From Patescibacteria group bacterium (GTDB taxonomy: Bacteria > Patescibacteriota > UBA1384 > XYA2-FULL-43-10 > 1-14-0-10-43-13), in contig JBAZNP010000001.1 in assembly GCA_041649155.1 (NCBI GenBank), forward strand, positions 739,183 through 798,787: 59,605 nucleotides of DNA, written 5' to 3'. The notes beneath the pieces are model-generated. The model saw only the letters and a program-made list of their open reading frames with translations. It searched no databases and had not been told where the DNA came from. Shown here piece by piece: positions 1-59,605 of this stretch; position 1 is the first letter of the stretch; each line of letters opens with the position of its first letter. Position numbers and translations under genes: made by a program.

Positions 1-18
1 TCAAGAAGCAAGAACATG

Positions 19-56
19 AAAAAAGAACCATGATTTTAAACCATGGTTCTTTTTTT
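19..56. terminator. Bidirectional intrinsic terminator downstream of ftsZ
   Basis: 14-bp inverted repeat AAAAAAGAACCATG / CATGGTTCTTTTTT with A/T tracts on both sides. Confidence 0.75.
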
Positions 57-87
57 GAGAATATAAAACTGACAACTGATTTACTTA

Positions 88-119
88 TCCCGCTTTCTGC
101 GGGACCCCGCCAAAGGCGG
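88..119. repeat. Twin GC-rich hairpins (REP-like) after ftsZ stop
   Basis: TCCCGC-tttct-GCGGGA followed by CCGCC-aaa-GGCGG. Confidence 0.45.
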
Positions 120-129
120 TGGCAACTTA

Positions 130-1266
130 CTACTTGAGTTTACGTCTAATGAATGCTGGTACTTCGAGTTCGTCTTCATCTTCGGGCATTTCTTGTTTTG
201 GATTCATTGTGATCACTTCAGGTTCGCTTCTCCGAAGCATTTGCGAGCTTGGAATTTCTTTGGGGCGGGTTTCCTGAACCATGAAGTTTTTCTTGGTCAT
301 TCTGTTTTGTTCTGATTCAAAGCCAGTTGCGATGACAGTAATTTTAACTTCTCCTTGCATTGCTTCATCGATGATTGCACCAAATATAATATTTGCATCT
401 GCATCAGCTGCTTCAGTTATGGCTTTGGCTGCTTCATCAATTTCATACATGCCCAAATCTGGTCCGCCGGTAATATTAAATAGAATACCTTTTGCACCGT
501 CGATTGAAAGCTCAAGGAGTGGAGAGTCAATAGCAGCTCGGGCTGCTTCAATCGCTCTGTTGTCCCCTGTTCCGTGGCCAATGCCCATAAGAGCGCTACC
601 AGCATCTGACATTATTGCTTTTACATCAGCAAAGTCAACGTTGATAATACCATGGTATACAATTAAATCAGCAATACCCTGAACACCCTGTCTTAGAACG
701 TCATCAACTACTCCGAAAGCATCAAACAATGAGGTTTTTTTATCAATAACCTGCAGTAAGCGATCATTTGGAATAGTGATCAGTGTATCAACGCGATCTT
801 TCATTTCGGCGATACCAAGCTCTGCAATCTTCTTTCTTCTTTGTCCTTCAAATGAAAAAGGCTTGGTTACAACACCAACGGTCAAGGCTCCAAGCTCTTT
901 AGCAATATCGGCTACAAAGGGGGCAGCTCCGGTCCCTGTACCACCGCCCATACCGCAGGTGACAAAAACCATATCTGAACCCTTGAGCGCTTCATATACT
1001 TCTTCCTTGTTTTCTTCAACGGATTTGCGACCAATTTCTGGATCAGCTCCGGCTCCCAAGCCGCGGGTAGTTTCTTTACCAATTTGTATTTTTATAGGAG
1101 CTTCGTTGAATGCCAAAGCCTGAGCATCTGTGTTGATTGAAATAAAATCAACACCTCGAAGCTTCGAATTTATCATCCTTGTTACAGCGCTGCCGCCAGA
1201 TCCACCAACTCCAATAACTCTGATTACTGCGAAATTTTCAAGCTCTGATCCTTTTTTCTCTACCAT
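130..1266 (-). CDS. ftsZ: Cell division GTPase FtsZ
   Basis: Tubulin signature [32 protein letters not shown]-terminal [10 protein letters not shown]. Confidence 0.99.
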
Positions 1267-1342
1267 TCTAGTTCCTTGTTTTAGAAAGTTGACTTGTTAA
1301 TCGGTTGATTCGTTGACTAATCACAAGTTAACGAAATAATAT

Positions 1343-2578
1343 TTAGGGAAGAAAATTTTTAAAAGCAGATCTAACTTTACCTAGTATGCCATTTAAATTC
1401 TTAACATCAAAATCAAAGGAATTCCCTCCTCCAATTTTATCTTTACCCCATAACATTAAGCCTATACTGGTAGAATATACGGGATCATCGGTCTTGTCAA
1501 CTAGTCCGGAAATTTCCATTATCGGTTTTCCAATTTGGGCTGGCAGACACATCGTTGACTTTGCTAATTCAACAACTCCATCGATCTTTGTTCCTCCACC
1601 GGTAAGTACAATACCTGCCGGCAAAGTGCCATCCCGACCAATTTTACTCAAGTCGTTTTTTATAAGTGAGAATATTTCGTTCAGTCTAGCTTCAATTATC
1701 TCTGAAACATATTTAACATTTGCTATGCCTTCTTCATTTTTGTCTAGCTTGTTAAGAGCAATTTCGTCTTTTTCAGCCACTTTATCGGGAATAGCATATC
1801 CATATTTAACTTTTATCATTTCAGCAATATCGATGTTGGTGCGCAATCCGATCGCGATATCATTTGTTATGTGAGTAGAACCGATTGGGACAACGCCGCA
1901 GTGGATTAAGTCTCCTTCTTCATAGACGGCAAAAGAAGTAGTGGAAGCGCCAAGATCTATCAAAGCTACGCCAATGTCCATTTGGCGTTTGGAAAGCAGA
2001 ACCTTAGTAGTGGCGATCGGAGAAAATACAATTTCTTCAATATGCAAACCGGCTTGATCAATTGAGCGGGTCAGAGACTTTAAAGCATTGGTTGAAGTGG
2101 AGATGATATTAGCATCAACTTCCAGCCTTATTCCAGTCATTCCTGTCGGGTCTTTTATCGCTTCCTGCCCGTCAATAATAAATGTCTTAGGTATAACATG
2201 GAGAACTTCCCTGTTGGGCTTGTTTGGGATTGCCTTCGCTGCATCAATAGCTCTTTTTGCGTCTTCATCGGTGATCTCACCATCAGTTCTAGTAACCGCA
2301 ATAACGCCCTTGCTTTCTTCGGATTCAATATGCGGACCGGAGATACCGATGACCGCACTTTGCAGCGGGAAACCTGCCATTCGTTCAGCTTCTTCTAAGG
2401 AGGAAGATATGGCAGACACAGTTTCTTCTATATCAACAATAACGCCTTTTCTTACTCCTTGGTTATTGCTTTTGCCTAGTCCGATTATGTCGACTGTTCC
2501 ATTCTCAAACTTGCCGACACAGGTAATAATTTTTGTGCTGCCAACGTCTATGCCGACCGAAATGTTATTTTGTGACAC
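1343..2578 (-). CDS. ftsA: Cell division protein FtsA (start corrected to GTG 2578)
   Basis: GIDVGSTKI, LIDLGASTT, VLTGGG actin-fold motifs; adjacent to ftsZ; GGAGG three bases before GTG. Confidence 0.97.
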   Translation of the reverse strand: MSQNNISVGIDVGSTKIITCVGKFENGTVDIIGLGKSNNQGVRKGVIVDIEETVSAISSSLEEAERMAGFPLQSAVIGISGPHIESEESKGVIAVTRTDGEITDEDAKRAIDAAKAIPNKPNREVLHVIPKTFIIDGQEAIKDPTGMTGIRLEVDANIISTSTNALKSLTRSIDQAGLHIEEIVFSPIATTKVLLSKRQMDIGVALIDLGASTTSFAVYEEGDLIHCGVVPIGSTHITNDIAIGLRTNIDIAEMIKVKYGYAIPDKVAEKDEIALNKLDKNEEGIANVKYVSEIIEARLNEIFSLIKNDLSKIGRDGTLPAGIVLTGGGTKIDGVVELAKSTMCLPAQIGKPIMEISGLVDKTDDPVYSTSIGLMLWGKDKIGGGNSFDFDVKNLNGILGKVRSAFKNFLP

Positions 2579-2599
2579 AAGCCCTCCAAAAAAGTAGTT

Positions 2600-2653
2600 C
2601 CGCATTCCGCTTTGCGGAAGCAGGGATGCCTGCTTCGGCTTTGCCGGATGCGG
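2600..2653. repeat. GC-rich multibranch palindromic element upstream of ftsA RBS
   Basis: CCGCAT/ATGCGG closing stem around TTCCGC-ttt-GCGGAA, GCAGG-gatg-CCTGC and CGGC-ttt-GCCG hairpins. Confidence 0.55.
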
Positions 2654-2759
2654 CATAAGTAAATTAACTAAATCAGTAAATCAAAAATAATATATTACAG
2701 CTGATTCACCAATAACTCGTATTTTTATTTTAATATAAAGAAGCCTTAGTTGCAAATAA

Positions 2760-3143
2760 TTAAAAGTTGAATAGCGTTCTGATGTAAGGCAGAAAAATGG
2801 CCAAAGCTACCACAGAAGCAATTACGGCTGATATTAAAACTGCACCGGCCATTGCGTCTTTGACCCCTTTAATAACGGCATGGCTTTCCGGATGCAATAG
2901 ATCAAATGTTTTTTCTATGGCCGTGTTTATAATTTCAATTGCAAAAACCAAAATAACAGCCATAAAGAGGATGGCGGCTTCAAGGCGGGTTACTTCTAAT
3001 ATATATGCCAGTGTGCCTACAAGAATAGTTATTACAGCATGAACTCTTGCATTTTGTTCTGATGTTAGAAGGAAAATAACTCCGTCAACAGCATGCCTGA
3101 AACTCTTGAAAAACTTTTTAAGGTCAAATGGATCATACGTCAT
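2760..3143 (-). CDS. dgkA: Prokaryotic diacylglycerol/undecaprenol kinase family protein
   Basis: SFRHAVDG, EQNARVH, EIINTAIE, KDAMAGAV; hydrophobic; next to ybeY. Confidence 0.9.
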   Translation of the reverse strand: MTYDPFDLKKFFKSFRHAVDGVIFLLTSEQNARVHAVITILVGTLAYILEVTRLEAAILFMAVILVFAIEIINTAIEKTFDLLHPESHAVIKGVKDAMAGAVLISAVIASVVALAIFLPYIRTLFNF

Positions 3144-3154
3144 CTTTCTCCTTT

Positions 3155-3553
3155 TTAAAAGTTACAGTCAATTTTCTCTGCCGCTTTGAGCCAAACGGCT
3201 TCATCTGCTTCATGATCATATCCGCAAAGATGCAGAATTCCGTGTTTAATTAATTCTTCGATTGGTTCTTCTCTTTCGTCTGCGATCTTAGGACAGATCA
3301 CAACGCTACCTAGAATATTTATCTCATTTGATTTAAAAAAAGTTTGAGGAAACGACAAGACATCTGTAGCTTTGTCGATATGTCTGTGCTTATTATTTAA
3401 TTTTTTAATTTCATCTTCGTCAACGAAAATGATTTCCATTTCCAGATTATTTTTTGCATTTAATCTAGAAAGTGCCTCAGAGGCAATGGCCTTTATCTGG
3501 TCTTCTCCTAAAACATCATAATCTGTTTTACGTATAATAACGATATTTGTCAT
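3155..3553 (-). CDS. ybeY: rRNA maturation endoribonuclease YbeY
   Basis: DKATDVLSFP and HGILHLCGYDH metal-binding motif. Confidence 0.95.
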   Translation of the reverse strand: MTNIVIIRKTDYDVLGEDQIKAIASEALSRLNAKNNLEMEIIFVDEDEIKKLNNKHRHIDKATDVLSFPQTFFKSNEINILGSVVICPKIADEREEPIEELIKHGILHLCGYDHEADEAVWLKAAEKIDCNF

Positions 3554-4467
3554 TTTTTCTTGTACTCAATTCTTTGGTGATAGATTGATCGCAGATTTTC
3601 TTTTAAGCTGCTACCAATTATGGCAAGCTCTTTGCTTGATAGGTTGCAGCTTTTGAACTGCTTTTCGTTTAAACGCTCGTCGATTGAGCTGTCGACAATA
3701 TTGTCGATTTGGTCCGATGTAAGATTGACTACTGATCTTGTCGCTGCTTCCACGCAATCAGACAACATTAAAATGGCGGACTCCTTAGTCTGAGGAACTG
3801 GTCCTGGGTATTTAAAATCAGTTCTTTTAATTCTTAGTCCTCTTTCTTTAGCTTGACCATAAAAATACAGAGCTTTTGTTGTACCATGATGTTCTGATAT
3901 TATGTCGATCACGTTTTCTGGCAAGTTGTACAATCTGGCTATATGAATGCCATTTTCAACATGAGAAATAATTGAATTAGCATTTTTTTTGATAGATTCA
4001 GCGTCATCAGCTGTCGGAATTTGTACTCCTGATTGGTTTTCAACGTAAAGAGTAGGGTTTTCCAGCTTACCAATGTCATGATAATAAGCAGCCGTCCGGA
4101 CTAGTAAGGAGTCAGCGCTAATGGCTTTCGCTGCTTTTTGTGCTAATGTCGACACATTTAAAGAATGATGATATGTGCCGGGAGCCTCGCTTGAGAGTCT
4201 CATTATCAGGGGATTGGAAAGATTCTCTATGCGGAGCATTTTACGCAATGTCATCATTGCATCAGAAAGCACCGGATTAAATACAGAAATGCCAATAGTT
4301 AAAATTACTCCAATTATTGCCGCTGAACACAAAAAAATCAATATTTTACCTGATATTGATGGTTCCAAGAGAGTAATTAAGTAGTCAGTAATTAAAAAAA
4401 CTACAAATGCTAATAGCGCTATTACTGCGGACAAATAGTACATGTATTTTGTAGATAATTTTCTCAT
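3550..4467 (-). CDS. Membrane-anchored HDIG-domain phosphohydrolase (short PgpH/YqfF-like)
   Basis: Two N-terminal hydrophobic segments; EAPGTYHHS, AYYHDIGK, EHHGT, DCVEAATRS. Confidence 0.85.
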   Translation of the reverse strand: MRKLSTKYMYYLSAVIALLAFVVFLITDYLITLLEPSISGKILIFLCSAAIIGVILTIGISVFNPVLSDAMMTLRKMLRIENLSNPLIMRLSSEAPGTYHHSLNVSTLAQKAAKAISADSLLVRTAAYYHDIGKLENPTLYVENQSGVQIPTADDAESIKKNANSIISHVENGIHIARLYNLPENVIDIISEHHGTTKALYFYGQAKERGLRIKRTDFKYPGPVPQTKESAILMLSDCVEAATRSVVNLTSDQIDNIVDSSIDERLNEKQFKSCNLSSKELAIIGSSLKENLRSIYHQRIEYKKK

Positions 4468-4476
4468 TTTTTATTT

Positions 4477-4920
4477 TTATTGCAGGATTTCTCTGACAAT
4501 TTTTGAGACCAAGCTACCATCCACGGAATTTCCGTGCTTTGCCATTACTGCGCCAATCAGCTTGCCCATTTGCGAAACATCAGATATACCAAGCTCATCT
4601 TTTGTAGCTAGAACAATATCTCTAATATCATCTTCGCTGAGTTGTTCCGGCAGATAAGAATTGATTATCAATAACTCAGATTCTTCTTTTTCTGCGGCCT
4701 CTAGCTTGTCAGCCTTTTTAAATTCTTCGATAGAATCTTTTCTTTGTTTGGCTTCATGCTTCAATACAGCCACAGCTTCGTCTTCGGATAGCTCTTTTTT
4801 TTTGCTGATTTCTTCGTTTTTTAGTGCACTTTTAACCAGCCTTAACACGGAAATTTTTAGTTCTTCCCTACTTTTATAAGCATCAATGAAATCACGTTCA
4901 ATCTGTTCTTTGAGAGTCAT
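4477..4920 (-). CDS. yqeY: GatB/YqeY domain protein
   Basis: LRLVKSALKN, KQRKDSIEEF, YLPEQLSED, MGKLIG; position after rpsU. Confidence 0.93.
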   Translation of the reverse strand: MTLKEQIERDFIDAYKSREELKISVLRLVKSALKNEEISKKKELSEDEAVAVLKHEAKQRKDSIEEFKKADKLEAAEKEESELLIINSYLPEQLSEDDIRDIVLATKDELGISDVSQMGKLIGAVMAKHGNSVDGSLVSKIVREILQ

Positions 4921-5020
4921 TTTAACTCCAATAAACTATAATATTTAACAAATATTTTTCATTTATCATTTAATGAAAATAGAGAATTGATAAATGAGAG
5001 TAAAATAGCCAACTAATTCA

Positions 5021-5215
5021 CTAGTATCCGCGTTTTAGTTTACGAATAACGTTTTTTCTTATAGAAGATTTTCTTCTCTGAGAGCGATTAATTTCTTTTT
5101 CAAAAAATCGTTTGTTTTTGGCAATAGTTAAGATACCGCTTTGCTGAACTTCGCGATTAAATCTTCTAAGAAGAATTTCAAATTTTTCTTCGCCTTTTCT
5201 CTTAACTTCGATCAA
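5021..5215 (-). CDS. rpsU: 30S ribosomal protein S21 (start corrected to TTG 5215)
   Basis: EKFEILLRRFNREVQQSGIL...KRFFEK; basic; purine-rich RBS before TTG. Confidence 0.9.
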   Translation of the reverse strand: MIEVKRKGEEKFEILLRRFNREVQQSGILTIAKNKRFFEKEINRSQRRKSSIRKNVIRKLKRGY

Positions 5216-5321
5216 GTAAATCACCACCTTCCGATGTCTTTGAAACAGATTATTTATTATACATATATTTATATCAAGTTTTAAGGTTTTTTGCAATATA
5301 AGACCATTTTTTGATGTATGT

Positions 5322-5657
5322 TTAAATAATGTCTCCGAGCGGGTCGTCTCCCAGAATATGCAAATGAATATGAGGGACTTCCTGCCCGCCTTTTTTCCCT
5401 ACATTCATAATTAGCCTGTAACCTTCTTTTAATCCGTTTTCATGTGCGATTTTTCGGGCCGTCAGAAGCATATCTCCTAGCAACTTATTATCTCTGTCTC
5501 TTGTTTGATCGAGAGAGGAAAAGTGTTCTTTGGTTACCAGCAAAATGTGAACCTTTGCTTTTGGGTAAATGTCATCAAAAGCTAAGAATTTATCATCTTC
5601 AAAGCGAACTTTTGCAGGTATTTCTTTGTTGATGATTTTACAAAAAATACAGGCCAT
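5322..5657 (-). CDS. Histidine triad (HIT) nucleotide-binding protein
   Basis: CIFCKII, AFDDIYP, GQEVPHIHLH. Confidence 0.95.
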   Translation of the reverse strand: MACIFCKIINKEIPAKVRFEDDKFLAFDDIYPKAKVHILLVTKEHFSSLDQTRDRDNKLLGDMLLTARKIAHENGLKEGYRLIMNVGKKGGQEVPHIHLHILGDDPLGDII

Positions 5658-5755
5658 AATTCCTCCGGAATTTAATTTATAATTTTCAATTTAAAATTTT
5701 TAATCAATTTTTAATTATTAATTCTAAAAATTAGAAACTAGAAATTGAATGGAAA

Positions 5756-6277
5756 TTAAAAATTAGGATTTAGAAATTTGAGTAAATTAAGTTTAGCATA
5801 TTTTTTTCTAACAATTATTCGCCTTTTAGGTAGTCCAATAATTGTGGGCCAGCTTTCCTTTAGCCAGGCCTTTTGCTTCTTTACTTCCTCTCCAAATCCC
5901 CTTTTGTAGAGTTCTTTATCGATTACTTTACCTTGATGAGGGTTTTTGTAGAGTTGAGGGTGAGATGAGCAAAAGCCGTGAGCGTAATGACATAATTCAT
6001 GAGCTATGACCAAATCTACCACGTATTCAGGTACAATTTCATCTATAAAATATCCAGTGATGGTAACGATTGAGGGTTCATGGTTAATAGACGATCGAAT
6101 ATTCTTATCAGATCCATTGACTATAAACCTTTTTCCATTAACCTGCCGAATGCTGCCCAAGCGTGTTCTGGCTCTTTTCCCAAACTGAATTAAAATAGGA
6201 TTTTTCTTCTCAATATCAAAAAAATGTCTATTCCAAATTAAATCAAGCCTGTTTTCAAGCCATTGGTTGTTTCTCAT
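5756..6277 (-). CDS. SprT-like HExxH zinc metalloprotein (start corrected to 6277)
   Basis: RARTRLGS and IAHELCHYAH motifs; TATAAT 6 nt before ATG. Confidence 0.65.
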   Translation of the reverse strand: MRNNQWLENRLDLIWNRHFFDIEKKNPILIQFGKRARTRLGSIRQVNGKRFIVNGSDKNIRSSINHEPSIVTITGYFIDEIVPEYVVDLVIAHELCHYAHGFCSSHPQLYKNPHQGKVIDKELYKRGFGEEVKKQKAWLKESWPTIIGLPKRRIIVRKKYAKLNLLKFLNPNF

Positions 6278-6398
6278 GGGCCTATTATACATCTTTCCAG
6301 CTTTTACAAACAAATACTGCCTTTTCGGCTTGACATCTTTGTTTGTTCAGGTATACTCACTTCTTGTCTGAGTATAAAGCCGATCGAGCGCTTTGCTA

Positions 6399-6427
6399 TT
6401 GACAAATTAACACTAGTGTGCTATATT
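6399..6427 (+). promoter_or_regulatory. Sigma70-type promoter for lytic transglycosylase gene
   Basis: TTGACA-17 bp-TATATT; a second TTGACA-16 bp-TATACT at 6330-6357. Confidence 0.65.
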
Positions 6428-6554
6428 AGGAGGGTTCTTTCGAGAAATCGTAAGAACTTTTTAATTAATATGAGTATCTGGAATAAGGCTTCGCAATTCT
6501 GAATTTTTACCCCGATTTCCATCGGGGCTCCCAGTCGAATATCCAGATGAATAT

Positions 6555-7307
6555 ATGACTCTCAATTTCGAGAGAATTTCTGTTCTTAAGACCAAAATTT
6601 GGTCAAAAACCAAAAATTTAATAATTGACTTCAATGTCCATCGAATGGCCTCGTTCCTGTTACTTTCAGTGATGTTACCTATGGTTTATACACCTGGTGC
6701 TTCAGTGAAAGTTGAAGCGGATAGCGAGGAAGTCAGTTCAAATAGCTTAAAATTATCTCTTAATTCACCCTCAGTTGTTTTAGCTTCAGATTCAATTTCT
6801 GAAATAAAGCCCGGTGAATCAAAAGTTGAGCGTGAAGCTCGTGAAGCTAAAGAAAAAGCTGAAGCAGAAGCGAAAGCTGCTGCTGAGGCCAAAGCTAAGG
6901 CTTCAAGGACTGTTGTGGCTCGTGAAAATCGAGTTTACAGTGATCCTTCAAACTTTGATGAGATATATGTTCGTGCTCAAAATGCTTATGGCGTTGACGC
7001 CCGAATTTTAAGCGCAATTCACCAAGTTGAAACTGGTCGTTCAGGTTCAAGTACTATCACTAATCACAGTGGTAGTGGTGCTACCGGTCCTATGCAGTTT
7101 ATGCCTTCAACTTGGAGAAGATATGGTGTTGACGGTAACGGAGACGGTATCGCTGACATTAATAATGTCGAAGATGCTATCTTCTCAGCTGCCAAATACC
7201 TGAAGGCCTGTGGTTATCCAAATGTCCAAAAGGCATTATACGGATATAACCCTTCAACGGCTTATTACAATAAAGTTATGAATATTGCTCATTCGTTAGG
7301 TTTCTAA
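6555..7307 (+). CDS. Lytic transglycosylase (SLT domain) with N-terminal anchor and Ala/Lys/Glu coiled coil
   Basis: AIHQVET catalytic Glu, GATGPMQFMPSTW, DGNGDG, DAIFSAAKYL, YGYN. Confidence 0.88.
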   Translation: MTLNFERISVLKTKIWSKTKNLIIDFNVHRMASFLLLSVMLPMVYTPGASVKVEADSEEVSSNSLKLSLNSPSVVLASDSISEIKPGESKVEREAREAKEKAEAEAKAAAEAKAKASRTVVARENRVYSDPSNFDEIYVRAQNAYGVDARILSAIHQVETGRSGSSTITNHSGSGATGPMQFMPSTWRRYGVDGNGDGIADINNVEDAIFSAAKYLKACGYPNVQKALYGYNPSTAYYNKVMNIAHSLGF

Positions 7308-7325
7308 CCTGAGCAACTATTAAAG

Positions 7326-7366
7326 AAAAAAGCCCTTCGACTCCTAGAGTCGCTCAGGGCTTTTTT
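7326..7366. terminator. Bidirectional terminator between convergent SLT gene and eno
   Basis: AAAAAAGCCCT...AGGGCTTTTTT enclosing a CGACTC/GAGTCG-type hairpin. Confidence 0.7.
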
Positions 7367-7434
7367 CGTATTCATTCTGATGTTAGAAATTAATAATTAG
7401 GAATTAGAAATTCTCTAAATTCCCTTTAAGGAAC

Positions 7435-8745
7435 TTAGAGCTGTCCCATTCCTTCATTTCCTGCGGTGTCCCAAGTAGCAAATTTAGCTCTGCTTCCCAG
7501 TTTTTCTTCAATTTCAAGTATTCTGTTATACTTCGCTGTCCTTTCTGATCTGCAGGGAGCTCCGGACTTAATTGTGCCGCATCCGGTTGCGATAGATAGG
7601 TCTGCAATAAAGTCGTCTTCAGTCTCCCCTGATCGATGAGAGATCACTATCTTGAAGCCGGCTTTTTCAGCTATTTTAATCGTTTCCAGCGTTTCCGAAA
7701 GAGTGCCAATTTGATTTGGTTTGATCAGAATGCCAGTGGAAGACTTGTACTGAATTCCCTTCTTCAATAAATCTTTATTTGTAGCATAGAGATCATCGCC
7801 TATCAACTCAACTTTATCTCCAATGCGCTGGGTTAAGTCACGCCAGCCATTCCAGTCGCTTTCGCTCAATCCATCTTCAATCGAGATTATAGGATATTTT
7901 TCGGTCCAGTTCTCATAAAAATCAATCATTTGCCCTGTTGTCAGGGACTGATTTTCCCTATGGAGTTGGTAAATCTCTTCAGAGAAAAACCTGCTAGCGG
8001 CGGGATCAAGAGCAATAAAAACATTTTCTCCGGCAGCGTAATTAGCATTTTTAATAGCCATCATTAAAAGTTCCATTGCCTGTTCGTTTGAAAATAACGA
8101 TGGAGCATATCCTCCTTCATCACCAACCAGCGGCTGATAATTTCTCTCCTCCAATATCTTGGCCAGACTGTGATAAATTTCAGCTCCAACACGCAAAGCT
8201 TCTTTAAAACTATTAAATTTGACCGGAACAATCATGAATTCCTGAAAGTCAGTGGAACCAATAGCATGTTTGCCGCCATTTAGAATATTTAAAAAAGGTA
8301 TAGGCATCGTGTAGCTGTCATTTTTCTTGCCCAATAATTGTCCTATGTACTGATAGAGCGGCATTTTAGAGCTTTTCGAAGCGGCTTTGGCCACAGCAAG
8401 AGAGACTGAAAGGATTGAATTGGCTCCGAGATGGGATTTATTTGGAGTATTATCAAGCTCGATCATGCGTCGGTCAACACTGTATAAATCCAATGCATCC
8501 ATACCGACAATTGCCTCTTTTATTGTGGTATTTACGTTTGAGACAGCCTTTAGCACGCCTTTACCCTCATACCGGTTAAGATCACCATCTCTTAATTCAA
8601 GTGCCTCATTTGTGCCTGTTGAGGCTCCGGAAGGCACAAAACCAAGAGAGTGAACTCCGGTATCCAGCTCAATTTCGCAGGCAATTGTTGGATTGCCACG
8701 AGAGTCAAGTACTTCCCGAGCGTATACATTTTTTATTATTGCCAT
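7435..8745 (-). CDS. eno: Enolase
   Basis: LDSRGNPT, VPSGASTG, GDEGGYAP, IKPNQIGT, SHRSGETED, RSERTAKYN. Confidence 0.99.
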   Translation of the reverse strand: MAIIKNVYAREVLDSRGNPTIACEIELDTGVHSLGFVPSGASTGTNEALELRDGDLNRYEGKGVLKAVSNVNTTIKEAIVGMDALDLYSVDRRMIELDNTPNKSHLGANSILSVSLAVAKAASKSSKMPLYQYIGQLLGKKNDSYTMPIPFLNILNGGKHAIGSTDFQEFMIVPVKFNSFKEALRVGAEIYHSLAKILEERNYQPLVGDEGGYAPSLFSNEQAMELLMMAIKNANYAAGENVFIALDPAASRFFSEEIYQLHRENQSLTTGQMIDFYENWTEKYPIISIEDGLSESDWNGWRDLTQRIGDKVELIGDDLYATNKDLLKKGIQYKSSTGILIKPNQIGTLSETLETIKIAEKAGFKIVISHRSGETEDDFIADLSIATGCGTIKSGAPCRSERTAKYNRILEIEEKLGSRAKFATWDTAGNEGMGQL

Positions 8746-8841
8746 ATTTCCCCTCCGATATAGTTGTTAATCTTTAGCCTTAATATTCAATCATCTACTT
8801 AATCATGTCATGCTGAACGGTTACTTTGAATTTAATAATAT

Positions 8842-10011
8842 TTACTGGACGCTAACATTGCCTTCCGGTGGGATGACACATATCCAGAATTGTCCCCGAT
8901 TAAAGACAATTTCATTGCCTGCTTCGTCGTAAAAAAGCTCTCTATCTGCGGCGGAGTCTTTTTTCCATGTTCCTTTGATCTCTTTACCGTCAATGAATAT
9001 TTCTGCTGTTCCTGATCCAATTGTGGTCATGGTGTACCCAGCTTCATTAATCCTTGTTGTAGTAGGCTGACGTTTAACTGTCATTACAATCACATTCTTA
9101 GGATTAAGCTGATTTTTGCTCATTTTATCAATATGCGGACTTCCTGCCAACGATCTTTTGTATGAATTTGTTGCCTTATCGTAATCGAAAGCAACATTAA
9201 ATTGTGCGCTTGAAAAAACCACTGAAACTTTTTGTTTCTCTGGGATATTGGCTTTTTCGGTGTCAGTTGGATCATCTTTAAACTTTAAAATATTAAAATT
9301 ATTGGCAGTTGGATAGTTGTTGCTTTTAGCCTGTTCGCGCAATTTTAGCGTTGATGTATACATAGTGTGCTCAGTAGCCAAACCTGCACTTTGTTCTCTC
9401 CAATATGAACCTGAGTATCTAAATTGATCTAAGTCTAAAATCTTATCTTTTGGAATTTTATCAAGCGCATCCATGTTACCACCTACATGGGCAAAGAACG
9501 CATTATAGCCATGAGCCCAATCAACAAAATAGGTTCTGGCTGAACGGACAGGCCCGACTTTTTCTGCCTCATTTGTTCCGAAAATAGCTAGAAAACGGGT
9601 AATTCCTCCCTCAGCAATTGCTTCGTAAACTATGCTAGCCTTGCTAAGTCCTGACTGAGGCCTGGCATCAGGATGGTTTTCCACAATAACACCTAATGGA
9701 TGGCGGTTAGCTGACTCCTGATCGGTCATTACGCCGTCCAGAATTGCAGAATAAAGCGTTTCGCTGACTTTGCTATCGTCGGTTTTAATATCTTCGTTTT
9801 TTGAGGTTGTTGTTTTTTCATGTGATTGTATGTATAGCCCTGTTCCAACTGCGGCAATAATAACCGCCCCAACGCTTATGATAAAAATCAGGCGTTTCTT
9901 TGGATTAGCAAAAAAATCCTGAACTTTCTGTCTAATCCTTTCGATTTTTTGTTTCAGTCCCCTTTTTGGTTTGTTCTGACCTTCTTCTTCGTTTAGTTCA
10001 ATGTCCGACAT
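8842..10011 (-). CDS. DUF3048 family membrane-anchored protein
   Basis: Single TM; VENHPDARPQSGL, YEAIAEGGITRF, GPVRSAR, HVGG. Confidence 0.85.
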   Translation of the reverse strand: MSDIELNEEEGQNKPKRGLKQKIERIRQKVQDFFANPKKRLIFIISVGAVIIAAVGTGLYIQSHEKTTTSKNEDIKTDDSKVSETLYSAILDGVMTDQESANRHPLGVIVENHPDARPQSGLSKASIVYEAIAEGGITRFLAIFGTNEAEKVGPVRSARTYFVDWAHGYNAFFAHVGGNMDALDKIPKDKILDLDQFRYSGSYWREQSAGLATEHTMYTSTLKLREQAKSNNYPTANNFNILKFKDDPTDTEKANIPEKQKVSVVFSSAQFNVAFDYDKATNSYKRSLAGSPHIDKMSKNQLNPKNVIVMTVKRQPTTTRINEAGYTMTTIGSGTAEIFIDGKEIKGTWKKDSAADRELFYDEAGNEIVFNRGQFWICVIPPEGNVSVQ

Positions 10012-10135
10012 CGAAACCCTCCGTTATTTTGGTTAATTTGTTTGAATTACAAAATTCTTTTATGAGCATATTATTTTTGCTTCGGTCTCCCTAACCAGCC
10101 TATTCGCTCGCTCAATAGCAATATAAATATTAATT

Positions 10136-10160
10136 GTCATCCTGAACTTGTTTCAGGATC
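10136..10160. repeat. REP-like palindrome GTCATCCTGAACTTGTTTCAGGATC
   Basis: ATCCTGAA/TTCAGGAT inverted repeat; degenerate relatives at 8807-8818 and 11209-11234. Confidence 0.6.
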
Positions 10161-10236
10161 CTGTCATTACCAAATCTGAACGCTCAGCCGACACTCGCAA
10201 AAACAATATACTCATCAAATTTCGCTTACTATAATA

Positions 10237-11160
10237 TTAATGCCAATCAGCTAAAATTCCTCTTTTGCCTTGTAGCTTTTGTAAATAGTCGTAACAGGAC
10301 AGCGCTGCTTTTGCTCCTTCTGCGGCGGAGATAATCGCTTGTTTGTATGGAGTTACGGTTAAGTCTCCGGCGGCAAAAATGCCAGGGACAGAAGTTTCCT
10401 GAATATTATTTACAATTACCTGCTTTTTACTATCGACATCAACTAATCCTTCCACTAGGGAATGATCAACAATAAAACCAACTTCAACAATCACGCCATC
10501 AGTTTCTATTGTTTTTTCGTCAGACAAGACGACAGACTTAACTACTTGCTCACCTTTTATTTCTTTGATCTGACTGTTGAATACTATTTCAATGTTTTTT
10601 GTGAAGTTAATGGTATCGATCAAGACCTGTTCTCCAGTAAAAGAGCTGCGGCGATGAATCAAATAAACTTTTTTGCAATATTTCGAAGCCAGAAGTGCTG
10701 CGTCCAAAGCGGAATTTCCTCCTCCGACTACTACTAAGGTTTTATTTTTAAAGAAGGGAGCATCACATGTAGCACAGTAGGAAACGCCTCTACCTTTAAA
10801 CTCATTTTCGCCTGGAACTCCTAATTCCCTAGGCTTTTTACCTGAGGCTAAAATGACTGTCTTGGCTTCATATTCGTTTCGTAAGGTTTTAACTGTAAAT
10901 TCACCTTTTGTTTTTGTGACCTTTACTGTTTCCTCAAAAACAATTGTAGCACCAAATTTTTCTGCCTGAGTTTTAAACTTGTTTGCTAGTTCGACACCAG
11001 AAATTTTTTCCACGCCGGGATAATTTTCAATATCCGGAGTTTTAGCTATTTGTCCGCCGATGTCACGGCTAATAACCAAAGTTTTTAAAGCTCTTCTGGA
11101 AGAGTAAATAGCCGCACTAAGACCGGCTGGTCCACCACCAATAATTATCACATCATACAT
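10237..11160 (-). CDS. trxB: Thioredoxin reductase
   Basis: [19 protein letters not shown] redox motif, [13 protein letters not shown]. Confidence 0.96.
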
Positions 11161-11245
11161 GTATCGCTTCGCTCCAATTAAAATTTTATAATTAAAAAAC
11201 TAAAAACAGTTATACTGAACTTGTTTCAGAATACAGACAAGTAGC

Positions 11246-11365
11246 ATTTACTGTGAACTGATTTACTGTGAACTGATTTACTGTGAACTGATTTACTGTG
11301 AACTGATTTACTGTGAACTGATTTACTGTGAACTGATTTACTGTGAACTGATTTACTGTGAACTG
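11246..11365. repeat. Perfect tandem array, 8 x ATTTACTGTGAACTG
   Basis: Eight identical 15-bp units counted directly; no spacers. Confidence 0.97.
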
Positions 11366-11459
11366 ACAACTTGTTATAAGTTTATATTAGCTTAAAATTC
11401 CGCGATTGTGAATTGATTTATTCTATACTAATATTTTTCTTGTTAAATTGTATCTTCGA

Positions 11460-11738
11460 TTAAAAAAACAACAGACCAACCCGAACAAATAAGAGTTTAA
11501 TAACGGTTAAAATCAGACCGCCAATATATTGAGTGGCCGGCCATGTGCCAGGTAGAAAAAGAATTAAAGCTGCGATAAAAATCCAGTGGCCGTGTTTTAT
11601 TACCATATAGATTTGCCACATCAGAAATAATAAAAGAGCCAGTGAAATAAATGCCTGACTGGCAGGAGAAAAGCTGGAGATTAATTTATCATATTGAGTA
11701 AATATTAGATCCAAAATATCCTCTTTACTATTTAGCAC
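11460..11738 (-). CDS. Small membrane protein, unknown function
   Basis: 92 aa with about three hydrophobic segments; overlaps upstream gene stop. Confidence 0.7.
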   Translation of the reverse strand: MLNSKEDILDLIFTQYDKLISSFSPASQAFISLALLLFLMWQIYMVIKHGHWIFIAALILFLPGTWPATQYIGGLILTVIKLLFVRVGLLFF

Positions 11739-12543
11739 CGATTACAACTATGACGTCGTAATCACCAACGATGCTATCACTATTTTGAGTTGTTGTTTGC
11801 AGGCTGGTCAATGTTTCCTTAACAAGATTAGCTTCGGCATCTTTGCCTGTTTTGAAATAAATCATGCTTGTGGCATAGTTGAAATTTTTTGCGTTTGTCA
11901 CTCTTGATACTTTAAATCCTGCTGTTATGAGCTGATCTCTGATTGTGTCGGCCGAGCCTTTTATTCCGTTGCCGTTTAGAACTTCCATGATTATATTGGC
12001 TTTGTCTATAGTAGGAGTTGCTGTTGCTGTCTCTTGCGTTGTTTCTGTCGTTGTATTTGCGGTCGAAGTATCTTCTGCTGTTGTATCGGCAACTTTTTCT
12101 CCCGTATAATATTCATCATCTTTATTACTATCCGTAACTGTTTCTGTAGTTTTGTCTTTGAAAAATTTATTTTTGGCTACAGAAACGATTTCCGGATAAT
12201 TTTGCCAGATTAACAGACCAAGTAATGCCAATGTGATAAACCAAAAAGTTGCTTTGGTTGAACTTTTTTTACGATGATGACTTTTTGAAGCAGGCTTCTT
12301 TTCTTCTTTGTCTATATACATGCCTTTTTTGTCAGGCTGTTTCTCATTCTCGTGTTTGTATTCGTAGTCAAAAAAATCATTCTCCAACTTTTCCAGTGAT
12401 TTTGGATCCATTTTTTTTTCTTCAGGTTCAAAGCTGTCCAAGTCGATATTATTTTCATGTGTATTGCTAAAAACCGGAACATCGATTGATCTTTGTTGTG
12501 TGTGAAGTGATTTTTTTGGTTTGATATCGTCAGAAATACCCAT
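11728..12543 (-). CDS. Membrane protein with C-terminal LytR_C-like domain (start likely 12543)
   Basis: TM at FWFITLALLGLLIW, Thr-rich linker, EVLNGNGIKGSA...YDVIVVIG. Confidence 0.8.
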   Translation of the reverse strand: MGISDDIKPKKSLHTQQRSIDVPVFSNTHENNIDLDSFEPEEKKMDPKSLEKLENDFFDYEYKHENEKQPDKKGMYIDKEEKKPASKSHHRKKSSTKATFWFITLALLGLLIWQNYPEIVSVAKNKFFKDKTTETVTDSNKDDEYYTGEKVADTTAEDTSTANTTTETTQETATATPTIDKANIIMEVLNGNGIKGSADTIRDQLITAGFKVSRVTNAKNFNYATSMIYFKTGKDAEANLVKETLTSLQTTTQNSDSIVGDYDVIVVIGAK

Positions 12544-12785
12544 TGCCCCTCGCAACGTTTAATGTGATTCAATTATATTCCAAATGAAAAATAAGTGCAA
12601 AAAGTAATAAATCATCAAATTGGACAGTCGCTGTTCCGGACATTTTCACCTGCGTTTGTTTTCTTGACAATCGTCAAATATGGACGATCGTTCTATTTTG
12701 ACGATAGACAGGCATTACGCAAATATTGATTATTAGTCTAAAAAATGATATAAATAAGCACGGTTAAACAGGAGGAGGTGAGGTA

Positions 12786-13142
12786 ATGACGCTTAAAATA
12801 GTGCTGGATGATGTGATTGAACAAGCGATATCTGCGTTGAAAGCATACTGCAAGTTTAAAGGTTGGAAAATATCCGACGAGGAGATTGCTCTAATAAGAA
12901 TGTCTTGGCTTGCGGGCGATGATATTCAGATAGAGTCTTCTAGCGGCGTTGAATTAGAAGTTATTTCTCCTAGGATAAGTGGAGATAATGTCATTCTTGT
13001 TTATCAGGATGGAGAACGCAAACACCGAGCCACTAAAAATATAAACAATCTGATCTATCAGGCAACCAATAATGATTGGTACGACTGCGAGATGGATCGC
13101 CTGGCTGGCAAGCGTTGGCTTGCGGGAATTAAATCAAAATGA
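12786..13142 (+). CDS. Hypothetical protein
   Basis: Strong RBS AGGAGGAGGTG, own terminator; no recognisable motif. Confidence 0.7.
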   Translation: MTLKIVLDDVIEQAISALKAYCKFKGWKISDEEIALIRMSWLAGDDIQIESSSGVELEVISPRISGDNVILVYQDGERKHRATKNINNLIYQATNNDWYDCEMDRLAGKRWLAGIKSK

Positions 13143-13170
13143 CTGCTCACGTTCATATGGGCAGTCATTT
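13140..13170. terminator. Hairpin between convergent genes
   Basis: TGACTGCTCA / TGGGCAGTCA stem followed by TTT. Confidence 0.5.
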
Positions 13171-13186
13171 ATCATTTATATGGTGT

Positions 13187-13351
13187 TTATTGCTTGTCGT
13201 ATTTTTCTACAAACTTTTTAATTTCTTCAATATTTTCTAAAACCATTTTTGCTTTTTTTAGACCAAACTGAAAAGGGTATTTATCCTCTTCATCGTTCTT
13301 GATAACGATCATTACATTTCCCTTGAATTCTGACTCTGATACTATCGACAT
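13187..13351 (-). CDS. 54-aa small protein missed by the ORF track
   Basis: GAGGAGG RBS; MSIVSESEFKGNVMIVIKNDEEDKYPFQFGLKKAKMVLENIEEIKKFVEKYDKQ. Confidence 0.8.
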   Translation of the reverse strand: MSIVSESEFKGNVMIVIKNDEEDKYPFQFGLKKAKMVLENIEEIKKFVEKYDKQ

Positions 13352-13393
13352 AACCAAATCCTCCTCTAAATATTAATAAATCTATTTTACCAT

Positions 13394-14857
13394 TTAGATA
13401 TTGCCATGACCAGAACTTAAATCCAATTCATCATCAAATTTTATTTGCTCGACAAAATCGGGCATGTGGCTGACCATAATCATAGCACCTCTATACTCAT
13501 CAATTGCTTTAGCAATTATCGGCAGGTGGCGAAAATTAATATGATTAGTTGGCTCGTCTAAAATCAAAAGACCTGGCTGCATTAGCGTAAGCCGTGCGAA
13601 AGAGAGTAAGCCTTTTTGTCCTTCAGATAATGCAGAAATCTTATGACCCATCAAGTCGCCGCCGATCAGAAAACCGGCCGCAACCGAACGCATAGTTTGT
13701 ACATCCATACCTTCAGTTCTAGCGCTCATGAGCGAATCAAAAACTGTTTGATCAAAATCCAGATTAGAAAAATCTTGACTATAATAACCGACGCGTACTT
13801 CGTCTAAAATTTTAGCGTCCTGATTTTTGCCGGATACCAGTGAGCGCAAAAATGTGCTTTTGCCGACTCCATTCGGTCCAGTAACCAAGAGATGTATTCG
13901 TTTGCGGATAATTTTACCAACCTTTTTTGTAAGTGGTTCGTGATTATGGAAAGTTGTCACAGCGTTTATTGTTACAATATCGCCAATGATATCTTGGGCT
14001 AGGATGTTAAAATTACGGATAGTTCTGTCTTCATGTCTGACATCGACAATATCTTCTTCAAGTTCGATAGTTTCTTCTTTAAGTTTTTTGGCTAGTCTGC
14101 GCATCTTGCCGCCTTTATTGGAGAAAAAATTCACTTTTTCTTTGCGGTCAATGATTGATTTTTTGAGTTGGGCATTTTTTCTCTCTTCGCGTTCGACTCG
14201 TTTGCTAATTTCTTCAACTACTGAATAATAATCACCGACGTACTTTTCAACCTTATGGCTAAAGACGTTAAGATAGATAACGCCTTCGGTAAAGCAATTC
14301 AAGAAATCGGCGTCATGTGAAATTACGATTACGGTTTTATCATAAGTCATCAAGAACATAATTAAATGATCAATGCCGGCCTGATCAAGATTATTGGTTG
14401 GTTCATCGAGCAAAAGAATGTCGGAATTTTGAATCAAAGCAAAAGCAAGTAAAAGTCTTGCTTGCTGTCCACCAGAAAGATCGCCTACTCGTCTATCGGT
14501 TGGGATGTTTAAATTTACGGCTGTCATCACTTTAGCAATTTTGCTAGCTATGTCGGATGGCCACTCTTTGAAGGCTTTGGCAAAATAATCCATGATTGAC
14601 AGAGCAAGGTCTTCGCGCGCCATAACTTGATGAGCTTTAGCAATTGTAATGTCTTTGCCAATGGAGATCTGACCTGATTTAGGTTTTAGCTCACCCATAA
14701 TTAAAGAAAACAGTGAACTTTTGCCGGCGCCGTTTTGTCCCATTAAAGTTATTTTGGAATTTCTTCGTATGCTAAAACTGGCTTCATCTAAGATGGGCTT
14801 GTCGTGTTGATATTCGAAACTGACTTCATCAAATCTTAAAAGTACTTCTTCATTCAT
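13394..14857 (-). CDS. ABC-F family ATPase
   Basis: Two ABC domains (GQNGAGKS/LSGGQ/LDEPTN and GPNGVGKS/LSEGQ/LDEPTN), coiled linker, no TM. Confidence 0.9.
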   Translation of the reverse strand: MNEEVLLRFDEVSFEYQHDKPILDEASFSIRRNSKITLMGQNGAGKSSLFSLIMGELKPKSGQISIGKDITIAKAHQVMAREDLALSIMDYFAKAFKEWPSDIASKIAKVMTAVNLNIPTDRRVGDLSGGQQARLLLAFALIQNSDILLLDEPTNNLDQAGIDHLIMFLMTYDKTVIVISHDADFLNCFTEGVIYLNVFSHKVEKYVGDYYSVVEEISKRVEREERKNAQLKKSIIDRKEKVNFFSNKGGKMRRLAKKLKEETIELEEDIVDVRHEDRTIRNFNILAQDIIGDIVTINAVTTFHNHEPLTKKVGKIIRKRIHLLVTGPNGVGKSTFLRSLVSGKNQDAKILDEVRVGYYSQDFSNLDFDQTVFDSLMSARTEGMDVQTMRSVAAGFLIGGDLMGHKISALSEGQKGLLSFARLTLMQPGLLILDEPTNHINFRHLPIIAKAIDEYRGAMIMVSHMPDFVEQIKFDDELDLSSGHGNI

Positions 14858-14973
14858 GTATTTGGGGAGAATTAAAAAAGGCGCAAATCACGCCACTTTT
14901 ATTACTACAATATTACTATAACATATTCTACATGAAAGTACAGACTTTTCTGAAGTATGTGCTCGCCCACAAC

Positions 14974-15061
14974 GTCATTCCCGCGAAGGCGGGAATCCAG
15001 AAACTATTATATGGATCCCCGGGCACCACTCTCAAGCTACACCGCTGGTCCCGAGGATGAC
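14974..15061. repeat. REP/dRS3-like palindromic element
   Basis: GTCATTCCCGCGAAGGCGGGAATCCAG...TGGATCCCCGGG...CCCGAGGATGAC; GTCAT/ATGAC termini. Confidence 0.7.
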
Positions 15062-15121
15062 AAGGAGAGATGGTGAGCATTTACTTTCTGAACAATATAA
15101 TATGTATAAATTTTTGTCTGT

Positions 15122-15391
15122 TTATTTCTCAGCTAATTGTGATTCGGCCTCTCGTTCCATTTTTTCCAGTCGGGTGTAATAATCAGGAAATTCTTTGAGA
15201 TGGGCCAGTGCTATTTTAGCGGTCATGAGAGGATCGTCATTTGTGACATTCGTCTCAGGATCGCATGAACCGTGTTCTAGTTCAACATTCATTCCGCGAC
15301 AAAATTGATCAACATTAAATTCATTCCAGCTAATGTTTAACTTATCGCCACATTCTTTCGCTTCTTTGATTGTAAATTTTCTATTGGTCAT
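15122..15391 (-). CDS. DUF5661-like protein
   Basis: GMNVELEHG, TNVTNDD, AKIALAHLKEFPDYY; GGAGG RBS. Confidence 0.75.
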   Translation of the reverse strand: MTNRKFTIKEAKECGDKLNISWNEFNVDQFCRGMNVELEHGSCDPETNVTNDDPLMTAKIALAHLKEFPDYYTRLEKMEREAESQLAEK

Positions 15392-15413
15392 ATATCGCCT
15401 CCTTTGTGAGCAA

Positions 15414-15647
15414 TTATTTTTGAATTTCTAAAAGGTCTGAGATGCGATCATCTAGATATTTGTATGAATCGTAGATACCTTGATTATAGAATTCAACTGC
15501 TAATTTATCAAGAAAAAAATCGAGAACGGCACTTGCTGCCAAGCCACCAATTTCTTCATCTCTTTCTTTTTGAAAGAAACTCTTGATTAGTCCAAGTAGT
15601 TCGTCTCTTTTCTCTTTTGATAAGTCAAAATCTTTATTTTGTTTCAT
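15414..15647 (-). CDS. DUF2164-like protein
   Basis: FFQKERDEEIG...LDFF...FYNQG pattern. Confidence 0.75.
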   Translation of the reverse strand: MKQNKDFDLSKEKRDELLGLIKSFFQKERDEEIGGLAASAVLDFFLDKLAVEFYNQGIYDSYKYLDDRISDLLEIQK

Positions 15648-15657
15648 TTAAAATTTG

Positions 15658-16563
15658 TTAGATATTTTTCTCAAAATTGGAGTGGAGTTTAAATTTCATA
15701 ATATTTTTCTCCCAGTCATCCCCTATCACAAAATTTTCATCTTGGCCGGCGCCGAGAAGGGTCAAGTACTCGACATCTTTAATATCAATGCCCATTAGTC
15801 TGCATGCCAGCCAGTCAGCTGCAATCGGATCGGATGACGCTATAGCAAAATGAGCTGGAACCATGTGACCATTGACTGGTCCATTACCTTCCATTGCTTC
15901 AAAAGCGTCCAGAACAGCAAGCTTTAGTGGTATTTTTTCATATATGGTTCTAATATTTTCATTTATAGCTTTAGCGCCTTGGTGTATTAAGACTTTATTA
16001 TTTTTCGGTAGTCCCAGTGACTCTTTAAATTTATTCATGGCTTTTGACATGGTCGGAATGGATCGTAATAAAGAACCGACAGCAATATTTTCAACTGCTC
16101 CTGTATAAATAGCAGCATCATGGGTTTTGGGTGGTGAAACGGAGATTAAGTAATCTGAATTTAATATTGTTTTAGCAACTTGTCCGTTCCATTTTTTACC
16201 TCTTGAATTGATCAGGGGGATTGTTCCATAATCATCTGTGTTTAGATCAACAATGGAAAAATCGTATTTTTCCTGCAGGCGTAAATAATCAAAATTTTTG
16301 AAAGCAGTCAGTGTGTCTCCGACGCCTACTCCTTCAGCTAAGGTAATTTGTCTTTTAACGTATGGTTTGATGAAGTCTAAAACGGCATCCAATGCTTCTG
16401 CATGTGTGGCGGCCAAGCGAACATTGTCAGTGACACAGCTTGTCTTAACTACAACTCGTTTAGCATTTTTTAATCCGGAAGTAATTTCACTCTTTATCAA
16501 AGACAAACATCTATCAATGTTGTATTTGCGGTCACCTGATTTTATGAATGATATTTTACTCAT
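15658..16563 (-). CDS. DUF362-like protein
   Basis: ATH, AEG, PKTHD, LDAFEAMEGNGP, SSDPIAAD; overlaps mpg stop. Confidence 0.75.
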   Translation of the reverse strand: MSKISFIKSGDRKYNIDRCLSLIKSEITSGLKNAKRVVVKTSCVTDNVRLAATHAEALDAVLDFIKPYVKRQITLAEGVGVGDTLTAFKNFDYLRLQEKYDFSIVDLNTDDYGTIPLINSRGKKWNGQVAKTILNSDYLISVSPPKTHDAAIYTGAVENIAVGSLLRSIPTMSKAMNKFKESLGLPKNNKVLIHQGAKAINENIRTIYEKIPLKLAVLDAFEAMEGNGPVNGHMVPAHFAIASSDPIAADWLACRLMGIDIKDVEYLTLLGAGQDENFVIGDDWEKNIMKFKLHSNFEKNI

Positions 16564-17162
16564 TTTTTACTGATAAATTGGTTATTTTTTATGTAAAATC
16601 GCCAAGGATATTCTTTGCAATGTTGCGCATAGTCGACGCCTATTCGGGTAGTGCAGATAATATCTTTTTCCGATACTTCTTCTTTGTTATCCTCTATGTA
16701 AATATTATCCGATTTTATGAAATCTGTGGTGTGGAAATCTCCGGTAATTCCGAACGCCACCGAAAGTTTACCAGGCCCTGTGGCAAGTTTTTCATTTAGT
16801 TTTACAAATTTATTATCGTTTATTCTATCTGAGATAATGCTTTGACCTTCTATAATCTCGACTGAACGTATCAATATGCCTCCGACGCCATTTTTCGTGT
16901 GTGCAACAACGTTAGTTAGCCAGAAAATTCCATAATTCAAATAAACATATAAATGGCCAACTTCGCCAAACAAGCCCTCAGTTCTTTTGGTAAGCCCTTT
17001 GCTTGCATGGCAGGCCAAATCATCCGTGCCCATGTAGGCTTCAGTCTCAATAATTTTTCCTACGACTCTTCCCTCTTCTAAATCAGTAACTAAAAACTTA
17101 CCAAGCAATTCTTTGGCCACTGTCACTGTGTCTCGATCAAAAAAAGAACGTTCAAGTTTCAT
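16560..17162 (-). CDS. mpg: 3-methyladenine DNA glycosylase (AAG/MPG family)
   Basis: VAKELLGK, IIETEAY, LYVYLNYG, GPGKL, TRIGV, PWRFY. Confidence 0.95.
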   Translation of the reverse strand: MKLERSFFDRDTVTVAKELLGKFLVTDLEEGRVVGKIIETEAYMGTDDLACHASKGLTKRTEGLFGEVGHLYVYLNYGIFWLTNVVAHTKNGVGGILIRSVEIIEGQSIISDRINDNKFVKLNEKLATGPGKLSVAFGITGDFHTTDFIKSDNIYIEDNKEEVSEKDIICTTRIGVDYAQHCKEYPWRFYIKNNQFISKK

Positions 17163-17197
17163 GATTTTTTAGGCATTAGGAATCAGAAATTGCAAAT

Positions 17198-17809
17198 TCA
17201 CTTACCGAATTTGCGTATTACGCCTTTTACTTTGCCTTGTATAGTGACTCTTTTTTTGGCAAAATGCATTGGTTTCATGGTGCGATTTGCCGGCTGAAGC
17301 CTGATCCCTGTTTTTTCATTATAAAATCTCTTTAGAGTGGCATTTTCATTGTCAACCAGTGCTACTACGATATCACCATTTCTAGCCGAGTTGCTTTGTT
17401 CGATAATAACGTAATCACCTTCCAGAATCCCGTCTTCAATCATTGAATTTCCTCTAACTCTGAGAGCAAAAGTTTTCCTCCCCATCATATCCCGTGGAAT
17501 GTCGATTGTTTCATGAGTTCTTATGGCTTCAATCGGTCTTCCGGCGTCGATTACTCCTTCGAGCGGAATGTTGAATATTTCACATCCATCGTCAAAAGAC
17601 GGAGTTAACTGAATAGTTCTGGCCTCCATAGCGTCTTTAGTGATATAGCCTTTTTCTTCAAGAATATTGATGTATTCTGCTACCGTGCCGGTTGAAGAAA
17701 AATCAAAATAGTATGCGATTTCCCGAAAGCTTGGAGCATAGCCGTTTTCGTCGATGAACCCTCTTAGATACTCAAGAATTTCTTTTTGTCGTTTTGTTAA
17801 TGGAAACAT
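17198..17809 (-). CDS. lexA: SOS repressor LexA (start corrected to 17809)
   Basis: LTKRQ..IL, GYAPSFREIA, DAG cleavage site, GNSM serine, ATLKR lysine; AAGGAGG RBS. Confidence 0.97.
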   Translation of the reverse strand: MFPLTKRQKEILEYLRGFIDENGYAPSFREIAYYFDFSSTGTVAEYINILEEKGYITKDAMEARTIQLTPSFDDGCEIFNIPLEGVIDAGRPIEAIRTHETIDIPRDMMGRKTFALRVRGNSMIEDGILEGDYVIIEQSNSARNGDIVVALVDNENATLKRFYNEKTGIRLQPANRTMKPMHFAKKRVTIQGKVKGVIRKFGK

Positions 17810-17825
17810 GTTACCTCCTTTAAGT

Positions 17826-17894
17826 GTTCGCTTTTTGTTTTCCAAACAAAACTCGAACATCTTCATTATCGAACAAAAACCAAACAAGTGTCAA
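17826..17894 (-). promoter_or_regulatory. lexA promoter with three RAAC-N7-RAAC candidate operators
   Basis: TTGACA (17889-17894)-18 bp-GATAAT (17865-17870); motif copies at 17826-17840, 17844-17858, 17871-17885. Confidence 0.6.
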
Positions 17895-17989
17895 CAACTT
17901 ATCTTGTGGACAACTTTACTAATTTGAGATCATTATTCAATATAAAAAAATATGTTTGACAAAAAATAGGCTTGAGACTAATTTTAAGG

Positions 17990-18190
17990 TGTCCCTTTCT
18001 TAAATTGGAGTGTTCCTGTGAGTTAAGGCATAGAAACGCTCCAAGTGCATCATACCCTTCATTCCACATTCATTGGGTTATTAGTTTGTAAGTGCAAGAT
18101 GCGGGCTGCAGCGCACTATCTGCAGATCTTCTTTCTTCGTTCTCCTTTCAAAGCTTACCAGGGCGGCACAAATTAGTGCCGCTTTTCTCT
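17990..18190 (+). ncRNA. Candidate structured small RNA
   Basis: TTGACA-17-TAATTT upstream, several hairpins, GCGGCAC/GTGCCGC-TTTT terminator, no credible ORF. Confidence 0.35.
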
Positions 18191-18217
18191 TTGGGTGAGG
18201 TTGAAATATTTTTTAGG

Positions 18218-19513
18218 TTATTTTATGAGACTAACGCATTCAATATGATGGGTCTGTGGAAACATGTCTATTGGCTGGACTCTAATTAGTTTTTTTCCGA
18301 AAGATTCGAATAATTTAATATCTCTAGCAAATGTTGCCGGATTGCAGGAAACATAAATCAAAATATCAAAATTCAAATGGCAAATGTTGGATATTAGCTC
18401 TTCTGTCAGGCCAGCTCTGGGTGGATCGACAATAATTTTGTCAAATTTTTGTTTACTGTTTTGTCTCAGCCATTTTGTTGCATCAGCACAAATAAATTCG
18501 CAGTTCAAAACCCTGTTTATTTTTGCATTATCTTTAGCGTCACGAATTGCTTCTTTAACTATCTCTATTCCGGTTACTTTTTTCGCAAAAGTTGATAAAT
18601 AAATTCCAATGCTGCCTGTTCCACAATATAAATCCAAAACAGTGTCTCCAATCTTTACTTCAGCAAATTCCTTAATCTTTTCATATAGAGTATGAATTCC
18701 AAGAGAATTAGTTTGAAAAAATGATTCTGGCGAAATTTCAAAATTAAACTTTCCAATTTTTTCATGGATTATAGGCGAACCATAAATTAATCTTCTTTTT
18801 AAATTTAGCAATGATTTTCCGGGAGCAATTGTATGGTAAATAGATTTTATCTCAGGGATTTTTTTTAATGTATTAATGATTCCTTTTTCTCCAGGTAACT
18901 CATCTCCGGAAGTTATAATTTCGATCATAAATTCTTTAGTAACTTTACCTTCACGAATTTTTAATTGCCAGAATAGAGACCGATCTTCAACGTTTTCATT
19001 AATGAAAGTTTTTAATTGTATTAAAATTTCATTTGCTGTTTCTGACTGCAAATAACACTTGTCTATCTCCACTAAACCTTTATTGTAAATATAGTTGTGT
19101 CGGGCAAAGTTAATTCCTTTTGGATTATTTACGAAAAAAAAGCGAATTGAATTACGATAATAGAAGTCACTATTCGACCCAGGGATTACGGGAAGCGGCA
19201 TTTTATTTATTTTTGCTCTACCAAATATTTCTCGAAAAATTTTATCTTTATAGATAACTTGATTATTATATGAAATATTCATATGCTCACAGCCACCGCA
19301 TTTTTCAAAATATGGACATTTCGGGGTTATCCTCTCTAATGAAGGATTGATAATTTTTTTTATAATTCCTTCAGCATAATTTTTCTTGTCTTTGATAATT
19401 TCGATATCAACAATATCACCAGGTACGGATTTGCGAATAAAAACAGACTTACCGTTTTTATCGTGTCCAAGACCAAATCCCTCAAAAATCAATTTCTCTA
19501 TTTCAATTTTCAT
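18218..19513 (-). CDS. rlmD: 23S rRNA m5U1939 methyltransferase (RlmD/TrmA family)
   Basis: TRAM N-terminus, CPYFEKCGGC Fe-S motif, SFFQTN, LYCGTG, DPPRAG, YVSCNP, DMFPQTHH. Confidence 0.93.
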   Translation of the reverse strand: MKIEIEKLIFEGFGLGHDKNGKSVFIRKSVPGDIVDIEIIKDKKNYAEGIIKKIINPSLERITPKCPYFEKCGGCEHMNISYNNQVIYKDKIFREIFGRAKINKMPLPVIPGSNSDFYYRNSIRFFFVNNPKGINFARHNYIYNKGLVEIDKCYLQSETANEILIQLKTFINENVEDRSLFWQLKIREGKVTKEFMIEIITSGDELPGEKGIINTLKKIPEIKSIYHTIAPGKSLLNLKRRLIYGSPIIHEKIGKFNFEISPESFFQTNSLGIHTLYEKIKEFAEVKIGDTVLDLYCGTGSIGIYLSTFAKKVTGIEIVKEAIRDAKDNAKINRVLNCEFICADATKWLRQNSKQKFDKIIVDPPRAGLTEELISNICHLNFDILIYVSCNPATFARDIKLFESFGKKLIRVQPIDMFPQTHHIECVSLIK

Positions 19514-19716
19514 TATGTGAGGATTATATCAGATCTTCAGTCATTTTTACAGGATGATAATGTGCGGTATCTAATATTGTCGCTTGTATTGATACCACAA
19601 AATAAAACTGACCGGTTTGCACTATTTACAAAAAAATGAATATAAATATTTATTTTTTTGTTTGTATTAAGGTAAATAAATACAATTTTTCTATGTATGC
19701 TTGAGCTAGTAATTTC

Positions 19717-19820
19717 GAATTATGAAATTATGCTCACCCTCATCAAATTTCTAGGCGCTCTCAAAGCCCCATCCGCTTGGGACCGTCGAAATTTGACAAG
19801 GGCTCACAATTTCGTAATTT
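19717..19820 (+). repeat. Structured dispersed repeat, family B copy 1
   Basis: CTCATCAAATTTCTAG...ACCGTCGAAATTTGACAAG core shared with 22164, 41917, 53203. Confidence 0.8.
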
Positions 19821-19845
19821 AAGGTAATAGTTTATTGGGAGATAC

Positions 19846-21618
19846 ATGAAAAAGTTTTTATTGAGTTTGTTTGTGCTGTTTCTTTCATTTGGTAATAACA
19901 TTGGTCTAGCGTTTGCTGAAAATCAAAGTCAATCGGTCAGCTTGAGTTTTAGCCATCTACTTACCAATAAGACGTCCCCTGAATTGCGGGGCGATATTTC
20001 TTCAACTGCTAACCTAATTGTTATTGTAAAAGTTGAGGGATGTGGTGAGATAGCAACTGACATGTTCGAAAACAATCAGTGGGTGTTATCAGAAGACTCT
20101 ATTCAACCGTCTCTGCAAAATGGGACATATGATATTTATTTAGAAGCTAAAGATTACGACGGAAATGTTTTGGGGCAGTTTTTTCTTGGTGACGGGATTG
20201 AAGTCAACGATCAGTATGTTTCTACTCCGAAAGTTGAATTATTAAGTCCGGCTGATCAAGGAAATGAAAAAAACTTTGAAGTATTAGCAAAAGCAGAGCC
20301 GGAACAGGCAATCGAGGTTAAAATCAGCGACGGTTTAAATGCGTCAATTGAATATTCAGAATTAACAGATCTGGATGGAACAATGAGACATAGTTTTGAT
20401 ATTTCTGGTTTATGGGACGGAGAAATCAAAATCTCAACTATCGCAACAAATATTTACAATGGTGCGCAAAGTAGCGAAGTGATTAAAATTATTGATAAAA
20501 ACTCAGCCACTTTATCATTACCTACCGTTTTATCTAGTGATGTGATCACGTCTCAAAATATGGGTAACTTTTCAATTACTGGTAGAGGGGCTTCTAACTC
20601 GACGCTCTATTATTATTTCTTTGATCAGCATGGAAATATCTCGACCGGAAGTGGTAACATCGGAGGTACACCTTACTACAAGCTTTATACCGATCTTTCA
20701 GATTTTTCTGATGGTGATGTGAATGTTTTGGTCGGGTTAAAAAATTCCAGTGGCGCCACAAGTAAATTAGTGGAGCACATAGTGCCCAAGGACACTACTG
20801 GTCCTAAGATTTATAATTTTGAGGCTGATCCGTATATTAACAAGGATAATGCTTCTAACTTTCATATAAAAGCAATAACGGAGCCGAATTCGGAAACAAT
20901 GATTGTTGGTAGCGAGGGCTTAACTCCTGTCTATATTAGAAAACAGGCCGATAGTAATGGATTGTTGGATTTTAATATGGATTTTAGTGAGTTGCTTGAC
21001 GGAGAAATAAGTATATATTTAAATACATATGATCAGTATGAGAATTCTGAACAAAAAAACGTTAAGGTTTCAAAGGACACTCTATCTCCGGAGCCACCAC
21101 AGATTTCTGGTAATCTAACCAATATTAACTCTAGCTCTAACTGCATACGAAGTATGACAGGAAGTGCCGAAGCAAATTCCAAAGTAGAATATAAGATTTT
21201 TAATGGAGATATTGAAAAAATCTCAGGTCAGATTGATACAGATGAGCAAGGAAAATTTGTTTTAGACGGAATTGATTTTACAAATTTTTCCAATGGCTCA
21301 GTAAAAATTTCACTGACTAATATTGATTCGCTTAGTAACGAAAGTGAGCCAACTGTTGTTGCCTTTGAAAAAAACATTATTGCCATTGCCGCTGATACGG
21401 ATACATCAGAAATAGATGAATCTTCCGGTGATACTAATGTTTCCGATGAATCCGACATAGCTCAATTAATTTCAACTAATACAAATATTGCTGCTGCATC
21501 AACATCAGAAACCCTGCCATTGGCTGGTCCGGATTGGTTTAAATTAGAGTTCTTGATATTAATAGTGTCTTATAGTTTTTGGAAAATATTTTTATTCTTT
21601 AATCTTAAGAAGATATAG
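19846..21618 (+). CDS. Secreted multi-Ig-like-domain surface protein with LPLAG sorting-like signal
   Basis: Signal peptide ending AFA, repeated beta-rich modules (G.AE.NS.V, G.I.I), acidic linker, LPLAG + hydrophobic + KK tail. Confidence 0.75.
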   Translation: MKKFLLSLFVLFLSFGNNIGLAFAENQSQSVSLSFSHLLTNKTSPELRGDISSTANLIVIVKVEGCGEIATDMFENNQWVLSEDSIQPSLQNGTYDIYLEAKDYDGNVLGQFFLGDGIEVNDQYVSTPKVELLSPADQGNEKNFEVLAKAEPEQAIEVKISDGLNASIEYSELTDLDGTMRHSFDISGLWDGEIKISTIATNIYNGAQSSEVIKIIDKNSATLSLPTVLSSDVITSQNMGNFSITGRGASNSTLYYYFFDQHGNISTGSGNIGGTPYYKLYTDLSDFSDGDVNVLVGLKNSSGATSKLVEHIVPKDTTGPKIYNFEADPYINKDNASNFHIKAITEPNSETMIVGSEGLTPVYIRKQADSNGLLDFNMDFSELLDGEISIYLNTYDQYENSEQKNVKVSKDTLSPEPPQISGNLTNINSSSNCIRSMTGSAEANSKVEYKIFNGDIEKISGQIDTDEQGKFVLDGIDFTNFSNGSVKISLTNIDSLSNESEPTVVAFEKNIIAIAADTDTSEIDESSGDTNVSDESDIAQLISTNTNIAAASTSETLPLAGPDWFKLEFLILIVSYSFWKIFLFFNLKKI

Positions 21619-21622
21619 AAAT

Positions 21623-22150
21623 TTAATTATTGCTTTCAGTTGCTTTATATAAAATTATACCGGCTGCGGTGGCAACATTCAATGAGTTAGCAATTCCATG
21701 CATTGGTATTTCAATTGAGCAATCACACAGATCTAAAACTTCTTGATCTATGCCTTCTGTTTCATGCCCGATAATAATCGCCAGGGGTTTGTCGTATGAA
21801 AAAGTATGATAATTAACGCTCTCCTCTGTTTGTTCGAGAGCGACTATTTTAACGTCTTTTTCTTTAAGCTTTAAAACGAGTTCTTTTGTCGAGCTAAAGT
21901 GCTCCCAATCAACAAAATCAACCGTTTTTAAGGCGGTTTTCTCTATTTCTTTTCTGGGAGGTGCGGCGGTTATTCCACAGAGATATAACTTTTTTATACC
22001 TGCAGCATCGGCGGTACGAAAAATTGCACCCACATTATACATGGATCTAATGTTATCGAGTATCAAATAAATATCCTGTTTGGGCTTTTGTTTTAGTTTA
22101 TTCAAATCGCCCTTACTCTCAACTATCTCTTCTGTAGTTAATTTACGCAT
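21623..22150 (-). CDS. SpoU/TrmH family RNA methyltransferase
   Basis: LDNIRSMYNVGAIFRTAD, IIGHETEG, SLNVATAAGI. Confidence 0.92.
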   Translation of the reverse strand: MRKLTTEEIVESKGDLNKLKQKPKQDIYLILDNIRSMYNVGAIFRTADAAGIKKLYLCGITAAPPRKEIEKTALKTVDFVDWEHFSSTKELVLKLKEKDVKIVALEQTEESVNYHTFSYDKPLAIIIGHETEGIDQEVLDLCDCSIEIPMHGIANSLNVATAAGIILYKATESNN

Positions 22151-22163
22151 GAATTATTGTTTT

Positions 22164-22229
22164 GAATTACGAAATTACGCTCATCCTCATCAGATTTTTG
22201 AGCACTCTTAATCCGCCATCTGGCAGACC
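22164..22229 (+). repeat. Structured dispersed repeat, family B copy 2 (truncated)
   Basis: GAATTACGAAATTACGCTCATCCTCATCAGATTTTTGAGCACTCT aligns to 5' half of other copies. Confidence 0.65.
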
Positions 22230-22238
22230 TTACACTCT

Positions 22239-23561
22239 CTACTCTCTACCTTCTACTTTCTTATCGCACTGACAAGTTTTTAATCTGTTTTTGATAGCTT
22301 CAACAATAGCAGCTTTAGGAAAACTTTCCTGCGAGGATGCTTCCAGATCGCGAAGAATCAAATCATCTTTCAGCGCCTCTTTTTGACCGATGATGATGGC
22401 ATATTTTGCCCCAAGTTTAGAAGCCATACGAATTTGTTGGCGAAGGCCGTCATTGGATGGTACAAAATAGACGTTAATATCATTACCTGACAAGCTGTCA
22501 TAAATCTTTTTCGAAACAGATTTTGCCTTATCTCCTAATTGCAAGATGCAAACTTCAACGCCTCGTTTGGCAGGCACTTTAATTTTTTGCTCTTTCATTA
22601 AATTAACAATTCTTTCGATCCCCAGCGAAAAACCAACTGCTGGTGTTTTGGGGCCGCCTAAAAGTTCAACTAAGCCATTGTATCGTCCGCCACCGCCGAC
22701 AACGTTTTGTCTTGATTTATCATTTTTATCAGCTATTTCAAACACAGTATTTGTATAATAATCTAGACCACGAACCAAAGTGTGATCAAGGTCATATTTG
22801 ATGTCGAAGTAATCTAAATATTCCAAGGTATCTTGAAAATGTTTTTTGCATTCCGGACAGAGTGAATCAAGGATAACCGGTGCGCCCTTAGCCGCTTTAA
22901 CGCATTTTTCCTCTTTGCAGTCCAAGAGACGAAGAGGATTTTTGTCATATCTTTCCTGACAGTCTTCACATAAGTCTTTTAGATTGCTTTTGTAATATTT
23001 TTTCAATTTTGCGATGTATTTTGGACGGCAAATCGGGCAACCGATTGAATTAGTGTAAACTTTAAGGTTTTTTAAACCAAGGCGAGTTAGGATTTCCCAA
23101 GCTGACATAATGGCAAGATAGTCAGACTTTGCTGTTTCGTCGCCGAATATTTCAACACCCAGCTGATAGAATTCTCGAAAACGACCTTTTTGTGGTCTTT
23201 CGTGTCGGAACATTGATCCAAAGTAGTAGAGTCTAACAGGTTGTGGCCAGCTGGACATTCCGTTTTGAACAAAAGATCGCACAATTCCCGCTGTTCCTTC
23301 TGGTCGTAAAGCATATGAGGCCGTTTCTTCTTTTTCGGATGTTTTTTCTAGCAGAAACATTTCTTTCTTTACAATGTCGGTGTCTTGTCCAATTCCACGA
23401 GAAAAAACTTCAACATTTTCAAAATGCGGAGTGTCAATTCTGTCAAAGCTCAATCCCTCTAGAGTTTTTTGAGAGATTTCTCTAACGTGTTGCCAGTAGT
23501 GTTGTTCTGGTGGAAGAATATCTTTAGTCCCTCTGGCTGATTGATAATTTGCTTTGGCCAT
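22239..23561 (-). CDS. hisS: Histidyl-tRNA synthetase (start likely 23561)
   Basis: RGTKDILP, ALRPEGTAG, FRHERPQKGRFREF, LVRGLDYYT, GGGRYNGL. Confidence 0.98.
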   Translation of the reverse strand: MAKANYQSARGTKDILPPEQHYWQHVREISQKTLEGLSFDRIDTPHFENVEVFSRGIGQDTDIVKKEMFLLEKTSEKEETASYALRPEGTAGIVRSFVQNGMSSWPQPVRLYYFGSMFRHERPQKGRFREFYQLGVEIFGDETAKSDYLAIMSAWEILTRLGLKNLKVYTNSIGCPICRPKYIAKLKKYYKSNLKDLCEDCQERYDKNPLRLLDCKEEKCVKAAKGAPVILDSLCPECKKHFQDTLEYLDYFDIKYDLDHTLVRGLDYYTNTVFEIADKNDKSRQNVVGGGGRYNGLVELLGGPKTPAVGFSLGIERIVNLMKEQKIKVPAKRGVEVCILQLGDKAKSVSKKIYDSLSGNDINVYFVPSNDGLRQQIRMASKLGAKYAIIIGQKEALKDDLILRDLEASSQESFPKAAIVEAIKNRLKTCQCDKKVEGRE

Positions 23562-23588
23562 TTTTGTCTCCAATAGAGAATTAATTGC

Positions 23589-23721
23589 TTTTATTACAAG
23601 ATATAAATAGTAAATACCTCAATGCGTAAAAAAGGTGAAATACCGCCCCGATTCATCGGGGCAACATGCCCGATTTTAGGGCAGTGTCCAGGGCTTGCCC
23701 TGGGGTATGATACCCTTTATA
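23589..23721 (-). repeat. 133-bp structured element, family A copy 1
   Basis: Reverse complement matches 27711-27843 at both ends. Confidence 0.85.
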
Positions 23722-23813
23722 GCGGTTGCCCAAATCGTAACAAGATTGAAGCCAAAAATCAACAAGCATGCAGTGAGTTCTTATATTTTGGAGAATTTAT
23801 TTTATTTTAATAA

Positions 23814-26327
23814 TTAAGCTTTGGTTTTTGAGAGTTTCAAGGAGCCTTTTTCAATGGAGATTTTTAGAGTATCGCCTGATGAGAATTCTTCAGTTAATAT
23901 CCCCTCCGAAATTGGAGTTTCTATATAGTCGGAGATCACTTTCCTAATCGGTCTTGCTCCAAATTCCGGACTAAATCCTTTTTCAGCGATCCAATCCTTA
24001 ACCTCTTTTCTAACTGAGAGAGAAAATTTTAAAATTGAAAGTCTTTTCTTGAGATCGATTAGTTGAATTTCAACAATTTTTCTAATGCTTTCTTTTGAAA
24101 GTGGTTCAAAAACAATAATCTTGTCAATTCGGTTCAAAAACTCAGGTTTGAAGTGTTTCTTAATCGACTCCATAACATGATCTTTTAGTTTTTGATATTC
24201 GTATTCAGCATTTTTATTGTTAAAACCAATGGCAGCTTGTTTGTTTAAAATATCCGTACCAAGATTTGAAGTCATTATTATGATTGTATTTTTGAAATCA
24301 ACTTTCCTGCCTTTAGCATCCGTTAACTCCCCGTCTTCTAGTATCTGCAGTAAAATATTAAAAACTTCGGGATGAGCTTTTTCAATTTCGTCAAGTAAAA
24401 TTATTGAGAAAGGATTTTTTCTGACAGTTTCTGTTAATTTGCCACCCTCTTCAAAACCAATATAACCGGCGGGTGCGCCCACTAGTCGGGAGACGTTATG
24501 TTTTTCCATAAACTCTGACATGTCGATCTTAATGATTGAATTTTCATTTCCAAGCATCTCCTTCGCCAATGTTTTTGCAAGTTCGGATTTGCCTACTCCG
24601 GTAGGCCCCAGAAAGATGAATGAGCCGGTTGGTCTGTTAGGGTTGGAAATTCCAACCCTGGCTCGCTTGATTGCCTGAGCGATTGATTTGACGGCTTCGT
24701 CTTGGCCGATAATCCGTTTCATAATTCTCTTGTCTAAATCAAGATAACGTTTTTTCTCTTCTAACGTTAGACTGGAAACAGATATGCCTGTCCATTTGGA
24801 AATTAAGCTCGCAATATCTTCTATTCCGATTTCCTTTTTGGTTACCTTTTCACTCTTGGACTGGATCCTTTTCATTTCCTGTTCGATTATGACCTCTTTT
24901 TTTCGAAGCATGGTTGCTTCTTTATATTTTTCTATCATAATCAGGTCATCCTTTTGCTTTAAAATACTCCTTAACTCTTTTTTGAGTTTGTTAAGTAAAA
25001 CGGCATTTTCGGAGATCTTGGACGCGGCAGCTCCAGCTTCATCGATTAAATCAATTGCTTTATCTGGAAGGAAGCGGTCGTTTATATATCTTTTTGATAG
25101 CTTTACGGCAGCCTCAATCGCCTCACGGGTGTATTTTATTCCGTGATGACTTTCATATTTGCTTTTTATCCCTGCTAAAATTTTTATTGATTCAGGGATG
25201 CTGGGTTCGGAAACTTTTACTGGCTGAAACCGTCTTTCAAAGGCAGGATCTTTTTCAATATGTTTCTTATATTCATCAAAAGTGGTCGAGCCGATTGTCC
25301 GGAGTTCGCCTTTGGCCAACATTGGTTTAAGGAGATTTGCAGCATCAATCGATCCTTCGGTTGAGCCTGCACCAACAACAGTATGAATTTCGTCAATAAA
25401 CAAAATTACGTTGCCTTTTTTCTTGATTTCGTCAAGAATTTTTTTGACTCTGCTTTCAAATTGTCCGCGATACATTGTTCCGGCAATCAGTGCTCCCATA
25501 TCCAAGGACAATATTTCTTTATTCAGAAGGTTTGCTGTTACTCTACCGTCGATGATTTTTTTTGCCAATCCTTCAACAATTGATGTCTTCCCCACTCCGG
25601 GGTCTCCGACTAGAATCGGGTTGTTTTTAGTCCTTCTTGATAATATTTGAATAATTCGTTCGGTTTCAGCTTCTCTGCCAATTACGGGGTCAAGTTTATT
25701 TTCTGCTGCCAGTTTATTAATATTGGTTGTATAAAGTTCAAGCTGAGAAATTGTTTTTGCTTTAGACATGGTCTGACCGCCGCTCTGCATTGGCCCCATT
25801 GGTCCGAAAAAATCATTATCTCCCATTCCTATTTCATTCATGATATTTTCATTTTCCGGTGGAATATTTACTTGAGCAAAAGTTTCGTTTATGTTGCCAA
25901 AAATTGATTCGATTTGTTTGACGATGTTATCGGGACTAACGCCTATCCTTTTAATAATAATATATGAATTAAAAGATTCATCTGACAATAAAGCAATTAG
26001 AAGATGTTCGCAATCAACAACTGAATGATTGTGTTTAGAAGCGATCTTAACAGCTGCCTGAATTGATTTCTTGGACTCACCTGACAATCCAATCGGTTTT
26101 TTTGATATATTCTGTTTGCTAATTAAAGAACCAACCAATTGAATTTGGTCGGGTCCGATTTTAAAGCTTGAAAGTACTTCAAAAGCTAGATTGTTTTTAA
26201 TCATAGACAGAGCTAAAAGCTGGTGTTCTGTATTCATGGGAGTGTTTTGCTCTTTCGATATCCGCTCTGACATGATTAAAACTTTTTTCAGATTTTCACT
26301 AAATTTTTTAAAAATATCTTGGTTCAT
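23814..26327 (-). CDS. clpC: ClpC-type AAA+ protease ATPase subunit
   Basis: Clp-N repeats, GDPGVGKT, FIDEIH, UVR-like coil, GPTGVGKS, LLDEIEKAH, IGF loop. Confidence 0.95.
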   Translation of the reverse strand: MNQDIFKKFSENLKKVLIMSERISKEQNTPMNTEHQLLALSMIKNNLAFEVLSSFKIGPDQIQLVGSLISKQNISKKPIGLSGESKKSIQAAVKIASKHNHSVVDCEHLLIALLSDESFNSYIIIKRIGVSPDNIVKQIESIFGNINETFAQVNIPPENENIMNEIGMGDNDFFGPMGPMQSGGQTMSKAKTISQLELYTTNINKLAAENKLDPVIGREAETERIIQILSRRTKNNPILVGDPGVGKTSIVEGLAKKIIDGRVTANLLNKEILSLDMGALIAGTMYRGQFESRVKKILDEIKKKGNVILFIDEIHTVVGAGSTEGSIDAANLLKPMLAKGELRTIGSTTFDEYKKHIEKDPAFERRFQPVKVSEPSIPESIKILAGIKSKYESHHGIKYTREAIEAAVKLSKRYINDRFLPDKAIDLIDEAGAAASKISENAVLLNKLKKELRSILKQKDDLIMIEKYKEATMLRKKEVIIEQEMKRIQSKSEKVTKKEIGIEDIASLISKWTGISVSSLTLEEKKRYLDLDKRIMKRIIGQDEAVKSIAQAIKRARVGISNPNRPTGSFIFLGPTGVGKSELAKTLAKEMLGNENSIIKIDMSEFMEKHNVSRLVGAPAGYIGFEEGGKLTETVRKNPFSIILLDEIEKAHPEVFNILLQILEDGELTDAKGRKVDFKNTIIIMTSNLGTDILNKQAAIGFNNKNAEYEYQKLKDHVMESIKKHFKPEFLNRIDKIIVFEPLSKESIRKIVEIQLIDLKKRLSILKFSLSVRKEVKDWIAEKGFSPEFGARPIRKVISDYIETPISEGILTEEFSSGDTLKISIEKGSLKLSKTKA

Positions 26328-26500
26328 AAGTTTATATTATTATTTTTGTTGTTTAAATAAGTTAACGTATAATTATTATACTAAAAAATATAAAAAGCAA
26401 GATACAAAAAGTGAGCACTAATCAAATATCTAAACCAAAAATACTTAAATATTTAATTGAGTTATTAATAGGGCATGCAAGTTTCTGGTTTTAGCTAAGA

Positions 26501-27607
26501 TTATTCTTCGGAATTTTCAGGCTCTTCTGCAGGTTTTTCCTCTTTTTTCTTAGTTTCTTCTTCGTCAAGAACAACATCTATTCCCCAGCCAGTTAGTTTT
26601 GAGGCCAGACGAACATTCTGTCCGCCCTTCCCAATTGCTAAGGATAAGCTTTCTTGGTCTACAAAAACAGTAGCCTTATTGTCTTTTGACGATATGGAGA
26701 TTTTTTTTGTTTTCGCAGGAGAGAGTGCATTCATGATGAATTGTTCAACATCTTCGTCCCAAAGAACAATATCTATTTTTTCTTCACCGATTTCAGCCAA
26801 AACTGCCTGAACTCTAGTTCCGCGTTGTCCAACACAAGAACCAACCGGATCAATCTTGTCTTCAGTTGCGATGACGGCTAATTTCGTTCTGGATCCAGCT
26901 TCTCTGGCAATGCTTTTAATGTCTACTGTTCCAGCATTGATTTCCGGTACTTCGAGCTCAAAAAGACCGCGGATTAATTCTTTGTCGGATCTCGAGACAA
27001 TGATTTGAGGACCTCTAGTCGTCTCGGCTACTTCTTTAACGTAGACTTTGATCCTTTGTCCAATATAATATCTTTCTTCCCGAACCTGATCAGCAGGATA
27101 CATAATACCATTAGCTTTTCCAAGAGAAGCTATCACATTTTTACCTTCAAGTTGTTGTACAGTTGCATTAACAACCTGGTTTTCTTTATCTTTAAATTCT
27201 TTATAAAGTAGTTCTCTTTCAGCCTCTCTGATTCTTTGAATGATGACTTGTTTGGCGGTTTGTGCTGCAATTCTTCCAAATTCCTCTTTCTTTTCGAGTG
27301 GAATAGATACTTCATCGCCAACTTTAGCTTTTTTATTTAACTTTAAAGCCTGATCAAGTGTTAGTTCTTGTTCTTTTTCTTTAACTTCCTCTTCCGAGTC
27401 AACGACTACATAGACCCTAAACATATCAGCTTGTCCTGTTATGGGATCTATTTTTGCTTTCAATATTTGTTTAGGTTTTCCGTAATCTTTTCTATAAGCG
27501 GCAGCAAGAGCGGCTTCAACTGTCTCAATTACAACGTCCTTATTTAAGCCTTTATCTTCGCAGATTTCTTCGATTGCACTCATAAATGGGTTTGAATTTT
27601 GTGCCAT
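26501..27607 (-). CDS. nusA: Transcription termination factor NusA
   Basis: FGRIAAQTAKQVI, AREAGSRTK, GKGGQNVRLASKLTGW. Confidence 0.99.
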   Translation of the reverse strand: MAQNSNPFMSAIEEICEDKGLNKDVVIETVEAALAAAYRKDYGKPKQILKAKIDPITGQADMFRVYVVVDSEEEVKEKEQELTLDQALKLNKKAKVGDEVSIPLEKKEEFGRIAAQTAKQVIIQRIREAERELLYKEFKDKENQVVNATVQQLEGKNVIASLGKANGIMYPADQVREERYYIGQRIKVYVKEVAETTRGPQIIVSRSDKELIRGLFELEVPEINAGTVDIKSIAREAGSRTKLAVIATEDKIDPVGSCVGQRGTRVQAVLAEIGEEKIDIVLWDEDVEQFIMNALSPAKTKKISISSKDNKATVFVDQESLSLAIGKGGQNVRLASKLTGWGIDVVLDEEETKKKEEKPAEEPENSEE

Positions 27608-27620
27608 GTTTTCTCCCTTG

Positions 27621-27676
27621 CCCCGTTAAATCCGCGAAGCGGTAATTCTGCTACGGCAGAATGTATTTAACTGGGG
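27621..27676. repeat. Three-way-junction palindromic element before nusA RBS
   Basis: CCCCGTTAAAT/ATTTAACTGGGG closing CCGC-gaa-GCGG and TTCTGC-tacg-GCAGAA. Confidence 0.6.
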
Positions 27677-27710
27677 TTTGTTAATTTATTTTATTTCTTT
27701 AATTATATCA

Positions 27711-27843
27711 TATAAAGGGTATTATACCCCAGGGCAAGCCCTGGACTTTGTCCCGATTTATCGGGACAATTGCGCGGCAAGCCGCGAGGTATTTCACCTT
27801 TTTTACGCACCGAATTATTTACTATTTGTATCTTGTAATAAAA
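27711..27843 (+). repeat. 133-bp structured element, family A copy 2
   Basis: Inverted copy of 23589-23721. Confidence 0.85.
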
Positions 27844-28150
27844 CTAATCTGATTTAAAAAGCGGTAACCGAAACGGCTACCTTACTTAATTTACATAGTA
27901 CAGCAAAAACATGCTGCATGTCAAGAATTTCTTATTGTTTTATGAATTATTATTCAGGGGCGCACAAGTAGTGCATAATCCATTTTCTCACGAATAATTT
28001 TGAATTTGTGAAAACTTACAAAAATACTTTATTTTTTAGGGTGATTTTATAGATTTTTCATGATGTAGTTTACTCCTCTTAGCGATAATCTTTGAGATGT
28101 AATTAATTTAGTTCTTTATCACAAAATAGCAGTAATTTGTGGCTTTACTC

Positions 28151-28179
28151 TTGACAAATATTATAAAAGAGTGTAGAAT
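28151..28179 (+). promoter_or_regulatory. Sigma70-type promoter for CdaR-like gene
   Basis: TTGACA-17 bp-TAGAAT. Confidence 0.65.
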
Positions 28180-28234
28180 TCCGGCACTTTTCGAGGATAT
28201 CGTAATTTGCCATCTATTAAATTGAAAGGTAATC

Positions 28235-29398
28235 ATGCAATTGTCTGAAAAGGTTAGCAAAGAAATCAAAAATTATATAATGAATCTTCTCGGCAGAGAT
28301 GCTTTTGTTATAGGCATGGATGGAATATGTTTAGCTTCTCCTGATCCTAATCAAATAGGATCTAAAATTGAATTACAAAAAGATGCTTTTAAAGCAACTG
28401 ATGTGAGAGCTGTTGAAGTAAATAAACGTCAACAAGTTCTAATTCCTCTTGAATATCAAAAAGAAACTATCGCCTTACTTCTATTAAATGAGAAACTAGA
28501 AAAACTCAATAGCTATATTTCTTTAGTCAAGAGTTTCGCTGAGCTATTAATCCAGCAATATTATGAAAACAATAAACCAATATTTGATACTACTGACCAA
28601 TTTATTACAAAACTAGTAAATAATGCCTCAAGACATGATTGGCCTTTGTATGAGTCTGAAGCGAAAGTTCTAGGTTATGATCTAAGTGCAAAACGTGTTG
28701 CTATTGTAATTCATCTAGATGGTTTCTGGGAAAAGTGTCTTTTGTCTATCGATCAACCTAGTTTTGAACGCGACGAAGTAATAAAAAATGCCAAAAGAAG
28801 TATAGAGAATACTATTAATGGTTTCTTTTCCAGGAACAATGATGTGATAATTGCCTATTTGGGAAGTGATAAGTTCGCTGTATTTAAGGCGGTTAGCGAT
28901 CAAGATCAAGCCAATATTGTCAAATTTTTAAAAAAGTCCTACAAATCTATTTTTGAGCCGCTAAAAAATTATCGCATAAATAGCATTGCTGTCGGCTTTG
29001 GAGAAGCTTACAGCGGAATTGAGGGGCTTGTGACGGGATTTAGAGAGGCAGACTTATCACTAGAGCTCGGTCAGAAGCTTTGGGGAAAAGATAAAGGCTA
29101 TTATTTTGGTGATTTGGGGATTCTTACTATTTTAGGAGAAGGAAATAGAGAAAAAAATGTTCAGTTTGCAAATCAAATGTTAGATTGTATGCATAATAAA
29201 GATTTAAATGAAACATTAGAATGTTTCTTTGATCAAAATCTAAATTTGACTGAAACTGCCGAAGAACTTGGAGTGCATCGAAATACTATAATTTATAGAT
29301 TAAACCAGATATCAAAAATTCTTGGTGCAGATCCTAGAGTATTTGATCAGGCAATGACGATAAAAATAGCTCTCCTGATAAGAAGACTCTTTGCGTAA
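28235..29398 (+). CDS. CdaR/PucR family transcriptional regulator
   Basis: N-terminal sensor-like domain, C-terminal NLNLTETAEELGVHRNTIIYRL HTH. Confidence 0.88.
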   Translation: MQLSEKVSKEIKNYIMNLLGRDAFVIGMDGICLASPDPNQIGSKIELQKDAFKATDVRAVEVNKRQQVLIPLEYQKETIALLLLNEKLEKLNSYISLVKSFAELLIQQYYENNKPIFDTTDQFITKLVNNASRHDWPLYESEAKVLGYDLSAKRVAIVIHLDGFWEKCLLSIDQPSFERDEVIKNAKRSIENTINGFFSRNNDVIIAYLGSDKFAVFKAVSDQDQANIVKFLKKSYKSIFEPLKNYRINSIAVGFGEAYSGIEGLVTGFREADLSLELGQKLWGKDKGYYFGDLGILTILGEGNREKNVQFANQMLDCMHNKDLNETLECFFDQNLNLTETAEELGVHRNTIIYRLNQISKILGADPRVFDQAMTIKIALLIRRLFA

Positions 29399-29532
29399 AT
29401 AAAAGACATATCGTGTCTCGTTCCTGATTTTTTGGAGGCTATTTCACTTTTTTATCAGTCTTAGTTAGGCGTCGAGCCTAGACGGATGCGCTGATTAATT
29501 TAACAATCATATTCTGCGATAAAAATTACCAT

Positions 29533-29569
29533 AAAAAATAAGCCAAAATTAATCATTGGCTTATTTTTT
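29533..29569. terminator. Bidirectional terminator
   Basis: AAAAAATAAGCCAA / TTGGCTTATTTTTT. Confidence 0.7.
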
Positions 29570-29576
29570 AATCAGG

Positions 29577-29963
29577 TTAATTTAATATCGTATTGATTTT
29601 TGCAATTACATCATTGGGCGTATTTAGGGCCTTAATCATGTAATCAGTTGCACCCAAAGACAGGGCTAATTTCTTATCACTATCAAATGATTTGCTTCCA
29701 ATATTAGTCAATACTATCACCGGAATTTGATTGAGTTTTTTATCGAGCTGTATTTTTTTAAGAATCTCAAATCCGTTTAGACCTGGCATTAGTATATCTA
29801 ATAATATCAAGTCTGCGCCTTGTTTAATTTTCGCAATTGCTTTCTTTCCGTCCATGACCGTGGCTACCGCGAAGCCTTCGATCTTAAGTTTTTCTTTGTA
29901 CATTTCAACCAATGTTTGATTGTCTTCTACTATTAGGATTTTCTTTTTTTCCTTATTTGTCAT
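29577..29963 (-). CDS. Single-domain response regulator
   Basis: ILIVED, LLDILMP phospho-Asp, VLTN, MIKA; no output domain. Confidence 0.95.
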   Translation of the reverse strand: MTNKEKKKILIVEDNQTLVEMYKEKLKIEGFAVATVMDGKKAIAKIKQGADLILLDILMPGLNGFEILKKIQLDKKLNQIPVIVLTNIGSKSFDSDKKLALSLGATDYMIKALNTPNDVIAKINTILN

Positions 29964-29981
29964 GATAGCTCTTTCTTTTTA

Positions 29982-32900
29982 TTAATTTGCTAATGGTAAC
30001 AATATTGAGATACTCGAACCTTTGCCTAATCTACTTGTAACTTGTACTTTGCCGCCTTGTTTTTCTATTAAGTTTTTTACAATAAACAGACCAAGCCCTG
30101 TGCCTCCTGCTTTAATACTTTCTGAATTTTGCACTCTATAGAATTTGTTAAAGATTGCAGCTTGATCTTTTTTGGGAATTCCAACTCCGGTATCTTCTAC
30201 TACTATTCCCCCAAGGTTTTTTAATCTCTCGTTCCTTAATATTATATCGCCGCTTAATGTGTATTTTATGGCATTATCTACAAGATTTGATAATGCTTGT
30301 TTTGTCTTATCGTAATCTCCAATAAGTTTAATATTTTTAGATGCGACAGCTATTTTTAAATTAATGTTTTTGTCTGCCGCCTTTTGTTCAAAGTCAGCAA
30401 TAACATCTTTCATTAAATTGGTTGAGCTGAATGGAATTTTATCAAATACTGTTTTGTTCTCCTCTATCCTAGCGGTTTTAAGTAGATCTTCCACAAGAAT
30501 GACTAATTTATCAGTTGCTTGGTAGACTTTGTCAAAATATAACTTTTGTCTCGGATTAATTTCTCCTGCATCTCCACTTAAAATCATTGAGAGGTAGCCT
30601 TTAATAGCTGTAATCGGAGTTCTAAGCTCGTGAGTAGTAGTGTATATAAATTCTTTATTTCGATCTTCCATGGTTTTCTCTTTCGAAATATCTCTTATTA
30701 TTGCAATCACATAATCAAAATCATCTTCTTTAAAAATAAATGAAAGTGTGATTCCCAACCATTGTTCTTGCTGGTCTGAATTAAAGCTTCTAACTTCACG
30801 ATAAACTGTTCTGGTTTTATTTTCTAAAATATCTTTTTTTATTTTTTTATATTTTAGGACTATATCTGTATTATTTCTTAAAAAAATATCAGATGATTCG
30901 AAACCGGTAATTAGCTCCATTGCCTTATTCCAAACCATTATTTTATCTTTTGAGTCAAATACAATAATTCCGTCGCCAGAGTTATCTATAATGTTTTTCA
31001 GCTGTTGTTCATCTTGTCTGATCTGTTTAAAAAGCTTAGCCGTATCCATTCTTGAGGCTATTCTTTCTGCAATAATACTAAGCCATTTTATATCTCTGCT
31101 ATTATATTTTTTTTCTTTATTGATTGCGTATAAAAATCCAATAGTTTCATTATTTAGTTTGATCGGAGTTAAGATTATTCTGGAAATATTATTTATATTA
31201 TCAAAGTTATTTTTTGCATCGTTACATATAAATTCATCTTTAAAATTCTTTCTTTCCATTATTTGTGCAATTAAACTCGGTATTTCGGAATTTTCGTTTT
31301 TAACCAAGCCGATTTTATCGTCTTTCGGATTTAAAAAATAAAGATCTGCTACTTTCGAATCTAATATGGTAGCGGTTTTCTTTAGTACATTGCTATAAAA
31401 ATTTGGAGAGCTTATAGAGAGCGAGGATATCCTAAACAATCCGGTTAACTGTTCAATTTGTTTTTTAACTGTTTCCTGTTTTTTTACTAATTTTGTTGTA
31501 TCAGAAAAACCTATAAGGACACTATTGCATCGATTATTTTTTTCAATTACAGGATTAAATTGACATTTAATTCTGTCTCCTGTTCTTTTTTTTGAAACGA
31601 ATTCCATGTTATATGTTTTCTTATTTTTAATAGACTTTTGAATCGTTATCTGCATATTTTTCGAATTTGCTTCATTTAATTCTGAGAGATAATGGTTAAT
31701 ACTTTTATTCTCTAAATCATTCTTTTTCAAAGGAAGTAATTTTATTGCTGCTTCGTTTGTGAATATAAGATTGAAATTTCTATCTACCATGATCAACCCA
31801 TCAGTTGTGGTCTCTAACACTTTTTCGAATGTTTCCCTTTCATTGTCTAGTTGTTGGTATAGTTTTTCATATTCCATTGCCTGAGCTATCCTGTTGGCGA
31901 CTATTGATGCTGTTTTAGTTTCGTCCTCAGAAAAAAAATGATTTTTTGATTTTGTCAGATTTAATACACCCCGTAATTTATTATTATAAATCACAGGTAT
32001 TGAGAGTAGCGATCTTGCTTTGTGATGCGAAAAGGGAATAAAAAGAGGGTCTTTTTCTGTATTTGGAATCGCTAGGATTGTTTTATTTTGTGCAACATAT
32101 CCAGCAGCCCCTGTTCCTATTTTTAAACTCAAGGGCTTGTGCTTAGGGTCGTCATTATCGCTGTAACTAAAAATTACTTTTAAACAATTACTTTTAGGCA
32201 CCATTAAACTAGCTCCTATGATATCCATGCCTATAAACATCTGCTTCAGCATCGTTTTGATTATGTTCGTATGATTTGACTCCGAACTTAAGGCTAAGGA
32301 TGTCTGGTAGCTTAAAACGTTATGTGCTTCTTGACGTCGTTCTTTGGTGATGTCCTTAACAACAAGGGTGGAACCACATATTTTACCATTGTTGATCAGC
32401 GGGTTTGCAATTATGTTAAATGATTGATTTTGGTTTTTAATAATATTCGAGATTGTATATTCTTCTGATATTGCTCGTGAAGAAATCTCCGACAGAGATT
32501 TTATGAATTTGTCATACTTCTTATTGTTAGCTCTTTTTAGAGTTGACAACATCTTTTCTGCGGTGTTGTTTGTAAAGGTGGGGTTATTCTTTTTGTCGAA
32601 TGTGATGATGGAAAATGGGATAGTATCTATAATAGAGCTTTCTGGCAGTCTGGTAGTTCTGTTAATATCGGCGTGGATTATTGGATTTTCATTTTTTTCA
32701 AAAAAATTAATTCTAGACAATATAATTTTTGCATTAGAGATTAAATCAACATCTTTTAATCCATCTTTTTTTTGCCAGACTAGGCTAGCTTGACTAGTTC
32801 CAATAAAATTAAAATCTTTAATTTTGCATCTAAAAATATAGCACTCGTGAAGTTCTGCTCCATATCGACAAGGATCAATGAGTGTTTGATGAAGAATTAG

Positions 32901-33233
32901 TTTCTTGCTTTTTAAATCCAATCCAACTTTGTCTACGAACAACCTGCTCAGTGCTTCTTCAACTGATTCTTCATAATGCAGATGTGTTGTCGGTATACCA
33001 AATCCATATGGAAATTTTTGTCTTTTAATTAGTAAAATATTATCTTTTTTTTCAATTATTGCACCAATCGTTACGTGTTTTATCAGCCCATTCTCTTTTG
33101 TTGAGTAATTTTGTCCATCGTTATCAATTACGCGCGTATTTTTTTCTCCACAGTTGGAACAATAATAAAATATGTGGTTTTTCTCCACAACAGTCGAAAC
33201 ATTTTCACTTAGGCAGTTGATGCATTGCTTCAT
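29982..33233 (-). CDS. Soluble sensor histidine kinase: Zn-ribbon, Nudix-like, PAS/GAF repeats, HisKA/HATPase
   Basis: CxxC/CxxC N-terminus; THELRTPITAIKG, NLVDNAIKYT, DTGVGIP, GGTGLGL; GAF-like GTGAAGYVAQ; no TM. Confidence 0.9.
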   Translation of the reverse strand: MKQCINCLSENVSTVVEKNHIFYYCSNCGEKNTRVIDNDGQNYSTKENGLIKHVTIGAIIEKKDNILLIKRQKFPYGFGIPTTHLHYEESVEEALSRLFVDKVGLDLKSKKLILHQTLIDPCRYGAELHECYIFRCKIKDFNFIGTSQASLVWQKKDGLKDVDLISNAKIILSRINFFEKNENPIIHADINRTTRLPESSIIDTIPFSIITFDKKNNPTFTNNTAEKMLSTLKRANNKKYDKFIKSLSEISSRAISEEYTISNIIKNQNQSFNIIANPLINNGKICGSTLVVKDITKERRQEAHNVLSYQTSLALSSESNHTNIIKTMLKQMFIGMDIIGASLMVPKSNCLKVIFSYSDNDDPKHKPLSLKIGTGAAGYVAQNKTILAIPNTEKDPLFIPFSHHKARSLLSIPVIYNNKLRGVLNLTKSKNHFFSEDETKTASIVANRIAQAMEYEKLYQQLDNERETFEKVLETTTDGLIMVDRNFNLIFTNEAAIKLLPLKKNDLENKSINHYLSELNEANSKNMQITIQKSIKNKKTYNMEFVSKKRTGDRIKCQFNPVIEKNNRCNSVLIGFSDTTKLVKKQETVKKQIEQLTGLFRISSLSISSPNFYSNVLKKTATILDSKVADLYFLNPKDDKIGLVKNENSEIPSLIAQIMERKNFKDEFICNDAKNNFDNINNISRIILTPIKLNNETIGFLYAINKEKKYNSRDIKWLSIIAERIASRMDTAKLFKQIRQDEQQLKNIIDNSGDGIIVFDSKDKIMVWNKAMELITGFESSDIFLRNNTDIVLKYKKIKKDILENKTRTVYREVRSFNSDQQEQWLGITLSFIFKEDDFDYVIAIIRDISKEKTMEDRNKEFIYTTTHELRTPITAIKGYLSMILSGDAGEINPRQKLYFDKVYQATDKLVILVEDLLKTARIEENKTVFDKIPFSSTNLMKDVIADFEQKAADKNINLKIAVASKNIKLIGDYDKTKQALSNLVDNAIKYTLSGDIILRNERLKNLGGIVVEDTGVGIPKKDQAAIFNKFYRVQNSESIKAGGTGLGLFIVKNLIEKQGGKVQVTSRLGKGSSISILLPLAN

Positions 33234-33333
33234 AATTATATTTAAGAAATTAAATTTGGGATGTTGGGGCGAAAGCAGTTAAACTCACGCCCCGTGTTGC
33301 TGACCAACCATTATTTTTTTCATGGCTTCCTAC

Positions 33334-34185
33334 CTATTCGTGCCCCATTACGAACATTCTGCCCAAACCGGCAAGTTTCTCCTTGGCGATACAATGATGT
33401 TTTTTTGCTTTGACGACTTCCTCAATCAAAGATGCGAGCTTGTGCATATCCTCTTTGGTTTCATTCTTTGCCTCATAGCAATTTTTGCTGGATTTTTTAA
33501 GTGGAGGAGAAAAAGAAACGGAATCCAATACTTTTAGAGATGCAATAACCCATTCATGATGTGATTTCGGACTATATCTTTCAATAAGCCTTTTAGCTCG
33601 TGTCCCTTTTTCACAGTTCAGCCGTATAATTGTTATTTCCGGGAAGATTTCAACAAAATCATCTTCCAGTTCGGTTGAAATCTCAAGTAGTAAAACTTGA
33701 TTCTGGTTAAGCTCTGAATGTTGTTTCAGGATTCCATTGACTAGATAGCGATTGATGAATTCGTCGGAACATGCCACCATTTCTTCAGCTTCAGGAATAA
33801 ACACTCCTAAATTTGCTAATCTCGTTTTTTTCATCCAATAGATCCACTCTGGACAAGGCTCTAAACAGATTCCGACGTTCATAGAGCAAAGTTGTGGCTC
33901 GTTGCAGTCAATGATATCCCAAACGGAAATACGTCTATAGGGCATTTTTCCGTTTTTTTCCAACTTGGTTGGGGGGCGGACAGAATCTTTGTCAACAAAG
34001 ACGAATCTTTCATTATTGCGATTTAGAAGGTGCGCTATTAGGCTTGATTTGCCGACTCCAGCAGGACCTGAGATCGCAATAACATTACTCCTTGTCGTTT
34101 TATCGTGAATACTCAAATCATTTCGGTCTGACCATCCACGTCTAATGTGTATCCTCCCATTGGGGGGATAGCATTTTGTGTGCAC
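33334..34185 (-). CDS. Divergent P-loop kinase, guanylate-kinase-like
   Basis: GPAGVGKS Walker A; SVRPPTKLEKNGKMPY resembles the GK substrate loop; GGAGG RBS, GTG start. Confidence 0.6.
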   Translation of the reverse strand: MHTKCYPPNGRIHIRRGWSDRNDLSIHDKTTRSNVIAISGPAGVGKSSLIAHLLNRNNERFVFVDKDSVRPPTKLEKNGKMPYRRISVWDIIDCNEPQLCSMNVGICLEPCPEWIYWMKKTRLANLGVFIPEAEEMVACSDEFINRYLVNGILKQHSELNQNQVLLLEISTELEDDFVEIFPEITIIRLNCEKGTRAKRLIERYSPKSHHEWVIASLKVLDSVSFSPPLKKSSKNCYEAKNETKEDMHKLASLIEEVVKAKKHHCIAKEKLAGLGRMFVMGHE

Positions 34186-34633
34186 TTTACTTCCCTCCTT
34201 CTTTGCGAGATATCTTTCATATCACGGTCGTCACTTTTTCTCCAGTATTTTGAAACCACTGTTAGGATACAAGGATCGGTTTAAGATTTTTATATGTTTT
34301 TTAATAATAAACTCGTTTTTTTGGCCCTTTTTTTGTGATTTATTACAAAAAAAGGGCCAAAAAGCTCGTTTTTAAATTGAAAAAATATTTAATTTAGATA
34401 CTTCTACAAATTTCAGCCATTGTGATTTATTATAAAAAATGTTTGATTTTAAGCTCAACCTTATTGACAAAAAATACAAAATGTTATTAAAGAAATCACC
34501 AGTTCATGACTGAAAATAGCACTGTTTGGTTGCCAAAATGCCTTGACATACTTTTGGCTAGACCTTAAGATTGATCGGTTTTATTAGAACCAAGCCCAAG
34601 ATGGCTTTTAAAAGTTAGGATTTCATACAAATT

Positions 34634-35938
34634 ATGAACAAAAAGGATATTGAGAATTATCTCAAAGAGACATTATTATTAGCTAAAAAAAATAAAAATA
34701 AATATGAAAAGAAATTAAGAAAAATTATATACTTGCATCAAAATAAAATTCCTGCACTCGCAGCTATTTGTTTGTTAACAGGTGTTTTATTGGTGGCGGG
34801 TATAATAAAAAGTCCGGTTAGATCTTTAAGTGTGGCTAAATTAAACCAGTCGATAAATACTTCATTGTCTTCTGACGCTCCGGATTTAAATAATTTAAAT
34901 TTTAAAAATATCGAAAAATTCGAAGTTCCAAATGCAAAGGCAACAGTAATATACATACCTCAGCTGCATAAGGAGCCAACTTCAAATGCTTCCGATAAAA
35001 CGAACGATCAGGCAACGACAGTTCAGAAAGAGATTTCGGGCATGTTGAAAACATTGGTTGACGACAACCATGTCAAATATGTAATGGACGAAACCGATCT
35101 TTATGGGTCAATGCCTGCTGATAAGGTTGAAAAAATTAAAGCTGGTTTTTCGGAGATTGAAGGAATTAGGTCGGATATAAAAACGATTATCGAACATTAT
35201 TTGAAGGATGGCGGTTCTACTGAAACTGCGGATGCTGTTCAAAAAAGCGTGGACGAAAAGCTTGATGGTTATGAACGAAACATATATCTAACTGGTGGCG
35301 CGGCTGTGTTAGCAGCTCAAGATGATGATGCACATGTATATGGTTCACAAAATGCAGATACCATTAATGAAGCAAAGGTAGAATTACAAAACCTCGTTTA
35401 CATGGAAGCAAGAATAAAAGAGCTCGAAGCTCAAAATGGTTCGGGATCGATCGGAACAACATCGACTTCAAGCAGTAGCCAGTCATCGGCTGCAAGTATC
35501 TTGTCTGCGTTGGGAAGTAGTAGTAAAAGTAACGGAAGTTCTTTGCAACCTATTATAAATTTTGCGAAGAAAAATAACGATACAGAATTAATCGAGGAAA
35601 TTAGTAAGATTACTAGTGCCTCTAAAGCTTTTACATCTAGCAGAAGTTATGAAACAACTTCAGCCACATCTACAACGACGGCTCCGGTAAATGTTTATAA
35701 GAATGTTACTGATTTGGAAGGATTAAAGGAAGAGTATCAGACTGCCTATAATAAGTTCATGAAGTTAGCCAAAGACCAAAGAAGTCAAGAGGTCGCTGAT
35801 AACATTGATAAAATGATGGAAGAAAATGGCCAAAATACAAGCATCTTAGTGTTCGGTATGCAGCATAAGGATCAGCTAGTCACAGCTCTTAATAAGAAAA
35901 ATATTAACGTGATTGTAATTACTCCTGAGTCCGAATAG
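34634..35938 (+). CDS. Membrane-anchored protein, possible TraB/Tiki/ChaN-like fold
   Basis: TM near aa 40-58; PQLH, VMDE, QRS, FGMQH; Ser/Thr-rich insert; TTGACA-17-TAAGAT at 34543-34571. Confidence 0.7.
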   Translation: MNKKDIENYLKETLLLAKKNKNKYEKKLRKIIYLHQNKIPALAAICLLTGVLLVAGIIKSPVRSLSVAKLNQSINTSLSSDAPDLNNLNFKNIEKFEVPNAKATVIYIPQLHKEPTSNASDKTNDQATTVQKEISGMLKTLVDDNHVKYVMDETDLYGSMPADKVEKIKAGFSEIEGIRSDIKTIIEHYLKDGGSTETADAVQKSVDEKLDGYERNIYLTGGAAVLAAQDDDAHVYGSQNADTINEAKVELQNLVYMEARIKELEAQNGSGSIGTTSTSSSSQSSAASILSALGSSSKSNGSSLQPIINFAKKNNDTELIEEISKITSASKAFTSSRSYETTSATSTTTAPVNVYKNVTDLEGLKEEYQTAYNKFMKLAKDQRSQEVADNIDKMMEENGQNTSILVFGMQHKDQLVTALNKKNINVIVITPESE

Positions 35939-35971
35939 TTATTAAAGACACAAAAGCATATCGTTTTACAA

Positions 35972-36005
35972 AAATATCGCTCCGATAAATATCGGAGCGA
36001 TATTT
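35972..36005. terminator. Perfect 15-bp hairpin (terminator/REP-like)
   Basis: AAATATCGCTCCGAT-aaat-ATCGGAGCGATATTT. Confidence 0.6.
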
Positions 36006-36281
36006 ATTTAGATAAAATTACAAGATTAACAAATTTAAGTTCTGCGTTGTTGTGTTTGTTGATAGAGAATATGAGCCATTTTAAAATTAGTATAATGATG
36101 CCTTAAAAAACACATCCATTTCGCCATAATTAATAAATTACAACATTTTGGGAATATTTCTTTGCAGACTGCGGTCGAATAAGAAATTCCCGATCAAATT
36201 TAACCAAGTGGCTATGAGACGGATTTGCAATGAGGTAAATTAAAACGCCTTCTTTTTCCTACTAGGATGAGGAGGGTGTTT

Positions 36282-37112
36282 TTAATTATTTCTCTTTAAT
36301 CTGTTAATAAGGATAAGCCAAAGAAATTTTGGCAAAGCCATCTGCCTTTTGATTCTAATAGGTTCTTTAATGAGTCTATATAGCCATTCGAGACCGGATT
36401 TTTGCATCCATTTAGGAGCTCGTTTTTTTACGCCGGCGATAAAGTCAAATGATCCGCCAACTCCAATGCCAATTTTGCATTTGGTTTTGTTTAAGTTTTC
36501 AGCCAGCCATTTTTCCTGTTTTGGTGCGCCAAAAGCCACCAACAATATATCGGTACGTGATTTATTTATTGCTTCCAGCATCTGATTGGTTTCCTCGGCT
36601 TTGCCTGAATATACTCCAGAGATTTTTAAACCGGGAATTTCTGTTTGTAGCTGGAGTGCTGTTCTCTCAGCGACAGTCGGCGCACCTCCGAGTAAAAACA
36701 TTCTTAATTTATTGTTCGCGGCAAATTTAGCGATTTTTCTAGTGAAATCTGCTCCAGTTACCCGTTCTTCTAAGGGGTTTTTAAAGAAGCTAGGTAGCAA
36801 TGGGATTAATAGAATGGATAAAATCCATTCGATAATGATTGTTGCCTCTCTGATAAATGAAATTTCTGGTGTTGGCAAAGTGTTAAATCTAGCAGCCCAT
36901 AATAATCCAAATCCGTCAGGCAGATTTAAGCTCGATGTATCGTTTAGTATTTCTTTAAAATAGCCATCTTCCTGAGCAGACACAATAAATTCTGTGTTTG
37001 GAGTACAAATTAAAACTGGTTTTTTTTGCAATATAAAAGTGTCCAATTTCTCTGTAACTTGATCGGATTTAAAGTTATCAATTTTAATGTCTAAAATTTT
37101 AATCTTTGACAT
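36282..37112 (-). CDS. WecB/TagA/CpsF family glycosyltransferase
   Basis: TPNTE, PDGFGL, RVTGAD, VAFGAPKQEKW, GVGGSFDF, RAPKWMQ...LEWLYR. Confidence 0.95.
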   Translation of the reverse strand: MSKIKILDIKIDNFKSDQVTEKLDTFILQKKPVLICTPNTEFIVSAQEDGYFKEILNDTSSLNLPDGFGLLWAARFNTLPTPEISFIREATIIIEWILSILLIPLLPSFFKNPLEERVTGADFTRKIAKFAANNKLRMFLLGGAPTVAERTALQLQTEIPGLKISGVYSGKAEETNQMLEAINKSRTDILLVAFGAPKQEKWLAENLNKTKCKIGIGVGGSFDFIAGVKKRAPKWMQKSGLEWLYRLIKEPIRIKRQMALPKFLWLILINRLKRNN

Positions 37113-38253
37113 TTGGTTCCATTTTTTTTAGATATTGCTGATAGCCGCTTTCAATTTCTTTCATCAGATTTGCTTTAAAATTTTCTTCGGAGAATTTTAA
37201 AGCTTGTTCTCGGCATGTCTTGGGGGAAAATTGTAGAATATTTTTCTCAAATTCAGATATTGTTTCGTTCAGAGATTTGGAGTCAGCTTCGTTAAAAAAT
37301 AGGCCCGTTTTACCATCTGTGACGCTTTCCGTGACGCCTCCTTTGCCATAGGCAATAACTGGACGTCCGGTTGCCATTGACTCAATTGGTGTCATACCAG
37401 CATCTTCTTCGGCTGGAAATATTAATGCCTTAGCGTTTCGCATATATTCATGAACTGCTTTATCTGACTGCCATCCGAGAAATTCAATATTGCTTTTAGC
37501 CTTGCTTTTTAAGTGGTTAATTTCTGAGCCGGTACCAATAATTACCAGTGGTTTTCCTGTTTGATTGAAAGCATCTATGGCTATATTCACCTTCTTATAA
37601 GGTTCTAAGCGGGAAACGATCAAATAATAATCGTCCGGTACGTTTTCACTAAATTCAATTTTTTTCACTGGTATCGGAGGATATACAACCCGTGAATCTT
37701 TTTGATAGTACTTTTTTATTCTATTTTTAACATTTAGCGAGTTTGCAATCCATTTATCAACACGGTGGCTGGAAACTTTGTCCCAAATTCTGATTTCATA
37801 AAGTGTTTTTCTGACGAAAAGGCCTTTTAAACCATATCCTATTTTGTTTTCAGCCAAATATTCATTTGTGTAATCCCACGCATATCGCATAGGCGAATGA
37901 CAATAAGAAAGATGGAATGTTTTGGGGCTGGTAATTATGCCATGAGCGAAAGAATTCGATGAAGATATTACGATGTCATACTCTGAAAAATCAAATTCCT
38001 CGATTGCTTTAGAGCAAAGCGGAAGTAAAAATTTGGTTTTGTTTTTTATTACCGCGGGATATCTGTTTAAAGAAGAACCAATTACGTTGCAATTTTTAAA
38101 AGCACTTTTTGTACCATTTTCGTCGTAAACAAGCGTAAAAATGGGGGCATCTGGAAATAGCTCATGCATTGAAAGCAGAACTTTTTCGGCACCGCCAATT
38201 TTGGTTAAAAAATCATGTACGATAGCAATTTTTAATTGACTAATTTCTTTCAT
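37099..38253 (-). CDS. Glycosyltransferase family 4
   Basis: HDFL..IGGAEKV, VSRLEPYK, EDAGMTPIESMATG. Confidence 0.92.
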   Translation of the reverse strand: MKEISQLKIAIVHDFLTKIGGAEKVLLSMHELFPDAPIFTLVYDENGTKSAFKNCNVIGSSLNRYPAVIKNKTKFLLPLCSKAIEEFDFSEYDIVISSSNSFAHGIITSPKTFHLSYCHSPMRYAWDYTNEYLAENKIGYGLKGLFVRKTLYEIRIWDKVSSHRVDKWIANSLNVKNRIKKYYQKDSRVVYPPIPVKKIEFSENVPDDYYLIVSRLEPYKKVNIAIDAFNQTGKPLVIIGTGSEINHLKSKAKSNIEFLGWQSDKAVHEYMRNAKALIFPAEEDAGMTPIESMATGRPVIAYGKGGVTESVTDGKTGLFFNEADSKSLNETISEFEKNILQFSPKTCREQALKFSEENFKANLMKEIESGYQQYLKKMEPNVKD

Positions 38254-39341
38254 TATATTTCTTCTAAAATTTTAAGAATATTTTTAGCTGTTTTGTTCCA
38301 AGAAAATCGTTTAATTTGAATTTTGCCTTTAGATATTAAATTCTGCTTTATCTTTTTATCAAAAACTATAGAATTAATTGCTTCGGAAATTTCACTAACG
38401 TTTTCAGGATTAACCAAAATCGCAGCATCGCCCGCCACTTCTTTTGATGTTGGAATGTTTGAGGTTATAACCGGAATGCCGCAGGCCATTGCTTCCAGGA
38501 TTGGTAGGCCAAAACCTTCATAAAGACTAGGGAAAATCAATCCATCTGAAAGTGCATAAAGATTAGCTAATTTTTGGTCGGACATATATCCGGTTGTAAT
38601 AATATCTTTTTTAAAATTTTTATTTTCATTAATCTTTGCTTCAATTTCGTCGTAACCATAACCTTTTTTGCCAACCAGAACTAACTTATGATCGGTTTTT
38701 GATTTTTTCTTAAATTCTACAAACGCCTCAATAATATTTATTATATTCTTTCTTTTTTCTAGTCTGCCGACAAAAATCAAATATGGTGAGTTTACTTTTA
38801 AAATTTGCTTTGGTTTTGATATTTTTTTATAAATATTGCTATCGAATGCTAGTGGTACGACGTTTATTTTCTCTTCAGGAAAAGTATGAAATTTTAAGAA
38901 GTCTTTTTTGTTTGCTTCAGAGCTAAAGATAATCCTTGCAGCCTTATTTAGTGCTACCTTTATCGCAGCTTCCTGAAGCATTAATTCATATGGAGAATAG
39001 GCTTTGGGAAAAAATTTAAATGCTAGATCATGTATGAATACGGCGGTTTTTTGTGGGGAAAATGCTGGTATTGCGTTTGTAACTTGTAAAAATTTTTCAG
39101 GTCTGTCTCTCATGAGAGCCAGAGGCAACCTGAATTTATTCCATAATCTTGGAAAGGGAATGAGCTTTTCCTGAAAGTTCTTATTTTGTTTTAGGCTTTT
39201 GTCGATTGGTTTGTTGCTATAAAGAGAGTAGACGTTTTTCTTGTCAATTTTTTCTAAATTTAAAATTATTTGATAAACAGTATTATCAATTCCAGTTTTG
39301 TGTTTCAACGCAGTTTTTGATGCATCAATTCCAATTAACAT
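38253..39341 (-). CDS. Glycosyltransferase family 4
   Basis: FIHDL, VGRLEKRKN, FPSLYEGFGLPILEAMACG. Confidence 0.94.
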   Translation of the reverse strand: MLIGIDASKTALKHKTGIDNTVYQIILNLEKIDKKNVYSLYSNKPIDKSLKQNKNFQEKLIPFPRLWNKFRLPLALMRDRPEKFLQVTNAIPAFSPQKTAVFIHDLAFKFFPKAYSPYELMLQEAAIKVALNKAARIIFSSEANKKDFLKFHTFPEEKINVVPLAFDSNIYKKISKPKQILKVNSPYLIFVGRLEKRKNIINIIEAFVEFKKKSKTDHKLVLVGKKGYGYDEIEAKINENKNFKKDIITTGYMSDQKLANLYALSDGLIFPSLYEGFGLPILEAMACGIPVITSNIPTSKEVAGDAAILVNPENVSEISEAINSIVFDKKIKQNLISKGKIQIKRFSWNKTAKNILKILEEI

Positions 39342-39360
39342 TTGAATTATGGATTAAGAA

Positions 39361-39582
39361 TCATAAATTACGAATTTTTTTAAATCTTGATATTTTTTTA
39401 CCGTCTTTTTCTATTTCTTCCTGAAACATTGCGGCTGGACGGATCCAAAGTTTTGAATTTTTGTTATCATAAAGAGCTTCATAAACTACAAAATCTTCAA
39501 GAGTTTCAGAATGCTTAGCTATTCCTACCACTTTATATTCGTTTCCTTTGAAATGTTGATAAATTCCCGGTTCAATTTGCAT
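39361..39582 (-). CDS. DUF1653 family protein (start likely 39582)
   Basis: GIYQHFKGNEY, HSETLE..VVYEALY, LWIRPAAMF. Confidence 0.88.
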   Translation of the reverse strand: MQIEPGIYQHFKGNEYKVVGIAKHSETLEDFVVYEALYDNKNSKLWIRPAAMFQEEIEKDGKKISRFKKIRNL

Positions 39583-39625
39583 TGGTCGACTCCCATAATT
39601 CATAATTCAAGATTCGTGATTCAGA

Positions 39626-40633
39626 CTATTCTTTTGCCCATAAAACAGACTTTTTAAAAGTTTCAAGGCTTTCGATCGCAATACCAGTGCCTTTTACCAC
39701 GCATTCTATTGGATCGTTAGCCACTTCACATGGCACTCCGGTGATTTTGGTTAATAATGTATCAATATGGCGCAGTAGCGAGCCTCCGCTGGTTAAAATT
39801 ATACCTTTATCCATCACATCCGAGGCTAATTCAGGCGGAGTTTTTTGCAGGACAAATTTAACTGCATTAATAATCTCAATCAATGGTGGCTTAACTGCTT
39901 TTACAATTTCTTCAGAGGTAATTATAATGCTTTCAGGTAAACCACTGATGGCATTGGAACCCGAAACTTCCATTTTTGACTCTTTTTTAGGAGCTTGTGC
40001 TGAACCAATCTGAATTTTGATTTCTTCGGCGGTTTGTTCTCCGATAATGAGATTATGTTTCTTTCGAATGTATTGAGCAATCGCTGCATCAAACTTGTTG
40101 CCGCCAACCCGAACAGAAGATGAGGCAACGACATCTCCAAGAGAAATCACGGCAACTTCGCTGGTTCCACCTCCAATGTCAATTATCATGTTGCCGGTAG
40201 GGGCAGCGATTGGCACTCCTGCTCCCAAAGCCGCCGCAATAGGTTGTTTTATAATATAGGTTTGTTTAGCGCCGGCGGCATTACAAGCATCGATCATGGC
40301 TCTTCTTTCTGTAGAAGTAACACCTGCAGGAACCGAGACCATGATATCTGGTTTTAATAATCTGATGCTGCCTGAAACTTTATTAATGTAGTACCGTAGC
40401 ATCGCCTCGGCAATTCTAAAGTTGGCAATCACGCCATCTTTGAGTGGACTAGCAGCTATAATACTTTCCGGAGTTCTGCCTATCATTTTTTTAGCTTCTT
40501 CGCCGATAGCCATCACTTTATTGGTAGATGCTTGGAGCGCAACAACGCTGGGCTCGTTTATAACAATCCCCTTTTTGGGTAGGTAGACCAAAATATTCGT
40601 CGTACCTAAATCAATAGCAATTTTTTTGACCAT
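39626..40633 (-). CDS. mreB: Rod shape-determining protein MreB/Mbl (start corrected to 40633)
   Basis: IDLGTTN, NEPSVVA, PLKDGVIA, DIGGGTSE, AEEIKIQIG. Confidence 0.96.
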   Translation of the reverse strand: MVKKIAIDLGTTNILVYLPKKGIVINEPSVVALQASTNKVMAIGEEAKKMIGRTPESIIAASPLKDGVIANFRIAEAMLRYYINKVSGSIRLLKPDIMVSVPAGVTSTERRAMIDACNAAGAKQTYIIKQPIAAALGAGVPIAAPTGNMIIDIGGGTSEVAVISLGDVVASSSVRVGGNKFDAAIAQYIRKKHNLIIGEQTAEEIKIQIGSAQAPKKESKMEVSGSNAISGLPESIIITSEEIVKAVKPPLIEIINAVKFVLQKTPPELASDVMDKGIILTSGGSLLRHIDTLLTKITGVPCEVANDPIECVVKGTGIAIESLETFKKSVLWAKE

Positions 40634-40640
40634 AATAATA

Positions 40641-41900
40641 TTAAACTCTCTCAATATTTACACCGGCACCGATAAGTTTTTGATCCATTTGTTCATATCC
40701 TCTATCAATATAGTGAACATCGGTTATAGTTGTTGTCCCGTCTGCAATAAGAGCAGCAATAACTAAAGCTGCCCCACCCCGAATGTCCCTGCTTGATATT
40801 CTGGTTCCCTTTAAGTTTGTAACTCCAGATATTTGAATAATATGAGGACTCAGAACATCAATTTTGGCGCCTAGCACTTTTAATTCATCGATATATAGGA
40901 ATCGTCCTTCAAATAGAGTTTCAAAAATCTGACTTTTGCCTTTTGCTTGAGTCATTAACACAGCATAGGGAGATTGAAGGTCTGTTGGAAAGCCTGGATA
41001 AGTTCTAGTATCAATATCTGTGGCAGTTAACTCTCCGTGTGTTTTTGTTTTAATGTATGATTTGTTGTTTTCGATTATTAAATCGAATTTTGCTCCGGCC
41101 GTTTCCAGCTTTTTTAGAACAATACTTAAGTGTTTTGGTATCAGAGGACCGATTTTTACTTCAGAATTTGTTGCTACTGCAGCCATTAAGTATGTTCCGG
41201 CTTCAATGCGGTCAGGGAGAACTTCATGTTCTTTGCCTTCAAGTTTGCTAACACCCTGAATTGTAATATCATGAGTTCCGGCGCCGGTAATTTTAGCACC
41301 CATTTTATTTAAGTAGTTTGCCAAATCTTCAATCTCGGGTTCGGCAGCCGCAACATGTATTTGGGTAATGCCCTTGGCTAACACTGCTGACATAATTGCG
41401 TTTTCTGTAGCTGTTACACTCATCTTATTAAGAATGATTTCGCCTGCTTTGGGTTTGCCCTTTAGGTGATATTCACAGTCTTTTTTAGTGATTTTAACTC
41501 CCATTTGAGCAAAAACATCTAGATGCTCTTCTATTGATCTAGCCCCAATTAAACATCCTCCCGGTTCTGAGAAAACGGCTTTTCCGAATTTTGCCAAAAG
41601 TGGACCGATAACAACGATTGAACCACGTAGCTTCTTAATTAATTTGCTATCCGGTTTATATGAGTTGATTTTAGTAGGATCAATTGTGACAGTGTTGCCA
41701 TCATGGGTAATCTTTGTGCCAATACTTGACAAAATATCTTCCAGTTTATGGATGTCGGCTATCTCTGGAACATTATTAATTATTGAAGTACTGTTCGCCA
41801 AAATAGCCGCCGGTAGAATTTTTAGCGCAGCATTTTTAGCGCCTGAAATTTTAATTGTTCCTTTTAATTTACCCCTGCCTTCAATCTTGAAGTTTGCCAT
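40641..41900 (-). CDS. murA: UDP-N-acetylglucosamine 1-carboxyvinyltransferase
   Basis: SGAKNAAL, PGGCLIGAR active Cys, PDRIEAGT, YPGFPTDLQ, DIRGGAAL, IDRGY. Confidence 0.97.
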   Translation of the reverse strand: MANFKIEGRGKLKGTIKISGAKNAALKILPAAILANSTSIINNVPEIADIHKLEDILSSIGTKITHDGNTVTIDPTKINSYKPDSKLIKKLRGSIVVIGPLLAKFGKAVFSEPGGCLIGARSIEEHLDVFAQMGVKITKKDCEYHLKGKPKAGEIILNKMSVTATENAIMSAVLAKGITQIHVAAAEPEIEDLANYLNKMGAKITGAGTHDITIQGVSKLEGKEHEVLPDRIEAGTYLMAAVATNSEVKIGPLIPKHLSIVLKKLETAGAKFDLIIENNKSYIKTKTHGELTATDIDTRTYPGFPTDLQSPYAVLMTQAKGKSQIFETLFEGRFLYIDELKVLGAKIDVLSPHIIQISGVTNLKGTRISSRDIRGGAALVIAALIADGTTTITDVHYIDRGYEQMDQKLIGAGVNIERV

Positions 41901-41916
41901 AATAATCCTTGTCTAT

Positions 41917-42017
41917 GAATTACGAAATTACGTTCATTCTCATCAAATTTCTAGCCCCGATGTCATATCGGGATTGCAACCGTCGAAATTTGACAAGGAC
42001 TCACAATTTCGCAGTTC
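41917..42017 (+). repeat. Structured dispersed repeat, family B copy 3
   Basis: GAATTACGAAATTACG...CTCATCAAATTTCTAG...ACCGTCGAAATTTGACAAGGACTCACAATTTCG. Confidence 0.8.
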
Positions 42018-42083
42018 AAATTACTTACCTAGCTCTTGCTTAATTGTATGGTATTTTTGACCAATATACAATACAATATAAAT

Positions 42084-42803
42084 ATGACGAATAATCGCCG
42101 GACAAAATCAATTTTTAAAATTCTGGTTTCTCAGCTTTCAGTTGCATTGTTTATTACTCTTTTGGCTTTATTAATACTTTTTTATGCTGAAGGTTATCGG
42201 TTTAACTACAAAAATTTTAAAATATTTAGAACCGGCGTGCTTGCTGTTTCCTGCTATCCTAAAAATGTAACAGTAAAGTTAAATTCAAAAATAAAGAGCG
42301 ATAAAACTCCATATTCAGCAAACTTATTGCCGGGATATTACAGTATTGAACTTTCCAAGTCAGGTTTTGTTACGTGGAGTCAAACGGTTAGAGTTGAATC
42401 TGAAATGGTTGATAATTTTAAGTCAGCAGTACTTTTTAAGGAAAATCCGGAGATTGCATCTTTGACTGATCAAAAAATAATTAATTCTTTAAACTCTCCT
42501 ATCGACTCTTTGGCCATTGAGAATAAAAGTGGTATCTACCATTCAAATTATGAGATCTGGCTTGGCAACAATCTTGTTACTCGTTTTTCTGAACCTATAC
42601 TAAAAGCAATCTGGTACTCCGATAAACAACATATTGTTTATCAACAGGGCGATCAAATCAGGGTTATAGAAATTACCGGAACGAACGATACTTTGCTTGT
42701 TGATTTAAATGGTTCTGCCGTGACAAACTTTATTATAAATGATAAAGGCGACCAACTGTTCTACAAAGATGGCAGCGATTATAAGATAGCAACTATTAGA
42801 TAG
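42084..42803 (+). CDS. PEGA-domain membrane protein (start likely 42084)
   Basis: TM then YAEGYRF, GVLAVSCYP..V.V, LLPGYYSIELSKSGF. Confidence 0.75.
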   Translation: MTNNRRTKSIFKILVSQLSVALFITLLALLILFYAEGYRFNYKNFKIFRTGVLAVSCYPKNVTVKLNSKIKSDKTPYSANLLPGYYSIELSKSGFVTWSQTVRVESEMVDNFKSAVLFKENPEIASLTDQKIINSLNSPIDSLAIENKSGIYHSNYEIWLGNNLVTRFSEPILKAIWYSDKQHIVYQQGDQIRVIEITGTNDTLLVDLNGSAVTNFIINDKGDQLFYKDGSDYKIATIR

Positions 42804-42807
42804 ATAT

Positions 42808-43608
42808 TTAGCGGACTTTTGTTGGCATCTTCATTTCTGAGCTGGAAGCGGAAGATGTTGTGTTTTTATTTGGATCGGGATAATACTGTTTTGCTGTAAC
42901 AATTAATCGTCTTAGACTTGTACCAACTGGTGTGCAAGTCATTAAAGTTAATGTTGGGTTACTTGTCTGTGCCATGGGCGACAAATCATCAGGTTGCACT
43001 ACTTTAATATTGTTTACCCGATATAGATAGTCCTGATTGCTATATTTTAGATGAATTACATCGCCAACAACTACTTTATTAAGTAGGGCGAATACATTGT
43101 TGTAGTCACTTTTAATCCATGGATAGTTTGAGCTGTGTCCTGTTATGAAAATGTTTCCTTTTTCGCCAGGCAATGCTGTGCCATTAATTTGAATTAATCC
43201 ATTAATTAGATTGTCTGAAACACTCTTTGGTTCGTTATTAATCTTCCATGTAATTGGTGCAACAACATCGATTGAAGGTACTTTTAAATGGTTATCCTCT
43301 AATTGTGGCAATGGCGGAAGATTTGTCGCAAGAGTTGACTGGTTATTATTTAAGTTAATACTTTCCAGAATTTGTTGGCCATAATCAGTGCTGGCTGTAT
43401 TGTTCGATTTATTATAATTTGTGTTATACCAGTATAAAAAATTTTGTTTTAACTCCTGAAAGTTAAGTCCCACAAAAACCACTGCGGTAATAATCACGAA
43501 AGATATAACAGGTTTAATATATTTAAATATTTTTGCTTTGTCTTTTTTGGCTTTTTTGCCCGAAAAAATACTTTCAAGCTCTTTTTCTGTGAATATTAAA
43601 TGTTTCAT
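42808..43608 (-). CDS. Sortase
   Basis: N-terminal TM, GNIFITGHSS, LTLMTCTP catalytic Cys, RRLIV catalytic Arg. Confidence 0.92.
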   Translation of the reverse strand: MKHLIFTEKELESIFSGKKAKKDKAKIFKYIKPVISFVIITAVVFVGLNFQELKQNFLYWYNTNYNKSNNTASTDYGQQILESINLNNNQSTLATNLPPLPQLEDNHLKVPSIDVVAPITWKINNEPKSVSDNLINGLIQINGTALPGEKGNIFITGHSSNYPWIKSDYNNVFALLNKVVVGDVIHLKYSNQDYLYRVNNIKVVQPDDLSPMAQTSNPTLTLMTCTPVGTSLRRLIVTAKQYYPDPNKNTTSSASSSEMKMPTKVR

Positions 43609-43798
43609 CGCTTTGTTGTATGACTAATAATTATTTTACCGTTTTTATTCTACCAAATATTGTTACAAATTTCGAAAAAATAATATGAATTTATTGTTCT
43701 GTTAACAAAACTCACAGTAGTCTAGCTTTTTAGCGTAAAAACTGCTAGTTTATACGCGTCTGCTCACAACTGATATTAGAGAAGGGAGGAACAGTGAT

Positions 43799-44218
43799 TT
43801 GGCAGAAACATTCGTCATGCTTAAACCTGAGGCGACTAAGCAAAAAGACTCGCTTTGGAATGCTAAAGCTCGGCTTGATAATGCAGGATTACGAGTTGTA
43901 GAAACAAGAAGATTTCAACCTACTAGGGAGATGGCCGAGATTCACTATGACCAGCATCGCGACAGAGAGTTCTTTGAAGCAATCGTAGAAAATCTATGCT
44001 CTGGTGATGTCATAGCGATGAGAGTAGCTGGATCGGACGATGTAATTGAAGTTGTCCGAGATATTGTTGGAGACAAGGATCCAGCAAAAGCGACTGATGG
44101 TACTTTGCGCTGTTGGTTCGGGATCGATCTGACTCAAAATGGCGTCCATGCTGCTGATAGTCTTGAGGCAGCATTGCGTGAGCTTGAACTCTGGTTTGGG
44201 TCTCTCAAGGCCGCATAG
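43799..44218 (+). CDS. ndk: Nucleoside diphosphate kinase
   Basis: TFVMLKPE, HYDQH, GTLR..FG, NGVHAADS; GGAGG RBS, TTG start. Confidence 0.93.
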   Translation: MAETFVMLKPEATKQKDSLWNAKARLDNAGLRVVETRRFQPTREMAEIHYDQHRDREFFEAIVENLCSGDVIAMRVAGSDDVIEVVRDIVGDKDPAKATDGTLRCWFGIDLTQNGVHAADSLEAALRELELWFGSLKAA

Positions 44219-44248
44219 GCTTACACTTAATAGAGATTATTTGCAGTC

Positions 44249-44277
44249 GCTCACTCCTGACGGGGTGAGCATTTTTT
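44249..44277 (+). terminator. ndk intrinsic terminator
   Basis: GCTCACTCC-tgac-GGGGTGAGC then ATTTTTT. Confidence 0.75.
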
Positions 44278-44507
44278 AAAATGAGCTTTTATCGCTAAAG
44301 CAGTACTTACTTCAGAACCGTCCCCCTAAGACTAAGACTACTATTGTTTTTTTGCTCAGATTATTTATAATAAAGCCGTTGGATTTGATACTCCTGTCCT
44401 GCCCTTGGGATAAACAAAAGGAGTCCAAACGCAAATCAAGGGCCCCAAAAACTATCTCAAATGGTCGATTTGATAGTCATTCTAAAGATTCAATTTTCGG
44501 AGTCAAA

Positions 44508-44714
44508 ATGGACAAAGAAGAAAAGAAGAAGTTCGCACAGGAAATCGAGGAAGCTGTAATGAGCAGCGCCAAAGACTCGAAATACCCTTTGTGGCGAAGA
44601 TCGCATTGGGATGAATGGGGCTCGCCGGTTGGATTATCACTTGGCTGGGCGCTATTTATAGTTCCCTTGGGAGTATTCCTCTACCTGCTACATCTAGCAG
44701 GACTGATAGGATAA
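44508..44714 (+). CDS. Small membrane protein (68 aa; start likely 44508)
   Basis: GGAG RBS before MDKEEKK; C-terminal hydrophobic helix. Confidence 0.65.
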   Translation: MDKEEKKKFAQEIEEAVMSSAKDSKYPLWRRSHWDEWGSPVGLSLGWALFIVPLGVFLYLLHLAGLIG

Positions 44715-44720
44715 CGAACT

Positions 44721-44771
44721 CTCTAAACTAAAATCGTTCCGATGTAATATCGGAACGATTTTAGTTTAGAG
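44721..44771. terminator. Perfect 23-bp-stem hairpin between small gene and tRNA
   Basis: CTCTAAACTAAAATCGTTCCGAT-gtaat-ATCGGAACGATTTTAGTTTAGAG. Confidence 0.6.
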
Positions 44772-44799
44772 TCAAATTTAATTATTTACTAAGTTTTAT

Positions 44800-44886
44800 T
44801 GGTGCCGCGGGTGGGAATCGAACCCACATGGCCTTACGGCCACACGATTTTGAGTCGTGCGCGTCTACCAATTCCGCCATCGCGGC
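44800..44886 (-). tRNA. tRNA-Leu (anticodon CAA), CCA encoded
   Basis: GCCGCGA acceptor, GGAATTGGTAGAC D-loop, CACGA-CTCAAAA-TCGTG anticodon arm, long variable arm, GTTCGATTC. Confidence 0.97.
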
Positions 44887-44927
44887 AACAATAAAACTAA
44901 ATATGTAGGCTCATTTTAACACAAAAT

Positions 44928-45530
44928 TCAGCTTCTTTCAATTTCTTTTGGCTCGTTGCCCGTTAAATTAACAATTTGAGACGGGCCGGATTTTTCAATC
45001 TCTCCCCCATTTATAATCATATTAATTTGATCTAATTCATCTTTGGAATATTGAGTGAATAGTTCATCGATCGAATAACAATCAGGCAGACCCGATTTAT
45101 TGGCTGAAGTTTGGGCAATGATGCCACTGGATGATCCAATAATATCTAAAACTAATTTTGAGTCAGGTATTCTAACGCCCACAGTCCCCTCTTTCATGCA
45201 TAGTTTTGAAATGTCAACATCTTCCTTCGCTTTGATAATAAAGGTGTATTTGCTGGGAACGTGGTCTTTGATATATTTCTCAGCGTTAATATCGAGTTGT
45301 GAGATTTCTTGGATATTTTTAATTTCGGATGCTGCCAGCCCAATTGTTTTATTAATATCTCGGTTTTTAAGCCTGAAAATCTTTTGTAAAGCCTCTTCAC
45401 TTTTGGGGTCGCAAGCATAGCCGTAAACAGTATCAAACGGCAAAATAACAACGCCATTATTTTTAATAACGCTTGCTATTTCTCGTGCTGTCTCTTCAAT
45501 ATTTTCTTTGGTAATTTTTATAATATTCAC
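44928..45530 (-). CDS. tsaC: Threonylcarbamoyl-AMP synthase (TsaC/Sua5 YrdC domain; start GTG 45530)
   Basis: PFDTVYG, IFRLKNR, VGVRIP, QTSANKSG. Confidence 0.92.
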   Translation of the reverse strand: MNIIKITKENIEETAREIASVIKNNGVVILPFDTVYGYACDPKSEEALQKIFRLKNRDINKTIGLAASEIKNIQEISQLDINAEKYIKDHVPSKYTFIIKAKEDVDISKLCMKEGTVGVRIPDSKLVLDIIGSSSGIIAQTSANKSGLPDCYSIDELFTQYSKDELDQINMIINGGEIEKSGPSQIVNLTGNEPKEIERS

Positions 45531-45710
45531 GCTTCTTATTCTAGCACAAAATAAAAAAAAGCGAAGACCAAACTTGTCTGTTCCGGTAAAAATACACGAT
45601 CGACGATATTTACCGGAACAAAACATTTAACATTATGTTTGATAAATGTTTCGCCTTGTTTTTATCTGCCTTTGACAATATAATATTATTGAGTAGATGT
45701 CTTAAGGAGA

Positions 45711-46763
45711 ATGATGTCTGAGCATTTGGATAATATAAATTTAAAGAAAATTGATCCGGAAAATATGCTGTCTCATATTGAGAATTTTCCTCAGGTCTGT
45801 CTTTTAGCATGGAACGAAATGAAGAAGTTTGCTCCTCCCTCTTACTATATAAAACCAAACAAATATGTAATTTTGGGCATGGGAGGTTCGGGTGTTTCTG
45901 GCGAAATCATCAAAGATCTTCTCAAGAATACAAATGCTGTAGTTGAAGTTGTGCATGACTATGAGTTGCCCGGTTGGGTTGACACCGATACTTTGGTGAT
46001 CGCCAATTCTTACTCCGGAAATACCGAAGAAACGTTGTCCGCTTTTATGTCCGCGAAAGAAAAGGGCGCAAAGCTTCTCACCATAACAACAGGAGGTAAA
46101 TTAAAAGTTCTTTCAGATAAGTTTAAGATTCCATGCATAGAATTTAACTACGAATCATTGCCGCGGGCTGCCTTTGCTTACCTTTTTGTTTCCCTTCTGG
46201 CCTTTTTTATTAAAATCGGCCGGTTGGAAATAACTGACTCTGATTTCAACAAATCGATAGAGACGTTGAATGAATATGCTAACAAGTTTAAGTTATCAAA
46301 CCGAACGCAAATCAATCCCGCCAAAATTTTAGCAAGTAAGATTTACGATCTAATGCCTGTTATATATTCAAGCGGTAATTTAATTTCAATCGGTAAGCGT
46401 TTTAAAGAACAATTGAACGAGAATGCCAAGAATTTTGCTTCTCATGAAATTTTCCCCGAATTAAACCACAATAGTATAGAGGGGTACCATCATCCTAAAC
46501 ATGAAGTTATAGTGCTAATACTTGAGTCAAATTACGATCATAGTCGTGTTGTTAAAAGGCAAAATATTACAGCTGAAATATTGAGACGAAATAAAGTCAA
46601 GTTTGAACGCATAAAATTTTTGCCCTGTGACTCGCCGCTTTCGGAAATTTTAGTGGCAACGTTGTTTTGCGATTATGTTTCCTTTTATCTTGCAGTGTTA
46701 AATAACGAAGACCCGACATTGATTAAAAATATTAAATATTTGAAAAACGAATTATCGAAGTAG
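45711..46763 (+). CDS. Bifunctional phosphoglucose/phosphomannose isomerase (SIS domains)
   Basis: GMGGSG, SYSGNTEET, QLNENAK, PELNHNSIEG, DYVSFYLA. Confidence 0.93.
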   Translation: MMSEHLDNINLKKIDPENMLSHIENFPQVCLLAWNEMKKFAPPSYYIKPNKYVILGMGGSGVSGEIIKDLLKNTNAVVEVVHDYELPGWVDTDTLVIANSYSGNTEETLSAFMSAKEKGAKLLTITTGGKLKVLSDKFKIPCIEFNYESLPRAAFAYLFVSLLAFFIKIGRLEITDSDFNKSIETLNEYANKFKLSNRTQINPAKILASKIYDLMPVIYSSGNLISIGKRFKEQLNENAKNFASHEIFPELNHNSIEGYHHPKHEVIVLILESNYDHSRVVKRQNITAEILRRNKVKFERIKFLPCDSPLSEILVATLFCDYVSFYLAVLNNEDPTLIKNIKYLKNELSK

Positions 46764-46778
46764 AAATACTGGAGGGAA

Positions 46779-48338
46779 ATGTTTGTTCAGGGCAAAAAAA
46801 AACCTTTTTTAGCCATTATTCTTGATGGATGGGGTCATGCTCCTGCTTGGGGCGGAAATGCAATTTCTCAGGCTAGGACTAAGAATTTTGATATGATATG
46901 GAAGGAATATCCATCTACTCTATTAAACGCTTCAGATGGAGCTGTCGGTTTGCCTGTGGGCGCTCCAGGAAACTCTGAGGCCGGTCATTTGAATATTGGG
47001 GCAGGTCACATTGTCCGCCAAGACACTCTTCTTATTGATAAACAAATTTCAGATGAATCATTTTTAAACAACAAAGTCATTGTTGACGGCATAAAACATT
47101 CGATTACAAACAGATCAAACGTTCATGTGATGGGTTTGCTTTCAAAAACCGGAACTCATAGTGATATTAGGCATTTGTATGGACTTTTAACGGCATTAAA
47201 GAAAAATAATTGCAAAAAAGTTTACATCCACCTTTTTTCTGACGGTAGAGATTCTCCGCCAATGTCGGGAATTGAAATGGTCGAGGAAGTTGAGCAAAAA
47301 ATCCAGGAGATTGGTCTGGGTACAATTGCATCAATTTCGGGACGTTACTTTGCTATGGACAGGGACAATCGTTGGGGAAGAATTGCTAGGGTATATAATT
47401 TACTTGTTAGGTCTGAGGGTAATTGTCATGAAAATGCACGATCAGCATTTTCATCTGCTTATGCAGCTGGAATGACAGATGAATTCATAGAACCAAGGTG
47501 TGTTTCTAATAAAAATCAGAATTTTGAGCCTATTAGTAACAACGATACGATAATATTTTTTAATTTCAGAAGCGATCGAGCAAGGGAAATCACAAAAGCT
47601 TTTCTGGCTGATCGCATTGTTGACTTTTCCGATCGAAAGAAGTTAAACAATCTTTATTTCGCCTCTTTTGTTATTTATGACGATGAGAGTCTGGCCAAGA
47701 GGATTTTTAATCCAGAGCAGATAACAGAACCTCTTGCAAAAGCATTTTCGGATAATAATTTAAAACAACTTCATATCGCCGAGACCGAAAAATACCCTCA
47801 TATTACGTATTTTATTAATGGTGGCAGAGAACAACCATTTGCTGGCGAAGACAGGATTATGGTTCCGTCGCCAAAACAATTTCGAACATACGACTTCATA
47901 CCTCAAATGAGTGCTCAGAAAGTTACTAAAAAGCTATTGTCTAATATGAAGACAAATAAATACGACTGTTTTCTGGTTAATTTTGCCAATACTGACATGG
48001 TTGGCCATACCGGCAATTTAAGAGCGACTATTCAGGCTGCTGAATTTGTGGATAAGTGTCTGGGTGATATTTTAGCTTTAACCTTAAATTTAGATGGTAC
48101 TGCTTTAATTTTTTCCGATCATGGCAATGCTGAACAAATGGTCAATCCACGCACGGGAGATGCAGATACTGAACACACTACTAATCCTGTTCCGTTCATT
48201 ATTTTCAGTAATAAAAAAGAACATAAAGCTATCAACCTAAAAAAAGGTTGCGGTTTGTCGAACATATCCCCCACTATTCTGGATATATTGAAAATTAATA
48301 AATCTGCCTCAATGACAGAAGAATCATTAATTTTATAA
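46779..48338 (+). CDS. gpmI: 2,3-BPG-independent phosphoglycerate mutase, paralog 1 (intact motifs)
   Basis: LDGWG, GNSEAGH, DGRD, AMDRD, FRSDR, ETEKYPH, NTDMVGH, SDHGNAE, HT. Confidence 0.96.
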   Translation: MFVQGKKKPFLAIILDGWGHAPAWGGNAISQARTKNFDMIWKEYPSTLLNASDGAVGLPVGAPGNSEAGHLNIGAGHIVRQDTLLIDKQISDESFLNNKVIVDGIKHSITNRSNVHVMGLLSKTGTHSDIRHLYGLLTALKKNNCKKVYIHLFSDGRDSPPMSGIEMVEEVEQKIQEIGLGTIASISGRYFAMDRDNRWGRIARVYNLLVRSEGNCHENARSAFSSAYAAGMTDEFIEPRCVSNKNQNFEPISNNDTIIFFNFRSDRAREITKAFLADRIVDFSDRKKLNNLYFASFVIYDDESLAKRIFNPEQITEPLAKAFSDNNLKQLHIAETEKYPHITYFINGGREQPFAGEDRIMVPSPKQFRTYDFIPQMSAQKVTKKLLSNMKTNKYDCFLVNFANTDMVGHTGNLRATIQAAEFVDKCLGDILALTLNLDGTALIFSDHGNAEQMVNPRTGDADTEHTTNPVPFIIFSNKKEHKAINLKKGCGLSNISPTILDILKINKSASMTEESLIL

Positions 48339-48364
48339 ATCACGAAATTATTAATTTAAATAAT

Positions 48365-49951
48365 ATGGAAAATATAAAAAAACCTGTAGTTTTATGCATT
48401 ATCGACGGTTTTGGGTTGTCTGCATCATGGAAGGGCAATGCTATTTTAACTGCAAATCCCAAGAATTTTTTAAATTTTTGGGCAACGTATCCGCATTGTT
48501 TGCTTGCTTACCCAAATACACCTTCAAACGACTTATCTCTCTACAACAATCCCGAGAGCTATCTTTCCTCTTTACTGGAAGGCAGAAAAAATGAGTCTCA
48601 GCGTGAATATATAGATAATAAAATCAAAGAGGACGTGTTATTAAATAATAATGTTTTAAACGATGCTTTTAAACAAGCTTCAGAAAAAAGTTCCTCACTC
48701 CATTTAATTGGAAATTTTTCAGGCAAGTCAGGCAAATATGGTGATTTGGAGCATTTAATTGCACTATTGAGGTTAGCCAAGAAGAGAGGAATTTATCGTG
48801 TCTACACTCATCTTATTATGGACGACACTGGTGGAGACAATGATCAAGCTCTTGATAGTCTTCATATACTAGAAGCTGAAATAGCAAAAATTGGATTAGG
48901 AGAAATCGCGTCCATTTCGGGACTCAACTATCTGCGCGATGAAATGAATGCAAAGACTTTTAAGACTTATAAAGCGATTGTTGAAGGTCGGGGCAATTTC
49001 TATCTTAGTGCCGAACAAGCAATTAATCGAAATAAAAAAACCTCATCATTATTATCCAATATTCCCCCATCTGTAATTACTAGCCAAGGTAATCCAATCG
49101 CAAGAGTTTCAGATTTTGACTCTATTATTTTCTTTAATCACAATAATTTTGAATTAACAAAATTAATAACCGCCCTATCAGCAAATAGCGCTGAAAGTTC
49201 TCAGTTAACTTTGGCAAAATATTTATTTTTAGCTACATTTTTTGATCATGTTTTACCTAAGAGCAATCAGGTAAAATCTATTTTTGAAACCGAAAATAAG
49301 ATTAATTTACCGAATATTTTATCAAATGCGGAGGTTAATCAACTATATCTATCCGACAGTTCTAGAATTTTTTCTATCAAGTCTGGTCTTAGAGGTTTGG
49401 AACAAGCAGGTTATGCGTCTGAGGATTTTATTCCTATTATTAATAAAAATAAATATTTAAATAATCCTAAGGACGTTCTAAATAGCATATTTTCCAAGGC
49501 TGTTGATTCGATTAAACAAAGAAGACACGACTTTATAATGATAGAAGTTCCTTCCATTGATGAAGCGGCAAATTATGGGACATTTGATCAGACTGTGAAG
49601 GCGGTGAAAGCTATTGATGAGTTTTTGCCATCCCTGTTCCAAAGTATTGAAGACTCAAATGGCTCTTTAATTCTAACATCGTTGTATGGAAATGCTGAAA
49701 AAATGGTTCAACGAAGTTCATATGAATTATTAAACAACAGAACAATAAATCCGGTTCCGTTTATTCTGGCAACAAAAGATTCTCAGAAAAAATCGGCGAT
49801 CACAAATATTGCATCAGAGTTAATGTGTGGTATGATGTCAAAGAAGAATCATTTAACAGATATTGCGCCAACTATACTTGAACTATTAGATTTACCGGTT
49901 CCAAAAGAATTTTCCGGTAAGAGTTTGGTTTCACAAAAAAGCGCTTTTTAA
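48365..49951 (+). CDS. iPGM-like paralog lacking catalytic residues (probable pseudoenzyme)
   Basis: Collinear with iPGM end to end (IDGFG, NPVPFIL, LTDIAPTILELL) but NNPESYL, DDTGG, LRDE, DSSR, IDEAAN, SLYGN, RT replace the active motifs. Confidence 0.85.
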   Translation: MENIKKPVVLCIIDGFGLSASWKGNAILTANPKNFLNFWATYPHCLLAYPNTPSNDLSLYNNPESYLSSLLEGRKNESQREYIDNKIKEDVLLNNNVLNDAFKQASEKSSSLHLIGNFSGKSGKYGDLEHLIALLRLAKKRGIYRVYTHLIMDDTGGDNDQALDSLHILEAEIAKIGLGEIASISGLNYLRDEMNAKTFKTYKAIVEGRGNFYLSAEQAINRNKKTSSLLSNIPPSVITSQGNPIARVSDFDSIIFFNHNNFELTKLITALSANSAESSQLTLAKYLFLATFFDHVLPKSNQVKSIFETENKINLPNILSNAEVNQLYLSDSSRIFSIKSGLRGLEQAGYASEDFIPIINKNKYLNNPKDVLNSIFSKAVDSIKQRRHDFIMIEVPSIDEAANYGTFDQTVKAVKAIDEFLPSLFQSIEDSNGSLILTSLYGNAEKMVQRSSYELLNNRTINPVPFILATKDSQKKSAITNIASELMCGMMSKKNHLTDIAPTILELLDLPVPKEFSGKSLVSQKSAF

Positions 49952-49981
49952 ATAAATCAAAGATAATAATGTAAGGAAAAT

Positions 49982-51976
49982 GTGATGGAAAAAATTGAAC
50001 AATTAGTAAATCCTAGTTCGGTCGCTATTATTGGCGCCTCGGCTGATTCAACCAAGATCGGATATCAAATTACAAACAATTTAATTTCCGGCCATTTTGT
50101 CGGTAAAATTTTTCCTGTGAATCCAAAAGAAGACAAAATATTGGGACTAAAAGCTTATGCAGACATTTCTTTAATTAAAGAGCAAGTAGACTTGGCGGTA
50201 ATCGTCATACCTGCCCAATTTGTGCTTCAGATAATAAAGCAATGTGCAGAAAATCATGTTAAATCCATTATTATTATCAGTGCCGGATTTGCTGAGATCG
50301 GCGAAGATGGAGAGAAATTGCAGGATGAAATAGTTGAAGTTTGCAGAGAAGCTGGTATTACAATGCTGGGGCCTAACTGTCTTGGTTTGATTAATACAGA
50401 TGCGAAGTTAAATGCCTCTTTCGCTCAACTTATGCCAAAAGAGGGTAATATCTCCTTTGTCTCCCAATCGGGAGCGATGATTGCTGCTTTAATCGACTGG
50501 TCTAAAAGTGCTTCAGTCGGATTTAATAAGATTTTTTCTATGGGAAACAAGGCTGATATTCGCGAAGAATCGGTTTTGGAATACTTATATAATGATTCGT
50601 CAACCAAGGTCATAGTCGCTTATTTTGAGCAAATCAATGTTAATAAAGAATTAACTGAGTTGTTTGTTAAATATTCTAAAATAAAACCGACTATTGTTTT
50701 ATTTGGCGGTAAAACAAGTCTGGGAGCCAAGGCTGCTTCTTCACATACCGGCTCAGTGATTTCCTCTTATTTAGCAGTTGAAACATATCTAAAGCAGGCC
50801 GGAGTCATAGTAGCATCAAACTTGTCTGAAATATTTATGTATTGTCAGCTTTTTTCCAATTATCAAAAGATTAACGGTGACAATGTCGCAATTGTTACAA
50901 ATGCCGGCGGTCCAGGAATTGTAACTTGTGATGAGTTATTCGCAAGAAACTTAAATCTGGCCAAGCTTTCAGAAAAAACAACTGAATTATTGAGCAAAAT
51001 TTGTCGCCCATGTGCCAATATTAATAATCCAGTTGATATATTGGGTGATGCAACCAAGGAAGACTACCAAAAAACTCTCGGGGTTGTTGAGGCGGACCCG
51101 AATATTAATAGTATCTTGGTGCTTTTAACTCCTCAGTCTGCAACTGATGCTCTGGGAACAGCCCAAATGATTGCTGACTTCTCGTCTTCAAAACCAATTA
51201 TTTCGGTATTTATTGGCGGTGAAAATTTAAGTGAGGCGAGGACGGTAATTGAAAAATCAAATAAGCCTTGTTACGTTAGTCCGGATGAGGCGGTACATTC
51301 ATTGGAGACGCTAGTTGCTTTTAATAAAAATTTACCAAAACTTTTACCTCTCGAAAAAGGTAATGATACTTTTAATGAGAGCAATAAGAACGAATGTTTA
51401 AAAAAATTCAATTTGCCCATACTAGAATACTCCAAAGTTGAATCAATTGATGAATTAAAAAAACACTCTTTAAATATTGGATATCCGGTTGTGCTCAAAA
51501 CGGCAAAATCTGAAATCGTGCATAAATCTGACAGTGGCGGCGTCAAGCTAAATATTCAAAATGATGCAGAACTTGAAGAAGCATTTTCCGAACTTGGATC
51601 ACCTGTGATTATTGGAAAAATGGTTAAAGGCAAGCACGAGATATTTCTTGGTATTAAAAAAGATCCGAATATTGGTACTTTGGTTGCTTTTGGTACTGGC
51701 GGAATTTATTCTGAAATTTACAAAGATCTTTCATATCGGGTCGCTCCAATATCAAAAAATGTTGCACTTGATATGATAAATGAAACTAAAATTGGTCAGG
51801 TTTTGAATGGAGCTCGTGGTCAGGATAAGTATGATTTTGATAAGCTGTCAGAGGTTATTGTAAATGCAGCTAAATTTGCTGATGCATATGAAAATATTAA
51901 AGAAATTGACTTTAATCCATTGATTGCTTCATATCCAGATTTTTATATTGTTGATGTTCGGATTATTGAGGGGTAA
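49982..51976 (+). CDS. ADP-forming acetate/acyl-CoA ligase, alpha-beta fusion
   Basis: IIGASAD, GPNCLG, SQSGA, FSMGN, ASSHTG phospho-His, TNAGGPG, NPVDILG, HKSDSGGV ATP-grasp, EIDFNP. Confidence 0.95.
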   Translation: MMEKIEQLVNPSSVAIIGASADSTKIGYQITNNLISGHFVGKIFPVNPKEDKILGLKAYADISLIKEQVDLAVIVIPAQFVLQIIKQCAENHVKSIIIISAGFAEIGEDGEKLQDEIVEVCREAGITMLGPNCLGLINTDAKLNASFAQLMPKEGNISFVSQSGAMIAALIDWSKSASVGFNKIFSMGNKADIREESVLEYLYNDSSTKVIVAYFEQINVNKELTELFVKYSKIKPTIVLFGGKTSLGAKAASSHTGSVISSYLAVETYLKQAGVIVASNLSEIFMYCQLFSNYQKINGDNVAIVTNAGGPGIVTCDELFARNLNLAKLSEKTTELLSKICRPCANINNPVDILGDATKEDYQKTLGVVEADPNINSILVLLTPQSATDALGTAQMIADFSSSKPIISVFIGGENLSEARTVIEKSNKPCYVSPDEAVHSLETLVAFNKNLPKLLPLEKGNDTFNESNKNECLKKFNLPILEYSKVESIDELKKHSLNIGYPVVLKTAKSEIVHKSDSGGVKLNIQNDAELEEAFSELGSPVIIGKMVKGKHEIFLGIKKDPNIGTLVAFGTGGIYSEIYKDLSYRVAPISKNVALDMINETKIGQVLNGARGQDKYDFDKLSEVIVNAAKFADAYENIKEIDFNPLIASYPDFYIVDVRIIEG

Positions 51977-52139
51977 AATTAGAAAGAAGCAATAGCTGTT
52001 TCTGCAAATAATTTAAAATTTAAAAGGTTTAAACATTGGAAATTAAAAATTTATAATTCATTTTAAATTATAAATTGCCCTAAAAGGGTTCCTTCGGAAA
52101 AAATTTTAAATTTTGTTGATAAACATGGAGAGGACTTTT

Positions 52140-53174
52140 ATGAAAAATATTCAATTTTTAACTGGATGCGAAGCGGCCGTTAAAGGCGCACTTGAAGCCG
52201 GTGCAGAAGCAATGTTTGGTTATCCAATTACTCCTTCAACGGAAATTTTGCAGGGTTGGATTGCTGAAGCAGAGAAAAATAAATCTCTAAAATATTTGCA
52301 AACTGAAGACGAAACTTCGGCTGGTTTTGCTGTATGCGGAGCATTGTTGGCTGGCACGAAAGCTTTCACTGCTACTGCGGGCCCCGGCAGTATCTTAATG
52401 CAAGATCCCCTTTCTATGTCGGAAAACCTTCGTCTACCCTTTGTTTGTATTTTTATGCAGCGAGGAGGCCCTTCAACTGGTACAGTCAATTTTTCACAAC
52501 AGGAAGTTAATCTTTCTGCTTTTGGTGGAAATGGTGATGGTCTGCGTTTTGTCTATTCTGCTTCTACTGTGGAGGAAATGTATACTTTGACTATTAAAGC
52601 TTTTTCAACTGCATGGAAATATCGCTTCCCTACCTTTGTTCTTGGCGACGGGCATCTTTCTAAAATGAAAATGAAGGCTAATATAGTGAAGCCGATTAAT
52701 TCTGTTAAAAGCTCTTTAATATTGAAAGAAAGTAAAACTCCTACATTTTTACGCAATTGTTATAGTTCAGAAGAAGAATTCGGGCAGATATTGAAAGTTA
52801 ATATTGAAGATTGGAAAGAAGCATCAAAAAAGATTGAGGAATTTGAATTATATAAAGCCGGTGATGCAAAAGAATTAATAATAGCACATGGTTCTGTGGC
52901 GGATGCTGCCAAAGAAGCAGTTGATATTTTGCGTAGTCAGAGAAAAAAGATTGGCCTATTTCGCCCAATTACGGTTCACCCTATCGCATCTACGGCTTTA
53001 CGCAAGGCTGTGGCTAAGGCGAAAAAGGTATATGTGGTAGAGTCTTCGCTAAATCAGTTTTCTAGAATTGTAAAATATGAAACCAGCGGGCTAAAAACCC
53101 CAATCATTGAAATATCAAAGCCCGCAGAAAGTTTTTCCGCCGAAGAAATGGTTAGAAAGATATTAACATCATAA
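52140..53174 (+). CDS. 2-oxoacid:ferredoxin oxidoreductase alpha subunit (Vor/Kor type; start 52140)
   Basis: GYPITPSTEI, QTEDE, TATAGPG, QRGGPSTG. Confidence 0.93.
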   Translation: MKNIQFLTGCEAAVKGALEAGAEAMFGYPITPSTEILQGWIAEAEKNKSLKYLQTEDETSAGFAVCGALLAGTKAFTATAGPGSILMQDPLSMSENLRLPFVCIFMQRGGPSTGTVNFSQQEVNLSAFGGNGDGLRFVYSASTVEEMYTLTIKAFSTAWKYRFPTFVLGDGHLSKMKMKANIVKPINSVKSSLILKESKTPTFLRNCYSSEEEFGQILKVNIEDWKEASKKIEEFELYKAGDAKELIIAHGSVADAAKEAVDILRSQRKKIGLFRPITVHPIASTALRKAVAKAKKVYVVESSLNQFSRIVKYETSGLKTPIIEISKPAESFSAEEMVRKILTS

Positions 53175-53202
53175 ACATCTAACAATAAAGAGAAGACAAT
53201 AG

Positions 53203-53276
53203 GCTCAACTCATTAAATTTCTAGGCGCTCTCAAGGCTACATGCGCTTGCAACCGTCGAAATTTAACAAGTCTCAC
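53203..53276 (+). repeat. Structured dispersed repeat, family B copy 4
   Basis: CTCATTAAATTTCTAGGCGCTCTCAA...ACCGTCGAAATTTAACAAGTCTCAC. Confidence 0.8.
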
Positions 53277-53302
53277 CTATTCTATATTTAGAAGGGACTT
53301 AT

Positions 53303-54043
53303 ATGGAAAATATAATGCCAGCATCCTGGCGCAGTCAGACAAAGCCACACCTTTTTTGTCCTGGTTGCGGCCATGGAACTACATTAAAACAATTAGGCTA
53401 TGCAATTGACGAGTTAAAAATTCAAGATAGAACTACTTTTGGTATTGACATCGGTTGTTCCTTATTGGCTTGGAATTTTTTTAATATTGATACAGTTCAA
53501 ACTCACCACGGAAGAACAACGCCCGTAATGGTTGGATATAAAATTATGAAGCCGAAAAGAATTGCTATTGCATACATGGGTGATGGCGGCGGCTATGCCA
53601 TTGGTCTACAATCGCTTCTTCACGCTGCTTTTAGAAACGATCCAATTACGGTAATTCTAGTCAATAATTCGTTATACGGCATGACTGGCGGCCAGATGGC
53701 TCCCACTACCCGTCCAGGGGAGGTAACCGTGACTTCTCCAAACGGTAAACCTGCTGAATTTGGTGATGGGCTTAAGGGGCCTGAACTGGTTAGACAGGTA
53801 GCAAATAAAAAAGCATATGTAGCGCGAGCATCAATTTCCAAGCCTATAGTCCTGAGAAATACATTAAAAAAGGCACTAGAAAATCAAGCTAAAAATAACG
53901 CTTTCTCGTTTGTAGAAGTCGTTTCGATTTGTCCGACAAACTGGAAAATGAACGCCAAGCAATGTTTTTCTAGATTGTCTGATATGGAAGACTATTATCC
54001 TTTGGGTGAAGTTTTAGCACAAAAGGAGAAAAATGCCGAATAA
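53303..54043 (+). CDS. 2-oxoacid:ferredoxin oxidoreductase beta (TPP-binding) subunit
   Basis: FCPGCGHG, DIGCS, HGRT, GDGG...NN, YGMTGGQMAPT, ICPTNW. Confidence 0.95.
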   Translation: MENIMPASWRSQTKPHLFCPGCGHGTTLKQLGYAIDELKIQDRTTFGIDIGCSLLAWNFFNIDTVQTHHGRTTPVMVGYKIMKPKRIAIAYMGDGGGYAIGLQSLLHAAFRNDPITVILVNNSLYGMTGGQMAPTTRPGEVTVTSPNGKPAEFGDGLKGPELVRQVANKKAYVARASISKPIVLRNTLKKALENQAKNNAFSFVEVVSICPTNWKMNAKQCFSRLSDMEDYYPLGEVLAQKEKNAE

Positions 54044-54863
54044 AACAAAAAAAATAAATATAACTCTCGCCGGAGAAGGCGGCCAAGGTATTCAGACAAT
54101 TGCCAAGATTTTAAGCGAAGCAGCGATTGCTTCCTGTCACGAAGTGGCCTACATGCCGGTTTTTGGAGTTGAGCAACGCGGAACTCCTTCTGTTGCTCAT
54201 ATTACCGTATCAGACAAACAACTACGTTATCCTAAATTTGATATCGCGGACTATGTGATAGTTTTGCAGTCAAGAGCAATAAAAGCAGTGGAGCAATACG
54301 TTTCTCCTAACACAAAGGTTATTTTTGATAGTTCAACCATATCAGCAAAAGATTTACCTAAAACTTCTGTACACATCCTTGGAATGCCGGCAACCAAACT
54401 TGCCCACGAGCAATTCAATCCAAAGGCATTTAATATAATAGTGCTTGGTGTGCTAACAAAAATATTAGATATTCCAGAAAAAGATATTTGGGAACTAGTG
54501 ATGAAAGTTCTTGGCAAGAAATTCAAAACTGATGAGATTAAAAATTCAAATAAAGAAGCTCTTTCATTTGGAAGAGAACTGATTTTGGAAAAAGATAACT
54601 TTTCTAAAGCAACTTATAAGACAAAACATAAGTCAATTGTTTTTAAAGGTTATGGTAAAACCGGCCAGATTTCCCCCACACGTTGCAAGGGTTGTGGGAT
54701 TTGTATTGTGAAATGCCCTGTTGGCGCCCTTTCATTCGGTGAAGATTTGGGTGTTTACGCCACTGCCATACCAAAAGTTGATCTGGAAAAATGTATTGCC
54801 TGTGGCAATTGCAGAAATTTTTGCCCGGACGGCGCAATTAATATTAACAAGGATAGTAAATAA
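54033..54863 (+). CDS. 2-oxoacid:ferredoxin oxidoreductase gamma subunit fused to 2x[4Fe-4S] delta domain
   Basis: AGEGGQG, FGVEQRGTPS; CKGCGICIVKCP and CIACGNCRNFCP. Confidence 0.93.
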   Translation: MPNKTKKINITLAGEGGQGIQTIAKILSEAAIASCHEVAYMPVFGVEQRGTPSVAHITVSDKQLRYPKFDIADYVIVLQSRAIKAVEQYVSPNTKVIFDSSTISAKDLPKTSVHILGMPATKLAHEQFNPKAFNIIVLGVLTKILDIPEKDIWELVMKVLGKKFKTDEIKNSNKEALSFGRELILEKDNFSKATYKTKHKSIVFKGYGKTGQISPTRCKGCGICIVKCPVGALSFGEDLGVYATAIPKVDLEKCIACGNCRNFCPDGAININKDSK

Positions 54864-54897
54864 TTTACTAACTAGAACATAACTACTCACTTACGCT

Positions 54898-55012
54898 GTC
54901 ATTTCGACTCCTCAGCTTTGTCTGGGGGTGGACCTGCCTGCCGGCAGGCAGGGAAATCTTAAAAATAGATTGAATTACTATTGGAAGATCCCTCCACATT
55001 GGTCGGGATGAC
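54898..55012. repeat. REP/MITE-like element with nested 20-bp palindrome
   Basis: GTCATTTCGAC...GTCGGGATGAC termini; CCTGCCTGCCGGCAGGCAGG at 54933-54952. Confidence 0.7.
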
Positions 55013-55237
55013 ACAAGGTCGAGTGAAATTACGCTAGAACTCCTTTGCAAAAGGGGGTAAAACAGACCCAATTGATCACATATCCTAAGTTGCTGTGAAC
55101 TATTATCGTGTTAGTATTTGTCCTCAAAATTATTAAAAATATCTCCATTCTTATATTAATATATAGCAGAACTGTCACAGAATGCTGTAAGTTCTTTTGG
55201 TAGCCTATAAACATCATTTGGAAGGAGGTGTTAAAAT

Positions 55238-55612
55238 ATGAAGACAATGAAACTTAAAGTCGGTATTGTAACTACCGTAATAGCCTTAATGGTAATCGCT
55301 TCTTTGGGTGCATCTAAAGCTGATGCTTATTCAAATAATGCAAAGAATTTGGCTGGACTTATTGCAACCACAAATGTTTTAGACGGCGGTTCAAGCGGAG
55401 CATTCACTAGCGGAACAGATGACCTAGCTGATTTGATTGTGCTTGGTGGTTTATTCCCAACTTCTACTAGTGCAAATCAGAATGCCAAAGATCTTGCTGG
55501 ATTGATTGCAGTTGACAGCGTAACAGGTGGTAGCTCTGGTGGATCATTCACTGATGGAACAACTGATCTTGGAGGATTGCTTGTGCTAAACAATCTGTTT
55601 TTAGATCCTTGA
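55238..55612 (+). CDS. Secreted protein with 2 copies of an unfamiliar ~47-aa repeat (paralog A)
   Basis: AAGGAGGTG RBS, signal peptide ending ADA, NAKxLAGLIA / DLxxLxVLxxLF repeats, ends LFLDP. Confidence 0.88.
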   Translation: MKTMKLKVGIVTTVIALMVIASLGASKADAYSNNAKNLAGLIATTNVLDGGSSGAFTSGTDDLADLIVLGGLFPTSTSANQNAKDLAGLIAVDSVTGGSSGGSFTDGTTDLGGLLVLNNLFLDP

Positions 55613-55638
55613 TAAATTAAATTAGAGTTTAATTTTCA

Positions 55639-55668
55639 GCAAAAACACGGTTTCGGCCGTGTTTTTGC
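55639..55668. terminator. Intrinsic terminator after paralog A
   Basis: GCAAAAACACGG / CCGTGTTTTTGC. Confidence 0.75.
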
Positions 55669-55700
55669 GTAGCCACTCACTGTATTAGAATTTTTATTTT

Positions 55701-55806
55701 GCCATCCCCGTGAAGACCTGCCTGCCAGTAGGCAGGCACGATAGTAAAATCTTAAAACTACTTGTCGAATGGGAGCGATGAGGCTCAGGCCTCAGAGTCG
55801 AATGAC
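55701..55806. repeat. Degenerate REP/MITE-like element
   Basis: GCCATCCCCGTGAAG...CCTGCCTGCCAGTAGGCAGG...GTCGAATGAC. Confidence 0.55.
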
Positions 55807-55967
55807 GGGAATGATAGTGAATGGTTATGTTTTTGCTACTTGGATATCTAAGCGCATTACTATTAAAAATAATATTATATCCAAGCCAGAATTATGGGAA
55901 AATATTCACAGAATATGGTTAATTATTTTAATAGCTTGAAAACATAATGAAAGGAGGTGCTAAGGAT

Positions 55968-56483
55968 ATGAAAACAATAAAATTGGGGGTTAGCTTATCC
56001 TTTGCGGCGATATCTGCAGTGATAGTTGCTGTTGCTTTTTTTGGCGTTAAATATGCTGATGCTCGATTATCTTCTAACGCAAAGAATTTAGCTAGTCTTA
56101 TTGCAGTTGACAATATAACAGGAAGCTCTAATGGGTCTCTTACTAATAATAATACGAACGATCTTAGCGAGTTAATTGTACTTGGTGGCTTATTCCCTAC
56201 CTCTACTAATCCAACTCAAAATGCTAGAGATCTTGCTGGCCTGATTGCAGTAAATAATGTGACTGGTGGCTCTAGCGGTGCATTCGCTAGCAACCAAACT
56301 GATCTTGGCTCACTTATTGTATTAAACGGATTATTTGGCGGTACAGGATCATCTGCTTCGACTAATGCTAAAAACTTAGCTGGATTGATCGCAGTTAGTA
56401 ACATAACTGGTGGAGATATGTCTGGCGGAAATGACAACCTTGGGGAATTGCTTGTACTAAACGGTCTGTTTTTAGACCCTTGA
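55968..56483 (+). CDS. Secreted protein with 3 copies of the same repeat (paralog B; start 55968)
   Basis: AAAGGAGGTG RBS, signal peptide ending ADA, three repeats, ends LFLDP. Confidence 0.88.
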   Translation: MKTIKLGVSLSFAAISAVIVAVAFFGVKYADARLSSNAKNLASLIAVDNITGSSNGSLTNNNTNDLSELIVLGGLFPTSTNPTQNARDLAGLIAVNNVTGGSSGAFASNQTDLGSLIVLNGLFGGTGSSASTNAKNLAGLIAVSNITGGDMSGGNDNLGELLVLNGLFLDP

Positions 56484-56493
56484 GAAATTAGAA

Positions 56494-57747
56494 TTATTCC
56501 TTCCAATATTTCTTATTCTTTAAGTTCTCTGGCAAGTGAGACTTATTTGAGTACATTTCATATCCTTTGCCAAAGCCGAAATCCCTCATCATTTTTGTTG
56601 GAGCATTTCTAATATCTAGAGGAATTGGCTCTAATCTTTTATTAACCACATCATCTTTTGCTGCAGCATAGGCGTCATCGACAGCTCGTGATTTTGGCGC
56701 CTTGGCAAGGTAAATAACTAACTCGGCAACGATGACATTCGATTCCGGCATTCCAACAAAGTGAACTGCCTGCTGTGCGGATGTAGCCAATATCAATGCT
56801 TGTGGATCAGCCATACCAATATCTTCCGCAGCAAAACGAACCAGACGCCTGATTATATACAAAGGATCTTCTCCGGCTTCGAGCATTCTAGCCATGTAGT
56901 GTAACCCTGCATCAACGTCAGATGCTCGCAGCGACTTATGCAAAGCAGAAATGGCGTCATAGTGACCATCAGCTCCCTTGTCATAACGGATGAATTTCTG
57001 CTGGATCGATTCTTCTGCCAGTTTTTCATCAATTACAATCTCATTTTTTACTACTTTTGCCGAAATAATTGCCAATTCGAGTGCATTGTAAGCATCTCTG
57101 GCATCTCCTTCGCTTAGTTCCGCAATTCGTTTTGCTGATTTTGCTGTAATAGATATCTTAATGATTTTCTCTTTGAATATCTTGGGGAAGTATTTTGAAG
57201 GATCTTTGTTTATCTTCTTGATCGCTTGATTTATTAATTTTACAACATCGTTTACTCCGAGTTCTCTAAAGTGAAATACGCGAGCTCTTGATAAGAGCGG
57301 AGCGTTAATCTCAAATGATGGATTTTCCGTTGTTGCTCCGAGCAAGACTATAGTGCCATTCTCTACATGAGGTAAAAAAGCATCCTGCTGGGACTTATTA
57401 AATCTGTGAATTTCGTCGACAAATAATATTGTCAATTTTTGATATAGCTCGAGATTGTTTCTGGCCTGTTCAATAATTTTGCGTGCGTCCCCTACTCCGC
57501 CAGTTACAGCGGAAAAGAAAACGAAATTTGATTTTGTCTTCTCGGCTATTATTTTTGCCAGTGTGGTTTTGCCACAACCGGGCGGCCCCCAGAATATCAT
57601 GGGGAATATTCGATCCGATTCGATAATTCTTCGTAAGAGCTTGTCTTTTCCCAATATGTGTTCCTGTCCGACAAAATCCGATAATTTCTCAGGACGAAGT
57701 CTCTCGGCTAGAGGGTGTTGAATTGTATTTGAAAATAAATTATCCAT
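56494..57747 (-). CDS. rarA: Replication-associated recombination protein A (RarA/MgsA; start 57747)
   Basis: PLAERLRP, WGPPGCGKTT, FVDEIHRFNKSQQDAFLP, TTENPSF, HKSLRASD, EDIGMADP. Confidence 0.97.
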   Translation of the reverse strand: MDNLFSNTIQHPLAERLRPEKLSDFVGQEHILGKDKLLRRIIESDRIFPMIFWGPPGCGKTTLAKIIAEKTKSNFVFFSAVTGGVGDARKIIEQARNNLELYQKLTILFVDEIHRFNKSQQDAFLPHVENGTIVLLGATTENPSFEINAPLLSRARVFHFRELGVNDVVKLINQAIKKINKDPSKYFPKIFKEKIIKISITAKSAKRIAELSEGDARDAYNALELAIISAKVVKNEIVIDEKLAEESIQQKFIRYDKGADGHYDAISALHKSLRASDVDAGLHYMARMLEAGEDPLYIIRRLVRFAAEDIGMADPQALILATSAQQAVHFVGMPESNVIVAELVIYLAKAPKSRAVDDAYAAAKDDVVNKRLEPIPLDIRNAPTKMMRDFGFGKGYEMYSNKSHLPENLKNKKYWKE

Positions 57748-57771
57748 ATTTATATCATACAAAAAAATACC

Positions 57772-57786
57772 GAACAAAAGAAGAAC
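57772..57786. promoter_or_regulatory. Candidate LexA-type operator GAAC-N7-GAAC upstream of rarA
   Basis: GAACAAAAGAAGAAC at the expected -35 position relative to TATGAT (57754-57759). Confidence 0.5.
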
Positions 57787-57858
57787 AAGAAATAAAAACT
57801 GGCAATTAACTCAAATCTACGTTAAAATAAATAAATAAAACGATTACTTGGAGGAAAA

Positions 57859-59454
57859 ATGCATAGTCCAAAAGTTATATTAGTGATCATGGATGGCTGG
57901 GGATATAGCCCTGTTAAGAAGGGTAACGCCATTTTTGAGGCAAAGACTCCCAATTTTGATTATTTTTGGAACAATTATTCTCATACATTGTTAAATTCTT
58001 TTGGAGAAAATGTTGGTCTACCTTGGGGCTCCATAGGATCATCCGAAGTTGGCCATACATCTATCGGTAGTGGGAAACTTGTTAATCAGGAACTTTCACT
58101 TATTGATAAGGAAATATACAACGGTAATTTTTACCATAATCAAAAGATTATCAATGCAATCAATAAAACTAAAGAAAAAGGAAAATCGATACATCTTGTT
58201 GGATTAGTTAGTGATGGTGGCGTTCACAGTCACATGGAGCATCTCTTTGCTCTCTTAAAGATTTTAAAAATGCAGGGATTTAAATCGAATATTTTTATTC
58301 ATGTCTTTACTGATGGCCGCGATACTAGTCCGACAAGTGCCACACAATATATCGGCGACCTGCAAAAAAATATCAAAAAAATTGGGGTTGATGCCAGAAT
58401 TGCTACGGTGTCAGGACGATTTTTTGCAATGGATCGGGATAGTCGATGGGATCGTACTAAAAAAGTTTATCTTGCAATGACGAAATTAGAAGGTATCCAT
58501 TCTGATAATCCGATTAGTGCTATTAAAAAACAATATGCCAAAAAAAATACTGACGAGTTTATTGAACCTATTATAATAGATCAAAAACAAGAATCTGTCA
58601 TATCAAAATTATTTCAGAAACCGACAAAAGCACGTTCCGGAAAAATTGAGGAGGGTGATGGAGTTATTTTCTTTAATATTAGGCCGGATCGAATGCGCCA
58701 AATCAGCGAAATATTCTCATTTGAACGCAAAGATTTAGGCACATCACCTATTAATGATTTGGAAATTTTATCTTTAACTACATATAATAAATATTTGCCT
58801 ATCGATGTTGCATATCCATCAAAAGTAATTGAAAATCCGCTTGCTAAAATTTTAAGCGATCATAAAATAAAACAAAGTCATTTTGCTGAGACGGAGAAAT
58901 ATGCCCATGTAACATATTTCTTCAATGGAGGTAACCCTGAACCATTTCCTTATGAGACATGGCATTTAGTCTCTTCTCCGAAAGTTTTGACTTATGATCT
59001 AAAACCAGAGATGTCAGCTGATAAAGTAACTGCAGAGGTCTTTAATGCGATTGAAAAAGAGAATTTAGATTTTGTGTTGATCAATTATGCTAATACAGAC
59101 ATGGTTGGCCACACCGGTAAATTTGAAAAAGTTGTCATAGCTGCTGAAACAGTAGACAAACAACTTGGAAAATTGATAAAGAAATTTCCAAATTCCACTT
59201 TTTTAATTACTGCAGATCATGGTAATGCTGAGTGTATGATTCATCCTGAAACTGGAGAAGTGGACAAGAAGCATACTGTTAACCCAGTACCATTTATTAT
59301 TGTTAATGAAAATTTTAAGAAAAAAATAAATTCCAATGATACGCCTAAGCCAACAGGAATTTTAGCTGATATTGCTCCGACTGTTCTTTATTTTTTTGGA
59401 CTCAAAAAAAATAAAGATATGGATGGAGTAGCTTTAATCGATAGCTTGAAATAG
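57859..59454 (+). CDS. gpmI: 2,3-BPG-independent phosphoglycerate mutase, paralog 3 (intact motifs)
   Basis: MDGWG, GSSEVGH, DGRD, AMDRD, IRPDR, ETEKYAHVT, NTDMVGH, ADHGNAE, HT. Confidence 0.95.
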   Translation: MHSPKVILVIMDGWGYSPVKKGNAIFEAKTPNFDYFWNNYSHTLLNSFGENVGLPWGSIGSSEVGHTSIGSGKLVNQELSLIDKEIYNGNFYHNQKIINAINKTKEKGKSIHLVGLVSDGGVHSHMEHLFALLKILKMQGFKSNIFIHVFTDGRDTSPTSATQYIGDLQKNIKKIGVDARIATVSGRFFAMDRDSRWDRTKKVYLAMTKLEGIHSDNPISAIKKQYAKKNTDEFIEPIIIDQKQESVISKLFQKPTKARSGKIEEGDGVIFFNIRPDRMRQISEIFSFERKDLGTSPINDLEILSLTTYNKYLPIDVAYPSKVIENPLAKILSDHKIKQSHFAETEKYAHVTYFFNGGNPEPFPYETWHLVSSPKVLTYDLKPEMSADKVTAEVFNAIEKENLDFVLINYANTDMVGHTGKFEKVVIAAETVDKQLGKLIKKFPNSTFLITADHGNAECMIHPETGEVDKKHTVNPVPFIIVNENFKKKINSNDTPKPTGILADIAPTVLYFFGLKKNKDMDGVALIDSLK

Positions 59455-59480
59455 TTCTATTTCATATATTGTAGCGAAAC

Positions 59481-59510
59481 ATAAAAAAAGACCCTAGGGT
59501 CTTTTTTTAT
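59481..59510. terminator. Perfect 30-bp palindrome, bidirectional terminator
   Basis: ATAAAAAAAGACCCT|AGGGTCTTTTTTTAT. Confidence 0.75.
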
Positions 59511-59531
59511 GTGCTGGAAATCAACTTCTTC

Positions 59532-59605
59532 TTACTCCTCCTCCATCACCATAGAATACTTAACAAATCCTGTATCCTTGAGTGTGAATTGCTCTCCTGT
59601 ATAGA
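59532..59605 (-). CDS. 3' end of a gene running off the window
   Basis: Open frame ...YTGEQFTLKDTGFVKYSMVMEEE-stop converging on the terminator. Confidence 0.4.
   Translation of the reverse strand, partial: YTGEQFTLKDTGFVKYSMVMEEE

Follow-up and report, generated by a model that had tools for sequence, protein, structure and literature searches.

The locus raises the question of what two neighbouring genes for small secreted repeat proteins do in an uncultured Saccharibacteria (CPR) bacterium. CPR bacteria, or Patescibacteria, whose way of life is attachment to other cells, comprise a large share of bacterial diversity; for most of their surface proteins no function is, to our knowledge, known. 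For the pair found in the window (the whole analysed stretch of DNA, 59,605 nucleotides) we considered the following alternatives: the proteins could be acted upon outside the cell by a membrane-tethered enzyme, they could assemble into a surface coat, they could be membrane-active peptides directed against other cells, or they could be calcium-binding adaptors docking onto another surface protein.

Gene A (55238..55612, plus strand) encodes a protein of 124 aa, and gene B (55968..56483, plus strand), one of 171 aa; by translation both end in LFLDP, coded by ctgtttttagatccttga and ctgtttttagacccttga, respectively. The start codon of each gene is preceded by a perfect Shine-Dalgarno sequence AAGGAGGTG, situated 7 nt 5' of the ATG in gene A (55222..55230, plus strand) and 8 nt in gene B (55951..55959, plus strand); a longer frame of gene B, starting from 55947, only reads through this ribosome-binding site. 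The 9-mer occurs 11 times in the 990-kb genome and is present at all three family paralogs, the Shine-Dalgarno match of the family genes being in the top 1%, and GGAGGTG is retained in 15 out of 15 family genes inspected. The A and B proteins are 57% identical (E 2e-36), and their internal repeats self-align (E 4e-27 and 3e-10), with two copies of the repeat in A (A-B-A-B) and three in B (A-B-A-B-A-B). In comparison with the orthologous pair of a close relative (L007), dN/dS is 0.17-0.26, with approximately 0.10 in the repeat cores vs 0.29-0.53 in the linkers, which also carry indels. Thus, given the paralogy, the internal repeats and the dN/dS, A and B are true coding genes, as opposed to ORFs arisen by chance, and they are genuine paralogs under purifying selection.

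Both proteins carry the positive n-region, the hydrophobic h-region and the A-x-A at -3/-1 that characterize Sec/SPase I substrates, as read directly from their sequences. With the cleavage sites placed by eye, the signal peptide covers approximately aa 1-30 in protein A (MKTMKLK-VGIVTTVIALMVIASLG-ASKADA, followed by YSNN) and aa 1-31 in protein B (MKTIKL-GVSLSFAAISAVIVAVAFFG-VKYADA, followed by RLSS), and Sec-type signal peptides are conserved in all members of the repeat family. The mature parts are acidic (pI approximately 4.05), consist of 46-49% G+S+N+T and contain no Cys, His or Trp. A preliminary description of the locus had reported two paralogs with near-ideal ribosome-binding sites, Sec-type signal peptides, two and three repeat copies, a shared LFLDP end and no Cys, and it is borne out in all these respects. 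Gene A is followed by an intrinsic-terminator-like hairpin (55639..55668, plus strand; -19.8 kcal/mol, z = -6.5) with a 13-bp stem and arms formed by an A-run and a U-run, which could terminate transcription in both directions. Taken with the Shine-Dalgarno sites, this hairpin suggests that A, B and the third paralog are abundant exported proteins.

The regions upstream of the two genes are conserved and paralogous to each other. That of gene A (55105..55221, plus strand) comprises the TTTGTCCTCAAAA, TATTAAAAATA and CACAGAAT boxes, which are kept at the orthologous loci of other genomes; that of gene B (55835..55950, plus strand) comprises the TATTAAAAATA and CACAGAAT boxes and presumably contains the promoter and the leader. 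The boxes TTTGTCCTCAAAA and TGTCACAGAATG have no occurrence in the genome outside the A/B locus, hence no regulon emerged. A GC-rich hairpin common to both upstream regions was considered as a specific regulator and rejected, as it is a REP/MITE-like element distributed over the whole genome; one copy, without assigned strand, occupies 54895..55016 with the palindrome CCTGCCTGCCGGCAGGCAGG at 54933-54952, and a degenerate copy is observed at 55717-55737. The Rfam search over 54700-56700 yielded nothing real.

The repeat proteins are built from two alternating, mutually homologous hydrophobic cores of 11-13 residues, connected by variable Gly/Ser/Asn/Thr linkers. As derived from 147 A units and 204 B units, together with the linker lengths, the consensus is N-A-[KRQ]-[ND]-L-A-G-L-I-A-V-D-N-I-T-G-G for the A core and [ST]-[DN]-L-G-D-L-I-V-L-N-G-L-F-G-G for the B core; within the linkers, past the borders of the cores, no residues suggestive of a cleavage site are conserved. 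The cores display good helix-capping patterns (N-cap [STDN], D/E at N3, Asn-Gly C-cap), which suit a folded repeat of helices and a peptide product equally well. AlphaFold2 placed helices on both core types and no strands or beta-solenoid, at low confidence (pLDDT 44 for protein B with 12 sequences; pLDDT 51 and pTM 0.22 for mature A with 66 sequences), so that a two-helix description of the A-loop-B unit is weakly supported by modelling. Foldseek gave no matches in the PDB, as would be expected from a poor model. The preliminary description had also considered insertion into the membrane. This finds little room in proteins whose hydrophobic cores span no more than 7-8 residues and whose highest 19-residue Kyte-Doolittle mean is approximately 1.0; nor do the cores show amphipathicity at 100 degrees (hydrophobic moment 0.07-0.11), and a reading as amphipathic helices or membrane pores is weakened in the same way.

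If the cores and the loop between them formed calcium-binding helix-loop-helix units of the EF-hand or dockerin type, the proteins could serve as adaptors docking onto another surface protein. Acidity of the proteins agrees with this, and a few homologs (P0022, P0019) have D-x-S-x-D-G-x-F-S-x-x-D loops between the A and B cores. However, the length of the A-to-B loops varies between 9 and 42 residues, those of the window's own proteins consist mainly of S/N/T/G with few acidic residues, no EF-hand or dockerin match was obtained in Pfam even at E = 10, and no cohesin-like partner was found. Hence EF-hand or dockerin repeats proper, with a 12-residue loop, ligands at 1, 3, 5 and 12 and Gly at 6, were rejected on the variable loop length and the lack of a Pfam match, and we regard calcium-dependent docking as highly improbable.

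Neither Pfam and NCBIfam, at E up to 10, nor PHROGs gave a meaningful match to the repeat proteins, weak matches to Ash, Stx1B and PNTB (E at least 0.03) being taken as chance, and a sequence profile search of the PDB gave none at E up to 10. By these searches the A/B repeat family is undescribed, in agreement with the initial impression that no family could be recognised. Among 5.8 billion proteins we found 46 to 69 relatives, all of them metagenomic or from CPR and none with a Pfam domain, and among 1.8 billion proteins, 44 further representatives, from which a 1341-aa repeat protein (P0066) was dropped as an unrelated low-complexity match. Thus, the family is tiny and restricted to CPR bacteria.

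Both phases of the repeat, ABAB(AB) and BABA, occur in the family. The third paralog of the window's genome (G000:C1:211670-212029) has the permuted phase BABA and no LFLDP and is located elsewhere in the genome; two genes side by side and an LFLDP end are hence not defining features of the family. The tandem pair itself is seen only in this genome and in the close relative L007, whereas the syntenic site holds one gene in L008 and L010 and three in L031; the comparison with a CsgA/CsgB-like pair of subunit and nucleator, made in the preliminary description, is therefore not upheld. The idea of LFLDP as a general sorting signal fares no better, since the BABA-type members, including the third paralog, end in ...LIAVDN.. 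and others, in LFDP, LFNN or LFDV. Homologs had been expected to share both the repeat and the C-terminus: the repeat is indeed kept, in varying number, but LFLDP is not general.

The more distant relatives are CPR proteins with B cores only or fused to LysM, linked to the family by profile-profile comparison (99.1% probability, E 5e-19). In 22 of these 39 proteins a LysM domain is placed among the repeats, which puts the repeats at the cell wall, with the array displayed on peptidoglycan as in LysM-anchored wall proteins of Gram-positive bacteria. Unlike them, the three paralogs of the window's genome have neither LysM nor another anchor domain.

These observations bear on the second alternative, a self-assembling hydrophobic surface coat or matrix. 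In this case, short capped A and B helices (or strands) would pack between molecules into a cell-wall polymer, anchored by LysM in other CPR bacteria and free here. The LysM fusions among the relatives would fit it, as would the signs of abundance (perfect Shine-Dalgarno sites and the terminator after gene A), the acidic pI and the stickers-and-spacers composition, and the presence of several paralogs of differing phase per genome, also as tandem arrays. Tolerance to the number and phase of repeats (ABAB, ABABAB, BABA) resembles open-ended repeat arrays, and the lack of a stable monomer fold in the AlphaFold2 models would suit folding upon assembly. Curli (CsgA/CsgB) and the Pseudomonas FapB/FapC proteins likewise are small and secreted, with imperfect repeats of approximately 20-45 residues rich in G, S, N and Q and more than one paralog per genome. 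However, we found no similarity to curli, Fap, chaplins or hydrophobins, no beta-solenoid in the models and, near the family genes in the loci read, no export genes of the CsgEFG or FapF type, and the tandem layout is lineage-specific. A coat of this kind is possible but, in our opinion, doubtful, the more so as by itself it would leave unexplained the strict pairing of the repeat proteins with an enzyme-like partner and with sigma-factor or two-component genes.

In the 13 loci read, the neighbours of the repeat genes are OFOR, rarA, iPGM, rpoD/dnaG, ABC exporters, sigma factors and a TraB-like gene. An RskA_C-like protein, found as a neighbour in L008, L010 and L031, was ruled out as an obligatory partner, as it is absent from the window's genome. 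In five loci (L029, L032, L033, L034 and G345) of more distant CPR lineages, in which the repeat genes are often fused to LysM, the repeat gene is located near a gene for a membrane-anchored protein of 380-424 aa, the two being directly convergent in the first four and separated by one small gene in G345. The partners of the four former loci are homologous to each other (E 1e-32 to 1e-90), and the G345 partner matches their profile (E 1.2e-98). An ECF sigma factor lies alongside in four of the five loci, and the combination of repeat gene and partner is often found next to genes for ECF sigma factors or two-component systems; an ECF sigma homolog of this linked type is absent from the window's genome.

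The window contains a partner gene as well (P0123, 434 aa, 34634..35938, plus strand; tblastn E 3e-23), at a distance of 20 kb from the two repeat genes, to which it is not adjacent; in two other genomes of the class (G021, G159) the partner and the repeat gene are divergent neighbours. The protein has a K/R-rich N-terminus and one transmembrane helix at approximately aa 39-58, from which its N-terminus is predicted to be inside and its large domain to face outside. Among 162 genomes of the class, the partner is present in five (G000, G007, G021, G159, G161), and the repeat family in these five and in G013, where the contig starts just past the syntenic place of the partner, so that the apparent absence may be an assembly gap. 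In a sample of 251 genomes of the phylum, the partner and the repeats are each present in exactly the same three (G000, G159, G345). The corresponding p-values (Fisher p = 7e-9 for the class, p = 4e-7 for the phylum sample) overstate the independence, as the genomes with both genes fall in only about three to six independent lineages. The co-occurrence shows a functional link between the partner and the repeat proteins, whose direction and chemistry are not given by it.

The partner looks like a very distant relative of the TraB/PrgY/GumN (Tiki) proteins, the matches being recurrent and below threshold. No Pfam family other than PF01963 recurs among its members (six of nine, best E 3e-4), and the scores of PF01963, 16.3 bits for P0123 and at best approximately 21.5 bits in the homologs, stay below the gathering threshold of 26.8 bits; TIGR00261 (traB) is the only recurring NCBIfam (three of nine, best E 0.006). 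In three genomes (G000, G021, G161) the only PF01963 match of the genome falls in the partner gene. When compared by hhalign with eight annotated TraB/GumN proteins, the nine-member partner alignment matched solely in the 57 columns at the C-terminus, the RN...GxxH end (65.7% probability, E 5.8e-5). The N-terminal half gave no significant match to the TraB alignment, the comparison with E. coli YbaP alone gave nothing, and the PDB sequence profile search gave nothing relevant. The partner family has invariant H112 (IPQxH), E153, R383-x-x-E386 and G408-x-x-H411, and in the TraB/GumN alignment G-x-I-H, E, R-N-x-x-W and V-G-x-x-H-x-x-G are near-invariant; the order H, E, R, H is hence common to both, with different spacing and with the N-terminal correspondence read by eye.

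Taken together, the repeat proteins and the TraB-like enzyme could well form a cell-surface module of substrate and enzyme, a reading that we regard as the likeliest of the alternatives and to which we give about an even chance. The repeat proteins would be exported by Sec and then act outside the cell together with the membrane-tethered enzyme, which would cut, trim or destroy them in or next to the flexible linkers. The outcome may be either that short hydrophobic peptides, serving as a pheromone-like or envelope signal, are released or limited, or that a hydrophobic coat covering the cell wall is matured. In this scheme we infer the peptidase activity of the partner, its relation to the repeat proteins as substrates and the role of the products. 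The preliminary description had mentioned, as its second choice, a multi-core precursor cut in the linkers, and that idea gains support from the strict co-occurrence with a predicted ecto-enzyme similar to TraB, PrgY and Tiki. If, vice versa, the repeat proteins were a coat and nothing else, the partner would merely serve in its maturation or turnover, or would have some other target.

Several known systems resemble the substrate-and-enzyme module in part. The fungal alpha-factor prepro-protein has a signal peptide followed by tandem copies of the pheromone with spacers. Similarly, the proteins studied here carry short conserved cores and spacers behind a signal peptide, and the paralogs differ in the number and order of the copies; unlike such multi-copy precursors, the repeat proteins have no dibasic or other spacer motif, two alternating types of core and a putative processing enzyme of another class. 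In Enterococcus faecalis, the hydrophobic heptapeptide cCF10 (LVTLVFV) is believed to be degraded outside the cell by PrgY (pCF10), a presumed peptidase located in the membrane; the plasmid responding to cAD1 (LFSLVLAG) carries a homolog of PrgY, TraB (PMC7117660). These pheromone-shutdown proteins, PrgY and TraB (pAD1, pPD1), would belong to the same putative superfamily as the partner, are membrane-located like it and are believed to have short, very hydrophobic peptides as their extracellular targets, and the enterococcal pheromones share a hydrophobic character with the cores (LAGLIAV, DLIVLNGLF). However, the partner stays under every curated cut-off and aligns with them by the C-terminal motif only; the enterococcal pheromones are cut by Eep from signal peptides of lipoproteins, in which they occupy the C-terminal part, whereas A and B have neither Cys nor a lipobox and are dedicated Sec-exported proteins whose mature part contains the motifs in several copies. 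The plasmid and conjugation context is also absent here, and the organisms are CPR bacteria and not Firmicutes. Tiki cleaves the N-termini of Wnt proteins (PMC12329661). In the metazoan Tiki1/2-Wnt pair, a hydrophobic signalling protein is trimmed by a metalloprotease tethered to the membrane; here, too, a predicted ecto-enzyme, tethered in the same way and proposed to belong to that superfamily, would act on a secreted partner. The substrates are non-homologous, and the kingdom is different.

The repeat proteins could also be secreted antimicrobial or host-directed membrane-active peptides, that is, bacteriocin-like precursors that the TraB-like partner either processes or keeps from harming the producer, much as PrgY protects donor cells against their own peptide. 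Saccharibacteria are epibionts and must act on the envelope of their host, and a patchy, accessory distribution, several small secreted paralogs with hydrophobic cores and a partner similar to a self-protection or shutdown protein would be in line with this. Still, the mature proteins are anionic, with no cationic amphipathic face, as indicated by the low hydrophobic moments; an immunity gene, a double-glycine leader and a C39-ABC exporter were found at none of the loci read, and the LysM-anchored relatives speak against a diffusible toxin. We consider this function unlikely. Class IIb two-peptide bacteriocins in particular do not match the Sec-type signals, the low pI and the lack of exporter and immunity neighbours, and RiPP precursors were rejected, as no RiPP enzyme family (radical SAM, YcaO, LanM etc.) is present in the 13 loci and all members have Sec-type signals.

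Returning to the substrate-and-enzyme module, a more specific version of it would be an undescribed CPR system of extracellular peptide signalling or envelope sensing. Here polyproteins with 4-6 motif copies would be cut by the TraB-like ecto-peptidase, or their products switched off by it, and genes for ECF sigma and anti-sigma factors or for two-component systems in the neighbourhood would provide the readout. We propose this version tentatively and think it rather improbable in its full form. Such a system may be a multi-copy, Sec-dependent counterpart of the Gram-positive pheromone systems and would operate in bacteria that rely on attachment between cells.

Whichever alternative holds, the repeat family merits a name and a Pfam entry, and with its outward-facing enzyme-like protein it makes a compact, testable module. 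If the enzyme cuts the repeat proteins, they would be the first substrate for a chromosomal bacterial TraB/GumN-like protein outside the enterococcal plasmids and would give initial access to peptide signalling, or to the maturation of surface coats, in CPR bacteria; if the repeat proteins assemble instead, they would represent a new kind of hydrophobic surface polymer.

Genes A (P0001, 55238-55612, 124 aa) and B (P0002, 55968-56483, 171 aa) lie in tandem on the same strand and encode paralogous proteins that are 57% identical (E = 2e-36), with internal repeats that align to themselves (E = 4e-27 and 3e-10). Both proteins start with MKT.KL, continue with a hydrophobic h-region and carry A-D-A ahead of the predicted cut; reading of the ORFs confirmed the LFLDP end and its coding sequence as given in the preliminary description. 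A longer frame for gene B, starting at 55947, was rejected, as the additional part is the translated ribosome-binding site. After gene A comes a hairpin with a 13-bp stem (-19.8 kcal/mol, z = -6.5), and only 10 nt separate the end of gene B from rarA, which is convergent with it. Compared with the orthologous pair in the related contig L007, gene A has a dN/dS of 0.26 and gene B one of 0.17; by region, the value is near 0.10 for the repeat cores and 0.29-0.53 for the linkers, where the indels are also found. We conclude that A and B are real genes on which selection acts.

The motif AAGGAGGTG is situated 7 or 8 nt upstream of the ATG in both genes. The perfect 9-nt Shine-Dalgarno site is present in all three paralogs of the window's own genome (G000) and occurs only 11 times in these 990 kb; a match of at least 8 nt is seen in only about 1% of crude ORFs, and GGAGGTG is preserved in all family genes inspected (n = 15). 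Perfect copies of AAGGAGGTG were also observed at G000:C1:600377(-), with a 65-aa ORF resembling KGG-repeat stress proteins, and at G000:C1:535001(-), with a 123-aa ORF resembling STAS/anti-sigma antagonists.

Family-wide, the repeats comprise two core types, A (n = 147) with the consensus N-A-[RKQ]-[ND]-L-A-G-L-I-A-V-D-N-I-T-G-G and B (n = 204) with [ST]-[DN]-L-G-D-L-I-V-L-N-G-L-F-G-G, and can be seen to be homologous half-repeats that share the pattern [DN]-L-x-x-L-I-x-x-[DN]-x-[IL]-x-G-G. The loops from A to B (9-42 residues, mean 16) are rich in G/S/T/D/N, frequently with a single F or L in the middle, and the linkers from B to A range from 6 to 30 residues (mean 11.5). The pI of the mature proteins is about 4.05; they consist of 46-52% G+S+N+T and 38% L+I+V+A+F, and contain no Cys, His or Trp. 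Two architectures are observed: AB-phase proteins with two or three units and the LF(L)DP end, and BA-phase proteins (B-A-B-A) with the ...LIAVDN... end. The latter include the third paralog of the window's genome (P0041, G000 C1:211670-212029), located beside rpoD and dnaG, and its relative P0033 in the same context. LFLDP, in the preliminary description a possible sorting or assembly signal, is no more than the way in which the final B unit of one subfamily ends.

The family is small and restricted. Nothing was found for the repeat proteins in Pfam, NCBIfam, PHROGs, a PDB sequence profile search or Foldseek; among 5.8 billion proteins there are 46 homologs by single-sequence and 69 by profile search, and among 1.8 billion, 44 representatives. 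All named genomes with homologs are Saccharibacteria or other Patescibacteria. Three proteins bear clearly wrong automatic annotations (P0024, 'predicted nicotinamide N-methylase'; P0050, 'succinate dehydrogenase flavoprotein subunit'; P0081, 'ThiH'). A profile-profile comparison (99.1% probability, E = 5e-19) connects the family with a broader group of CPR proteins built of B-like units LG[DE]L[IF][IV]LDxLF, some under the names Portnoybacteria or Nealsonbacteria, with a LysM peptidoglycan-binding domain in 22 of the 39 proteins. One more locus, L039 (G161:C39), encodes a 112-aa family member with Tyr/Gly-rich linkers (GGYAA..., YGGY...) and an adjoining 98-aa secreted protein consisting of PVAPLGGYIATVPPVGG repeats (4054-4392(-) and 4494-4790(-)); this pair may represent another branch.

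The interval bounded by rarA and the 2-oxoacid:ferredoxin oxidoreductase genes differs between genomes in its number of family genes: one in L008 and L010, two in the window and L007, and three in L031, where one is AB-phase and the other two are BA-phase. Hence a tandem pair is not a trait of the family, and the likening of A and B to a CsgA/CsgB-type pair is not supported. The duplication that yielded A and B took in about 130 nt of upstream sequence. In LFLDP-type genes this stretch (55105-55221 and 55835-55950) is conserved between paralogs and between genomes (L007, L010, L012, L013), with the boxes TTTGTCCTCAAAA, TATTAAAAATA and CACAGAAT, and may be a promoter with a structured leader; it is unique within G000, where no regulon was found for it. 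A REP/MITE-like intergenic element with a palindromic core CCTGCCTGCCGGCAGGCAGG and conserved flanks GTCATTTCGACTCC...GGGATGACA is present as a full copy upstream of A (54895-55016) and a degenerate one between A and B (55717-55737), with some 35-40 further sites in G000; it may belong to one element family with the 133-bp repeats at 23589-27843. In three Saccharibacteria loci, a membrane-anchored protein of about 180-196 aa is divergent from the repeat genes (L008:6970-7527(-), L010:7045-7581(-), L031:1026-1616(-)). The outer domain of the L010 protein scores 29.5 bits against Pfam RskA_C (anti-sigma-K C-terminal; threshold 29.4); this RskA_C-like protein is absent from G000.

In five loci of the broader CPR group (L029, L032, L033, L034, G345) the repeat gene has a close neighbor that encodes a protein of 380-424 aa, anchored in the membrane at its N-terminus. 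The two genes are directly convergent in four of these loci and separated by one small gene in G345. Four of these proteins are mutually homologous (E = 1e-32 to 1e-90), and that of G345 matches the profile of the other four with E = 1.2e-98. An ECF sigma factor gene accompanies four of the five loci, all non-Saccharibacteria CPR (L029, L032, L033 and G345, locus L059), and these sigma factors are mutually homologous as well (E = 1e-7 to 1e-50). G345 has the sigma gene immediately upstream of the partner gene, while its LysM-repeat gene is flanked by a gene for an HtrA-like protease.

The window contains a homolog of this partner, P0123 (34634-35938, + strand; tblastn E = 3e-23). Among 162 genomes of the class, the partner occurs in five (G000, G007, G021, G159, G161) and the repeat family in the same five and G013 (Fisher p = 7e-9), and in a phylum sample of 251 genomes both occur in exactly G000, G159 and G345 (p = 4e-7), these p-values being generous, as lineages are not independent samples. 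In the sole exception, G013 (assembly 89% complete), the contig begins at a point syntenic to about 38.7 kb of the window, just beyond the expected position of the partner; neither set yielded a genome with one component and demonstrably without the other. Partner and repeat gene are divergent neighbors in G021 and G159, and in the window's genome the repeat genes are unlinked from it, at distances of 20 kb and about 560 kb. The window partner adjoins genes for a P-loop protein and a Zn-ribbon/Nudix histidine kinase (29982-34185); in G021 (L035) the repeat gene sits between the partner and these same genes, and the corresponding gap in the window holds no repeat gene. In G159 (L036) the genes that come after the repeat gene encode a receiver-only response regulator and a membrane histidine kinase. 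These neighbors may indicate a link to signaling.

The N-terminus of the partner is K/R-rich (12 K+R vs 4 D+E in 38 residues) and precedes one TM helix (approximately residues 39-58), a topology that predicts an outward-facing large domain. P-Q-x-H (H112), E153, R383-x-x-E386 and G408-x-x-H411 are invariant in nine homologs. The sole recurrent Pfam family is PF01963 (TraB_PrgY_gumN), which matches 6 of the 9 members (best E = 3e-4), in each case over the final 60-70 positions of the profile; the sole recurrent NCBIfam is TIGR00261 (traB), and in whole-genome scans of G000, G021 and G161 the partner gene is the only PF01963 candidate. We built an alignment from E. coli YbaP, a CPR protein that scores above the PF01963 cut-off, and six proteins carried on plasmids, five of which are annotated TraB/GumN; hhalign matched the partner to this alignment over the R-N...G-x-x-H end (65.7% probability, E = 6e-5), with no significant match for its N-terminal half. 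The residue order H...E...RN...GxxH is the same in both. Since all matches are below the curated cut-offs, the partner is probably a very distant TraB/PrgY/GumN relative and not a member. PrgY has been described as a peptidase located in the membrane and believed to break down the hydrophobic heptapeptide pheromone cCF10 (LVTLVFV) extracellularly, and TraB is its homolog on plasmids responding to cAD1 (LFSLVLAG) and cPD1 (PMC7117660).

In the best-supported reading, the repeat proteins belong with the TraB-like ecto-enzyme to a single extracellular module and are its likely substrates. Several features agree with a multi-copy precursor or processed substrate: the cores are conserved and the linkers variable, copy number and phase vary freely, relatives are anchored to the wall beside a membrane-bound enzyme, and sigma or two-component genes are nearby. 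To an enzyme acting on them in peptide release, in shutdown or in coat maturation we assign about even chances. The cores also have helix-capping patterns, read from the consensus: [STDN] as the N-cap with D or E three residues later, and Asn-Gly or Asp-Asn followed by a hydrophobic residue as the C-cap. These motifs, the conserved hydrophobic residue in the loop, and the several paralogs of complementary phase are just as compatible with a repeat that folds or assembles. A self-assembling coat, with only a secondary role for the enzyme, seems rather unlikely to us. In the AlphaFold2 model of mature A (66 sequences) each of the four cores is helical, at low confidence (pLDDT 51, pTM 0.22; for B, 12 sequences, pLDDT 44). 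The hydrophobic moment at 100 degrees is 0.07-0.11, i.e. the cores are not amphipathic (it peaks at about 120 degrees for A and 75-80 degrees for B), and they are too short to span a membrane. Given this low confidence and these properties of the cores, the 'two-helix repeat' of the preliminary description is plausible but unproven. An antimicrobial or host-directed role we consider improbable, and there is little to suggest calcium-binding adaptors.

These parts are not combined in any described system. Closest to them come the PrgY/TraB pheromone-shutdown proteins and Tiki-Wnt, where the kinship is in the enzyme only and even that is uncertain; the likeness to curli and Fap is in form only. 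The window presents the variant found in Saccharibacteria, in which two core types alternate, together with repeat genes unlinked from the partner, a tandem duplication and extreme Shine-Dalgarno sites, and also brings a quantitative test of the co-occurrence of the repeats and the partner.
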